The position numbers were made by a program, and so were the translations under genes. From contig NC_058374.1 in assembly GCF_018350175.1 (NCBI RefSeq), positions 1,302,001-1,366,000 of the forward strand: DNA of 64,000 nucleotides. Reading direction: 5' to 3'. Below, piece by piece: positions 1 to 64,000 of the stretch. The stretch is from Felis catus (taxonomy: Eukaryota). The notes under the pieces were generated by a model that worked only from the letters and a program-made list of their open reading frames with translations, did no database searches and was not told the DNA's origin. How positions within the stretch are numbered: position 1 is the stretch's first letter; every line of letters begins with the position of its first letter.

Positions 1-696
1 CTTTAAGGGCAAGAGTAACTTCATGTTTGTTCAATGTTTGCACTTAGTGCAGACTGTCTGCAAAGACACTCAAATTGGCTGCCCGTTACAGCAGCTTCTA
101 TGAAGCTTCTTCCAATTGAGCAGGGCCTGCCTGGGCACCGTGGTCGGAAAGCCCTTGCAGTGCTTCCAACTGACAGGAGACAGATTTCAGAGCCAGGTAA
201 AGCAGCAAATTTGACCTGCCTCGTGCAGGTACCATACAAAAGTAAGAGAAAGCATAGGTTTTGAGTCTTCTATACTGTCCAAGTGCGGCCTTTCAGAAAT
301 GACGTTAAAATTCAACGGGCAGATGTCTACCCTGCACCAGTCAGGCGGTGTGAGGAAGGACAGAGGCCGCACAGGCTCAGGTGCACACACAAAACATCCA
401 CACACGGAAGGGGGGCTGCACCAAGCTGCGACTGATGGCCAGCAGCGCTGGGTTCAGTGCTGACAAGAGCTGACGCACAAACTCGGGCTTAAATACACTG
501 AACAGTAAACTGAGTCACGCTCTCCAGTTTGAAAATGGTTAAGCTGATGCTACAGTAACTCATATCCTCATACGAACATTCAAATGACTGCTCGTTGCTT
601 AAAAAAAAACAACAAACTCAGTGACAGTTAAAAGCAATCAAAACAAAACGCTAGCATTTCCCAGCACCATAATAAAAACTGCTAAAACATACTTAC

Positions 697-3651
697 TAAA
701 TGTCCGCCTCTATTCTGCCATCCCCAAATTGCAGCGTCTTCTGCCACTGGTAGCTGATATGGCTTCTCCATCCAGAACAAAGCGACCTCTAAGTCTGGCG
801 GCTTCCTGTGCAGACACTCATCAGGCATCTGTTCCTCTTCTAAAGCGTCTTTCCCAACTGCACGAGCCCACGGACAGGCCTCTGGATAGCTGGTGCAGCC
901 GTCAGCCAGTCCTCCGGAAAATGTCTGACTCGCAAACCCTCCCACTGGGTAACAGGTGAGTTCACTCGAAAACTGGGAGTACCATCCCTCTGGGAAGCCC
1001 TGCAACCCTCCTCTTGCGAGACTTCCAGGTATCGTCACGGCGTCTTCTGTGAGTGACAGAACGTGGTCCCCACAGTGTGGTGCCACCATTTCTGCACCGC
1101 CACCTGGGATGGCGGGAATGACCTGTAGCGCCTGGTGAGGAGGGTCTGTGGATCTGTCCACGTGGGCAGGATCAACACCGGTCACACAGGAATATCCCTC
1201 AAGAGTCTCACCTAACTCCATTTCTCCAAAAGTCACCTGAGGGCTTCCCACAAAAGCCACTCCGCTGCTAAATGCAGGGCCATCAAACGTGGGCTCGGCA
1301 CCTCTTAGCTGCAGACAAGGTGCGCGCATGCTTGTCCCGCGCCTGTCAAGGCTGCCCGTCTCCCCTCCCTTACCTGCTAGTGCTGGCCTGCTTGTCCCCG
1401 ACGTGCTGCCACCCGAGGTGTCAGAACCTTCCTCCACCAACTCTGAGAAACGCTGCTCCGGTCCTGGTCCCGCATTTTCACCGCTGTTAGCAGAGTCCTT
1501 CTCTTCAAGTACTTGTGACCTCTGCTCACCTGAACTTGAACTCTGGTGTAGTGGTGGCACAGGATCAAGAACTTCATGTCTGTGGTCCTTCACTCCGCAG
1601 GCTTCATCACTTGCTTCTCCGTGGCTGGTTCTAGCACCGGGGCGCTCTGTTCTGTCGGACCTACTATGAGCCCGTGTGTCCTGACTGGGTGCTGCCCTGC
1701 GTGCTGCTGTACTGGTGTCCCAGTTAAAGGTGGCTTTCCAGTCTGACTTTGCCTTTCCTCCGACGTTCTCACTGGTCTCTCTGAGACTGGCTTTCAGGGA
1801 CTCTCTGACGGCACCTGCTAATCTTTGCTGGTCACTCTCTGCACTCTTCACACACATTTCATCTTCTGTTTTAAAATTCCGGCCAGTTTCACTTTCTTCT
1901 TCAGTGCAGGCAAAAACAAACGCGGAGGAGACGGAGTTACTCTTAAGACATCTGGAGCCATCAAGAGCCTTCCCATCCGGGGGCACTTCCCGTGAGCTTC
2001 TGAGGGCCGGGGCACCCATTCTTTGGAATACTCGCTCCGTGTTTGTGTCGGGCGGTGCACCAGTTAAATCACAGATACGTGCTTCGGCCTTGCCAGGCTC
2101 GGGATCCACACGCGGGTCTACCGGATGTGAAGATCTCCGTTCAAAAGCCCTCTGTCCACAACCCTCATCTGCAAAAATGCTCATTTTATCCTTATCCCGA
2201 GAAGATGAACAACTCTCAATCTGCAAAGACAATTCTTTATCTGCAAGCTGCATGCTCCCACGTTTCAGGCTGCAGCCAGCCCATCGCTGCCTCTCGACCA
2301 TCGCTGGACCCGGGGAGTGTTCTGGTCCAGGATCACCAGGTCTCTCAGGGGCTACTTCCTGGAAACTGGCATGAACGGGAAGACACTCATTTCCGAAGCT
2401 CAGGGGAGGAAAACACCTGTGTGAACTTAGGTCAACCCTACCTAGACGTATGAAGAGACTGTCTGGTCTGCCAGCATCGGAGCTGAAGTAATCGTTGCCT
2501 TTTAGCAGTCTGACAGAATTATTTTCTCTTTCCTTTTCAGAGTTTACACCCCGACCTCCACGGGCTGCTACAGCCCCAGATCCCCCACTTCCTGCAAGCA
2601 AATCGGCATGTGAACCTCGTGTCGGACTCACTAGTTCCTGACTCCACTCCTCGCTCTCTTCGGGGATGGCGTGCACGCGTCCTAGCGAGCCAGTGTGCGT
2701 GTCACTACTAAACTCAGTGAGCACGCCCACTTGACATGAGGCGCTGCTCTCGGTGTAATTGTTAGGGAACCCGGGGCAAGCATGTGCCCTTAAAGACATG
2801 GTCAGAAGTTCACGACCAGGGCGAGTACTTCCCTTAAGGGCTTCCTTCATTCCCCCCGGACCCGGCAGGCCCCATGGGGCCAGCTCTCCCCGCGGTGCAT
2901 CTAACCGCCCTGGGCCCCGCACAGCTTTCTCTGGAGGCCGGGACCCCCCGCGAGTCCCCTCTGCGGGGACAGCTGACCAACCGTCTTCTACCGCAGCTGC
3001 TCCACATGCAGGGGCCCCTGGCTCAGCGGCAGCGTCCAGGCAGGCGGGATCTACGACACAAATGCTGTAAAACTCGCTCCCTCTCCAATCCCTGTGTGCC
3101 TTGTGACCGACACGCACACGGTCTTCGCCCTTCATCTCCCTACCTGCCCAGCGTGGACGGGCGGCACCACTGCCGATTTCAACGGCCACCACTCCTCTCC
3201 CCTCTGGCACCGGGTCGGGCTGGGGGGCTGGGGAAGGGCCCAGACGGCTCCGGTAGGAGGGCAGCAGGGCACCAAAAGGACACTCGTCCCCTTTGGAGCA
3301 AACACCTTCAGAGAAGCCCGGGTCGCTGACAGCGCCCGCACGGCGGGCATCCGAGACACCGTCCCGGCCCTGCTCGACAGCAACAGTTTCCGAATTCTTG
3401 TCACTCCTGCGTGAGCGTCCGCACCGAGTGCGGGGTGGGAACTCCGGGGAGGAAGCAGAGCCCGCTGAGCGCCCCCGCAGACCCCGCAGACCGGGCCCGT
3501 GGGGCTTCTCCCCTTCAAGGGCATCAAATAATGAGGACAGAGCTGTGCTCCTCTGGCTCTCCGGCTCCGCCTCCTCCACAGATTTCTGCAACAGGCCGGC
3601 TTTTTCCCCGTCATTGTCGCCACCGAGTTCCCTGCTGAAGCAACAACCCAT
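697..3651 (-). CDS. LARP4B: Giant alternative coding exon in LARP4B intron 3: 985-aa alternative N-terminus starting MGCCFSRE, predicted to splice in frame to exon 4
   Basis: The frame is open from 3813 to 682. ATG at 3651 is in strong Kozak context (GGACATGG). The donor TTA|GTAAGT at 697/696 is phase 0, matching the phase-0 end of exon 3. A candidate acceptor (tgttgtttgggttttag|) lies at 3858/3857. No interspersed repeat was seen inside. The link to LARP4B is inferred from strand, position and phase. Confidence 0.75.
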
Positions 3652-4229
3652 GTCCAAAAGCTCGCACGCTCGCATAACACGCCCGGCCTTCTCGCAGCCT
3701 CCACAGGCACGTCTCGGGGAACCTGCTCTGGTTTCCGCCGGAGGCCAACACCCAGATCCCAAAATAGCCCCTTGCACGACAGTCACATGCCCCTGCCACT
3801 CAAATCCAAAATCCTAAGTGTCACAGGCCCTGCCCAGCAGCCAGCCTCTTCCACGCACTAAAACCCAAACAACACATGGATTCCAAAGATTCAGACTCAG
3901 AAAAGCGACAAGTAATTTTCACATTATTTTTCCCATTCTCATAAACTCAATTAGAAAAATGCTATAATTGTTATACGAGCCAGAACAAGGCACTTCAGAC
4001 TCCTGCCTTTTCCAGTGTTTCCACATTCTCTGAATTCTGTATCAGGGGATGTGGCAGCCACAGAGGCTGGCATGCATGCTCCCCAAAGAGTGCTCTTTAG
4101 GGTGTACAGGCAGTAGAGTTGCACCTCATTCTCTGCCTCTGAGCCTGAGGTCTGTGGGCGTGGAGGAGATTCGCACAAGAGAGGCACAAGGTTGGAGCTG
4201 GAGCGGTGTCCTTAGGGATGCACGGTGAA

Positions 4230-4445
4230 AGACACATTGTCTCAGATTTGCTTTAAAACACCCCAGCAAGTAAAGAAACACATACCTACAATTTTTATAA
4301 AGCATGTGCGTGTGTGTGCGTGTGCATGTGTGTGTGGACAGAAGGAAGAGGTAGCAAAATGAGAGGGGGGAAACTGTTCAAGTTCACAATGGGCACACAT
4401 GGTTCACTTAATTATTCTTACTTGCACAGAGCTCTAAACATTCTC
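4230..4445 (+). mobile_element. Old L1 (L1MC/L1ME-like) 3' fragment
   Basis: Resembles an L1M 3' end (gatttgctttaaaa...ggttcacttaattattc). Confidence 0.45.
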
Positions 4446-4465
4446 CTTAAGAGAAAGGAAAGAGC

Positions 4466-4644
4466 GAGGCACCTGGGTGGCTCGATTAAGCGGCTGACTC
4501 CGGTTCAGGTCTTGATCTCCCAATTCACGAGTTTGAGCCTCGCATCAGGCTCTCTGCTGCTAGCGCAGAGCCTGCTTCAGATCCTCTGTCCCCTTCACAC
4601 ACGCTCGCTCTCTCTCAAGACTGAACATTTAAAAAAGAGAGAGG
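4466..4644 (+). mobile_element. Can-SINE (SINEC)
   Basis: tRNA-derived head gaggcacctgggtggctc. 15-bp TSD gagaaaggaaagagc (4451-4465 / 4645-4659). Confidence 0.9.
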
Positions 4645-4779
4645 GAGAAAGGAAAGAGCAAGAGAAAAAGAGGAAAAAAAGAAAACCAACACCCACCAGG
4701 CCAGGACCAGGACCAGGAAGTCCCTCAAAAGTTCCCACTCCTGATTGAGGTATCTGCCCAGGTGTGAAGCTGTTTGTGT

Positions 4780-4900
4780 CACTACACGTGTAAGCTTTGG
4801 CAAGTAATCTGATCTCGGCCTGTTTTCCCACTTGTAAAATGGGACCAAAAGCAATACCTATTTTAAAGAGCTGCCATGAAGACAGTAAGTAAAATACTCA
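4780..4900 (+). mobile_element. MIR fragment
   Basis: Core motif ggcaagt...ttcccacttgtaaaatggg. Confidence 0.55.
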
Positions 4901-5245
4901 GAACGGAACCCTAACAAATTCTGGCCCCAGCCCACTTCTACAATCTCCTCTTTCTCTACGATGCCATCCTCCTTACCTTCTCTCTCTCTTCCAGAGAACT
5001 CACCCAACCAACCCCAGCATGGCCCCCGTCTTTCCTCGAACCATCCATCACGTCTCCCACTCCTGTCTCCCAATCTCACCATCCTTCCTAAGGCCAGCCC
5101 TCCCAACTACGCAAGATGACCACTTCCCATCCCCACACGCTGGCCGCTCTTTATGCCTCTAAGAAAGCATTCTAACAGAAGTCTTGGTGCCTGTAACATC
5201 AGCTACTTCAAACCAGGGTCTGTGGTGGCTGATGCAACCACAAAA

Positions 5246-5354
5246 TTTTATTATTTTTTTTTTAAAGTAATCTCTACCTTCAATGTGGAGCTCGAACTCA
5301 CAACCCTGAGATTAAGTATCACATGTTCTACCAACTGAGCCTGCCAGGCGCCCC
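5246..5354 (-). mobile_element. Short-form Can-SINE
   Basis: T-rich tail, ctcgaactcacaaccctgagat body, ends ccaggcgcccc. Confidence 0.85.
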
Positions 5355-6025
5355 CTAATACATTCTTCTTATTTTTTAATATTACAAACACAAAATTTTA
5401 AAGATATGTTCACGTGTGCACATAAGGTTAGTAGCACAGTGGCACTGTGTGACAATACTTAAATTGACCTACTCTACCAGAAGGAGAGTTGGATTTAAAA
5501 TGTTACAAATTCATTCATGCCTGGTGACAGCCAAGTAACTCCAGGTATGCCTCAGACACAAATTGGCAAAAGCTATGGGAAAGTCGTTCGCACGGCATTC
5601 AGCAGCTCAGGCTGTGGTAAATTCAAAGGAACCCTGGGTAAGCAGACCACAAGTACCTGGTGAAGCAGCTTTAGTTCCAGCAAAACATCACTTGCCACAC
5701 TAAATGAACATCATAAATTTGCATTTTACTGGTTTGGGCAATCAAGTTTTATATTTGGTAAAAATTACATGCATTAAGAGTTTATCAGTAGTTCTATATA
5801 TTATTAGAAAAACAATTTAACAACAACCTAGAAAAAATTCTCATTCAAAAGGTTACAAAAAGTCAAGCAAAATGGTGAACTAAGAAGCTCAAAGCTTCTA
5901 AACTCCCCTACAGAAATATCAAGAAAACAACCAGAAGCTTCTAAACCAATTCTATAGGGAGCCCTGAAAAAGAATCACAGGTTTATGGCAACTAAGCAAA
6001 CACACAGCAAGAAAAAACTCTCCAT

Positions 6026-6087
6026 GGGGCGTCTGGGTGCTCAGTCGGTTAAACGTCCTACTCCGGATCTCAGGGTCATGAGTTCAA
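6026..6087 (+). mobile_element. Can-SINE 5' part running into an N gap
   Basis: ggggcgtctgggtgctcagtcggttaaac head. Confidence 0.85.
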
Positions 6088-6261
6088 NNNNNNNNNNNNN
6101 NNNNNNNNNNNNNNNNNNNNNNNNNNNNNNNNNNNNNNNNNNNNNNNNNNNNNNNNNNNNNNNNNNNNNNNNNNNNNNNNNNNNNNNNNNNNNNNNNNNN
6201 NNNNNNNNNNNNNNNNNNNNNNNNNNNNNNNNNNNNNNNNNNNNNNNNNNNNNNNNNNNNN
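6088..6261. other. Assembly gap (174 N)
   Basis: N run. Confidence 1.
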
Positions 6262-6966
6262 GTAGGCATTTCTGTGGCATGGTGTGGTCTTGGTCTAGGG
6301 GGCTCCCAGACCCCACCCCGCTGGAACTCTGCAGAGGGAACAGAGTAAAACCTTATCTGCAAATTAGTGTGTACATGTGTTCAATCCTAGCTGGAGTTTT
6401 CCCTGTCTCACATAACTCAGAACACAAATGGGAAGTGGCAGGCAATGCTCATAAAAGCTGTAAGGCAGCTTCAAAATCACACCCCCCTGGGGCAAGGGGT
6501 TACCGGTGGAGACACAGCCAGAAACCACGTGAAGCTCAAAAAGAATAGGGTGCAACTCTTTGGGAAATCAGGGCAATCAAAAGCAGCCATGTATATGGAA
6601 AATTCTGAAAGCCACATCCAGTCAAGACATACGCTCAAAAAAAGTCCTGAGAAGACCTTAGGCTTTCACCTCAGGTTGATCCCTAGTCTCCAACCAAGCT
6701 GAACTACTCAATGACGAACTGTCTCAGAAGAGAGGCAGTATGAAGACTGGGAAGGGTAACTGTACTCTCTCTTGTTTTGGAGGGGGAAGAAGGTGTCTGG
6801 TCTGTTTCAGTTCATGGTATTAAAGGAAATCTGTCAAAATATTAGCTGAACACAAGTCAAAGGAACAGAGACTTCAGCGAACACATATGAAAGGGAATAG
6901 TCTCTCCAAATTAGTTTGGAAAAGTCTCAAAACAATGAGACGTCATACACATTATAAATAAAATCA

Positions 6967-7095
6967 GGAGTGCCTGGGTGGCTCACTCAGTTAGGCGTTT
7001 GGCTTCAGCTCAGGTCATGATCTCCCAGTTCGTTGGTCTGGGCCCCACATCAGGCTCTGTGCTGATGCTCAGAGCCTAGAATCTGCTTTGGAATC

Positions 7096-7148
<53 letters not shown>

Positions 7149-7229
7149 GTGCGTGTGTGTGTGTGTGTGTGTGTGTCTCACCTGCTTGTGCTGTCTCTGT
7201 CTCTCAAAAATAAACATTTAAAAATAAAT
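6967..7229 (+). mobile_element. Can-SINE with expanded (TC)n/(GT)n tract
   Basis: SINEC head and tail, TSD aaataaaatca, internal (TC)n then (GT)n at ~7100-7175. Confidence 0.9.
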
Positions 7230-7389
7230 AAATAAAATCAAACACCCAATTCTGAGCAAGAACAACAAAAAATCACAAGGCATGCAAAGAAACAGGAAAA
7301 CATGGCTCATTCAAAGGAACAGAATTCACTGTCCCTGAGAAAGCTCAGACATGGGATTTATTCCACAAAGCCTTTAAAACAATCATCTT

Positions 7390-7812
7390 GGGGTGCCTGG
7401 GTGGCTCAGTTGGTTAAGTGTTGGACTTCAGCTCAGGTCATGATCTCAAAGTCAGTGAGTTCAAGCCCCACGTCGGGCGCTGTGGCTGACAGCTCAGAGC
7501 CTGGAGCCTGCTTTGTATTCTGTGCCTCCCTCTTTCTCTTTCTCAAAAATAACAAACATTAAAACATTTTTTTTCAAAAAAAAACAACAATCATCTTAAG
7601 GGCTCCTGGGTGGCTCAGTCAGTTGAGCATCTGATTCTTGATTTCGGCTCAGGCCATGATCCCAGGGTCCTAAGATCAAGCCCCATGTTGGGCTCCACAC
7701 TGCTCATGAAGCCTGCTGAAGATTCTTTCTTTCATCTCTCTCTGCCCCTCACCCACTCACACACACGAGCATGCTCTCCCACTCTCTAAATATTTAAAGC
7801 AAGCAAATAAAA
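7390..7812 (+). mobile_element. Two tandem Can-SINEs (7390-7585, 7599-7812)
   Basis: Two SINEC heads. The motif aatcatctt occurs at 7381, 7589 and 7817 (serial TSDs). Confidence 0.9.
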
Positions 7813-9349
7813 ACATAATCATCTTCAATATGCTCAAAGAGCTGAGGAAAAACACGGACAAGGAACTAAAGTTAACCAATAAAACAATATAGGAACAAAA
7901 CAGGAGTATCAACAGAGAGAGATTTATTAAAAAAAAAAAAAAGCAAACAGAAATATTCTGGAGCTTAACGGTACAATCACTGAACTGAAAAATTCACTAG
8001 AGGGGTTCAACAGCAGACTTGGCAGAATAATCAACAAATGTGAACAAGGGACAAACGGAATTATCTAAAGGAGCAAAAGAAAAAAGAGGAAATGAGTGGA
8101 GCCTAAAGGATTTATGAGACACCAACCAGAGGTCCAACACACGTACTGTGGGGGCCCCATGGTGGGGGCAGGAGAGGAAGGGCAAGAGAGCATTTGAAGG
8201 AACAGTGGCCAAAACTTCCCAAATTTGATGAAGTACAGGAATTTACAAATCCCAAATCTCAACAAACATAAAGCAGAATAAACCCAAAGAGACCCGTACC
8301 AAGACACATTACAATCACACTGTCAAAAAACAAAGAATTTTTAAAGCAGCAAGAAAAAACTCCTTGTCAAGTACAAGAGGTCCTCGATAAGAACGTTAGC
8401 CAATTTAGCACGAGAAACCTTGCAGGAAGAAAGGCAGTGGGTGATCAAGTGCGGACAGAAAACACTGTCCATTGAGAAGTCCTTATCCAGCAAAACTCCT
8501 CAAAACCGAAGAAGAAATTAAGACATTCCCAGATAAACAAAAGTTAAAGTAGTTTGTTCACAGCAGGTCTGCCCTGGAGGAAAAGGTAAAGGAGTCCTTC
8601 GGGCTGCAGTGAAAACACAGGACACAGGAACTGGAGATTCTAGAAGACGCAGAGCTCTCTGGTGAAGGAGAAACAAGAACAGGCAGAGAGCCAGGATCAC
8701 TGCCATTCTGCCTTACAGCTTCACTTTTTATTTTCTTCAGGATTAAAACTATCAATCGATATTGTTGGGCATAGTGACAAAGATGAAATGTGTGATACCA
8801 GTAACATAAGGGAGGGAGAGAACTTGACAGAAGTAGTTTCTGTGTGCTATTGAGGTTAAGGAGAAATCAATTTAAACTAGACAGTTGTAACTTTTGATGT
8901 TATATGTAATCCCTATGGTAAGCAGAAAGATATACAGATGATACATATAAAGGTAAGTTTGTAGAATAAATGACTAAACTGTCAATTATGCCATGTTGAT
9001 GCTAATGAAACTTTTCAATTTAAGTATGCCTTGCAAAGTATCAATGAAGTACGTTACACAGTTCATGTCCTTATGTGTCTTAAAACTCCCAAAACACATT
9101 AAAAAAAATTTTTTAATAACATGAAGAATAACTTCTTAAAATATAATCAAATACATAAGTAATACAGATGATTAGAAAAGGATGAATCAATGAAGAGAAA
9201 AGTTATAGCCAAGAATGCCCTTGTAGGACATAAAAACCATCAGGATAGGCAAAAATTATGGGGGGGGGGGGGGAGGACTGGATTTGACTCTATTACAAAC
9301 AATAATTTGGTTACTTTTCAACTATATACCCTTAATCCATATTTACACT

Positions 9350-9542
9350 ACTTTTTAAGTTTTTTCATTTATTTTTGAGAATAGGGGAGGATCATGAGAG
9401 GGGGAGAGAGAATCCCCATGAAGCGGACTCCATGCTCAGTGCACAGTCCAACTTGGGGCTCGATCTCATGAACCATGAGATCATGACCTGAGCTGAAATC
9501 AAGAGTTGGACACTCAACCAACTGAGCCACCTGAGCCTCCCC
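9350..9542 (-). mobile_element. Can-SINE
   Basis: Reverse SINEC, TSD ccatatttaca. Confidence 0.88.
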
Positions 9543-9619
9543 ATATTTACAATAGTTTTAACAGTCTTTTCTATATAATAAAGTTAGAAAATAAAACATC
9601 TATTTGTCTACTTCAAATT

Positions 9620-10080
9620 ACATCTCAGGCTCTAACCTCTCTGCTGAGGTCCACCTGGCCCCACCTGCCCACTTCACTGCTTGCTTTAATTTCTAACAAG
9701 AGGATTTGCTCTCCACAAACCTTTACGTCTCCAGTTTTTTCCATCTCAAAAAAAATGAAAATGCCATCCATCAAGTTGCTCAACGACCCCTGGTTTATCT
9801 TTTCCTCAGCCCAACCTCTACATCCAATCATCACTTGAACCCACTTCCAAAATAAATTTGAAATCCACTCGTTCCTAGTCTGACCCACCACCATCACTTA
9901 TAAGCTTTCATTCCTTAGTAGTTTATTTGCTTTTTTTGCTTCCATGCTTGACTCACTGCAACCCATAATATATAAAAATGTAATGAGGCCAAAATAACCT
10001 TCCTAAAAGGTAAATCACACTACTCCCCACCTAAAATCCTCCATTTTTATTCCAAGTAATTTCATCCACTCAGAAACAAT
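9620..10080 (+). mobile_element. L2 fragment
   Basis: L2-like CT-rich motifs (ccatccatcaagttgctcaa...catccaatc). Confidence 0.5.
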
Positions 10081-10184
10081 GCAAATTGTGCCACATGACA
10101 AAGAGATGGATTTTGTCTGGGGTATTATTTTCCATTTGTTTCTCTTTTTCAATGAGATAACAGATGCCAAAGAGGAAGTATCTT

Positions 10185-10340
10185 TGGATTTGGACTCTGA
10201 AGCCAGTTGCCTGGGTTCAAATCATGGTTCTGCCACACTGCAGTTGAGAAATCTTGAGGAAATGACTTAAGCCTCTTTGGGTCTCAGCTTCCTTTTGTCA
10301 AAGATCAATTTCTGATGCTCGCTGATTAGCTAGGGCTGTA
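10185..10340 (+). mobile_element. MIR
   Basis: ggactctgaagccagttgcctgggttcaaatc...ctcagcttcc core. Confidence 0.75.
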
Positions 10341-10985
10341 GTAAATAGTTACTTCTCAGTAAGGTTTTATTTTGGGGGGGGAGGAGGAGGAAGGAGCTGT
10401 ATAATAAATACGATTAGTATTACCACCGGCTAAACGCAAAGCTGCTCCTGAATTGTTCAGACATTTATTTGGGCATCGCTACGGCAATTCTCCTACTCAC
10501 ACCAACTCGGGGGAAAGACTGAACCTTCCAGAGACTGTGACACATGCTCACTCAGCAATCGAAATGACTGCAGACTACTGAGCATCAACATCTGCAGCCA
10601 CTAAACCCGCCACCGCATGCACACACTCAGGTGCACCATGAAGAATGGCAGCCAGAAAGCTTTCAGAGCAATGCCATCTAGAGTAACGGGAAAGAAGTAA
10701 CCGTACAAATGCCGCAGAAACCAAATGGCTAAAGGAAGAATGGCACCGTAATGTAAAGAAAATATACAACACCGGGTACAAGGAGACACACAGATGAAAT
10801 CATGCCCTGTGGGAAAATGGGTGAAATTGATGTATGCTGATTACAGCTACATAAAAATGTGTGCACTCTTTGATTTTCTGTAAAGACGCTCAAGCTTGTT
10901 ATAAATAAAGCTTTATTAAAGGACACACATGCTGTAAGCCCAGATGTCCCTTACGGCACCTTCCGGCTCCAGTATTTAAGGATTC

Positions 10986-11577
10986 TGTTATGACACGAAA
11001 AAGATAGGATAAGTAGGCAGAGAGGGAAAGATGAGGACCTGAGGTCCCTGGATGGGGACACACCTTTCTTGGAACAATGCTGGGAGTGTCTGACTAGGGC
11101 CAACCCTGTCAGGCAAAAGGTCCCTCTTCAGAGTGTAACAGACACTACCACCACCACCACCACCTCAGGGTCCCCTCAGGAATTTGACAATCAAAATGCC
11201 TAACTCAAAAAAGTGGGTCATAAAACTTATGTTATATAGGGGAAGCATGACCCGTCTGACTCCTCACTCAACTGCATCGAGACCATCAGAAGGGACAACC
11301 CAGCACCTAGAGCTGCCAAGCCAGTAAGGATGGGACCTGAGAAGGAACAAGAAGGAAGGGAAGGGAGACCAGAACCTTCTAAAATGAGGACCCTTGCCTA
11401 GAGTCACGGGCATTTGGAAAAGCCCCCTCTCCGTAAAGAGAGCTTTCCTACTATTCTTCCTTTCTGATCTTCTACTCTAATAAACTTGGGCCTGCTGCTC
11501 ATTTTGCGTCCACCTCTTCATTCTTCAAAGTGGCGAGACAATGAATCCCAGGTATTGTGGTAAAAAATCCTGCAACA
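10986..11577 (+). mobile_element. Solo LTR (ERV1-like), antisense to LARP4B
   Basis: TGTT...AACA termini, TATA-like ttctaaaa (11377), AATAAA (11479) and an ERV1-type U5 (cttcattcttc...gcgagacaatgaatccc). No clean TSD found, so the 5' boundary is uncertain. Confidence 0.7.
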
Positions 11578-12851
11578 CTGTGAAAACCTAAGTGTGCAAC
11601 ATCCTGTTAACACCGGTAAACAACATATCCACTTTACAAAACCTCAGATCAGAGATGGGATCTGCCCAAGGGACACCAGGGTCCTGAATACTAATCAGGG
11701 CTGGACCAAGAACTTGCCACATGTCTTTATAAGGTGTTAACTCTTAAAAATGACAAAGAACACAAGTGAAGCAGTACTAGTTGCAAATTATTTCTGCACA
11801 GAAATGAAATGCTGAGTTCTGGCTCAAGTGTTTCCATTCTCTTCTAGATAGGTCTTGTCTCAATACTTACCAACCAAGTGAGAAAACAGGCAAAAAAAAC
11901 CTCAGAAGCCAAAATCTAATTTTTAGCCCTGCAATATGTTTTAAAAAGATATCTATCTGAATATTATGTTGGACTGTAAATCAACCATGGGAAGGAGGGA
12001 GATTAGTTCTAAAAAAATTTTTTTTTAATGATTTCTGTATAATTTCCCTTAGACAACTAAAGGTCTTAAATTTAGAATTTAAATTACTTAAAACATCATA
12101 GAATTCATTTAAAACATCAATACAATATATGAAAAAACTCTATATTTCATAACAATGAAATAATTATTTTGGAGGGTATCTTTCATTTTTAAAAATTCTA
12201 CCTTATTAAAAGTAGATCAGCAATCCAGTCTCCTTCAATTTCTACATGAACTGCTTACAGTTTGGGGAAATAAATGAAGTTTACTATAAAGTGTATAACA
12301 TTACTTTACAAGTTTTCCTTTTCTTTTTTAAATTGTGCCTGGTTTATAAGATCACTTGGAAGACTGCCAAGCTAAGTGTAGCATGGCTCCAAACACACCT
12401 GACACAGGCACAGGAGGTTAAAGCAAGATTTAAAAACCAATGGATCTCCATTTCCTTATTCTTTCATTAACCACAACTGAAATGTGAAACCAATTTTCTT
12501 AGTAAAAGCTTACTGTAACTTGTGTACTTTAAAAAACACAGGTTTCAAAATGTAGAGCTAATCATATACATTCAGCAGATTATCAGTGAACACTAAAAAC
12601 AATGTGATGAGTCTCTGACACTCAATGAACACAGGGCACACTGCGTCTAGAACTATACACACAGCACACACACACACACAAGCCAGATGAGGATGTACGG
12701 TACTGAACACTTCCAACCCATGTGGGTCTCTCCCCCACTTCATCCCCCTTTCTTGGGAAACATCAACGTTTTCTAATTCTGTTACAATAAATATTTGTTG
12801 TGAGGCAGTATCTGTGGGCCTCCACAGTGACTGATCTCAGAACTGAATTAC

Positions 12852-12911
12852 CTGACTCAAAGCTGGGATGGAGCTGGTCTGAGAAGTGGTTTGAGATATG
12901 GGACCATTCAT
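12852..12911 (-). CDS. LARP4B: LARP4B coding exon 3 (MNGPISQTTSQTSSIPALSQ)
   Basis: 60-nt exon flanked by tttacag| and CAG|gtaatt. It matches recalled human LARP4B residues 28-47 at 19/20. Phase 0 at both ends. Confidence 0.95.
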
Positions 12912-13553
12912 CTGTAAAATTGAAAACAGCAAACACACCATCATTACGATATAAAGCAGCATTTTCAAACCACAGTGATTTAGCAAAAACAAAACCCACT
13001 GAGGAAAACACATTTTTACATGACAAAGAAATTCAGTGAGATATTCAGAAAGAGGTAGGAGCCTTGAAACTTAAAATATCTTAAAATTCTGCCTGACCAC
13101 CGTAATTAAAATTCCTTGTAACTTCAGTGGGGAAAACTAAGAAAAATCTGTTTTTTGCTTGACATGATAAAATCTTAAAATAAACAAAAGCAATCAAAAT
13201 AAAAAATTTATAATTAATTCTTTAAATACATTCTTTAAATTAATTCTTTACATACATACCAGTACAACAGGTACAATGTTATTAAAGTACTTATAAATCA
13301 CTGCATTTTTCTTAGGAATTTAAAATCCAAAAGCTCAAAGTGTCTAAAGCTATTTGTTTTCTCTATCACCTAAGTACTTACAGCTTCCTCTACTAAGCTA
13401 CCCATAAACTGATTCAGAATATAACTCCTATATTTAGCTTATAAGATATGCCAGAGTTACTACTTTGATTTACTTCTGAAATCCAAAGGAGCATCTGTTA
13501 TCAGAAGAGGAGAGGAAGGCATCAGGCCAATTCTGGCCTCGACCCGCACTCAC

Positions 13554-13634
13554 CAGATGAGCGCTGTCTTTCCCTTCCTGGACTCGCTGGCCCTGCGGTT
13601 CAGCCACGACCTTAGTGTCCTGATCAGAAGTCAT
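13554..13634 (-). CDS. LARP4B: LARP4B first coding segment, exon 2 (MTSDQDTKVVAEPQGQRVQEGKDSAHL)
   Basis: 81 nt, matching the recalled human LARP4B N-terminus at 25/27. Donor CTG|gtgagt at 13554/13553. The best acceptor is at 13689/13688 (branch-like tactgat + polypyrimidine + cag), with alternative CAGs giving starts at 13667 and 13657. Confidence 0.95.
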
Positions 13635-16249
13635 GAGCTGTTTACTTGGTGGCCGCACTGGGAGAAGCTGAATGGCCAGCGAAGGATGCTGTGGGACGAC
13701 AAAGACAGCACATCAGTAACTGGAAGTACGGAACACCAGGGGTTCTTACAATTAAGTGACTAGGAAGTCTGCAAACCCTCAGGTTTTCATGTGCTTATCC
13801 CTCTGGAGTCTCAGCAGTTCAAAGAAATCTGCCGGCGATTTAACACCTTTGTACTAAGCCAAGAATATACCAAGACTAGAAATCATGTGCTAACACATAC
13901 AAACCCACTGACGCCCACAAAACCATTTTTTTAAAAACGGAAAATTACAAAACTAACAGAACTCCCATTTGTGATCTGATGATTCCCAAATTTATATGTA
14001 CGTATCATTTTTGACTAGCACCATCAATTTCATTTTCTTCCAGGACAACAGTTATCAAGAACTGAACAGTAAGTAGTTGAAAAGGAATCCCACACCAACG
14101 GAAAAGCACCTCCAGACAGCAGGACCAGAGTTGTGAAGCTAGCAGCCTTTCCGGCTCAGCTCAACAGCTAGACCCTGAACTTCAAACAACGTATCTCCTT
14201 TGATGTTCCCGAACAGCGTACACAGTAACTCTGGTCCATGAGGCGGGACCACAATACCCATGATTTCATCAGATCAGTCTGAGAACCAGGGTTCCCAGAC
14301 AGCCAGGCCTGACCTCCACCGCCTCACAGCACCCCAAGGACTGGATTTAATCCCCGTATCTCTCAGGCACTTCTGAAAACACAGCATCCACATGTCAGAT
14401 ACAGAGACTTAAAAGCTAGCTATCGGTCTCACGAGGTGACCATGCAGGTTTTTGGTTTCCATGATGGCGATGGCGCTCCCTTCTCTCAATAACCAGCTTA
14501 TGAACTTCGCAAAACGCTTGTTATAATGAAACAATCTGATGATCAAAGGCGATCTCATGCACTGGTCAACTCTATCATCAGAAGCACAAAATCACTTCCG
14601 TGCTATTAGGCAGGTTTGGCAATACCAACTACTCAAAGAGAAGAAGAAATACTTGGGACAAATCCATTTCAGAAAGGTCAGTATTTTCCAAAATACAGGA
14701 TGAATGACAAACGTTGAAGTGTAATAGTTTGTAATACTTGTGAAACTGTAATAGAAACTACATCGACTCTCACGAAACATCAAATCCAAAAAATAAAGAC
14801 ACAGAACGGTAAACAGACTGACAAGTCACAGAAAGTACTGTAGATGCTTTACCATATTAACTGCTGGATTTCTAAGATTCTTAAAGAAAAAAATGTTTGG
14901 TTAAAAACAAGGTAAGATAGATAAATGGGGGGGGGGGGGATTCAATTACAAAGAATCCTTTATTACATCTACTACCTCCATTTTTTTTCCAGTCAGAAAT
15001 ATGTGCCTCCCGGTCCAGTGTTCCCATGCATGCTGGCAACGCTCCACCACAAAAAGAAAGAAAGGAAGTCGTGGCAGTGTCCTGGGACGACAGCACGGCA
15101 GGCCCGGTCTGTCCCAGGTGCCCCAGCCACGAACCAGTGATCCTGATGCCACACCAGTCCACCTCTTCATTACCGACCCAGCCAGCACACACGGCTTTCC
15201 TCAGGCCCTACACCCGGAAACAGGGGTTCCTGTGTGGGCAGCACAGAAGGCACAGAGCATTACAACTAGACTTGGTCGAATGTTTCAATCCAGAAGACGG
15301 TTTGGCAGGGCAGCACTGATGACAGCTCCAGCAGAGAACAAGCCTCCCAGGCACCCATTGTGAGACCACAGCCGTCCTGAGGCCTCAACGACTGCCTCCA
15401 GAAATGGCCAGAATGCAGGTCTCGGGGCTGGACTAGAAGGCTAGGGACAGGGTGGGGGAAGGTGCCACCAAAGCAAAGCCTGTGCTGGCCCCAGACCTAG
15501 CGGTCTGAAGTGGTGACAGTGTCCAGAGGCAGCCTTCACAACGGCCTTCCAGAGCCAAACAAAAGGAGTGATTTCCTTGGTTCGATTTCACCCATCGCCG
15601 TGGAAAAGCAGAAAGACGACACCAAAGGGCCCTTCCTCCTATCTCGTGGTCTCTATGCTAGCCGGACATTTTACATTTCATCTGTCAAGGCTACACCTGG
15701 AAATTTTATCAATCTTATTAAACATTTGGGACGGTACGGTCCTCTCAGATCTATTTCTAAAGAATCCTTTTCCCATATACCAGAAATGTCTGTTTCATAA
15801 TTAAACATTTGTTAAGGGCTCCGGGGTCCTATCCAGGACCCCACATCGCATTTAGGTGTGACTTCTCGTCTCCTCCACACTGTGACAACTCCTCAGCCTC
15901 TCCTCATCTTTCCTCTTCACTTTCCAAGTGTGAAGGGCTCTCACAGCCACGCACGGACAACGTGCGGAGCAAAAAGAATGAACGAGTAACAAACACGTTA
16001 GGATCCACGACAGTTCAAAACACCACCACGCTGGTCACCTGCGGAGACTGTCAGGATTCCAACTCATTCTTCTGAAGATTCCTAAAGGCAAACAACCGTC
16101 AGCCCGCCTTCCTTGGAGGACGGCAGCGGCATAACCGAAGAGCTGAGCGGGGCGAGCTGCTCTCTACGCAGGAAGCACCACTAATAAGCGGGGACAACTG
16201 AAGTAGAAAATCACAATAATGCAACATCTAATGAAATAACGAAGGCAAT

Positions 16250-16990
16250 TACCATCGACGTCTGCTGAAATCGGGCAGAGAGAGCGGACAGAAAACTTTA
16301 TAATGGCTAGATCGGATGGACACTGAAGCCACTTTTCAATCTCATGACTGAAAGTGTTAACAACCAGCTGTTACACTCTTCTTGGTGTGAGCAAAGAGCA
16401 CCATTTATGAAGTATTCTTGCCAAAAAAAGAACCTTTAGTTAATCAAACCTCTAGATCTGACTCCCAATTTAAAGGAAATTCTGGGGCAATACACGTTAA
16501 ATAACACCAACACAAAGCTATTAGCTAAATCTAAAATGTGGGGCATTCTAGAAGACAGATGACCTCATTTTTGCACGAAATCTAAGACATGAAAAAATGG
16601 AAGAGATTTTTATTGCTACAAAATACAAAAGCTTTAACCAAAATAACCTTATGTGAGAACTGTAACGAGACTGAAATAAATTAACTCTAGAATGACATTT
16701 TTGACAGGAAAAATTGAATGTTGCCTAGGTAATAAAGGATATTATAGAATGATTATTAATTCTGTTGAGTGCAATCCAGGTGGTGTGGCTGTGGACAAGT
16801 CTTATCTGTGAGATATACAAACTAAAAGACTGTGGGTACAATTACATATCCGGAATTTGCTTTAAAATATGCTAAAAACTGTTTTGGTAAATTTAAGAGA
16901 CAACACAAAACAAAAATGCAAGAATGCAGCAAGTGGCTAACAGCTAGAACTGGATGACGGGTGCACTAAGGACTGCTATACCGCCTGCCC
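16250..16990 (+). mobile_element. Old L1 (L1MC/L1ME) 3' end
   Basis: gaagtattcttgccaaaa...aatcaaacctctagatct...gtttgagatatacaaactaaa-like L1M 3' UTR pattern. Confidence 0.6.
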
Positions 16991-17106
16991 TCTCTACTTC
17001 CGTGGTTAAAGTATTCTGTAATGAAAAGTAAAAAGAAAAATCTAATTAGGACATAGTTACCAATATTCATCTGAAACTTCACACACTTACTGTTGTTTAA
17101 AATCTA

Positions 17107-17333
17107 GGGGCGCCTGGGTGGCGCAGTCGGTTAAGCGTCCGACTTCAGCCAGGTCACGATCTCGCGGTCTGTGAGTTTGAGCCCCGCGTCGGGCTCTGGG
17201 CTGATGGCTCAGAGCCTGGAGCCTGTTTCCGATTCTGCGTCTCCCTCTCTCTCTGCCCCTCCCCCGTTCATGCTCTATCTCTCTCTGTCCCAAAAATAAA
17301 TAAACGTTGAAAAAAAAAATTAAAAAAAAAAAT
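17107..17333 (+). mobile_element. Young felid SINEC_Fc
   Basis: Near-consensus ggggcgcctgggtggcgcagtcggttaagcgtccgacttcagccagg..., CpGs intact, TSD aaaatct. Confidence 0.95.
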
Positions 17334-17922
17334 AAAATCTGCACTAATACAAAAATATGTAAACTATCTCATGAACAATGTTTAGCTTTAGCAAAAAAAA
17401 ATAAAAATAAAAAAATAAAGAAAAATACAGAAAAGCAGAAACTAACACAATATATTTCAACTATTTAAAAGATTCAGAGATTACCTTAGGTTAAATAAGC
17501 AGGATATGAGACTGTGGACAGTATAATTACAAGTATATTTTAAAAATTCACACAGCTGACTTTGTGAATATTTAAAAGTAATACACTAGATGACTAACAA
17601 TGTATGACCAAGAGTTAAAACACCAGGATAGTGTCTTACGTTGTTTCATTTCTGCAGTCTCAATTTTCCAAATACCTTATTGTTTTATAATCACACATGC
17701 TTAATGAAACTCATCCAGCTTGCTGGTGCTGTGTTTACCAAGCAAGCATCGAACAGTTCAGAGCCCCCCGTGCGGTACCTTTCCAACAACAGAAGTACTG
17801 ATTGGCAGGAAAAGCAACCAGGACCCTTCCCAGTGGGTTGTCAATACAGATTAATAAAAATGCCAATCAGCTGTCACACCATTTTTTTGTGAAAATTCAC
17901 AACTCAGTCTTGTTCTCTAAGA

Positions 17923-18512
17923 CAGGGGGTCTCAGAGGGTGGCCTGTGCCTGTCAGGGGTCCCAGAGACCTTCCCAGGGGCCCTCAGATCATACCAATTG
18001 TCACAACAACTCCAAGATGCTGTTTGCCTTTGTCTGCTCACAAACTGCTGTGGAGTTCTGGTGTGGTTACAAAGGAGAAGAGTCAAGGTTATGTGAAGGG
18101 ACTGTTAACACACTCCTCACTGTTCCAGCTATTCATCCGTGTGAGGTCAGATTTCCTTCTCATCCTTCAACCAAAATAACAGATCACTAACAGATCAAAT
18201 GCAGAAACACAGAAGAAGCAACCTGAGATTCTATTAGACACTGAAGAGATTTATAAAAATACAAAACAATGCCATTCTCCTCATTAAATTATTTTTTTGT
18301 TTTGGAAAAGATTGCTACCTTTTCATAAGCAATGATATTTATTTTACATGTAATGGCTTTGCTATTATTGTTAAAGAAAAACTTTTTAAATCTGAGTCGT
18401 AATTTTTAATGCAAATATACAGATAAGCCCCATAAACAAAAGTTCTTCAAGATCTTCAATAATATTTAGAAGTGTAAAAAGGTCCCAAGACCAAAATGTT
18501 TGAGAACCACTG
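17923..18512 (+). mobile_element. hAT-Charlie DNA transposon remnant (Charlie1-like)
   Basis: CAG...CTG termini (cagggggtctcag / ttgagaaccactg). Internal cataaacaaaagttcttc...ggtcccaagaccaaaatgtttgagaacc matches the recalled Charlie1 3' end. Confidence 0.7.
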
Positions 18513-18844
18513 ATATAAGGCAAAAGGAGCGCTATGTACAGATGCCTGGCTTCCATGGACAGGAGACAGCCTGTGTTCACGGACCGGAAGCCATGGTATT
18601 CCTAGGATGGCAACACTGCACATCTACAGAATCCATGCAATCCCTATCAAAATCCCACCTGCCTTTTTTGCAAAAATTGATGAGATGATCCTAAAATTCC
18701 TATGGAAATACAAGAGACCCAGAGTAGCCAAATCATCTTGAAAAGAACAAGCTGGAAGACTCACACTTCCTGATTGCAAAACTTACCACAAAACTACAGC
18801 AGTTAAGACAGTGTGGTATTGACATAAGGAGAGACATACAGAAC

Positions 18845-19001
18845 NNNNNNNNNNNNNNNNNNNNNNNNNNNNNNNNNNNNNNNNNNNNNNNNNNNNNNNN
18901 NNNNNNNNNNNNNNNNNNNNNNNNNNNNNNNNNNNNNNNNNNNNNNNNNNNNNNNNNNNNNNNNNNNNNNNNNNNNNNNNNNNNNNNNNNNNNNNNNNNN
19001 N
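18845..19001. other. Assembly gap (157 N)
   Basis: N run. Confidence 1.
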
Positions 19002-19055
19002 TTATCTCACTCTCTCTATAAAAACTAATTCCAAATGAATCAAACATCTAAATAT

Positions 19056-19590
19056 GGGGCACCTGGCTGGCTCAGTTGGAGGAGCATGCGACTGTTGATC
19101 TCAGGGTTATGAGCTTGAGCCCCACAATACGCATAGATATTCCTTAAAAATAAATTAAAACAAAAACAAAACCTAGGGGCACCCAGGGGGCTTAGTTGGA
19201 TGAGTATCTCACCCTTGATTTTGGCTGAGGTCATGATCGCAGAGTCATGGGATCGAGTCCTCTGTCGGGCCCCGTGCTGAATATGGAGCCTGCTTCAGAG
19301 CCGCACTCTCGCTCTATGGGGTGCCCAGGTGGCTCAATCAGTTAAGTGTCCAACTTCGGCTCAGGTCATGATCTCGTGGTTCATGAGTTTGAGACCCACA
19401 TTGGGCTTTCTGCTTTCAGCACAGAGCCTGCTTTGGATCCTCTGTCCTCCCTACTTTCTCTGCCCCTCCTCTGCCCTTTTTTTTGTCTCAAAAAATAAAC
19501 TTAAAAAAAGAAAAAAAAAAAAGAGTCTCTCTCTCTCTCTTTGCCCCTTCCCTGCTCACGTACTCTCTAAAATAAAAAACAAAACTACAC
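19056..19590 (+). mobile_element. Cluster of three Can-SINEs; 19318-19521 is nested inside 19176-19590
   Basis: Three heads (19056, 19176, 19318). The tail half of the second element resumes at ~19523. Confidence 0.85.
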
Positions 19591-22500
19591 TCAACTAAAC
19601 TAAATGTAAGAGCTAGAATTATAAAACTCAGAAGAAACCACAGGAGTAAATCATCTTAAGCCTGGATCAGGCAATGCCTGCTTACATAGGACACCAAAGC
19701 ACAAGCAAAAGAATTAAAAACAAATTGGTCTTCATCAAAATTAAAAACTTTTGTGCTTCAAAGCACACCACTACCAAATTGAAAAGACAGCCCACAGAAT
19801 AGTTGAAAATATTTGCAAATTATATCTCATAAGGGATATGTGTATATACACAGAAAAAGAAAGAGAAGAATGTGTTCCTAAAACTCAATTATAAGAGACA
19901 AATAAGTAAAAAAATGGGCAGAGTATGAATTGACATTTTCCCAAAGACATACAAATGGCCGGTAAGTACATGAAAAGATGCTCGACATCATTAGTCATTA
20001 GGAAATGCAAATCAAAATACAAAATACCACTTCAAACTCATTGGAATGGCTATAATCAAAAAGACAAGTAACAAGTGTTGGCAAGGATGTGGAGAACTGG
20101 AATCTTAATACAATGCTGGCGGGAATGTAAAATGGCACAGCCACTTTGGCAAACATTTGGATGCTGAACACAAGGACATCACATAAGCCAGCATTCCCAC
20201 ACCTAGGTATATCCCCAAGAGAACTGAAAGCATTTATCACCCCCAAAACTTGTACGTGAATATTCAAATAGCGGAATAGCCAAAAAGTGGAAATAACCCA
20301 AGGAATAAACTGGAAGAGGTTAAGAACTTTATTTTCATACATGTGCTTGGCATACCTCAGTGGATTTGCAAATAACAATGACACAATCATAGTTTGAGAA
20401 TTTGATAATTTCTACAACAATCAAAATAAAGATAGAGACCTGGAGACTTCCTGACTCCAGAACAACATGAACATTTTTTTTCTTGGTTACAAAAGGGTAG
20501 TGTGTAAACATAGATGATTTGTCTGTGGATCAGAAATCCAAAAAGGGAATGAATTAGTATTTGGATCTGTGTCATGCAATGGTTAGTCTAAATGCTTCAC
20601 AAAGTCACTCAATCAACCTCAATTTTCTTAGCTCTCACGCCCACTTAGCAGCCTGGGAAAATGCGCTCAGACATGACTCAGTCAAGGTCACCAAGCTAGT
20701 TGAGTCCAGTGAGCTAGTCCATATACACACACATAATTTCTGCTATTCAAATCTACGTGCCCGTACGGAAATTCCGCGGTGCAGACAGCTCGCCCTGTCA
20801 ATCCATGCCAATGGGCGCCCCCACTGTGACAGGACCTCAAAGTACCTGCAGCTTCCTTCATTGGTCTTCATTCCTTCTCCCCCCATTCTATGGTGACCTT
20901 CATATTGCCCAGTGCACACATAATGGTTTTAATATTTAAAATAAGCACTTTTTAAGAAACCAACATGGTGCCCAAATATAAGCCAAATTTAACTTCATCT
21001 TTTTATACAATAAAACCAGTGATCTGATTCAACGCCAAGGAAAAAAAAAAACAAAACAAAACTGGCCGTGTTGAGAGATGATATGTTGCATCTTACTGGG
21101 GAATTTTCAAGCATATAGTTTGGTTTTTTTTGTTGTTTTTTTTTTTTTGTTTTGTTTTGTTTTTTTGCTTTATGAGTTGGCCTTGAAATGTACACATTTC
21201 ATAGGAGAGGAGATTCTCTTATATGGGGGCCACAGAGGAGACAGCTTTTTTCAATCTAAAAACATTGTTCTGAAATAAGGAAGTCTCCAGTTCTACAAAC
21301 CACTCTCCATTCTCCATATTCACCCAGCCATTCAATACTTCCCTGTCTTTCTTTGCACCATTTCTCTTCTCCTCGCCTGGGATCCTCCTCCCTCATTGAA
21401 GGCCTCCTTCTCTTTCCTCTCTCATTCCTTCTTCATGTGCCCACAGCCTTATGTTCTTTACAGCATTCACCACACCTGTGGTTCTCTCCTACCATCCTGA
21501 GTCTCTTTTAGGAATCCATATTTTTCATATATATCCCACCAGTGATACGTTACAATTTTACCCCCAAGGGCTTACAATTTACCTCCAAGAGCTTCCTATT
21601 GTCAGTAACACTCAAGTACAGATGGTTTGGCTGCAGTGTTGTGTCAACACTCTATTTCTATATTTGCATCCACAAAATGAGAGAGGAGTCAAGTTTGCTA
21701 AGTTTTCTTCTAACTCCTCTGGTCTGTGGCTGAGAGCAAGCAGTCCAGGGACAGTACAAGATGCTACGACACAGACATGTGTTCTGAGAACTCCCGCGTA
21801 ACTGTTTGGATTATTTTTCAAAAAACAGTGACTGAATATTCAACTGGATAAGTAAACACAGTTTTATCCAAATATGGAAAATGGGCTGTTGAGAACCTTA
21901 GAGACTGCCCTAATTAAGTACTATATGATCCCTTTGAGAATCAATTAGAAAAGCCAGAATTTGTTACTTTCAATGTCTAGACATACTATGTTGAAAGACA
22001 GTTTACCTATCAGACCTCTGAAACTAAATAAACTCAGTGGAAAAAAACAGAAATGGTCAAAGAAGCTAAATCAAATCATTAAAGCACCATCACAGTGTTT
22101 TGGGATTTGGAAGGACATTTGTTAATAATAGTAACTTTCTTTTAGGGACTCAGTATGCACACCTCTAAATAGAGGTGTAAGAAAATGAAATACCATGATA
22201 GGAATTACAGTTCCTCATTCACTCGGCTTGTGCTGCAGGCTGCATTACTGTGTTTATCTCACAGCTGTCAGCATCGCTCTGTACGTAATATTTAAACTAT
22301 ATGTTCCTGTCTCAGGGAAGAATAATTTGTGAGCAGCTCAGAGCACATTAGTCTATGTACCTACCACAGCACAGATCTCCAGAGATCATATACTCGACTG
22401 AACCTTAGGCTTGAAGGTGGGGACATTTATAGAGCAGCAGAACCCTGCTTCCAGGAGAGCAGTTACTCTTTGTTTTTTCCAGATTCAGTATCTACAAGAT

Positions 22501-24717
22501 AGTTTTCCCACAGTAACTGTGGCACTCAAAGACACGGACAAATGAAAGAAAGGAATCTAGCTTTAGTAGAGTAGTTGCTTAATTACACATTTAAACTGGC
22601 ACCCAGTAGGGAAACAGTCCTAAACAGATGCTGCCAGTAAGCTTCAAGATCAATTTTTTAAATTTCCTTTTGCACGTGCACACCTGCGCTTCTACTGAGA
22701 GAGACAGCAATGGGGAAGGTGACTCATTTTTTTTACACTTCCATCTGATTCTGCTCAAGGGGCAGAAAATCAGACACAAGGCCCACTTATTTCTTACCCA
22801 GACAGGATCGGAAAAGCATCTACATAAGAAGTATACCCCAAAAGTTACATTTAAATTTTTTCCCACTAACTGCTTTTAACTTAGAACTTATTTAGTAATT
22901 CCACACACACAATGAAAAAGGTCCCTTCCAGCTTTAAGACTTAAAATTGGTTCATGGGATGTTATCTCGCCCTGGAGAGGGCAATTATTTGAAAAGATCG
23001 TTTTAGCTAAAATTTTCATTAAAATACAATACAAAACAAAGAGAGAGTTTAGGTCATCTCATTAACCCTCTGGTTAAAACATTAAATCTCTGCAAACTCC
23101 AAGCAGTCCAACACTTGGTGATAAGGAAGCCTAAATACTATTTGAAACAAGTGAAACAATATGAAGATTTAAAGATCGCATCTTCTCACTCTGCTCGTGA
23201 CTGGAACGGTCATTTTACAAAGGAGGGTGCAAAGCCCAGGCAGGCAGTCATACCCTTAGAGGCAGGGCCCGGCTGCCCTCAAAGTGTGACCTCTTCCTCG
23301 GACCAGGAGTCACTCCTCTTCCGGTGGAGGAACATCTCCTTAGGCAGTTACATGCCCCGCCCCCATCTGAAACTCGCCACCCCCCCCCCCCCATCTGAGA
23401 TGAGATGGGAAGGGTGCCCACCACATAGGGCATATCCTCCCAGGGTGCAAGCTCAACTAATCCACACACCTGCCTAAACGCTACCAGAAACCTCCACACC
23501 AAAGCCGCTGCCTCCACAAGACAGGATGCAACCTATTTCATGTAACCTAAAATGGAAGGAGCGAAATATAAGAAATATTTTTCACAAAGATAGTCCATTC
23601 CAGAGTTGAAAAGCAAGTTGTTCTGAGTGCAGCCTGTTTAGAATGTATTCTGACCTCCGCTTGACTGTTATCAACATTTTCTCAGGTAGGAGCTGTTTCC
23701 CACGTTGCAAACCACAAGCCGCGGCCAGCCAGGGCTGCCGCAGTAGCTGGCCAGGCGGCCAGCGCACCCTCTTCCTGACTCGTTCGGGCCCCTCACTCCT
23801 TGGATCGGTATGCCCACCTACTGTGTGGGGTGCACCCACCTGCTGGGTGGGGTGCACCTCTCCGAACACCATCTCTTTTCTTAGCCACACATGAACCTCC
23901 TGGTAGCAAGTAAAACGTATCTGGAGTCCAGAGGAGGAAAAAACAGCTTACTGCTGGCAGTTCATTCTATGATCACCTTATAGACAAACAGCAGAACTGC
24001 TTCATTCAATATCTTTCAGAATTCATTTTTACCCTAGGAAATGGCATATACGTGGTTCGCCCTTTCTTTAGGACACAGTTTTGTTAACTTCATTTTGAAC
24101 ATAGGATCCTTTTCTTGGGATTACCCACACTCTCCATAAAAATCTTCACTTTCTCTCATTTACAGCTGAACATAAAAAGCGCCGACGATCAAATGCAGTA
24201 CCAGCATATACCTGCACCAAAGAAAAGTCAGACTCGGTATCATAAAAAAGTCTTTCAAGAGACCCAGAAGTCCTCTTCATAAACGAACTCTGGATAGTAC
24301 ATTGCTTCAAATCTTTCCAAAGGAAAAAGTCTCTATTTCACCTCAACCTTATCAATCTTTCATTTCTTTAAAGACTGCTGATCACATTTTATTACTTTCC
24401 AATTTATAGTCCCATAACTACAGCTTTTCAACCGACAGCAGATGCTAGTTAAGTGAGATGGGGGGGGGGGGGGGTTGGTGAGCAACCTTAGAACTCAGCA
24501 TTTCAGCAAATAACAGAATTCAGAGCTGGAAAGCGGCTCAGAGCTGACTTAATCCTGTGCTGCTCAGACTGCAGTATGCTTATTATTCCTAGGAGGGCGC
24601 CAAAGAATCAGAACTAGAGGTGATAAAATTGTCCAAAGTCCAGAACTATTTATATATATAAAGTGATTAAGTAATAAATAAATAAATTTAATTAGTTTAA
24701 AAAAAAAAAAAACAACT

Positions 24718-24925
24718 GAGGCACCTGGGTGGCTCAGCTGGTTAAGCTTTAGACTCTTGATTTCAGCTCACGTCATGATTTCACAGTTTGTGAGATAGAT
24801 CCCGGATGTTAGCACAGAGCCTGCTTGGGGTTCTCTCTCTCCCTATTTGTCCTCTGCTCACTTGTGCACGCGTGCTATCTCAAAATAAATAAATAAAAAT
24901 TAAAAAAAATAAACATTAAAAACAA
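24718..24925 (+). mobile_element. Can-SINE
   Basis: gaggcacctgggtggctcag head, A-rich tail. Confidence 0.88.
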
Positions 24926-25504
24926 AACAACCAACACAACAAAAACCTGTACACCCGACACGGACAAAATATCTTCATTCTGTAACAGACACGTAGCTTT
25001 CAAGGGCATTAAATTAAAAGAAAAGATTTGTCTTGGGAAAAGGTACTTCTGATCTGTGTCAATCAGCTAACCAATAAATCAAAACAAAGCAAGAACATCC
25101 TGAATGTGTAGTGTTTCTACAAACGAAGAATGAAATTCAGCACATCATGAAAACATTCCAAAGGGTCTGTAGGACTCGAAATCAGTAAAGAGCTGTTTGA
25201 TCCAACAGATGGTAGTGATAAAGATGGCAACTTACCTTCCCCAAGTCCTCACTACAGCCCTGTAGACATTCCCTAAAATCTTGTTATGTGAATAGGCAAG
25301 CCAGCTTCCTTAAAAATTAAAAGCCATTTAACAGCTTTATAATAAGTGGTGATAAAATACACCTTATTTCAAGACCTATATTAATGTGCATCCCTCCTTT
25401 CTCAAATTTAGTATTCCTAACAGATCTAGATTTCTTAGCACTTTGGTGACAGAGAGTGAAATATCCTGCAACAATTATAATCCTACACAAGCTCTTGAAA
25501 ATCA

Positions 25505-25722
25505 GAGGTGCCTCAGTGGCTCAGTCGCTTAAGGGTCATCTCTTGATTCCAGCTCAGGTCATGATCTCACAGTTAGCAGGATCTGGCCCTGCATCAGGCT
25601 CTGCGAGGACATCACGGAGCCTGCTTGGGATTCTGGATCTCCCTCTCTCTCTGCCCTACCTCTGTTTGCATATGCTAAATCAATCAATCAATCAATCAAT
25701 CAATCAACTGAAAAAAAAAAAC
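25505..25722 (+). mobile_element. Can-SINE with (AATC)n tail
   Basis: SINEC body; aatcaatcaatc run at ~25678-25706. Confidence 0.88.
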
Positions 25723-28700
25723 TTAAAAAGGAATTCGGACCTCACAAGTCAAAGCAAGGGACCCCAAATACAGCCTGAACATAACACAACTTAAAAAATC
25801 TTCACGAAAACAACTGACTTTTTGTCAGCAGTTTCCACCCAAAGAAGATCTGGAGAAGAAACATACTAACTAAGGGAGCGCTGGTCCTTTATCTGTGCTC
25901 GGGACCCTACATCCTCCTCTCTTCCTGCATCCTCCCTTCTTCCTCCAGCACTGTTCAAACACGCCTGGCCTAGGTGGTCTCCAAAGACAGAGCGCGCGCA
26001 AGGGAGGAAGAGCCGAAAGGTCAGAGAAGCAGGGACAGGGAAGGATAAAGACAGGGGGCCGGGGGCCTGTCCAAGCTTTGCGAAGATGGCCCATCACCTG
26101 CTTGCTGCTGAGGTCTGCCTGTGCTGGGCACTCTCCCTCCTCAGCCTCCAGGCAGCTGGATCATACTTGCCACTCTCAGCCTTTTTTCCCCCTCCCTTCT
26201 TACCCCCACGGATGCTCTTCCTCTGCACTAAGCGCAACACAAGCTCTGGCCCTGTGTGACCAGAAGTAGCCGTGAATTCAAGCAGGCGATTCTAAACACC
26301 AACACGTGAACCCTTCACCACTTTAACTCGTGTATGCTCCATGGCTTGGGCTTTCTCCTTAGACTGATTCAGTCCACCAGACCCTCTTTTCTTTCTCTCT
26401 CACCTAAACCACATCCATAACGCATCACCAAGACTTTCCCTTTGTTTCTTTAAAGTACAACTTAGTTACAAAGTGTGAAAAGCACAGTCCTTCTAGAATA
26501 TTCTCCAATTTTTATAGTGTCTTACCCATGTACCTAACAGTTTTCCTTGTGATTTGTTTTTATTGAGACACTCCAAAGTTTTCAAAGTCGTGCGCCTGTG
26601 TTTCCACACTACTGTACCAGCCCATACTAGTTACGTCCTACAACTGCAGGAAGGAGCGGAGTGCCCTGAGCCCGCGTGGGAACACCCCGAGCTGGCTCCT
26701 GAAAGCACACCACCCAGCCGGTGGGGAGAGGAAGTGGGCAGCCCACGCCAGCCCCGCAAGGCCCACAAATGACTCCAGGGGCTCCTCCGGCACCCCACGC
26801 CCGGGGGTGTTCTTCCACCTCTGTGAGTACTGCAGGCTGAAAGTCAGTGCAAGTGATCGGCTCCCCAAAATCCATCGTCTACAAAAATCCATTCCCACCA
26901 CCCTTCTCCTGAAGACAAATAAAGCAAATCTGACAACCCCTCCATCTCAACGAAACACAGCATATCATCTACCCAGCTGCCCAAACCAGAAACCTACCAA
27001 TGCATTTTCAACCTCTTCTTCTCAAATTAGCCTGTATCTTCCCATCTCTATTACCGATAACCACCATCTCGGAACCAAATCACTACCTGACTTCTTACGC
27101 ATCTCCGACCCCACCAATTCCTCACAGAATGACCTTCCTGAAACAGGAAACTATCTACTACCCTGCAGTTCACACCCCGAAGGCCTGCGCTTGGCATTCT
27201 CCGTCTTCCCACTGCCTGGGTTGCAAACCCATTATGCCCAGCGGCACAGCGTGTCAAGAGCACGCTGCCTCTCCCGTGCTGGGAGGGCAGGAACGTGTCT
27301 ATCTTCTCGGCCACTATATTCCTGACATAGTACCTATCAGAGTAAAACCTCAGGAAATACATGTTTTAATCACAGTGTCTTTCATGCAATAAACACGCAG
27401 GAAGAAATTTTTGGTCTTTAAAACGATGATTCCAAGTAAAAGCCTCTGTTGCTGCAGACTACAAATGATGTGTTAGTGTGGGAAATGGTAGTATTTTTAG
27501 GTCGGGGCAAAATTATCGTGGGTTCGGTTTCATTTCATCTCAGATGCTCTCCAGATTCTGGATGTATGTGTGCACATGTGTATATGTGCAATCTAAACAT
27601 CCAGAAGAGCCAAATACAAAGTGATGCTGACAATAAAAAAATTACATTTAATTATTAAAATAACAAGTTATTTTATTCTTAGGAAGAAGTTCCTAAGTGG
27701 CAAACATATGCTAAAATTTTTTTGTATTGAATGTGGAGGTCAAAGATCTTTTTGAAAATCTGTAAGCCAAGTCCTTTCACTGCAAAAACAGACACATACC
27801 AGAAATGTTAAACACAGACACAGAAGTTTAAGGAACCACCCCCCCCTCCCCACCACCTCCAGTCCACCGATGAACAACAGGTTGGGCATCTGAGGAGGAG
27901 TCAAGAGCAGAGGCTCGAGGCCCGCCCAGCGCCCCAAGTCCCCGCTGACCAGGTAGTGACGCTGGACACTCCCATCTTACCTACTGTGAGCATGTTTAGG
28001 GCAGGTGCATCACAGCGTGTGATTAAACCAACGCAGTCATTACTAATCACTAGGGAGCCAGAGGCCGGACCCGGGGAGCCAGGGGCGCCACGCTGACTCA
28101 CAAAGGAGCAGCCAGAGTCTAAGACCAGGGCTCAAATGCCGGGTATGGCAACTGAACACACTTTCACATTTCCCAACATGACAATGCTAATCAGATGATA
28201 TTAAAATACAGTGAATAACACCTAACACAAAGTGTTCCCTGCAAAAGGGATACCACACTTAAAAGAGAATTTAAGTTCTACAGTTGTGATTTCAAAAATA
28301 TCTACTACTCTAGATAATCTTTCAGTTTGATATTCCAAAGGATATGTATCCTAGCACAATACGATCTCCATTTTATAAATAACTAGATCACGACTCCAAG
28401 GCCAGTTAGGATTATAATTCAACACATGAACACTGTAACCGTAACACCGTAAAAGTTCCAAGCGAACTATCAGTCAGCATCAGCTCCAGTAATTCTGAAT
28501 TACTGTCCAGTGAAATAAATGAACTTCTCTCAGTCTTGGGGTATGAGGTACCCCTCACCCTAGTAATACTCACTGTACAGAGCACTATTAAAACTTTCTG
28601 TTTCAAACCAGCACTTCTGAAGCTTAACTATGCTGTGTGGCATAGGCTGCAAATGTATCAGGATACTTAGACCTAACGCGTACATAGGACACCTAACATT

Positions 28701-30919
28701 TCCAAGAGTTGGGTCCTGTTTGCAATGGACTTGGAAGCAAGAAACTAGATTGGCCCCATTTTCAGCTCTTCATCGTGTGATATAAAACAAACTGTCTCCA
28801 GGCCTCAGTTTTCCAAACAGTGAAACAGGTGTTCTGAAAAACAAATTAAAAAAAAAAACAAAAAAAAAAAAAACCAAGGATTTTAGATACTCCGAGTCCC
28901 AAGCCAAATGCGTGTTGCTGAGGGTGAGGAACTGTGGCAGTGTGCATTCATTTCTCACATCCTGTAGGAACGCTGCAGGCGGTTCCAATCTGAAGTCATT
29001 ATGCACACAGCAGGAAGCAAGCAATAAGTTGTTGAGCATGGTAAACTAAAGGCCAAGAGAGGTGGCAGTGCTCACCTAAGTCACCCCCTCTCAAGTCTGA
29101 GCCCTCTTTACAAAAAGGTGATGAGGATGAACAGAGGTGGTGACAATTTCAAAGCCTGAATATGGAGCCCGGCACCAGCAGCCTGGATAGCAAGGTTTAC
29201 AACTGTCTGCCAGTTCAGGAAGGAAACCACTGAATTTATATGAATTTCTCAAAGACAACATGTTAACTGCAGTCTGAATATATGATACAAATTGGAAGAT
29301 CTGTCAGTGCCTTCCTAAGTTGTTTAAATTATCTAAAATGATGAACAATACCCTTAATTTTCTTGAAACGAATGCTTTTTTTGTTTCAAAAAATAGAGTT
29401 TAATAGCTGCTGTAAGATTCTGCTTTAGAAAAAAACCCCGTAAAACGCCAACTTAAAGTTCTGTAGCATTCGAAAGGTTAACGAACACTCCCACCACCTT
29501 TAGTTCTTTTGTGAAACCCCCCCATCAAGGGAGTACCTCGAGACCACCTTCCGGGAGTTCTGTAACTGGAGCGCAAGGCAGGACTGAGCTCAGGGAGGAC
29601 AGCAAAGGCACCACACCCTCTGCCACCTGCTGACCGGCTGCCCTGCACACTCACTTTGCACTCCCACTCACTTTGCACTCCGTGGGCTTCAGGCTGAGTC
29701 TTTGGAGCTCCAAAACCCGAGGACTACACCTGCTTATCAGAAACTACTTATCAAATCTCAGTTAATAACAGAAGAGTCTCGGGGAACGTCCTATTTCCAA
29801 GTGTTACACCACTCACACGCAGACACCATGCGAACACTGTCAGAGGCTTCCCTCCCCATCATCCACCTCCACAGTGAACAACGGTGCTGAAAACAAAATT
29901 CTCCATGCAACGGAATTTAGGCTGATCAGATGTACTATATTATTAAACACTTGGTAAATATATGGTTTACAAATTTTCAATACACTTCCCTAACTGCACC
30001 GACACACCAAATTGTAAACTGGAAGTTAGTGATCCAGCCCTGCTCACAAAATCACCTAGTAATACAATTAGGGGCCATTAATGATCCTGGGACAATACCT
30101 GACCTGCAGCTTTTTCTCTTGAACTGTCATCTTGCATTTTCCCAAAACTTAGTGAGCTGACAGATCAAAAACCTCCACAGTGACAAGCACGCTCTCAATA
30201 TCCTGAACTTCAAAGGAAAAGTGCCAAGAATGTCCCCGGTCTTGACTGAAACTACTAAAACTTACGGTCATTTATGACCTCAAGGCACTGTGTGCAGGGA
30301 CACACTTCACTCGTAAGTGGAAGTTCACGGGGTCACAAAAGACTTAAAATCTGCAGTTTTTTGTGGCGATTCTATTTTCTCCTCCTGGTCCATTCACCCT
30401 TAGGGTTAACTCTCCCACAGAGGTGGCCTGAAAGGTAATCATTTCAGCAAAAGAAATGAAAACACATCAACATATACAAAAAAGTGTGAAGAGCTGCAAG
30501 CACAAACAGACTGCTGTGAACTACTGTACTCATTTCGACCTTTGGTCCTCACGGACTGCCCCCCGCCCCTACTGTGTAATGTGTGAAGAAGAAAATACCG
30601 CTGACTCATCAGTTACTCATTCTGTACGATGGTCTGTACTCAAGTGACCTGCTGAAGAGACACCGGAAACAGCTTTATATTCTGAAAACAAGAATCACTG
30701 AAGATTCAGATATTAATCAAAAAGGAACATGAAAACTTCCAATCCCAGGGAAAGTTTCATCCACAAAAGTTATTACAATAAACTTCTGCACCAAAAGACA
30801 ACTAGCATACTATCATTTGAATGTTTTTACCTCCTAAAAACACAAGAGAAAATGGTTTATGTTCTACATGTCTAGATTTTTAAAAGGTAACTTTCCACAG
30901 GCATTTTGAGTCTACTTTT

Positions 30920-31105
30920 TTTTTTTAATGTTTATTTATTTGTGGGGGGGGGGGGGGACGGAGGGCGTGCTCAGGGTAGGGGCAGAGAGAGGTAGGGGGA
31001 CAGAGGATCCAAAGCGGGATTACGTGCTAACAACAGCAGGGAGCCCAATGTGGGGCTTGAACTCATGAACCGATCGCGACTGGAGCAGAAGTCCAAAGTC
31101 CCTCA
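30920..31105 (-). mobile_element. Can-SINE
   Basis: TSD agtctactttt (30909 / 31106). Confidence 0.88.
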
Positions 31106-31129
31106 AGTCTACTTTTAAAAATTCCTGCT

Positions 31130-31320
31130 GGGGCGCCTAGGTGGCTTAGTCAGTTAAGCATCTGACTCTCAGTGTAAGCTCAGGTCAGGATTCGTGGGCT
31201 CGAGCCCTGCGTCAGGCTCTGTGCTGACAGCGCAGAGCCTGTTAGGATTCTCCCTCCCTCTCTCACGCTCTCTCTGCTCCTCTCTCTCCCCTCCCCCACT
31301 TGTGCGGTCTCTCTTTCAAC

Positions 31321-31371
<51 letters not shown>

Positions 31372-31413
31372 ATGTATGTATGTATGTATGTATGTATGTA
31401 TGTATGTATGTTC
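31130..31413 (+). mobile_element. Can-SINE with compound (TAAA)13(TGTA)9 microsatellite tail
   Basis: Head at 31130, TSD ttcctgct, tail repeats at 31321-31410. Confidence 0.92.
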
Positions 31414-32009
31414 GTTCCTGCTATTCTGTGATTCTGTGACTCTGCAGAGTTGGAAAGAGCCTGGCAGCTATACAGTACTACAAGCTCTCTGAGGATACAT
31501 ACGTTATATATATGGTAAGGCAGAAATTACACAGATGGTAAAACTTAACAATGAAATACAGAGAAATAACATAATTAACAAAGAAAAACGTTCAGAAAGT
31601 AATCTTTAAAGAACTGGTTTTAAAGGACACGATATTTTCAGAATAAAATATTTGAAAAGGGGTTTTTTAACACGTTCAGAGAGATATAATCAACTTGTAA
31701 ACTCAGGCAACTTGTAAATCTGTATCAAACCAGTCACTATGTTTTCATCCTTGTATTTTGAACTTTGACAATAAAACAAAACTTTTCGAAATCTGAAAAC
31801 AGAATGTTCTCATTCTTCAGAAGTTTCTAAAAAAGGAATCTCTTTAATTATTCTGTCTTAATAAAAGCTGAAATAACAAATATACTTTACAACTGATAAA
31901 CACAAGCAAACTTAAGTCAAATTTTTAAAATATTGTTTTAAACATTATGTTTAATATAAATGAAAAAGTTCCTAAACAAGCTATTCTTCATTTAGGCCAG
32001 GGCTTGACC

Positions 32010-32600
32010 TTTGCACTGTGATAAACACAACATAAACACGAGGGCCCTCCACCTCAGGGCCAAGTAATACCCATCTGTGTGTGCCCTTTCCTTTCTCCCC
32101 ATGCCACTCTCCATAAATCGGAATAAGATTGCTTAAAAAGGCAATAGTCATGGAATTCTCCTGCTGAAAACCCTCCAACTGCTTTCTATTGTTCTTAGGA
32201 CACAGAGCAAAATTCTCACCTATGCGGAGATCTCTCAGATCCCATGTGATCCAGCTGCTACCTCGTCTGACCCCTTCTTTACTCAGCCTCATTCAAATTA
32301 TTCCTCCAAACGCTGTGCTCAGTATTGCTGTGCACCCATCTTGTTTCCATGGCCAGCTACCCACCCCCCCCCCCGCCCTACTGCACTCTTCCTAAGGGAG
32401 CCTCCTGGCCCCTCAAGGCCTACAAGGCCAACACAACGTATGGCTCTCATACGCGCTCATTGGTTATCTACGTCCCTCAGTGGACAGTAAGCTCCAAAAA
32501 GGAGAGCAATCCATCCCTTCTGCTCACCATTATAACCCTAAGATTTATTCATAAATTATTCAGTGAATACTCTGTACTGTTCAAAGGTCTAGGTGCATGT
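32010..32600 (+). mobile_element. L2 fragment
   Basis: gaaaaccctccaactgctttct...aaattctcacc...gtaagctccaaaaaggagag...ttcataaattattcagtgaat L2 3' pattern. Confidence 0.6.
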
Positions 32601-32674
32601 CACTGAAGAAAACAGAAACCCTCAACCTCAGAAAGTTAACTTTCAAGCACCATACATAAAATATGGAAGTTACA

Positions 32675-32898
32675 GGGGCGCCTAGGTGGCTCAGTCGGTT
32701 CATGTCAGCTCAGTCCGACTCCTGGTTTCAGCTCACATCATGATCTCACGGTTCATGAGTTTGAGCCCTGCATCTGGCTCTGTGCTGACAGCGTGGAGTC
32801 TGCTCAGGATCCTGTCTCTCCCTGTGTCTGTCTCTCTCTGCCTTTCCCCTGCTCGCCCTCTTACCTCTCTCAAAAATAAACAAACATTAAAAAAACAA
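32675..32898 (+). mobile_element. Can-SINE
   Basis: ggggcgcctaggtggctcag head, A tail, degenerate TSD. Confidence 0.9.
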
Positions 32899-33695
32899 AA
32901 ATACATGGAAATTACTTGGAACATTACAGTATAATAAGAGCTACAAAGAGAAATAAGGGAACGGAGATCAGGGGGCCGGCCATAGGACCTGCTGTAGTAA
33001 TGTAACAGTAACAGCTAGACTACTCGAGGGAGTGTGTGCTGAGAGCCATCAACAAGTTTTGTGGATGGAAGCTTCAAGAACCCAAATGCCTGCCTGCTTT
33101 CCTCTAAATAAAACAACACACTTTCCCTTCTAGATCCTTCTAGACCACAAGCCCTAGAGAAAAGCTCTAAAGCTCTGGTATCATTTGTCTTTGTACCGCG
33201 CACGTCCCACCGATCAAAACACCTCCTCAAAGAAGGCATGAGCCCTTGTCTTACATCCCTACCCGACCCTGCAGCAATGACTCTCCACAGGGAATGAAAA
33301 ATGGAAAAATCCACTTAAGTTTAAAAATACATTTTCACTATTGTAAATTGCTTTGTTTGGGCTAATATAATTTGTTTTCATTTTAAAGCCAAATAAAGAA
33401 GAAACATTTGTTATTAAAAAGGGGGCACATTTCTAAAGACTGAGAAAGAGTACAATCTAGGTCACGTAATTAAATGAGTCCATCTAAAACACGGCAAGCA
33501 CTAGATAGAGCTATCAAACCACTAACATTTTGTAAATATAACCACGCACTTTCCACTGCATTCGTTTCAAGTGAAGATTCTCGTGTCTGTTATACAGGCA
33601 TGCAACTACTATCCGCAAGTCATTTCCCTACAACCAAGTGAGAGGTGTCTTCAGACACGCCTTTTTCCATCCAGTTAAAGTTTACTAAACATCTA

Positions 33696-34124
33696 CAGAG
33701 GGCCCCCAATTTATGTTTCAACATACAAGTTTTCAACTTCACAATGGTGCAGAAGTGATACACATTCAGTAGAAGCTGTACCTCAAATTTTGAATTTCCA
33801 CCTTGTTCCCAGCCAGCAGGCTCCCAGACAGCCCCACGATCGTGAGAGTAACAACTGCACCCACACCGCCATTCTGTTCGTCACTTTCAGTATTCGATGA
33901 ATGACACAAGAGACAGTCACCACTTCATAATCAAACAGGCTTTGTGTGAGAGCATTTTGCCCAACCACGGGCTAATGTAAGTGTTCTTAACATGTTTACA
34001 GTAAATAAGGCTAAGCTGTGAGGTTCAAGGTTAGGTGTATTAAATACATTTTTGATTTAACAACATTTTCAACTTACAAGAGGTCTACCAGGACATAAGC
34101 CCATCCTAAGTTGAGAAAGATCTG
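33696..34124 (-). mobile_element. TcMar-Tigger MITE (Tigger4/Zombi/MER46-like)
   Basis: TA|CAG...CTG|TA termini with TA TSDs. Internal gctaatgtaagtgttc and aggttaggtgtattaaat motifs. Confidence 0.8.
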
Positions 34125-35653
34125 TATGGGGGGCCTGGACCTGAGCTTGGCAAAGAGGTTACAAAAAAAGCATCTCACCCACAAGGAGCTCTACTTAATT
34201 AGGGGCTGTGCCTAAGGTGATACAGAAACAGAGAGGCACTAAGCACGACTTTAGAAATTAAGGCAAAGATTCTTGAAGGACTCCTGAAATACCCTTAGAA
34301 GGATGGATTAAAGAGCAAAGTTAAGAAAAAATAAATTTAAAAAAAGACATTCAATTTCAAGCAAAGAAACTATGGGGAGCAGAGGCAGCACCATCTCCAA
34401 CATCACGGTCCTGAGGTAGAGGCAATGGTCAGTTCAGGCCAAGCAAAGGTGGCCTGGCCAGCAAGGAGGATGCAGAAATGCCAAGGCCCCTGGAGCCAGG
34501 CCCCTGGGCGTTTCTTATTTAGGCAGGGGACAGTCACAGAGGAGTTTTTAAAAAGGGCCCAACAAACAGGATATGCTTTTAAAGCAGCCTCTAGCCATAG
34601 TGTGACTAAAACAGTGTGCTGTAAAAAAGAGACATGTTATTTCTGTCACACAAATACTATCCTAATTTATAAGTTTTTAAGCCAAAAAATTTGCATATTA
34701 GACTTCATAAAGAACATTTTCAGTGAAGACTAAGTCTCATCTTAAGGATTCTCAAAGTCTCCCTAAAAATCAAGTAGCATGCTTTTAAATTTGAGTCAAA
34801 TTATAAAACGTCCTTCACGTTATACAATTCACTCTGTGACCCAGGTCTCACTACCAGGGAAGTAGGATGGACACTAAAGACAAAATCAAACTGAGACAGG
34901 AGATGCAAAAGTGGTGGCATCACTCACCTGCAGCCCTTATTAACTACGTGAAGGCAGCTTACTAGGAAAATGGTGAAAAGTCAGTTTATGAAAGCATTAA
35001 AGGGACAAGAAGGCCTTTGGGGGTGGAGGAAGGTAAGAAGGGAAGGAGACATGAGCGGAGTTAATACTTTTCTTACCTGTTCCTAAGGTTAAAGACATTT
35101 ATTTACATACAGGAAAAACAAAGTGTTAGATCGTTAGCAAAAAAAAAAACAAAAAAAAAACAAAAAAATTTTCCACCTTGGAATTATCTTCCTTCTAATA
35201 AGAGAACCTAATGGTTTTTCACTTTACAATTCCATATTCTAATAAAGGAATTCATTTTCTAGTCAAGGTAACTCCAGGAGAAGTAGAGTAGCTCCAAAGG
35301 TATTAACAAGTACAACAATTAGCAAACAGTCTGAGCTGAACTAAACTACAATCAGATCTGGTGAGTTTTCTCTCTCTCAGAAGGCAGTGCCTCATTTACT
35401 GTGTACTCTAAAATTAGCTCTGACAAAAAAAGAGAACTCTTTAAAGGAATAAAGTTTTACAAAAGAGCAAAAGCAACAAAGCCCAGCAAGTTTTTAACTA
35501 TGTATTTTCCATAAAAACTACTTCAGTGTTTGTTTTCTTCTGTCCATAAGAAAAAGGTTCAGTCAATGGCCTTTTAGGAAGAATTACAAGAACACACGGA
35601 GATTTTCTGGCATTTACCAAACTGAAAAAAATACTTAAGTACGAGAGAATTCT

Positions 35654-35863
35654 TTTTTTTTTTTTTTAATGTTTATTTATTTTTGAAACAGAGACAGAGC
35701 ATGAACAGGGGAGGGTCAGAGAGAGGGAGATACAGAATCTGAAACAGGCTCCAGGCTCTGAGCTGTCAGCACAGAGCCCGACGCAGGGTTTGAACTCACG
35801 GACCGCGAGATCATGACCTGAGCTGAAGTCGGCCATTAACTGACTGAGCCACCCAGGGACCCC
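35654..35863 (-). mobile_element. Can-SINE
   Basis: 16-bp TSD agtacgagagaattct (35638 / 35864). Confidence 0.93.
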
Positions 35864-38029
35864 AGTACGAGAGAATTCTAAGAGCACAACCATGAGGTTA
35901 TGCAAGCATATTTAAAACTTGTGCCTTTAAGGGGAGGGCAATAACAAACACAGCTTAAAGTAACATAGATCCATACTGCTTTTAACAATCTCCAAGGACC
36001 ATCATACAGAGACCACATGTTACTAAAATTAGAAGACCAAAATTATGATCCCACTTATCACTATGGAAAGTATGAATCCAGCACTACACTTTGAAATAAG
36101 AGTGGAAGGAGTCTGTCAGGCACTTCGCACTTGGTAAATGGGACCACAGGTCTAGCACTACAAAAACTTGTAAATACTGCTGCAAATCTACTTAACAGGA
36201 GTTAAACTACCTGAAGGTACTGTTTATTGTATTACTGTTAACAACCTGGTGCTCCCAACTTGCACTTTTCATATTTTAGACTTACGTTTTATATATGAAG
36301 ACTGCTTCATACAAACAAGTCACTAAAATGTGTCCACAGAGGTTAAGTATGTATTTGTCAAAACTTATGCTTACTTGTGGAAATCATATTAAGTTCAATA
36401 AATTCTCCAACTCTCAACTTCCTTTAAAGCACAATCCCTGGGAACCCTAAATAAAATCACTATCTCCCTGAATATGCTGCCATTTAATTTCATCCACTCT
36501 TCCACGAAAACACGTTAAAATGAATGCTAGCACTTGCATTATCATCTATTTTCTCTCTGGCTTCTACTCAAACATAGTGTAACTGCTTTCTCAAAATACA
36601 CATTTTATCCTCAGAATCTGCTTTCTCTGCCCAGATACATGTGATCAAGCAAAAACAAACAACCAAAACACACCAAAACAAAAACTCTCCAAAGCATTTT
36701 TTAATTTTTTATTAAAATTGACAATCACTGAATATTGAAAATAGTAATAAGGTAAACATTTTCAAGTTTTAATAAGAACTTATTATTAATTTCTATTAAT
36801 AGGTTAATGAATAGTAAAACACCCAACTTGTCACAACAACCCTAAGAGGCTGACATTATTACCCCTTCTAGAGATGGCCAGTAAAGCACCAAGAGGGTAA
36901 GTCATTTCCAACCAGTAAGACACCATGCCATTCTTCCATGTAAATAAATCAAGTCACATTAATGTTTCAAAATACAGGATGAAATTTATCTCCAACCACA
37001 GGCAAGTTTCAAAGGGAAATACACAAATCAACTTTATGGTTGAATAATAAATTTGCTAATCTGATGCTTCACTTTAGCAACCCAAGCAAACTCCAGTCAA
37101 GAGATCTCTCTTATAGCTTGTTTCACCAAACTGCCTGTCCCTATACTAAATACAGAGGAAAGCGAAAAAGCCACAACCATTTCAACTTCTGTAAATTACC
37201 CTGACTGTAAATTAGAGGGAGCCGGGCAGGTGGGGAAGTATGGAAATTGCACATTGTTCACACAGTGCACCAGGGAACATCTCTTCCCCTCCCCCCCCTT
37301 TTGCAAAGGACAACTTAGCACTTATTTCGAGTGCATTTTAAATTCTTAACACAACTTAAGAGACCAACTAAATAGCATTAAGAAAAAAAAAAAACTTTCG
37401 AAAGGGAAAGTAATTTGTATACTTACAACATTCGTCTTCGACTTGGCATTATCCTTTTTTAAAACCCTCACACTTACCAAGTAATTTCCCTGCACAGTGC
37501 AGCGAAATCGTTCGGTTTCCTCAGTTATCCAAAACTCCAAACTTCCGTTTAAGATTAGGACAAATTGCAGTGCAGCCAGGAAGACGGTGTCGAACGCTTA
37601 AGAGTTACCCTACGGATAATTTTCTAGTTGCATCTCATCCAAAATTAAAGGCCGGTTTACATAAAAATAAGAAACGAACATGCAACACAAAACTGCACCG
37701 AAATCTTAAGTTTACGTTCGGATTGGACACGCCTGAGACGCAGGTGGTAAGAGACTGCTGACCTGTCCTTTTCACCACAGTGTACCGTGGTCCTAGTTCG
37801 AACGCAGGGCATCCTTAGATTTGATTTCTCTCTAATTCCTTCAGAACCCGCCTCTGCTCAAGCCCATCGAGAGGAGAACGGGAGCTCCCCAGACACACCC
37901 GGAGCAACAGGATCCCCACTTCCTGGTCCGAATGACCCCGTCCCCTCCCCGTTCGGCCGGCCGCCGGGGCCTGGGCCCGGGGCGGAGGGCAGGGCGAGGC
38001 CTCTGCAGTGCGGGCGGGACGGCGGCGCT

Positions 38030-38140
38030 GGCCCGGCCCCGACCCCCACGCCCCCGGCCCCGACTCCCGGCCCCGACCCCCACGCCCCCGACTCCCACCC
38101 CCGACCCCCGCGCCCCGGCCCCGACCCCCGGCCTTGCACC
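38030..38140. repeat. Degenerate C-rich tandem repeat (CCCCGACCCC-like units) at the start of intron 1
   Basis: Repeated ccccgacccc/ccccggcccc/ccccgactccc units; G-rich on the transcribed strand. Confidence 0.7.
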
Positions 38141-38345
38141 CGGGCCCCGCAGCCCGGCGCGGCCCCGCCACCACGGCCCTGCCCGCCGCCCGGCCCCGTC
38201 CGGCCCGCCCGCCGCCCGCCGCCGCGTCCTCCGGGAAGATGGCGGCCCGTGACAGGCGGGCGCGGCGCGGGTCCGAGGCGGCGGCCCGGCTCCAAGCGGG
38301 AAGCGGAGAGGACGGAGCGGCCCGCTCGCCGCCTGCCGCGCTCAC

Positions 38346-38620
38346 CTGTCAGCAGCGCCGCCGCCGCCCGGCCGCCGACCGCCGCAGCCCCGGTGCCCGG
38401 CGACCGCGCCACACGCGGACGGGGCCGAGAGGGAGGGGCGGGGAGGGCGCGGCCGGCCCGGACGAGCGGCGGGGGCGGCGCGGCGCGGCGCGGGCTGGCG
38501 GCGGGCGGCGGCGGCTCCTTCCCGTTTCGGGCCCGAAAATGTCTCAACCTCGCGACTCCGGCGCCCCAACGCTCCTTCCCGTTCGCATGAGAACACACAG
38601 CTCCCACTTCCGGGGCTCGG
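38346..38620 (-). other. LARP4B: LARP4B non-coding exon 1 (5' end approximate)
   Basis: Donor CAG|gtgag at 38346/38345 inside the CpG island, 24.7 kb upstream of exon 2. The TSS is estimated from paired ETS sites and upstream CCAAT boxes. Confidence 0.75.
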
Positions 38621-39001
38621 CGGAAGTCCCGCCTCGCGCGCCCGCGCACCCGCGCGCCCTCGGACTCAGCGGCCGGGCCCGCCGACTGGCGCTCTACGCC
38701 CGGGAGAGCCTCTCGTCATGGCAGCGCGGCGTCCCGATTGGCTGCGTGCGGCGCCCGGCCCTCCCCTCTGCTTCCCGGCCTTTCCGTGCGCGCGCCCCTC
38801 CCGGCTGCGCTTGTGATTGGCGCGGGCGCGCACGCAACCCCGCCCCGCCCCGCCGTCCCCTCGGTCCCCACCGCCCCCGCTGCGACTTGAGGAGGCGGCG
38901 CCGTAGCGTAGTCCTGCGACCTCCGCCTTGCTAGCAGATGGCCGTCTCCCGGCACCCCGGTCCCCGCCTCCCAAGACCACGACCCCCGACCCCCGACCCC
39001 C

Positions 39002-39115
39002 TCACCCGAGACCGCGACCCCGTCCCCCCCTCACCCCGGGACCGCGACCCCGTCCCCCCTTCACCCTAGGACCGCGACCCGGTCTCCCCCTCACCCTGGG
39101 ATGGCGACCCCGCCC
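39002..39115. repeat. ~30-bp minisatellite x4 (TCACCCnnGGACCGCGACCCCGTCCCCCC)
   Basis: Units start at 39002, 39031, 39061 and 39091. Confidence 0.85.
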
Positions 39116-39633
39116 GCAGACCCCTGCCCCTCAGTGCCTGAACAGACACACCCACACACCACTTCTCCCCCCGCTCCCGCCCGGTCCGCCCAGGCGCAGG
39201 TTGGGCCCCGGAGAGCCCCGGGGCGCCGGGCGTCAGCTCCGTGCTGCAGGCTCTCCCGGGTCTCGAGTCACATTGTGTCACCCACCCACACCCGTGGTGC
39301 GGGGACGGAAGACAAGTGTGTTCACCTCCTTGAAGCCGGCTCCCTACTGAGCACTGATCGTATGGACGTAAGGACGTGGACATTTGAATTAGTCCCATTG
39401 CAGTTCACACGTACTGAAGGTGTTTTCTGGTCACTGCCCAGCCAGTCCCTGCACCTGTGCTTCCCATTCGTGCTGCGGAGGGACGTGTGCATGCAGGTGT
39501 GCGCTTGGACTTCCACGTCCTCAGGGCCCGGCGCGTCCTCAGGCCCCGGTGTTGGGTGCACTTTGCTGGATGACCATGTCACCTCCCGGCTCTAAGGAGC
39601 TTGCACACTACATAGTGATATTCACGGCAAGAC

Positions 39634-39842
39634 TTTTTTTTTTTTTTAATGTTTATTTTTGAGAAAGAGAGAGAGAAGTAGCAAAGGAAGGGCAGAGAGC
39701 GAGGGAGACACAGAATCCGAGGCAGGCTCCAGGCTCTGAGCTGTCAGCACAGAGCCCCATGCGGGGCTCGAACTTACAAGCTGTGAGATCATGACCTGAG
39801 CCGAAGCCCGACGCTTAACGGACTGAGCCACCCAGATGCCCC
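39634..39842 (-). mobile_element. Can-SINE
   Basis: TSD gcaagactt. Confidence 0.9.
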
Positions 39843-39924
39843 TTCATAGCAAGACTTTAAAAATAAAAACCTCTGAGGACTGAAATTCCCTCCAACACTG
39901 AAAGCACTAAGTGCAGCGTTTAAA

Positions 39925-40090
39925 GCCCAGGGGCTCAGTCTCGAGCACCCAACTCTCGATTTCAGCTCAGGTCCAGGGTTTGAGCTCTGTGTGGGGTGTG
40001 ACAACCAGCTTGGGATTTTCTCTGTCCCTCTGCCCCTGCCCTGCTCACTCACACTCTCTCCCTCTCAGAATAAACTTAAAAAACAAAAAC
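39925..40090 (+). mobile_element. Can-SINE (degenerate head)
   Basis: gatttcagctcaggt...ctctctccctctcagaataaac. Confidence 0.75.
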
Positions 40091-40419
40091 AAAACACACT
40101 TCCCAAGAGCAGCGGTGGGGCAGGCGGGAGCCTTTCTCAGGTGGGCTCCATGTGCATAACTGCCCCTGTAATGTTCTGGACTCAGGCCCCTCCTCTCTGC
40201 TGCTGAACTCACCCCTAGGCCCAGTGACGTGGACCTCCTTGGGCCAATCAGGAATTCCCTAAAGATGGTAAATTAAGCTTTCACCATCTTGCTTATGTCT
40301 ACATTCAGGCAGACATTATGGTACACAGGTAAGTTCCTAAATTACAGAAAAAACCAGTAACCTAAGTGACATGGGAATACTTTATGTTGAAATGACATCT
40401 CTTATTTCGTACTCACATT

Positions 40420-41370
40420 GTGTGATCCTTCCTCGATCAAAATGCTTTTTGTAGATATCACCTCACCCCTGTCAGAATGGCTAAAGTCGGGGTGCCTGTG
40501 TGGCTCTGCTCGGTTCAGCACGGGACTCTTGATCTCAGCTCAGGCCATCATTTCATGGTTCCCGACAGCATGGAGCCTGCTTGGGATTCTCTCTCTCCCT
40601 CTCTCTGCCCCTCCCCCGCTCTCTCTCTCTCAAAATAAATAAATAAACTTGAAAAAAAGAATGATTAAAATCAACAACACAAGAAACAACAGGTGCTGGT
40701 GAGGACGCAGAAAAGGGAACCCTCATGCACTGTTGTTGGTGGGAATGCAAACTCGTGCAGCCGCTGTGAAAAACAGTATGGAGTTGCCTCCAGAAGTTAA
40801 AAATAGAATTTACCCTACAATCCAGCAATCGCACTCCTAGGTATTTACCCAAAGAATATGAGAACACTAATTCAAAGGGAGATGTGCACCCTGATGTTTG
40901 TAGCGGTGTTATCAACAATAGCNNNNNNNNNNNNNNNNNNNNNNNNNNNNNNNNNNNNNNNNNNNNNNNNNNNNNNNNNNNNNNNNNNNNNNNNNNNNNN
41001 NNNNNNNNNNNNNNNNNNNNNNNNNNNNNNNNNNNNNNNNNNNNNNNNNNNNNNNNNNNNNNNNNNNNNNNTAAGTGAAATAAGAGAAAGATACCACAGG
41101 ATTTCACTCACATGTGGAATTTAGGAAACCAAATAAGCAAAGGAAAAAAAGAGGCATAGACAAACCAAGGAACAGACGCTTAACTGTGGAGGACACACTG
41201 ATGGTCACCAGAGGAGAGTGGGTGGGGGATGGGGGGAAATAAGTGATGACGATTAAGAGTACACTTATCAAGAAGAACTGTTGAATTATTATGTTGTACA
41301 CCTGAAACTGATATAACACTGTGTGAACTGTGTTGGAATTAAAAACAAATAAAATGAAATTTACAAAATA
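40420..41370 (+). mobile_element. 5'-truncated carnivore L1 (L1_Carn-like 3' end) with a SINE at 40489-40657 and an N gap at 40923-41071
   Basis: aagaaacaacaggtgctggtgagga...gattaagagtacacttat...gtacacctgaaactgatataacactg + A tail. The SINE has TSD agaatg(gc/at)taaa. Confidence 0.88.
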
Positions 41371-41879
41371 AAAGAAAAACTGTTTTTTTGTTTCCCTATG
41401 ATTTTTTTGACCTGTGTTTCAAAAGAAACATCCATTTTCACCCTGGAATGTGAGGTTATAACCTAAAACACATTTTTATGGCATTTCTGCTTAGAAAAAA
41501 TCACTTTTAAAAAACATGTTAGCATAAATATCTCAGCCCATGTACCCTCTCACTTCCCATGTCACACCATTACAAGTTCTACCTATCCTACCTAAGAAAT
41601 AATTCCTCCCCCTTAGGAAGGTTTTGCTTGCTATTACCTCTCTCCTGACTTGTTTCAATAGCACAGTGGCCAATCTTTTTCCTATATACTCACCCTACCA
41701 CCCATCGTGCCAACACACATCTCCTTAAAGAGCCTCCTCATCCTCCTCCCCTGATTGTCGGCCCTTGAGGGGAAGTCCAAGTTCTGTTTTATGGACTAGC
41801 CTTCACAAATTGGTCCCCATACATCTCTTCCTGCCTCAGAGTCAGACACCTGACCTTCATCACATCCACATGACAAGCA

Positions 41880-42720
41880 TTTCTTAAGACACTGGGATGT
41901 CACCGGCTGTAGTCATGAATACAGCACAGGCTTTACACTGTAGGACACACTTTACTGACAATCCTGTTAAACAATGGAGGAGGAGGAGCCTGGCTCCCAG
42001 GCGTCTGCTGCCTGCAGAGCTGAGCCTGGAGCCTCATTTCACTTCTGGGCACATGGCTTCTTCAGTGCCCTCCATCTGTATGCATTTTCCTCTGCCTGGA
42101 GTGTCCCTTGTCTCTTCCACTTCTGGTAAAATCTAGCTTCATTTTCAAGGTACAGCTCAAATGTCAACCATTTAAATCTTTTCCTCTGAGACAGTTGGCT
42201 TCCTTTCTGGGTCCTCATAGCACTCTTACTCATAGCGCTATCAAAGCTGCTAGAACTTGCCATTTACACGCCAGCCAACCCCAACAGTGGTCAGTTGCAC
42301 AAGGGCAGAAACCATGTGTGATATCTAGCCCCATGTGTGTGGGGTGGCATTGTACCTCCTTAATAAATGTCTGTTGAATTAACCAACAGAAAAAAAAACA
42401 AGATACTTTTCTCTTATTAAAGGCCTGAATTTCAGTGAGTATCTGAGAACATTTTTTTCTTTTATCCTCCCAACATTTCCTGTAAAAAAATACTTTTTCT
42501 TCATTGTGTATATCATCATTGAAAATTACGTATATGTTAGCAAGCTCATTTGTGGCTTAAGCACACTGCTCAAACTTTATTCCAAATAATTTAGAACTAT
42601 TCACTTATTCTTAAGTAAAGAAGAGCTCACCAGGTACCTGCTCCCCATCAGGGGCTGTGCTAAGTGCTGGGGAGACAGCACAGAGCAGCACAGCACAGGA
42701 AGCAGGTGAACAGACATGAA
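41880..42720. mobile_element. L2/MIR fragments
   Basis: cctctgcctggagtgtccct, taataaatgtctgttgaatt (L2 3' end) and ctgtgctaagtgctggggagacag. Confidence 0.5.
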
Positions 42721-43129
42721 AGGATAAAGAGGGAGAAGGTTGCTATGCACCCAGAGAGCAAGCACAGAAGGGGCCAGAGACAGCTTGGAGGAGGAATCAG
42801 AGAAAGTGGTAAGTAAGCCAAGGCCAAAGAGACCAGAGTAGAGAAGCTGCTGATAAGCATCCCAGCAGGGAGCGGAAGGCCAGTCCAGATCAGAACAGAA
42901 GTATTTGACCTGACAAAGCAAAAAGCCTAGTTGATAAGGTGGGTGGAAGGCACAAGAGCCTGGAGGGGCAAACAAGGAAGAACCTCAGGGGTCTTTCTGG
43001 TTCACTTAGGATTTCACAGTGAGTGGAGATTTTATTCTGAGGTAAGAAGGGATACAAAAAAGGTTTTAAGCTTTGGTGGCTCTCTGGCCCCCAAAAGCCA
43101 CCAAAATAAAAATACAATAAGGAACTAGC

Positions 43130-44130
43130 TTAGTCAAATTAGGTGGAACTATCACAATGAAAAATACCGGTAATACATTAGACTACATTGGGGGAAATAA
43201 AGAATGCATGAGTTTGTACTAAGAAATACCAAATAATGGGTAAGTAAAAAATATACCAGCAATGAGGAGGGAAAAGGGAAAGCTTTCCTTTATGGTAGAA
43301 TTCTGACAAAGTGAAACATGACCATGTTGGAGCTGTCATGGGATATATTCTGGCAGGAATCATCGGTAAAGGCTAAAATCATTGGGGGAAGGTTGTTGAG
43401 GAACAGGTTATGTTGCCATTTCACAGCTTATTAATTGCTTACACTTAAGTAATTTCAAAGGGGGAAAGGATGTTCTTATACTGGACACATATGGCGGACC
43501 CCATCTGACTCAAGTTGAAAGTTGGCTTTCCCAGTAATGGTGGCCTACAAACTCAAGATGTCCATTATCTTCAAAAATATCAAGGTCAGGAATGACAGCG
43601 AGAGGTTGAGGGATTTTCCAAACTAAAGGCAACAGAGGAGATATGCAAGTGAATGCAGTGTGTAACTCTAGGCCAGGTGCTCGATCACAGTGACATTTGC
43701 TATGATGGACACAGAACTCCAGTATGGCCTCTATCCCAGTCTTATCAGCAAGGTTACGTGTCCTGAATTGGAATGATTTATTAACTTGTTTCACGGCTGT
43801 GTAAGAGAATCTCTTTGGCCATAGGAGATATAAACTGAAGTATTTAGGGGTGACAGGTGAAGGTCTCTGCAAGTTTCTCTCAGATGCTTTAGTGAGATGC
43901 ACACACACACACATACACAGAAATACACCTGGTAAATCTAGGTGTAGAATATGTAAGCGGTCACAACTTGTCTGTGAGTTTGAAACTCTTCAAATGGAGA
44001 TTTTTCCTTTAGAGATACAGATGCATTGGTGAATGATATGATATTATGTCCAGGATTTGCTTCAAAACCATCTAAAGTGGTCAGTAGGAGTATATAAGAA
44101 ATAATGGGACAGGCTGGTGAGTCGAAAATT
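43130..44130 (+). mobile_element. L1MC-type 3' end
   Basis: gctaaaatcattggggg...atatcaaggtcagga...ggatttgcttcaaaa pattern. Confidence 0.7.
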
Positions 44131-44192
44131 GTTGAAGCTCCGTAATGGACGCCTCACGATTGGGGCTCTTTTTAAAAAAAAAAAAAAATTTA

Positions 44193-44625
44193 GGGGCGCC
44201 TGGGTGGCGCAGTCGGTTAAGCGTCCGACTTCAGCCAGGTCACGATCTCGCGGTCCGGGAGTTCGAGCCCCGCGTCGGGCTCTGGGCTGATGGCTCAGAG
44301 CCTGGAGCCTGTTTCCGATTCTGTGTCTCCCTCTCTCTCTGCCCCTCCCCCGTTCATGCTCTGTCTCTCTCTGTCCCAAAAATAAATAAACGTTGAAAAA
44401 AAAAAATTTAATGTTTATTATTTGAGAGAGAGAGAGAGAGAGAGAGAGGGACAGAGAGCAAGCCGGGGAGGGGCAGAGAGAGAGGGAGACGCAGAATCCG
44501 AAGCAGGCTCCAGGCTCTGAGCTGCTAGCAAAGAGAGCCTGACATGGAGCTTGAACCCACAGACTACAAGATCATGATGTGAGCCAAAGTCGGCCGCTTA
44601 ACTGACTGAGCCACCCAGGTGCTCC
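44193..44625. mobile_element. Young SINEC_Fc (+, 44193-~44405) joined tail-to-tail to an older SINEC (-, ~44407-44625)
   Basis: Two opposed SINEC bodies sharing an A/T tail; TSD aaaaaaaattta around the young copy. Confidence 0.92.
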
Positions 44626-46296
44626 AACGATGTGGGTTCTTGAAACTCCTCCCCTCTTCTGTATGTGTTTTAAATTCCCCATGATAATAAAAACATGGTG
44701 AAGAGATCTTGCATATTCCATGAACAGGTGCTGGTCAAATGCAGTGAAAGCCAAGGACTGCCTCCCGGGGCATGCCACAGCCTTCTGGCTAGAGAAGAGG
44801 GTCCTGGGCGAGACCCCTGGGTCTCCAAGCTGGGAAGGCTGGGAGAGTGGGTGGGCATGCCAGCAGGTGCCAGCCTAGGTGGGGGAGGCCTCAGGGCAAG
44901 GAGTGAGGGGAAGGGAGAGTCATACCCCTGAGGGGCCGCAAGGGAGGTACAGGTTACCTGAGTACAGAATTCTGGAAAGAGGGACTCGTGTCTCTCGAGA
45001 AGGTTAGGCAGCGTGCTCTGGGACATCCTCAGGCTGGCTCCTGCGTGAAGACACGCAATGATGACCTAGGCTGGCCCTTCAAGGCCTCTGCGGTTGGATT
45101 TAGGTCTCCCTTGGAAGTAAGCCCAGGTGGTGGAGGGTGCCGCCTGGACCCACAGCCTAGACTCATGCTATTCCCTTCTGGGACAGCGGCCCCACCCAGT
45201 GCCGAAAGGCCCAAGTATCAGTCCAGGCCTGGGAAAACACTGCACTTTCTGCCTGCGGCTGTCTGCCTGTGGCTTCATACAAGGAAGGACTTGACGAGAC
45301 AGACATTCTGAAGACACTTCCCAGCTTGGATGTTTCAGGCAGAGAACTAGACTTAATAAGCATTTGTTTTTTATTATTAACTTGGGAATATTTTAATCTC
45401 GCAGACCTGGCAAAGTAGATGTTCTTTTTAACCCGATATTCCTGAACACTCAACTTCTGAAGAAATGAGAGGCATCCCTCCAAGGGGAGAGAGAGCCACT
45501 GTCTAGACAGTGCTGCCTGTGTTCCAGGCAGTCATTCCCCTGCCTCGGTGAGCCTCATCCCACCTGGAGCTGGGGGCCCCGCCCCTCCACGAAGGCTGAG
45601 CACAGGTAGTGCCAGGTGCCCGGGGTTGCGCACACAAGTCTGCAGACAAGTGGGCGTCTCCCCCCCAAATTTCTCTAATGAGGACTCTCTGCCTCATTGT
45701 TTTGTGAAATAGACCCCCCACCCAGTCCTCAAAGATGCCCCCCTGTTGTGAAGAGGGGAGCCCCCAGGTAACAACAGGCTCCATTTTTAAACATTAACCA
45801 CAACCACCTGATGGGGCTTGAAATTTCCCCTCCCCGGTAGTGGAACCAGCCAGAGTTTCCCTGAGCACACTAAGCCACCCGCACCTCTGTGTGTTTCCCC
45901 TTCTGTCTCTCCCTTCTTCCTCTGGCCAGTACTCATCCATTCTTTCCAAGACGTAACTCGGATGCTTTGACCTCCTCCAGGAAGACTTCCCGGAATACCC
46001 GCCTCCAACCCACTGCCAGCTGATCAGGTCATCATTCATGCTCCCGCCCCACACGGGGTGAACCTGTAACACAGCTCTCACTGTGAGGCACAGAAACCCC
46101 ACTTATGGGTGCACTTTATCTTTGGCGTATTATAAACTTTGCAAAGGCAGGAGCTTGATCTTAGAGTTTGCATCTTCACCATTTGTCACAGTGACTGGTA
46201 TTAGTGAACGCTTGCTGAACAGAGATCATCCCAACTTTGTTAACTCACTCACCAGCCTCCTATAAGCTTCTGTCAATTCTTAGTGAGCTACCTTTA

Positions 46297-46505
46297 TTTA
46301 TTTTTTAAGTTCATTTATTTATTTTGAGAGAGAGAGAGACAGAAGGGGGGGGAGGGGCAGAGAGAAAGAGGGAGAGAGAGAGAGCATCCCAGGCAGTCTC
46401 CGCACTGACAGCACAGAGCCCGATAGGGGGATCGAACCCATGAACCGGGAGATCGTGACCTGAGCTGAAGTTGGGCACTCAACGGACTGAGCCCCCCAGG
46501 CGCCC
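46297..46505 (-). mobile_element. Can-SINE
   Basis: TSD agct(a/g)ccttta. Confidence 0.9.
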
Positions 46506-47228
46506 TAGAGCTGCCTTTATTTCTAACACCATTCACTACATACAGCAAATGCAGCAGACATGGAATTCTTATCACTTGTACCTTTTTTTTTTTTTCTGGA
46601 TTCCATGGTGACAGCTATTTTTGTTTCTTTGTCTGTTTGTTTTGACAACTTTATAACCTTAGATACCACATGCCAGAGTTGGGTGAATTATACTTTTCCA
46701 TACATTGGCATTATCACAATGGTGTTTTCGTCTGGATATATTTTAGTCACTCTGATTAGATGTAGGAAACACTGTTTCCTTAATCCACTCAGTGAAACAC
46801 TTGGGGTCTCCTTGGTGACAGGGACAGTCACTGCAGTTGGAGCTGCCACCTAGCAGGCACTTTCTGTCCATCGTTTTCACCTTCGGTTTCAAAGGATGAC
46901 ACTTTGTGACCTTCCCCCCGCCCAACTCTGGGGGTGTTACTCTCAGAGCACAACACCCTACGTACCCATCGGGTGAACAAATGTGGGACACACACACACA
47001 AGACACAAATACACATTTCAAACCCTTCATTAGGTCAAATATCTGAATTTACACTTTTGTTCAGAATCTTCTCATCTTTAGATGTAGAGGGTTTCTCTAC
47101 CACTCGGGTTCCACTGAAGTCTCATAGTTAATGCCCTTCCCATTATTTTACATACATGGAAAGTGAGCTAATGCCGAGTTTTCATGTTTTTTACAAACAC
47201 CATGACGCACAGTAAGAAATACATTTTA

Positions 47229-47885
47229 GAGGCACCTGGGTGGCTCAGTCGGTTGATCATCCAATTCTTGATTTCAGCTCAGGTCACGGTCTCGGTTGGC
47301 GGGACTGAGCCCCGAGTCAGGCTCTACACTGACAGCACAGAGCCAGCTTGGGATCCTCTCTCTCTGCCTCTCCCTCCTTAAAAATAAATAAATACACTTA
47401 AAAAAATAAAGTCTATTTATTTTTTTAAAAAAAATTTTTTTCAACGTTTATTTATTTTTGGGACAGAGACAGACAAAGCATGAACGGGGGAGGGCAGAGA
47501 GAGAGGGAGACACAGAATCGGAAACAGGCTCCAGGCTCTGAGCCATCAGCCCAGAGCCCAATGCAGGGCTCGAACTCACGGACCGCGAGATCGTGACCTG
47601 GCTGAAGTCGGACGCTTAACCGACTGTGCCACCCAGGTGCCCCAAAATAAAGTCTATTTAAAAAAAAGAAATACATTTTATTTTTTTAATATTTATTTAT
47701 TTTAGAAAGAGAAACAGAGCAAGAACGGGGGAGAGGCAGAGAGAGAGGGAGACACAGAATCTGAAGCAGGCTCCAGGCCCCAAGCTGTCAGCACAGAGCC
47801 TGATGCGGGACTCAAACTCATGAGCTGTGATATCATGACCTGAGTCGAAGTCAGACACTTAACCGACTGAGCCACCCAAGCTCAG
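47229..47885. mobile_element. Three-SINE cluster: + (47229-47402), SINEC_Fc - (47419-47643), - (47681-47880)
   Basis: TSD aaaataaagtctattt around the middle copy; aagaaatacatttta occurs three times. Confidence 0.92.
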
Positions 47886-49180
47886 GCTTTTAAAAAAAAA
47901 AGAAATACATTTTATATCATGGCCCACTACACACACACACACACACACACGCAGCAAGTCTCATGAAATATTGGTGATGGTAGCACAACACTATCAATGT
48001 GGTTAACGTCACTTCAAAATGGTTAAGATGGCACATTTTATATATATCTTGCCACAATTTTTTAAAGTTTCACGAAGTACTATCTATCCTACTTTGTGCA
48101 GTGTTCTCTGATGTCCTCTATCATGCTTTTTGTTCATTCTAGTTGCAATATTGAAATCAATTTATGACTCACCGTGGTCACAACCGCCATTGACTGGTGC
48201 ACAGGTGAACTGAGTGAGGGTGAGGGAACGGAAGCTTGTTCCTTGGCTTTCACACTGCTCCTGGGGCTCTTTGCTTTTCCAAAGCATCTGAAACAGCATA
48301 ATTTAAAAAAGTGAATAACACAAACTAATAACTCCCCATACACACATGTATAATTCACTATGTGTAAAGGCTGAGTTTGGAACCATATTTGGAAAAATAT
48401 GACTTAATTGCATAGCTGTAAATTATATCTTAATTTGCAAATCTTTCCTCCCTCGATTTGAAATTTATAAGTATATGATTCTGTCGGTTACTGGTTTCAT
48501 CTGTAGTGCAGACAGTTACCGTAAGTGTGTGAACCGGGTGGATTTACTCTGTAGAGACAAACACTCAACTGCTGTGTCCACGGCCTGAGCTGGAGGTCTC
48601 TGCCACACACCATTGTTTCAAGACGTTTGGCTGTGACATCACGAAGGGAAAAGAAATGGCAGTATGAGGGAGTGAGGGCAGGGAGAAAGAGAGGTTTCCT
48701 CAATGGGGAGGACTGAGTGAGCACCATGAGAGAGTGGGGAGCCCTGTGCAAGTTGGGCGAGCCTGCTCTACGGCTGTCCTCTGTCATTTCTGTCCACATG
48801 ACAGACTTCTGTCCAGCCATCCAAAGTGCTTTTATGCAATCATATTAATAATTATAAATAGCATTTCTTTGCCACTTTGAATGTGTCAGGTGTTTCTCAC
48901 ACGCAGGATCTCCTATCCCCACAATGACACTGGAGTGTAAGTTACCATATCTATTAAAGGTGAACCCCAGAGATGCAAAATCATATGCCCAACCTTCCCA
49001 TGCCAGTGAGTAGACTGCAGACTAGAATTCCAGCGTCTGCGCATTTTCCACAGCCCCAGGGTGTGCAAATCCCATCGTGGAAATTTCATATTTCACTCCG
49101 TGGAAACTTATTTGCTGTACCTTCCTTAGCATAACAAAGTGGAAGACAAGTAGTTTTCTACATAAAGAATCAACCAGACG

Positions 49181-49363
49181 TAGGCACCTGCGGGGCTCAG
49201 TAGGTTAAGTGTCTGACTCTTGACTTCGGCTCAGGTCATGATCTCATGGTTCCTGGGTTCGAGCCCTGTGTTGGGCTTTGCACTGACAGCTCAGCGCCTG
49301 CTTGGAATTCTCTCTCTCCCTCTCTCTTCCTCTCTCTGCCCCTCCCCTGCTTATGCACACATG

Positions 49364-49402
<39 letters not shown>

Positions 49403-49428
49403 ATAAATAAATAAACATTTAAAAAAAT
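49181..49428 (+). mobile_element. Can-SINE
   Basis: TSD aat(c/t)aaccag; (TC)n tract. Confidence 0.9.
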
Positions 49429-49586
49429 TAACCAGGCTTAATATATTGCTCTCTGATAAAATTCAGTTAGTTGTAATACCTTTACTCAGAGAACAATAGC
49501 TTCACTTGTCCCCAAAGACATTAATGTGTTCTGTCAGTACAACTCTGGTTATATAACCTTTACTGATGAAGATACAGGTTATTTTA

Positions 49587-49658
49587 TTTTTATTTTAAGT
49601 TTATTTACTTATTTTGAGAGAGAGAGACGCTCAACCTGCTGAGCCACCCAGGCTTCCC
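49587..49658 (-). mobile_element. Internally deleted Can-SINE (72 bp)
   Basis: Head and tail only; perfect 17-bp TSD agatacaggttatttta (49570 / 49659). Confidence 0.85.
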
Positions 49659-49701
49659 AGATACAGGTTATTTTAGATCTGCTTGAAATTAGAATTCTGT
49701 T

Positions 49702-49905
49702 GAGCACCTGGGTGGCTCAGTCAGGTAAGCATCCGAGTCTTGATTTCAGCTCAGGTCATGATCTCATGGTTTGTGAGTTTGAGTCCCGAGTCAGGCTTGC
49801 TCTGTGCTTGTGATTCTCTCTCCCTCCCTATGAGAGAGTGCACCACCTGCACTGTCTCTGTCTCTTTCAAATTAAATACATAAACTTAAAGTTTTTTTAA
49901 TTAAA
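49702..49905 (+). mobile_element. Can-SINE
   Basis: TSD aaattagaattct. Confidence 0.88.
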
Positions 49906-49980
49906 AAAATTAGAATTCTTTGTCTTGAGATCACCATATCCTAGTATATTTGCTTAAATGCAGGTGGATGTGGCTTTTCT

Positions 49981-50214
49981 TTTTTTTTTTTTTTTTTTTA
50001 ATTTTTTTTTTTAACGTTTATTTATTTTTGAGACAGAGAGAGACAGAGCATGAACGGGGGAGGGGCAGAGAGAGAGGGAGACACAGAATCGGAAACAGGC
50101 TCCAGGCTCTGAGCCATCAGCCCAGAGCCCGACGCGGGGCTCGAACTCCCGGACCGCGAGATCGTGACCTGGCTGAAGTCGGACGCTTAACCGACTGCGC
50201 CACCTAGGCGCCCC
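49981..50214 (-). mobile_element. Young SINEC_Fc
   Basis: Near-consensus, long T tail, perfect 15-bp TSD ggatgtggcttttct. Confidence 0.95.
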
Positions 50215-50599
50215 GGATGTGGCTTTTCTTGATATGCTCCCCCTTCCTCCCCAAAAATCGGGACCATTCGATGAACACCTGTAAAGTCCCTATTTTGATC
50301 TTGAGTATGATGTTATTTGTTAAAGGGTGCACAACAAAATGCTTCTATTTTTGTAGGTAAACAAAAGAAATACTACATATGATACAGGCTATGTTCTCAA
50401 AGATATTGCAGTGTTTGGGGGAAGAGGAGACATTTATGAACCAGACGGACGTGTAACAAAATGGTAAATGATCAGAAGACAAAATGTGCCAAAAATAAGT
50501 GCCATCAATAATAGGGGTAGACGGAGGGTTAGAAATAAACCTGGTCCCCGTATAGAATTCTTTTTACAAATGCTGAATTCTATATGGCATTTTGTTACG

Positions 50600-50800
50600 A
50601 AGTTTGGCATTTATATTTACGAGGTCTAGAGGGCTTTGGGGGTTTTGTTGTGTTTTGTTTTGTTTGTACTGTCTTCGTCTGATTTTGATATCGGGAGGAT
50701 ACTAGCCCATGAAATACTTGTTTCACGAAATGAATTGAGAGAGGTCCCCTCCTTTTCTGTCTCCTGGAAGAGATTATGTAGAATTGGAGTTAACTTGAAA
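50600..50800 (-). mobile_element. L1 ORF2 fragment
   Basis: aatgaattgagagaggtcccctccttttc...gtagaattgg...aaatgtttggtag. Confidence 0.7.
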
Positions 50801-51582
50801 TGTTTGGTAGGGTGTGGCAGTGGCAATGTCTGGGCTGGAGGCGCTACTATTTGCTGCAAAGTGCTTGCTTTCCCCGTGAGGCTTGATGGCGTGGCAGTGA
50901 GGGACACTCCAGGACCGCATCACTTGAAACTGGTACGGACTAACTTGCTGAAGCTTTGACTATTCTTTGAAGTTCCCGCAGTGAGGTAGGTAGGTAGTGT
51001 TCGTGCACACATATTTCCTTTGCCCATCATATCAATGTTGTGAAATCAACAGGGCGGGATTATCCTCACCCGTTAGCTGTATTTCAGTTCAAGAAACGGG
51101 CTCAAAGGTTGAATGACTCATCCGTGCTCACTTAACAAGGCAGGAAGGAGGAAGGGCATTTTGTTTCATGGTGGGTGACCTCCCTGAGCTGTCAGTGGAA
51201 GAAGCAACTTCTCAAGGCTCTTAGCGATAACACAGGGCCATTCTGCCGGATGTTTAAGCCCAGTAGCAGAAGCACTCCTAGAGACCCTGGTTTGCCCACA
51301 TCTCACATCTCACTTGTATGAGACAAAAGGTCTGGCCTCATCTACTCCCCAAGACGTTTCCCCTTAGGTTAACTCCCCCTGTAAACAAGGCGGCATCTCA
51401 CCTCGTCTGATAAGCAGAGGGGGTCGTCGCTGGAGGCGGGCAGGAGGCGAGCACTCACTCTGTCCACACACAGCCCGCCCTCGCCCCACGTCTGCCGCCC
51501 TTGACGGGGACCTGAGATGACGAGTTAGGAAGATGAGCAGGACGTCCGCAGTTCCAGCTACGCCCAGCGAAACGAGAGAAAC

Positions 51583-51760
51583 CCGGAAGTACTACCTTAC
51601 CCCACCTCTCCCGCCACCACACTCCCGGAAGTACCACCTTACACCACCTTGCCCCCCACCAAACCCGCCCGGAAGTACTACCTTAACCCCCCCCCCCGCC
51701 CGTCGCCCCACCCCACACCCGCCGGAAGTACTGCATTACCCCACCTTGCCCCCCACCGCA
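51583..51760. promoter_or_regulatory. Tandem repeat x4, each unit carrying a perfect ETS motif CCGGAAGT, in a CpG-rich patch
   Basis: CCGGAAGTAC at 51583, 51625, 51669 and 51722, each followed by a C-rich spacer. CpG-enriched flanks span ~51.4-52.0 kb. Confidence 0.6.
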
Positions 51761-54253
51761 CGCGGACGCTCAGCCCTACTTTACCTCTTCAGATTTCCCA
51801 AATCTCACCCGTCCTTCAAAGTGGCGCTCACACCTTACCTGCCTCTGACCGCCATCGCTAACGTGTTGCACGTGCTGCTTTGACGGTTAGCTCTGGGCCT
51901 GGCCTTTGGGGATCTGATCCTTCACGAGTTCATTCACCGCGCAGCGCCGTGTGTTGAACGCAGGAGTTTCACAGGCCAGGGTCAGGCCAGGTGGCCTACT
52001 CGCCAGGCCCTGGTCACGCCCAGCCACCCCTCCGCAGCCCCTCTCAGCAGCCTGAGCTGGACCCCTTCATATTTAGAACTGATTCCTAACCAGCGCAAAG
52101 TGATGTCAGGGAGAGAGGATCCGTTGTGTTTGAGCAACGACTGGCCCTGGCAGGATGGAGGGTGGAAAGTGAGCTGGGGTCTGGGGGCTGCCGGACGGAT
52201 TCCCTCCCACCACTTTGTATGAACATCTTCAAGTACACGGCCACATGTGCCACCACCCATGTTCAACTGTGTTTATTCTATACCGTTCTCAGTGGTTTCT
52301 ACTCACTTCCCCTCATGTGCGTGATTCCTTTTCCACTAAAGCAGCTCAAATGGAAGTCCGTGTGTGAGAAATTCTGGGGCCGGGCCCACGCCTGGCGCCA
52401 AGGCGGGTGGAGTGCGGGGACCCGTGCTCATCTGAGCCCCGTGTGGCCGTGGCCTCGGCCCAGCCTCTCTCTCCACTTCCTGCTGAAGTCAGTCTTGCCC
52501 AGAAACCTGGCCTATTTGGCTCCCGCTCCCGCCGCGACACCCTCTGCCAGTCTTCCTCCCCTCCCCCACCCTCCTTTCCTCCCCTCCTTTCCCGGAACTT
52601 GTGACAGCGCCTCCCTGCAGTTTCAAGGACCACACGCTGTCTGTTTTTGCTGCCCTGACCCATATTCTTGTGGCCCTTTCCCGGGAGGTGTCCGCCTAGG
52701 TCAGATCTGAGCACTGCTCACTGGACGCTGGGTCGCACCCTCCTCCCAGACCCTGGTTTCCCCTCCTCCTCAGCTATGCAGGGCCCGTGGCTGTGGCCCC
52801 ATGTGCTTTGAACTGAACCGGCAGGGGTTTGGACAGGGCAGGAATTCCTCCCAGCGGCCGTAAACATCACGAACGCAGTCTCTCTGTCTCCTCCGTGGCG
52901 GTTACCCCAAAATATCTTATTTCCCTTGCCAGACTCGAGCCTCCAGGTGGCATAGAGTGTGTCTTATGTGTTTTAAATCACCCATAGCATCCCACTCATG
53001 AGAGGTGTTCGTGGGTTTCCTGAATTGGTGGACAGGGTTCGCCGGCATGAGTACAGAAGGAGTAGCTGTGGTCGCATGATCTTAGAACGACTGAAGGGTT
53101 TGTGACGTGGATTTACTTTTGACTAAGAAGTTCAGGGTCTCCCAGCCACAAAGCAAGCAAGGCTTACCTACGGAAAGGTAGGCAGCGTCCAAAGAAACGG
53201 GCACAGACACCGTGAAGAACTCGGGCTGCCAATGGAGCCAGGGCCTGGCCACGCCAGAGAAGGCCCGAGGCCGGATCGGTAGGACGTGGGGACATTTGCT
53301 GCGGTTAGAAGCCTCCGGAACAATGTGATACAACCTGGTCTGCGGACCAGGGTCTCGAGCGCAAAACACCTCACTGGACTTTGAAAGGAGCCTGTGTCTC
53401 TTCTGAGGTGGCCTGTCAGGCCAGGCTCAGGGACCAGGCAGGGGCCAGTTTCCGTCCCGATGATTGACAGGCAGCGCTGTCAATCAAAGGCAGGCTGGCT
53501 TTGGGCCGACCCTGGTGCCTCAGGCCGGGCCGCGGTGGCGGGCAGGTGTGGGACATCTGTAGGCCCAGATGAAAGCCCGCACAGAACACCTCTGGAGAGC
53601 TCTCTGTCCCACACGCCCCCCACCACAGGCACCTGTGCAGCTCAGCTGGGTGGACCGCCAGTGGCCGCAAGGCTTCACGGATGCCCGGGTCGCATGCGGC
53701 CACACTTCTAAGACGGCTCAGTCCAGCCCTGTCGAGACAGCAGGTGTTGGGGAAGGACAGGGAAACAGAGCACTTGGAGGCGGGGACAAGCGTGGCAGCG
53801 TGGCTGTGATGTGCCACAGGAGGGGTTGGGTCAGAACACTGTCCCACAGCCCGCCCTGCGTGAGGAATGCGAAGGACCCTCTCTCCCACGGCCCCTCCTC
53901 TGAGAGGACCCAGCTGCCGGCCAGGAACGGCTGCAGGCCACCTCACGCAGCCTGGCGGCCAGGCGTGACGGGCCCAGTGGGGGGCACACTGCCCTGCCCT
54001 AGCTGCCTGCCATGACAGTGAGCTCGACCAAGTCGCTTACCCTTTCTGCACCTGACTTTGCTCATCTGCAAAACGGGATCCTAACATCTGCCTCAGCCAG
54101 CCGCCCAGGCACCCAAACAAGCCACTGTTGTATCAGCAGTCAAAATCCATCGTTACGATTTGTTAGATATTTGGTGTGCTTTTCTTTAAGTTTATATCTT
54201 TATATCTTTATTAATTGATATATATAATAAACATATATATATATATCCTATAT

Positions 54254-54476
54254 ATTTATTTTAAAGTTTATTTCCACGCAAGTGGAGGACGGGTGGGGCG
54301 GGGGGGCGGACAGAGGATCTGAAGTGGGGTCTCCGCTGACACAGGGTCTCTGCTGACGTGGGGCTTGAACTCACGAACTATGAGATCCTGACCTGAGCTG
54401 AAGTTGGATACTTAACCAACTGAGCCACCCAGGCATCTCTTGGTGTGTTTTTTTTTTTAAGTTTATTTATTACTTA

Positions 54477-54508
<32 letters not shown>

Positions 54509-54685
54509 CAAGCGAGCACAAGTGCGAGGGGGGCAGAGAGAGACAGGAAAAGGGAATCCCAAGCAGGCCCCACATTGTCAGCACAGAGAGCCTGACTCGG
54601 GGCTCAGTCTCACGAACCGTGAGATCATGACCTAAGCCGAAATCAAGCATCAGCCGCTTGACCGACTGAGCCCCCCAGGCACCCC
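54254..54685 (-). mobile_element. Two tandem Can-SINEs (54254-54438, 54447-54685)
   Basis: Two reverse SINEC bodies; (GA)n tract in the second. Confidence 0.88.
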
Positions 54686-55300
54686 TGAACCACTTTGCCC
54701 ATTAATACACTGAACTCTCATTTTGTCGTCGGGCTTTTTTCTTCTGTTCAGAGTTTCATCTTTGCCCGTAGTTGATACGCAGGACCAATAGAGAGTGATC
54801 CTCAGAACCGAAGCTCGGACTGCCCTGTAGACTGCAGGGAGGATGAAAGAAGACAGCAGAGTCGGCAGACCACTCAGCTGCACGGAAACCCGTGTCAGCC
54901 AGAGAGAAAGAGACCTCACTGTCTGTCTACACACCTGGATGGATCTCCAGCTGCCTCCGAGGCATCTCAGATGCACACAAGCACCGACCCCAGGACTAGA
55001 TCGTCAGCCGCGGGTGGAATGGCGCTAATTCAGAACTAGGCAAAAGCTTGAAAGAATGTTAACCTAATAGACCCTTCAGAAACACTCAGGACAATATTGC
55101 ATCCATAAAGCAAAAATAGACTCCCAGTGGGAACGCCAGTACAAGCGAGAGTTACAAGGAACTTAAACACAATTTTTGAAAGACGTAAATTATAACATCC
55201 AAGAAACAACTGAGTAACAGGATGGACTCAAATGTAAAACCTCCAGGATGCGTTTGTGTAAATCTCCAGCAAGAAAACATACACTAAAAACACAGAGACA

Positions 55301-55501
55301 GGGGCGCCTGGGTGGCTCAGTCGGTTGGGTGGCCGACTTCAGCTCAGGTCATGATCTCTCGGTCTGTGTGTTTGAGCCCGCGTCAGGCTCTGTGCTGGCA
55401 GCTCAGAGCCTGGAGCCTGCTTCCGATTCTGTGTCTCCCTCTCTCTCTGCCCCTCCCCTGCTTGCTCTCTGTCTCTGTCTCTCTCTCAAATAATAAACAT
55501 T

Positions 55502-55544
<43 letters not shown>
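55301..55544 (+). mobile_element. Can-SINE with (CA)n tail of about 20 units
   Basis: Head at 55301; (CA)n at 55504-55544 adjoining a TSD-like acacagagaca/acacagaca. Confidence 0.92.
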
Positions 55545-55550
<6 letters not shown>

Positions 55551-55839
55551 AGTTTTCTGCTTCCGGTGATGCTGGGCTGGCTGATTCTGATCGATCCTCC
55601 CCAGACACCTGAGAAGGCAGCAAATCAAAATCTTCTGGAAAACATCTGGAGACTAAACAAGATGCAGGGAAGGATGGGAATTTGCCCCAGCTCTGCAGGT
55701 ACTTGCCACTGTGGAAGAGGTGGCCGAGAAGAAGGGGCTGGCTTTGACCCGGAGCGAGGGGTCCAGGCCTGTCGTCATGGTAAGCCAGGAGCAAATCAGA
55801 CTTCTGTGGCTACAGTTACTCTTCATATGTTGTCTTTTA

Positions 55840-57230
55840 ACTTTTATATTAGGGTTGAAAATAACTTACACATGACGATGCGGCGTTCCATTGTTCTGTC
55901 CGTATACTTACCTCTACCGGTGGGAGTTTTGCTCTGCTGTGCTTTCGTGTTATGCTGTTTAGAGTGTTTCCATTTCAATTTGAGTAACTCCTTTGAGCGT
56001 TTTCTGTAAAGCAGATCTCATGGTAATGAAATCCCTCAGTTTCCTGCTTCTCTAGCAGAGACTTTATCCGTCCTTCATTGATCTGTCCTTCATCGACGTC
56101 CTTCATCGTCCTTCATTGCGAAGCTTTCCTTTCCACACTTTAATGTCTATCATCCTACCTTTCCTGGCCTGGGAGGTTTCTGCTGAGAAATTTGCCTGTA
56201 GTCTCCTGGGGCGTTCTTTAAGTGCAACATGTCATTTTTTTCTTGCTGATTCCAAAATCCTCTGTCTTCAACTTTTGACAGTTTAATAATAATGTGTCGT
56301 GGTGTAGACCTCTTTGTCTTCAATCTATTTGGGATCCTTTGGGCTTCATGAATCTGGGTGTCTATTTGTCCATTTTCTTCCCCAGATTTGGGAACATGGG
56401 GCATTATTTCTTTAAGTAAACTTTCTACTCCTTTCTCTCTCTCTCCTCCTTATGAGACTCTCAAAATGTGTATACAGTAGTCTCCCCTTATCCACAAGGG
56501 ACACATTCCAAGACTCTCAGTGGATTCCGGAAATCACAGATAGTACCAAATCCTATGAATGCTATGTTTTTTCCTATACATACATACCTATGATAAAGTT
56601 TGATTTATAGATTAGGGACAGTAAAAGATTAATGACAATAACTAATAATTAAATAGAACAATTATAACAATATGCTATAAAAATGTCATGTGAAGGTACT
56701 CTCTCCAAATTTTATCGTACCGTACCCACCCCTCTCCTCGTGATGACATGAGATGATAAGATGCTTACGCAATGAGATGAAGGGAGGTGAATGATGTCGG
56801 CGCTCTGACATAGCATGAGGCTGCTACTGCCCTCCTGGCGATACTTCAGAAGAAGGATCATCTGCTTCCAGGCTGCAGTTGACCACAGGAAATGGAAGCT
56901 GGATAAGAGGGGTGCTACTGGACTAGTGACTTTGACAGTGTTCCATAAATCCCCTGAGCTTTCTTCACTCTTCTTCATTCTATTTTGTCTTTGCAACTCC
57001 GAGCAGATAATTTCAAGTGGCTTGCCTTCGAGTTCACTGGTTCTTTCTCTAGCTTGCTCAACTGTTGAAGCTCTCTGTTGAATTCTTCAGTTCTGCCATT
57101 GTATTCTGCAGCTCCACAGTTTGTTTTTAAATAATTTTTCTCTTTGTGTGCTGAACTTCTCATCTTGTTCGTGTCTTGTTGCCCTAATTTTTTTTGAGTT
57201 GTCTGTGTTCTCTTAGAGCTCACTGAGCTT
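55840..57230 (-). mobile_element. Ancient L1 ORF1 remnant, interrupted by a Tigger element
   Basis: The minus-strand ORF 56150-56404 reads QIHEAQRIPNRLKTKRSTPRHIIIKLSK, an L1 ORF1p signature. Confidence 0.85.
56475..56920 (+). mobile_element. TcMar-Tigger (Tigger7/MER44-like)
   Basis: TA|CAGTAGTCTCCCCTTATCC start and ggataagaggggtgctaCTG end (terminal inverted repeats). Confidence 0.85.
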
Positions 57231-57238
57231 CTTTTTTT

Positions 57239-57503
57239 ATTTTTTTTTTATTTTTTTTCAACGTTTATTTATTTTTGGGACAGAGAGAGACAGAGCATGA
57301 ACGGTGTGGGGCAGAGAGAGAGGGAGACACAGAATCGGAAACAGGCTCCAGGCTCCGAGCCATCAGCCCAGAGCCCGATGCGGGGCTCGAACTCACGGAC
57401 CGCGAGATCGTGACCTGGCTGAAGTCGGACGCTTAACCGACTGCGCCACCCAGGCGCCCCTGAGCTTCTTTTTTTAAAAAAATATTTTTAATGTTTATTT
57501 ATT

Positions 57504-57541
<38 letters not shown>

Positions 57542-57570
57542 GGAGGGTCAGAGAGAGAGGGAGCTGTGCT
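57239..57570 (-). mobile_element. Young SINEC_Fc (57239-57460) plus a partial older SINE (57478-57570)
   Basis: TSD tgagcttctttttt (57224 / 57461); the second tail carries (GA)n. Confidence 0.92.
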
Positions 57571-57900
57571 CCAGAGCTCCCACAGAGGTGTTATCATCCA
57601 AGGATAGTTGTTACGTTGCTCTGGGGTGGGGGACGAGGGCTGTGACCTCCTATTCTGCCACCTTGCTGTCATCACCTGCACCCCTCTCACATAACCTGCA
57701 GGGACTGTAGCCCTTGGGGGAGCCCCACACAACAGGCACCGGGCAGGCACCTAAATGCACTGCCAGAGTCTTTCTCCCCGGCCCTAGGACCTCATGAAAT
57801 GAGAAACGTTTTTCTATCACTTGTGTCTTTCCTGAAATTACTTCCTTTTTTTTGGTGTTGATGCTGATTGAACAATACCAGTAATTGATAAGCCTCTAAA

Positions 57901-58108
57901 AGTTTTTTTAATGTTTACGTATTTATTTTTGAGAGACAGAGAGAGAGAGCACAAGCAGGGGAGGGGGAGAGAAAGCGGGGGACAGAGGATCTGAAGCAGG
58001 CTGTGAGCTGTCAGCGCAGAGCCCGATGCAGGGCTCAAATTCAGCAAACCCTGACATCACGACCTGAGCCGAAGTCGGACGCTTAAATGCTGAGCCGCCT
58101 GGCGCTTC
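57901..58108 (-). mobile_element. Can-SINE
   Basis: Reverse SINEC, degenerate TSD ataa(g/a)cctct. Confidence 0.88.
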
Positions 58109-59616
58109 ATAAACCTCTCAAGCTTTCCTCATCTGATGCTGTTGTCACTCTTTGTGATTAAATGAGAGCTTTGACCCAGGTCATGGCTTTCTTAGTAGCA
58201 TATTTCACCGCCTAGGCAACATGTTTCTTTACCTGTTGCCCAGGATGTGTTTCTTACTCCTTCGGTTTAAAAGAGCTTTGCTAACCTGCCCAACTTGCTG
58301 TAAAATCTGAGGAGCTTAATCCTCCTGCCTGAAGCCAGAGCAGGAAATAAGCAAAGTAAACACTACGGAACAACTCAAATAACTTGCAACTGCACTGTTA
58401 ATAATTTTTTAAAAATATAATCCTTTGAAATCCTGGCAAGAAGGAAAAATGCGTGAGGGTGTTTGCAACCTCGGATCTTAATTTCTCTCTCTTAATCCTG
58501 CCTGGCGCAGAGTGTTCCTGGCTGGCCAAGAAACCTCCCCCCACCCCTCGACTCAGGCCCCACAGCGTGCCTCTCCCACTTCACGTCCTCGCCATGCCTA
58601 CCCGGCAGCCCTGCAGGGAGGGGCTCACACATGGCTCTGCAGGGGAGGAGGCTCCGAGCCAGGTTTCTGGCCTGCCCACCACGCCAGGCCCTCCTTTGTG
58701 CAACTGCCCTGGGAGCTGACTCAGACCACAGTTCTGCTTCCAAACTGCTGGCCCCATGAACCCTGATGGACTGAATCAAATTATACACACAGCAACCCCG
58801 GCTGCTCCGTGTAATGGCAGCTTGGAGCCTGGTTCGCACCACAAAATACGAAGTCTGTACTTATGTTACCAGAGTGCTTACAGAGCTCCCGTCTACATGC
58901 CCGAGGCACTAGGCGGCGTGGTCTAATGCAAAAGAATCTCTAAGTTATAATTTCATTCAGCCTGACATGACAAGATCTAAGCAGGTTCCAACTGGACCTG
59001 CCTCCCTGTTGATGCCGGGCTGCGGGCCTCAGGTGTCTTCAGGATCCCAGAGTTTACATCTCTGGCCTCATCTGTACCCCGAGCTGTATGCACACATTGT
59101 CCTTTAGACTCCGTCATTTTGTGAAGAGAATAAACTGCAAATCAAAACACAAGCAAGCCTAAACCCCCAGGCCTCCAGACAGTTTGTAAACATTCCTGAC
59201 AACGGGAGAGTGAAAGCTGGTCTTCCTGGTGAGTCTGGAAATCGCCCTCCTCCCAACCGTTACCTACCGTTCCTCTCTCTCTCTCTGTCTCTCTCTCTGT
59301 CTCTCCCCTCCTCCACCGCAAATCAGCGCACCTGATCGCCTGTGTAAATCAGCACAGCAGACCCGTCACTGCGACACTTCCTTCCTTACCCTGAAATGCT
59401 TTTTAATGGATTTTCCTGATTACAAAGCAGCACATCCTCACCGCCGTTCATGTGGAAAACACAGAAAAGCCCAAAGCAGAAAATAAAAACTTCCTATATC
59501 TACCGCTAAGGAATAAACATTCTTTAGTTGTTGATATAATGGCAGGCGTGTTTGTTGTCCTGGGCGTTTAAGGCTCGCAAAGTGGCCTTTCCACGGTCTG
59601 TGATATCTACTGCTCT

Positions 59617-59829
59617 ATTTATTTATTTTTTATAATTTTTTAATGTTTGTTTTTGAGACAGAGTGTGAGTGGGGGAGGGGCAGAGAGGGAGAGAGACACA
59701 GAATCCGAAGCAGGCTCCAGGCTCCGAGCTGTCAGCACAGAGCCCGATGTGGGGCTCGAACCCATGAACCGCGAGATCATGACCTGAGCCGAAGGTAGAT
59801 GCTCAACCGATTGAGCCACGCAGGAGCCC
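59617..59829 (-). mobile_element. Can-SINE
   Basis: Reverse SINEC body, TSD actgct. Confidence 0.9.
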
Positions 59830-60364
59830 ATACCCACTGCTTTATAAGTGGGACTGGATGTGTGGTAGTTTCTGGAAGCTTTCCTCAGAAGTCCACTTGG
59901 GACCAGGACGATGATGCCACCCCTTAAGGATGGAGGGACGTCCGGGTACCTGGGCTCCTGAGGATTTCCTGGAGCGGTGGCACCATCAGGCCTGCACTCC
60001 CCACATCCCTGCTTCTCCAGGAGAGGAAATGCCCTACGTGGTTCAGACCGCTCTCGTTCTGCGTTTCTCGCTCACTTCCAACCTGATCCTAACTGATACT
60101 CTGCTATACTTGCCTGCCAAACACACGGAAATACCTGCCTTGGCCCCTCAAGTTGCCGTTAGCCTCTTCTTTTACTTGTGCACACATCCTCATTCGCACG
60201 CACTTCTGTTCGCTGCTGGCCAGGGCCCAGGGCAACTGTCGTGAGCAAGGCAGTCGAGGTCCTGGTCTGTGTGGAGTTACACTGCTGAGCGGGGAACGCT
60301 GCAAAAGTGAGTCTTTGAGATCATTCTGGGTGGTGGTAAGTCTGTGATGTAACCAAACTGGGGT

Positions 60365-60835
60365 GCGTGTTATTTTCCTTTTCTGCTGTAACAAATTATC
60401 ACACTACAAATTTATCACCTTACAGTTCTGAAGGCCGGAAGTCTATGATGGATCTCCCTGGGCTAAAATCAGGAGGGTTCATTAGGAGGCCCTAAGGGAG
60501 GACGTGTCCTTGTCTCTCCCATGTGAGGCAGGCCGCCCACACGAGTGGGTTGGCTTGTGGCCCCTTCCTCCTCCTTCACGGCCAGCAGTGGCGGATGCAG
60601 TCTTTCTGACGTCCCATCCCTCCGACCCTGACGATCCCGCCTCTGCCATCCACCGTCAAGGAGCCTGAGGCTGCGTGGGCCCCACCCAGGTAATCCTGAA
60701 GAGCCTCCCCATTTTAAGGTCAGCTGATTAGCAGCCTTAATCCACCTGCTGCTGAAATCAAGCCTTGCCGCCCACAGTGGCATACCTAGGGTTCCAGGAA
60801 TCTGGCGGTTTGTGGGCATTATGCTGCCTGCTGTG
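60365..60835 (-). mobile_element. MaLR solo LTR (MLT1D/E-like)
   Basis: gctgtaacaaattatcac...ttacagttctgaaggccggaagtc...gggctaaaatca...ttttaaggtcagctgattagcagccttaat. Confidence 0.8.
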
Positions 60836-61089
60836 GGGTGTGCGCTGAAGGGACCTGGGCACACGCGTGTCTGTCAGGCAGTGTGGTGACCGGAGGCCCC
60901 CGCCAGGAGCCACACACATTGACAAGAGCAGGCCCTTCCAGAGTTCTGCTAGGTATAGGGAACAGAAATGACAGATGCTCTGAGGCTGCAGCGAGACCCT
61001 GCTGCCTGGAGGGACAGGATGGAACCTGGGGGGCAGGGAAGAAGCATCCAACGTGAGGTGGTAGGGGCACAGGAGCCCTGGGGGGCTTG

Positions 61090-62050
61090 GATGGAGAATG
61101 GAACCAATCAGAGGTTTTGAACAGCAAGGTGAGGTCACGTACCGTGCACTATAAAGATCACTTTGTCGCTGTGTAGACGAGGCTTGTAGAGGGCTACAGG
61201 GTAAATAAGAAGACCGAACCGGGAGCGCCTCGGGGGCTCGGTCTGTTGAGCGTCTGACTTCGGCTCAGGTCATAATCTTGCAGTCGGTGAGTTCGAGCCC
61301 CGCGTGGGGCTCTGTGCTGACAGCTCAGAGCCTGGAGCCCGCTTTGGATTCTGTCTCCCTCTCTCTCTGCCCCTCCCCTGCTTGTGCTCTCTCTCTCTCT
61401 CTCTCAAAAAAAAAAAAAAAAAAAAAAGATAAAAAGCTCTTACTTGGACGGTTCAGCTTGCTTCATAAATTTTCCTTCTCTCACTTCACAAACCATGGTA
61501 GACTGCTGCATGTTGAAAATAAAAACCAGGGCGTCTGGGTGGCTCAGCCAGTTGAGCATCTGACCTTGGCTCAGGTCCTGATCTCATGCTTCATGAGTTC
61601 AAGCCTCACGCCGGGCTCTGTGCTGACAACTCAGGGCCTGGAGCCTTCTTCGGATTCTGTCTCCCTTGCTCTGTGCCCCTCCCCCACTCACGCTCCATCT
61701 CTCTCTCTCTGATGTCAAAAACATAAACATTAAAAAAAATTAAAAAAAATAAGAGCGAGCCATTAGGAGGGGGTTGCAGTAGCGGGTTAAAGAAAATTGA
61801 TTAGGGTGGTGCCGTGAGATCTGGGGCAATGAGAAGGTTCAGGATGTGTCCTGAAGAGAGAGGCCACTGAACTTGCCGATAAGCTGGCCACAGCTAGTGA
61901 GGAAAGAGAAGAATTGAGGATGAATCTTGGAATTTGGGCCGGAAGAACTGATTGGCTGGTCACAGCACTTATTGAAAGGCAGAGAAGTGGGTGGAAAATG
62001 GACTTCAAGTGGGAGTCAAGAGTGCGCACTGTTTGGGCCAGGTGTGAAGT
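61090..62050 (-). mobile_element. L2 remnant interrupted by two + Can-SINEs (61221-61428, 61529-61750)
   Basis: gaggttttgaacagca...aaagatcactttg and ggttgcagtag...gtggtgccgtgagat...ggatgtgtcctgaag L2 pattern; two SINEC heads. Confidence 0.65.
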
Positions 62051-62149
62051 ATCTAGGGTCAGGTGTGAGGTTGGGGTCAGGTATGAGGTATCTGGCAGGG
62101 TCCCGGGGAGGTGGTGAGGTTCATGAGCTTGGCATTTGTGCAAGTCTGC

Positions 62150-62400
62150 TGGGCTGCCTTAACAGCATGCCTTGGATGGACAGCTTGAACAATGGGAATT
62201 TGTTTTCTCACAGTTCTGGAAGGTGGAAGTCCGTGATAAGGTCCCGGGGTTGGTTTCTGGAGAGGCACCTTCTCTCTGTGTCCTCACACGGTGCTTCCTG
62301 TGTGTGCATGAAGAGAGAGCTCTCTGGCGTCTCCTCCCCTTCCTGTAAGGACACCTGTGCTGTCAGAGTGGGCCCCACCCTCGCTTCCAAGCTCCTTCCC
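62150..62400 (-). mobile_element. MaLR LTR fragment (MLT1A/B-like)
   Basis: tctcacagttctggaaggtggaagtcc...gtcctcacacgg...ttcctgtaaggacacc...gggccccaccctc. Confidence 0.75.
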
Positions 62401-63102
62401 AGGGCACCCAGAGCCCTTCCTCACCTGGCTCCTCTTCCCTCTTCACACTCACCTCTTCCCACTTCCTGCTCTGCTCGCAGCGGACCCTTCCCACTTCTCG
62501 CGTGGTCACGCCATAGCTCAATTTCAGACTTACACAAATGCTGTTCCTTCACCAACAGTGCTTTCTCTACCTGGGGTGCAGAGCGGAGCCAACAAGGGCC
62601 AATCAGTGGGCAGCGTGGAGAGGAAAGGCAGAGGCAGGGTCAGAGCCAAGGTCCTCAGGGAAGGAAGACACCTGCTCAGAGAAGAGCAAGAGCAATGTCA
62701 CGGGACAGGTCAGACAAGGCCGCCAATGCTAAGAATTGGGTCTTGACTGGTGGATGTAGAAAGAAAGGCATTTCATTCATCAGCGGTGACTTAAAGAGGA
62801 GGGGTTGGCATGAGTGACGGGAAGCAGAAACCACACCGGGGATCCTGCTGGACCACTCGGGCTAGACACAGACTCTTTCCAGGAAGTACTGAAAGGTGTC
62901 TGGCAAGAAGGTCCTCCTTCCTCTTGAACCTGCTTCCACAGCATCTCTTATCTATGAAGGGCATTTGGCATAAATGATACTGATGGCTTTTCTCCACATT
63001 CATCTTTCTCACGTATGAAAGAGCACTTGTGCTCCAAACCAGGAAACACGGCACCAAATTACGTACTTTGTTCTCTGATTCTTCCTTATGCCTTCGTTTC
63101 AT

Positions 63103-63135
63103 TTGTTTGTTTGTTTGTTTGTTTGTTTGTTTGTT
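63103..63135. repeat. (GTTT)n microsatellite
   Basis: Direct observation. Confidence 0.9.
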
Positions 63136-63511
63136 GTTTTTTATGCCTTCATTTTAAATCCCCAAACCAGCAGGTGCTCAAACTTCAGTTATTCAACAAG
63201 TACTTTTGGGGCATGCGCAAGGCGTCCAACACCGCCTGGTGAGGCTCGTGGGGAGGGAACGGTCAGCTGTGGTCAGTGTGACTTAACACGGAAGATGGGG
63301 CTGAAAATGGCCTCTGCGTTTGGCAACCAGGAAGTTCTCGATGTGCCTGCTGATTGACTTGTGGCCTGATGGCAGATAAAATAAGTGAGGAGAAAAAGTT
63401 CACGATGGGAAAATTCTTTTTGTGATGTGTTGAAGAATTTGGGGTTATTTAGCCTGATAGGAGAAAACTGATTTAGAAGCTGTTCTATGATATATATATA
63501 TTTATTTGCTT

Positions 63512-63728
63512 TGTAAAAAAATTTCTAAATTTATTTTTGAGAGACAGAAAGAGAACATGCACGCAAGTGGGGGAGGGGCAGAGAGAGAGGGAGACACAGA
63601 ATCAGAAGTAGGCTCCAGGCTCCGAGCTGTCAGCACAGAGCCCGACGCGGGGCTCGAACTCACGAACCGTGAGATCATGACCTGAGCCGAAGTTGGACGC
63701 TTCACCTACTGAGCCACCCAGGTGCCCC
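63512..63728 (-). mobile_element. Can-SINE
   Basis: TSD ttatttgcttt. Confidence 0.92.
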
Positions 63729-64000
63729 TGTTTATTTGCTTTTACGTTCAAAGTATTTTTGTTCTTATTGCAAAACGATAAAATTTGAAAAACAAAACGC
63801 TTGTAGAAGTAATCAATGAAAGTAATCTATAATTGCACTGCCAAGACAGGGACAAGAGGCCTCTAGACATTTTGTCATACGTCCTTCCAGACTTCTAGTT
63901 ACACATAGTTATGATTTTAAGCAGCATCGTGTCACATGTTTATACTGTTTAAAACAATAGCTTTATCGAGATATAATTCATATATCAATACAATTCACCC

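What the first reader, a model, noticed from the sequence alone, without database searches (positions are those of the whole stretch)
3586..3651. N-terminus of the giant exon mimics the LAMTOR1 lysosomal anchor (myristoylation + dual palmitoylation + acidic dileucine)
Seen: M1-G2-C3-C4-F5-S6-R-E-L-G-G-D-N-D-G-E16-K-A-G-L20-L21, with the ATG in strong Kozak context. Established: MGxxxS is the NMT consensus, Cys3/Cys4 next to myristoyl-Gly2 are typical S-palmitoylation sites, and [DE]xxxL[LI] is the AP-complex endolysosomal sorting signal. LAMTOR1/p18 ([23 protein letters not shown]) uses the same three elements with nearly the same spacing. Inference: a splice/start switch could turn a cytosolic poly(A)/PABP/ribosome-binding protein into a membrane-tethered one. 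A long flexible linker would then hold mRNPs or ribosomes on late endosomes/lysosomes, for local translation, RNA hitchhiking or mTORC1-proximal control. This would be a previously undescribed mRNA-organelle tether.
Basis: partly seen in the sequence, partly recalled or inferred. Interest (0 to 1): 0.88.

Follow-up and report, generated by a model that had tools for sequence, protein, structure and literature searches.

The report
Lipid-anchor start of long LARP4B isoform
A huge alternative exon inside the gene for the mRNA-binding protein LARP4B opens with a start sequence, unchanged from gar and coelacanth to mammals, that looks like a fatty-acid membrane anchor plus an endosome/lysosome sorting signal, so this apparently unstudied isoform probably holds an mRNA/poly(A)-binding module on a membrane.

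Summary
Window 3651-3586 (minus strand) encodes MGCCFSRELGGDNDGEKAGLLQ, with G at -3 and +4 of the ATG. It opens a 985-codon exon inside LARP4B of a felid genome.

In 97 distinct orthologous N-termini, M-G-C-C-F and ExxxLL are invariant. Ser6 is kept in 88 and Lys7 in 91. Residues 1-21 have the lowest dN/dS in the exon (0.17, against 0.53 in the middle). Nine of nine other species have an in-frame stop 6-42 nt upstream, so this Met opens the ORF.

A fully spliced mouse mRNA contig joins this ORF to the PAM2w, La and RRM exons. AlphaFold2 predicts the exon as disordered. MGCCFSK is 7 of 8 identical to the engineered MARCKS membrane tag of mT/mG mice. The layout matches the validated 39-residue LAMTOR1 lysosome tag.

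Lipidation, lysosomal location and mRNA tethering were not shown. The transcript's 5' end is unresolved and no reads could be laid.

This cat has a caveat. The usual upstream stop is CGA here, which puts ATG 3675 in frame, and initiation there would block myristoylation.

RefSeq and Ensembl already predict the isoform in many species, but I found no paper on it. Interest 0.74.

The parts
3586..3651 (-). Codons 1-22, MGCCFSRELGGDNDGEKAGLLQ. Met1-Gly2 with Ser6 is an N-myristoylation consensus, Cys3/Cys4 are candidate S-palmitoylation sites, and E16-K-A-G-L20-L21 is an acidic dileucine.
   Evidence: M1 G2 C3 C4 F5 E16 L20 L21 are invariant in 24, 26 and 97 orthologous N-termini. dN/dS for residues 1-21 is 0.17.
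3649..3651 (-). Initiator ATG of the long isoform (context ggacATGg).
   Evidence: A purine at -3 and G at +4 are kept in 9 of the 10 species aligned (window G, most others A; L009 has a pyrimidine at -3). In-frame stops lie 6-42 nt upstream in 9 of 9 other species and in the mouse mRNA contig L016.
3502..3585 (-). Codons 23-50. This is a second conserved block (consensus KSVEEKEPENKISKTLSSLFDTLEGEEL) of unknown role. It is partly eroded in this felid (I34R, L50P).
   Evidence: dN/dS 0.37.
697..3651 (-). Coding part of the giant alternative LARP4B exon: 985 codons with no stop, predicted disordered, ending in phase 0.
   Evidence: AlphaFold2 mean pLDDT 36.6 and no secondary structure. dN/dS about 0.5 in the middle. 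No Pfam domain.
695..696 (-). GT of the 5' splice site (TTA|gtaagt). Splicing to the PAM2w exon at G000:C16:1298840 gives ...GGHL|VPTAKVSELNPNAKVWG in frame.
   Evidence: The fishing-cat model P0002 has the same junction. The equivalent junction is used in mouse mRNA contig L016.
3673..3675 (-). In-frame upstream ATG of this lineage (context gttATGc). If used it yields MRACELLD-MGCC... with no N-terminal glycine.
   Evidence: Most aligned mammals have ATG-TGA here, and this genome has ATG-CGA.
3783..3788 (-). ATG-TGA 'start-stop' mini-uORF about 137 nt upstream of the main ATG. It is also the stop that ends the canonical frame if exon 2 splices to the acceptor at 3857.
   Evidence: Present in all 8 mammalian sequences aligned. 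Frame worked out.
3746..3891 (-). Non-coding block conserved from mammals to a bird and a squamate. It includes CATGTGAC and the 10-mer CTATTTTTGG (window 3767-3759), which lacks one T in this cat. It is either a candidate promoter or a 5' leader element.
   Evidence: The mouse mRNA contig begins downstream of it, at -57.
697..762 (-). Conserved C-terminal island of the exon, PYQLPV..IWGWQNRGGHL, immediately before the PAM2w motif.
12852..12911 (-). Canonical LARP4B coding exon 2 (...SSIPALSQ, ends in phase 0). The long isoform lacks it.
13548..13634 (-). Canonical LARP4B first coding exon (MTSDQDAKVVAEPQ...). The long isoform lacks it.

Best explanation
The 22 codons are the true, deeply conserved N-terminus of a long isoform of LARP4B, which I call LARP4B-L. 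The isoform is about 1,670 residues in this cat and 1,723 in mouse. Translation starts at ATG 3651 inside a giant alternative exon that lies between canonical coding exon 2 and the PAM2w exon. The product replaces the first 47 canonical residues with three parts: (i) MGCCFS(K/R)E, (ii) an acidic spacer ending in ExxxLL, and (iii) about 960 residues of disordered chain carrying a few conserved short motifs. The unchanged PAM2w, La-RRM and C-terminal parts of LARP4B follow. Inferred mechanism: Met1 is removed and Gly2 is N-myristoylated as the chain is made. Cys3 and Cys4 are then S-palmitoylated, which gives stable attachment to the cytosolic face of a membrane. The acidic dileucine is read by AP adaptor complexes, which send the protein into the endosome and late endosome/lysosome system, as for LAMTOR1. 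The PABP-, poly(A)/AU-rich-RNA- and RACK1/ribosome-binding module would then sit on a long flexible leash at that membrane. Shown here: the sequence, its conservation pattern, the start of the ORF, the in-frame join to the La module (as DNA in this genome, as spliced RNA in mouse), and the disorder. Inferred: both lipidations, the compartment, and any tethering of mRNA.
For: Sequence and start context. Conservation: invariant M1 G2 C3 C4 F5 E16 L20 L21 in 24 and in 26 aligned orthologs; in 97 distinct N-termini MGCCF is 97/97, ExxxLL 97/97, Ser6 88/97, Lys7 91/97. Taxa run from gar and coelacanth through turtles, crocodile, snake, birds, monotremes and marsupials to rodents, primates, ungulates, bats and carnivores. 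Constraint at the protein level: the changes in the MGCCFS codons are synonymous third-position changes (GGT/GGC, TGT/TGC, AGC/AGT), and Leu codons switch between TTA and CTG. dN/dS is 0.17 for residues 1-21 against 0.53 for the middle of the exon. In this fast-evolving felid, 14 of the first 50 residues differ from the majority, but none of M1 G2 C3 C4 F5 E8 E16 L20 L21 does. Start of the ORF: in-frame stops 6-42 nt upstream in 9 of 9 other species, and 183 of 195 database models begin at this Met. RNA: mouse contig L016 (7,354 nt) aligns to the mouse genome as giant exon plus 15 downstream exons and encodes exactly XP_011242555.1 from MGCC to the LARP4B stop, with La and RRM_LARP4 domains. 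Its 57-nt leader has in-frame stops and only an out-of-frame ATG-TGA. This genome: the donor at 697 and the PAM2w exon are both phase 0, and all downstream LARP4B exons lie on the same strand. Disorder: mean pLDDT 36.6. Precedents: MGCCFSKT is the myristoyl/palmitoyl membrane tag of mT/mG mice. The first 39 residues of LAMTOR1 carry myristoylation, palmitoylation and an acidic dileucine, and target fusion proteins to lysosomes. Pairwise BLASTP of residues 1-40 against the p18 tag gives 15/40 identities. LARP4B's PAM2w binds the MLLE domain of PABPC1, and LARP4B binds AU-rich mRNA (PMC7356810 and PMC4478348, listed).
Against: No lipid, localisation or RNA-tethering data exist, and none could be produced here. 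The 5' end of the mRNA is unknown: the mouse contig simply stops at -57, and no reads could be laid on the window. The run searches did not give usable RNA evidence for this species. In this cat an in-frame ATG lies 24 nt upstream (3675). If that ATG is on the mRNA and is used, Gly2 is never exposed. The cat also has I34R, L50P and a 1-nt deletion in the otherwise invariant upstream 10-mer, which hints at relaxed constraint in felids. Bovids carry Arg or His at position 6, which is poor for N-myristoyltransferase by established substrate rules. About 6% of database models carry lineage-specific in-frame upstream ATGs. The engineered MGCCFSKT tag goes to the plasma membrane, so the lysosomal address rests on the dileucine alone. 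The profile search did not recover LAMTOR1, so the resemblance is functional analogy and not shown homology.
Confidence: 0.6

Rival explanations
1. The anchor is real but the address is different. Dual acylation takes LARP4B-L to the plasma membrane, Golgi or recycling endosomes. The dileucine then only drives AP-2 endocytosis or AP-1/AP-3 sorting to another compartment, for example synaptic or lysosome-related vesicles, and not to LAMTOR1-type late endosomes/lysosomes.
For: The 8-residue MGCCFSKT tag, 7 of 8 identical, labels the cell membrane in mT/mG mice. Nothing downstream of residue 21 resembles LAMTOR1, and LAMTOR1 was not found by the profile. By established knowledge, [DE]xxxL[LI] signals serve AP-1, AP-2 and AP-3 alike.
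Against: LAMTOR1 has the same three elements at almost the same spacing, and its first 39 residues suffice for lysosome targeting. ExxxLL is invariant in 97/97 N-termini, with the acidic residue at position 16 in 85 of them, so it is as constrained as the acylation sites.
Confidence: 0.25
2. In this felid the signal is bypassed or decaying. Ribosomes start mainly at the in-frame ATG 3675, giving MRACELLDMGCC... without a free Gly2, so the cat protein is mostly unlipidated even if orthologs are anchored.
For: ATG 3675 is in frame with no stop before 3651, because the TGA found in most other mammals is CGA here. It has a purine at -3. The cat also departs at I34, L50 and the upstream 10-mer. Two NCBI models examined, for a felid (P0002) and a mongoose (P0005), start at internal Mets.
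Against: ATG 3675 has C at +4, whereas ATG 3651 has G at -3 and +4, so leaky scanning is expected. All anchor and dileucine residues are intact despite 14 changes in 50 residues. The 985-codon ORF is intact here and 986 codons long in a 67%-identical relative. Whether 3675 lies on the mRNA at all is unknown.
Confidence: 0.15
3. The conservation is at the nucleotide level. The MGCCFS codons (gggttgttgcttcag|C) serve as a 3' splice site, or the exon is mainly a regulatory 'poison' exon. Little or no protein would start at this Met.
For: The codons form a pyrimidine tract plus CAG, and TTCAG is invariant in 10 species. Two bat gene models splice in exactly there (...|SKELSGDND). Exon 2 joined to the acceptor at 3857 runs into the ATG-TGA at 3788-3783, about 24 codons into the giant exon, which would make an NMD substrate.
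Against: A splice site explains neither the invariant ATG-GG nor E16, L20 and L21, nor the codon-periodic synonymous changes, nor dN/dS of 0.17. A 3-kb ORF kept open from gar to mammals needs selection on the protein. The mouse mRNA contig reads straight through these codons with 57 nt of contiguous leader. The AG at 3858 is absent in three of nine other species.
Confidence: 0.07
4. The main product is a stand-alone membrane-anchored disordered protein of about 990-1,050 residues. It would arise by read-through of the donor and a stop 4 codons into the intron, so it has no La module and no RNA is tethered.
For: Ensembl and NCBI list stand-alone 'uncharacterized protein' models of 1,026-1,148 residues in gelada, colobus, turtles, crocodile, cobra and a bat.
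Against: Most such entries are ORF calls on unspliced genomic contigs. The donor is consensus-like (TTA|gtaagt) and in phase with the PAM2w exon. The exon's last 22 residues are conserved right up to the junction. The mouse contig is spliced to all downstream exons.
Confidence: 0.1

Closest known systems
LAMTOR1/p18 N-terminal lysosome-targeting signal (residues 1-39)
   Same: It starts MGCC[YF]S.E, has an acidic/Ser-rich spacer, and then an acidic dileucine ending at residues 21-23. Myristoylation, dual palmitoylation and the dileucine together place a peripheral protein on the cytosolic face of late endosomes/lysosomes. The tag is transferable.
   Different: No similarity beyond about residue 23. 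LARP4B-L has no Ragulator-scaffolding region. The profile search did not retrieve LAMTOR1. The dileucine sits one residue closer to Gly2. The cargo is an RNA-binding module and not Rag-GTPase scaffolding.
Engineered MARCKS(A3C,Q4C) tag MGCCFSKT of mT/mG reporter mice
   Same: Seven of eight residues are identical to the ortholog consensus MGCCFSKE. The tag is documented as myristoylated on Gly2 with two added palmitoylation cysteines, and it drives membrane attachment of a fused protein.
   Different: It is synthetic, only 8 residues long, has no dileucine, and is reported at the cell membrane. LARP4B-L is natural and adds ExxxLL.
Canonical LARP4B (738 residues) and LARP4A
   Same: Same gene and the same PAM2w, La, RRM and C-terminal exons. 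They bind PABPC1 MLLE, AU-rich or poly(A) RNA, and RACK1/ribosomes (papers listed).
   Different: The canonical form is soluble and starts MTSDQDAK.... The long form swaps those 47 residues for an anchor plus a leash of about 985 residues. No comparable N-terminus turned up outside LARP4B in the profile search.
Organelle-mRNA tethers: ANXA11 on lysosomes (PMC6890474), and AKAP1-linked LARP4 at mitochondria (PMC10870378 for LARP4; the AKAP1 link is from my own knowledge)
   Same: The concept is the same: an adaptor couples mRNPs to a moving or metabolically active organelle for transport or local translation.
   Different: Those tethers bind membranes reversibly (Ca2+/phosphoinositide binding by ANXA11) or through a partner protein. 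Here the RNA-binding protein itself would be covalently lipid-anchored. Nothing of this was tested for LARP4B-L.
HIV-1 Nef (own knowledge, not tested here)
   Same: A myristoylated peripheral protein whose ExxxLL in a flexible loop engages AP complexes.
   Different: Viral, folded core, no palmitoylation, unrelated sequence.

Membership tests
N-myristoylated / S-palmitoylated ('MGC'-type dual-acylated) N-termini | Gly at position 2 directly after the initiator Met | tested here: met
   Gly2 is in 97/97 distinct orthologous N-termini.
N-myristoylated / S-palmitoylated ('MGC'-type dual-acylated) N-termini | Small or hydroxyl residue at position 6 (Ser/Thr preferred), no Pro or acidic clash at positions 3-8, basic residue at 7 favourable | tested here: met
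   The window has S6 and R7. Orthologs have S6 in 88/97 and K7 in 91/97. The exceptions are R/H in bovids and G/A/C elsewhere. The substrate rule itself is established knowledge.
N-myristoylated / S-palmitoylated ('MGC'-type dual-acylated) N-termini | Cysteine(s) next to the myristoyl-glycine | tested here: met
   C3 and C4 are invariant.
N-myristoylated / S-palmitoylated ('MGC'-type dual-acylated) N-termini | This Met is the one used for initiation | tested here: inconclusive
   For: in-frame stops upstream in 9/9 other species, the mouse mRNA leader, and a conserved strong context. Against, for this genome: the in-frame ATG 3675. There are no initiation data.
N-myristoylated / S-palmitoylated ('MGC'-type dual-acylated) N-termini | Fatty acids actually attached | not testable with these tools
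   Needs metabolic labelling or mass spectrometry. The only indirect support is the engineered MGCCFSKT tag.
LAMTOR1-type lysosomal targeting signal | Myristoylation and palmitoylation sites plus an acidic dileucine within about 25 residues of the N-terminus | tested here: met
   LAMTOR1 features as described and its sequence.
LAMTOR1-type lysosomal targeting signal | Sufficiency for late endosome/lysosome localisation | not testable with these tools
   Needs imaging of a 1-40 fusion protein.
LAMTOR1 protein family (homology) | Detectable sequence relationship beyond the tag, and a Ragulator-binding region | tested here: not met
   The profile of residues 1-70 against 1.84 billion proteins returned only LARP4B long isoforms plus noise. 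The pairwise match covers only the tag region.
[DE]xxxL[LI] adaptor-complex sorting signals | Acidic residue at -4 from LL, in an accessible, unstructured, cytosol-facing segment | tested here: met
   E16xxxL20L21, invariant. The segment has pLDDT below 50.
[DE]xxxL[LI] adaptor-complex sorting signals | Binding to AP-1, AP-2 or AP-3 hemicomplexes | not testable with these tools
   The adaptor subunits are not available to the complex predictor here, and no assay was possible.
LARP4B (La-related protein 4B) | PAM2w motif, La motif and LARP4-type RRM encoded in frame downstream on the same strand | tested here: met
   This genome. La domain in long orthologs. La plus RRM_LARP4 in the mouse mRNA contig.

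The most novel reading that the evidence does not exclude
LARP4B-L is a covalently lipid-anchored endolysosomal tether for mRNPs and ribosomes. A myristoyl/dipalmitoyl/dileucine head fixes it to late endosomes or lysosomes. A leash of about 1,000 disordered residues carries conserved short motifs, namely (E/K)FYSIC(V/A)(V/I)D and PYQL..IWGWQ, that may recruit further partners. The PAM2w/La-RRM/RACK1-binding tail captures polyadenylated mRNAs and ribosomes for hitchhiking or local translation near mTORC1. Expression would come from its own intronic, uORF-gated transcription unit, conserved across bony vertebrates.
Probability: 0.22. Interest if true: 0.88.

Novelty: new variant of a known kind. 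Interest (0 to 1): 0.74.

Why it matters
LARP4B is treated in the literature as a soluble cytoplasmic factor that binds PABP, AU-rich mRNA and ribosome-associated RACK1. A second isoform conserved for more than 400 million years, whose only strongly constrained new part is a membrane-anchor and sorting signal, implies that part of LARP4B's function takes place on a membrane. If the anchor works like LAMTOR1's, the RNA-binding protein itself would be fixed to the endolysosomal surface, instead of being recruited through a reversible adaptor such as ANXA11. That would make questions about local translation at lysosomes and RNA hitchhiking directly testable with an isoform-specific knockout, since deleting one exon leaves canonical LARP4B intact. 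The isoform is predicted in mouse and macaques, so standard models are available. It also warns that antibodies, knockouts and RNA-seq quantification of 'LARP4B' may have been mixing two very different proteins.

Tried and rejected
No read-level evidence exists for this window.

2. The look-up of sequencing runs listed many runs of the organism that hold the exon and the upstream stretch. The column I first read as run size matches genome size for DNA runs. The 'RNA?' labels are guesses, and the only runs on record as RNA are metatranscriptomes that also hold intron sequence. I do not count any of this as evidence of expression.

3. Pfam on the exon gave nothing above threshold. The ESM Atlas feature search on residues 1-60 gave no usable hit.

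4. The roughly 1,040-residue Logan 'proteins' looked like possible stand-alone transcripts. They proved to be ORF calls on unspliced genomic contigs. L017 is collinear with the mouse genome and uninformative.

5. I considered an FFAT-like reading of SLFDTLE (residues 39-46). I dropped it because the Asp is Gly in birds and position 2 is Leu.

6. I considered MITF/TFE (CLEAR-like) and MEF2/CArG readings of the conserved upstream CATGTGAC and CTATTTTTGG. The E-box is not kept in the bird or the squamate, and nothing here can test promoter function, so these remain leads only.

7. Homology to LAMTOR1 is rejected.

8. Literature searches for LARP4B with myristoyl, palmitoyl or isoform plus lysosome, and a scan of a LARP4A/B paper and of the ANXA11 lysosome paper, found nothing on this isoform.
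Full report
**Observation**

The minus strand of window 3651-3586 reads ATG GGT TGT TGC TTC AGC AGG GAA ..., which is MGCCFSRELGGDNDGEKAGLLQ. The plus strand gives nothing of note. The ATG has G at -3 and G at +4. It opens 985 codons without a stop, down to a TTA|gtaagt splice donor whose last exon base is 697.

**Where it sits**

- The window is G000:C16:1302001-1366000 of a 2.4-Gb carnivore genome. The closest named protein, at 97% identity, is a fishing-cat LARP4B model.
- Canonical LARP4B coding exons lie upstream on the same strand: MTSDQDAK... at 13634-13548 and ...SSIPALSQ at 12911-12852, the latter ending in phase 0.
- The next LARP4B exon starts 3.9 kb beyond the donor, at C16:1298840, also in phase 0. 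It reads VPTAKVSELNPNAKVWG, which is the PAM2w motif. All remaining exons follow on the same strand down to C16:1251763.
- The giant exon is therefore an alternative exon of LARP4B. From ATG 3651 it reads in frame into PAM2w, the La motif, the RRM and the C-terminal region. The predicted cat product is about 985 + 687 residues.

- A word-based search and a profile search of 1.84 billion representatives found the same N-terminus only in LARP4B long isoforms, almost always at residue 1.
- Named sources include spotted gar, coelacanth, turtles, crocodile, cobra, chicken and many other birds, platypus, echidna, opossum, mouse (XP_011242555.1), other rodents, macaques and New World monkeys, a lemur, pig, ruminants, camel, hippo, horse family, bats, seals, fox and otter.
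- In alignments of 24 and 26 orthologs the invariant positions include M1 G2 C3 C4 F5 E16 L20 L21 and S35.
- Over 97 distinct N-termini, MGCCF is 97/97 and ExxxLL is 97/97. Residue 6 is Ser in 88, with Arg or His in bovids and Gly, Ala or Cys in a few others. Residue 7 is Lys in 91. The acidic residue is at position 16 in 85.

**Protein-level or nucleotide-level constraint**

- I aligned genomic DNA from nine other species around the ATG. The changes inside the six codons are synonymous (GGT/GGC, TGT/TGC, AGC/AGT). Further on, Leu codons switch between TTA and CTG while the residue is kept.
- Pooled Nei-Gojobori dN/dS is 0.17 for residues 1-21 and 0.37 for residues 22-50. It is 0.53 for the middle of the exon and 0.46 for its C-terminal end.
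- The same six codons also look like a 3' splice site (ttgttgcttcag|C), and two bat gene models splice in exactly there. That cannot explain the invariant ATG-GG or the invariant E16/L20/L21.
- A mouse mRNA contig reads straight through the site.

**Is this Met the start?**

- All nine other species have an in-frame stop 6-42 nt upstream of the ATG. It is a TGA at -21 in six of them.
- Upstream sequence differs between close relatives by indels that are not multiples of three. The AG at 3858, which the scan's other note uses as the exon's acceptor, is missing in three of the nine.
- If canonical exon 2 (phase 0) is joined to 3857, the frame runs into the ATG-TGA at 3788-3783, about 24 codons into the giant exon. 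In this genome the canonical AUG therefore cannot read into the giant ORF by that route.
- 183 of 195 database models begin at this Met. The other 12 carry short upstream extensions that differ between lineages.

**RNA evidence**

- The exact mouse isoform X1 protein (1,723 residues) is encoded on a 7,354-nt Logan contig, L016. Aligned to the mouse genome, this contig is the 3,146-nt giant exon, then 15 spliced downstream exons, then a 2.4-kb 3' UTR. It can only come from mature mRNA.
- The ORF of L016 runs from MGCC to the LARP4B stop and carries La and RRM_LARP4.
- Its 57-nt leader is contiguous with the genome. It contains three in-frame stops and only an out-of-frame ATG-TGA.
- A second mouse contig, judged by its length, also begins about 58 nt upstream. 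This hints at a transcript end near there, downstream of the conserved upstream block, but contig ends are not cap sites.

**The rest of the exon**

- AlphaFold2 with 26 orthologs gives mean pLDDT 36.6 and no secondary structure.
- The composition is 69% disorder-promoting residues. Pfam finds no domain.
- A few short islands are conserved to coelacanth: (E/K)FYSIC(V/A)(V/I)D (window 3075-3049), GYLW, and PYQL..IWGWQ at the very end of the exon (762-697) just before PAM2w.
- 'Long flexible linker' is a fair description.

**How it most likely works**

- By established N-myristoyltransferase substrate rules, G2 with S6 and K/R7 is a good substrate.
- The natural MARCKS N-terminus, with residues 3 and 4 changed to Cys, gives MGCCFSKT. 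This is the myristoyl/palmitoyl membrane tag of mT/mG mice and is 7 of 8 identical to the ortholog consensus.
- The first 39 residues of LAMTOR1 ([23 protein letters not shown]...) combine the same acylation sites with an acidic dileucine and are used routinely to place proteins on lysosomes.
- Pairwise BLASTP of residues 1-40 against that tag gives 15/40 identities. The database profile did not retrieve LAMTOR1, so I treat this as analogy and not homology.
- I therefore rate membrane anchoring of LARP4B-L as likely (about 0.75, if this AUG is used). I rate an endolysosomal address as the best single guess (about 0.4). Tethering of PABP-bound mRNAs or ribosomes there follows plausibly from LARP4B's known partners (papers) but is untested.

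**Caveats specific to this genome**

- The felid exon is GC-rich (0.58, against 0.40-0.57 in the other species aligned) and fast-evolving.
- Fourteen of its first 50 residues differ from the majority, including I34R and L50P at positions invariant elsewhere. None of M1 G2 C3 C4 F5 E8 E16 L20 L21 is touched.
- The usual upstream TGA is CGA, which puts ATG 3675 in frame. One T is missing from the otherwise invariant upstream 10-mer CTATTTTTGG.
- The cat may therefore make a mixture of lipidated and unlipidated protein, or the signal may be under weaker constraint in felids.

**Novelty**

The sequence is not new to databases, since RefSeq and Ensembl predict it widely. I found no paper that mentions a long, lipidated or membrane-bound LARP4B. 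The parts are known kinds: a dual-acylation head, a dileucine signal, and a La-module RNA-binding protein. The combination would be a new variant of organelle-mRNA coupling, namely a covalently anchored RNA-binding protein.

**Handling notes**

Runs of N in the window were left as they are.

Noticed in passing
window 3783-3788 (-), and about -24 in other mammals (L002, L006, L007, mouse L016): Two minimal ATG-TGA 'start-stop' uORFs lie in the leader of the MGCC ORF. The one near -137 is present in all 8 mammalian sequences aligned. The one near -24 is present in several species and has become ATG-CGA (in frame) in this cat. They suggest translational gating of the long isoform.
   Followed up: partly
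window 3746-3891 (-): A non-coding block upstream of the ATG is conserved from mammals to a bird and a squamate. It includes CATGTGAC and the invariant 10-mer CTATTTTTGG (MEF2/CArG/TATA-like). The mouse mRNA contig starts downstream of it at -57, so an intronic promoter is possible.
   Followed up: partly
window 3049-3075 (-): The short motif (E/K)FYSIC(V/A)(V/I)D is conserved from coelacanth to mammals inside the otherwise disordered exon. The E-F-Y-S start resembles FFAT/phospho-FFAT motifs that bind ER VAP proteins. This was not scored.
   Followed up: no
window 697-762 (-): The exon ends with the conserved motif PYQLPV..IWGWQNRGGHL directly abutting the PAM2w motif of the next exon. It could modulate PABP MLLE binding or recruit another partner.
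   Followed up: no
window 3634-3648 (-): The codons for GCCFS form a pyrimidine tract plus CAG. Two phyllostomid-bat gene models (P0016, P0021) use this as an internal acceptor. That would keep the dileucine but remove the acylation sites.
   Followed up: partly
window 37800-39600: A strong CpG island (GC 0.74, CpG observed/expected 0.95) lies about 24 kb upstream of the canonical LARP4B start codon on the gene's strand. It is probably the main LARP4B promoter and first non-coding exon.
   Followed up: no
window 697-3651 (-): The exon is more GC-rich than most orthologs aligned (0.58 against 0.40-0.57). Most of the felid-specific N-terminal changes I checked by eye go from A/T to G/C. With the locus 1.3 Mb from a contig end, this fits GC-biased gene conversion.
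   Followed up: partly
orthologs P0046, P0281, P0283, P0285, P0286 (bovids): Bovid N-termini read MGCCFRKE or MGCCFHKE. Ser6, the residue preferred by N-myristoyltransferase, is lost while Gly2, Cys3/4 and ExxxLL are kept.
   Followed up: no
window 9667-9765 (-): This stretch matches an extra coding exon used only in the vampire-bat LARP4B X2 model (57% identity). It may be a lineage-specific or spurious exon.
   Followed up: no
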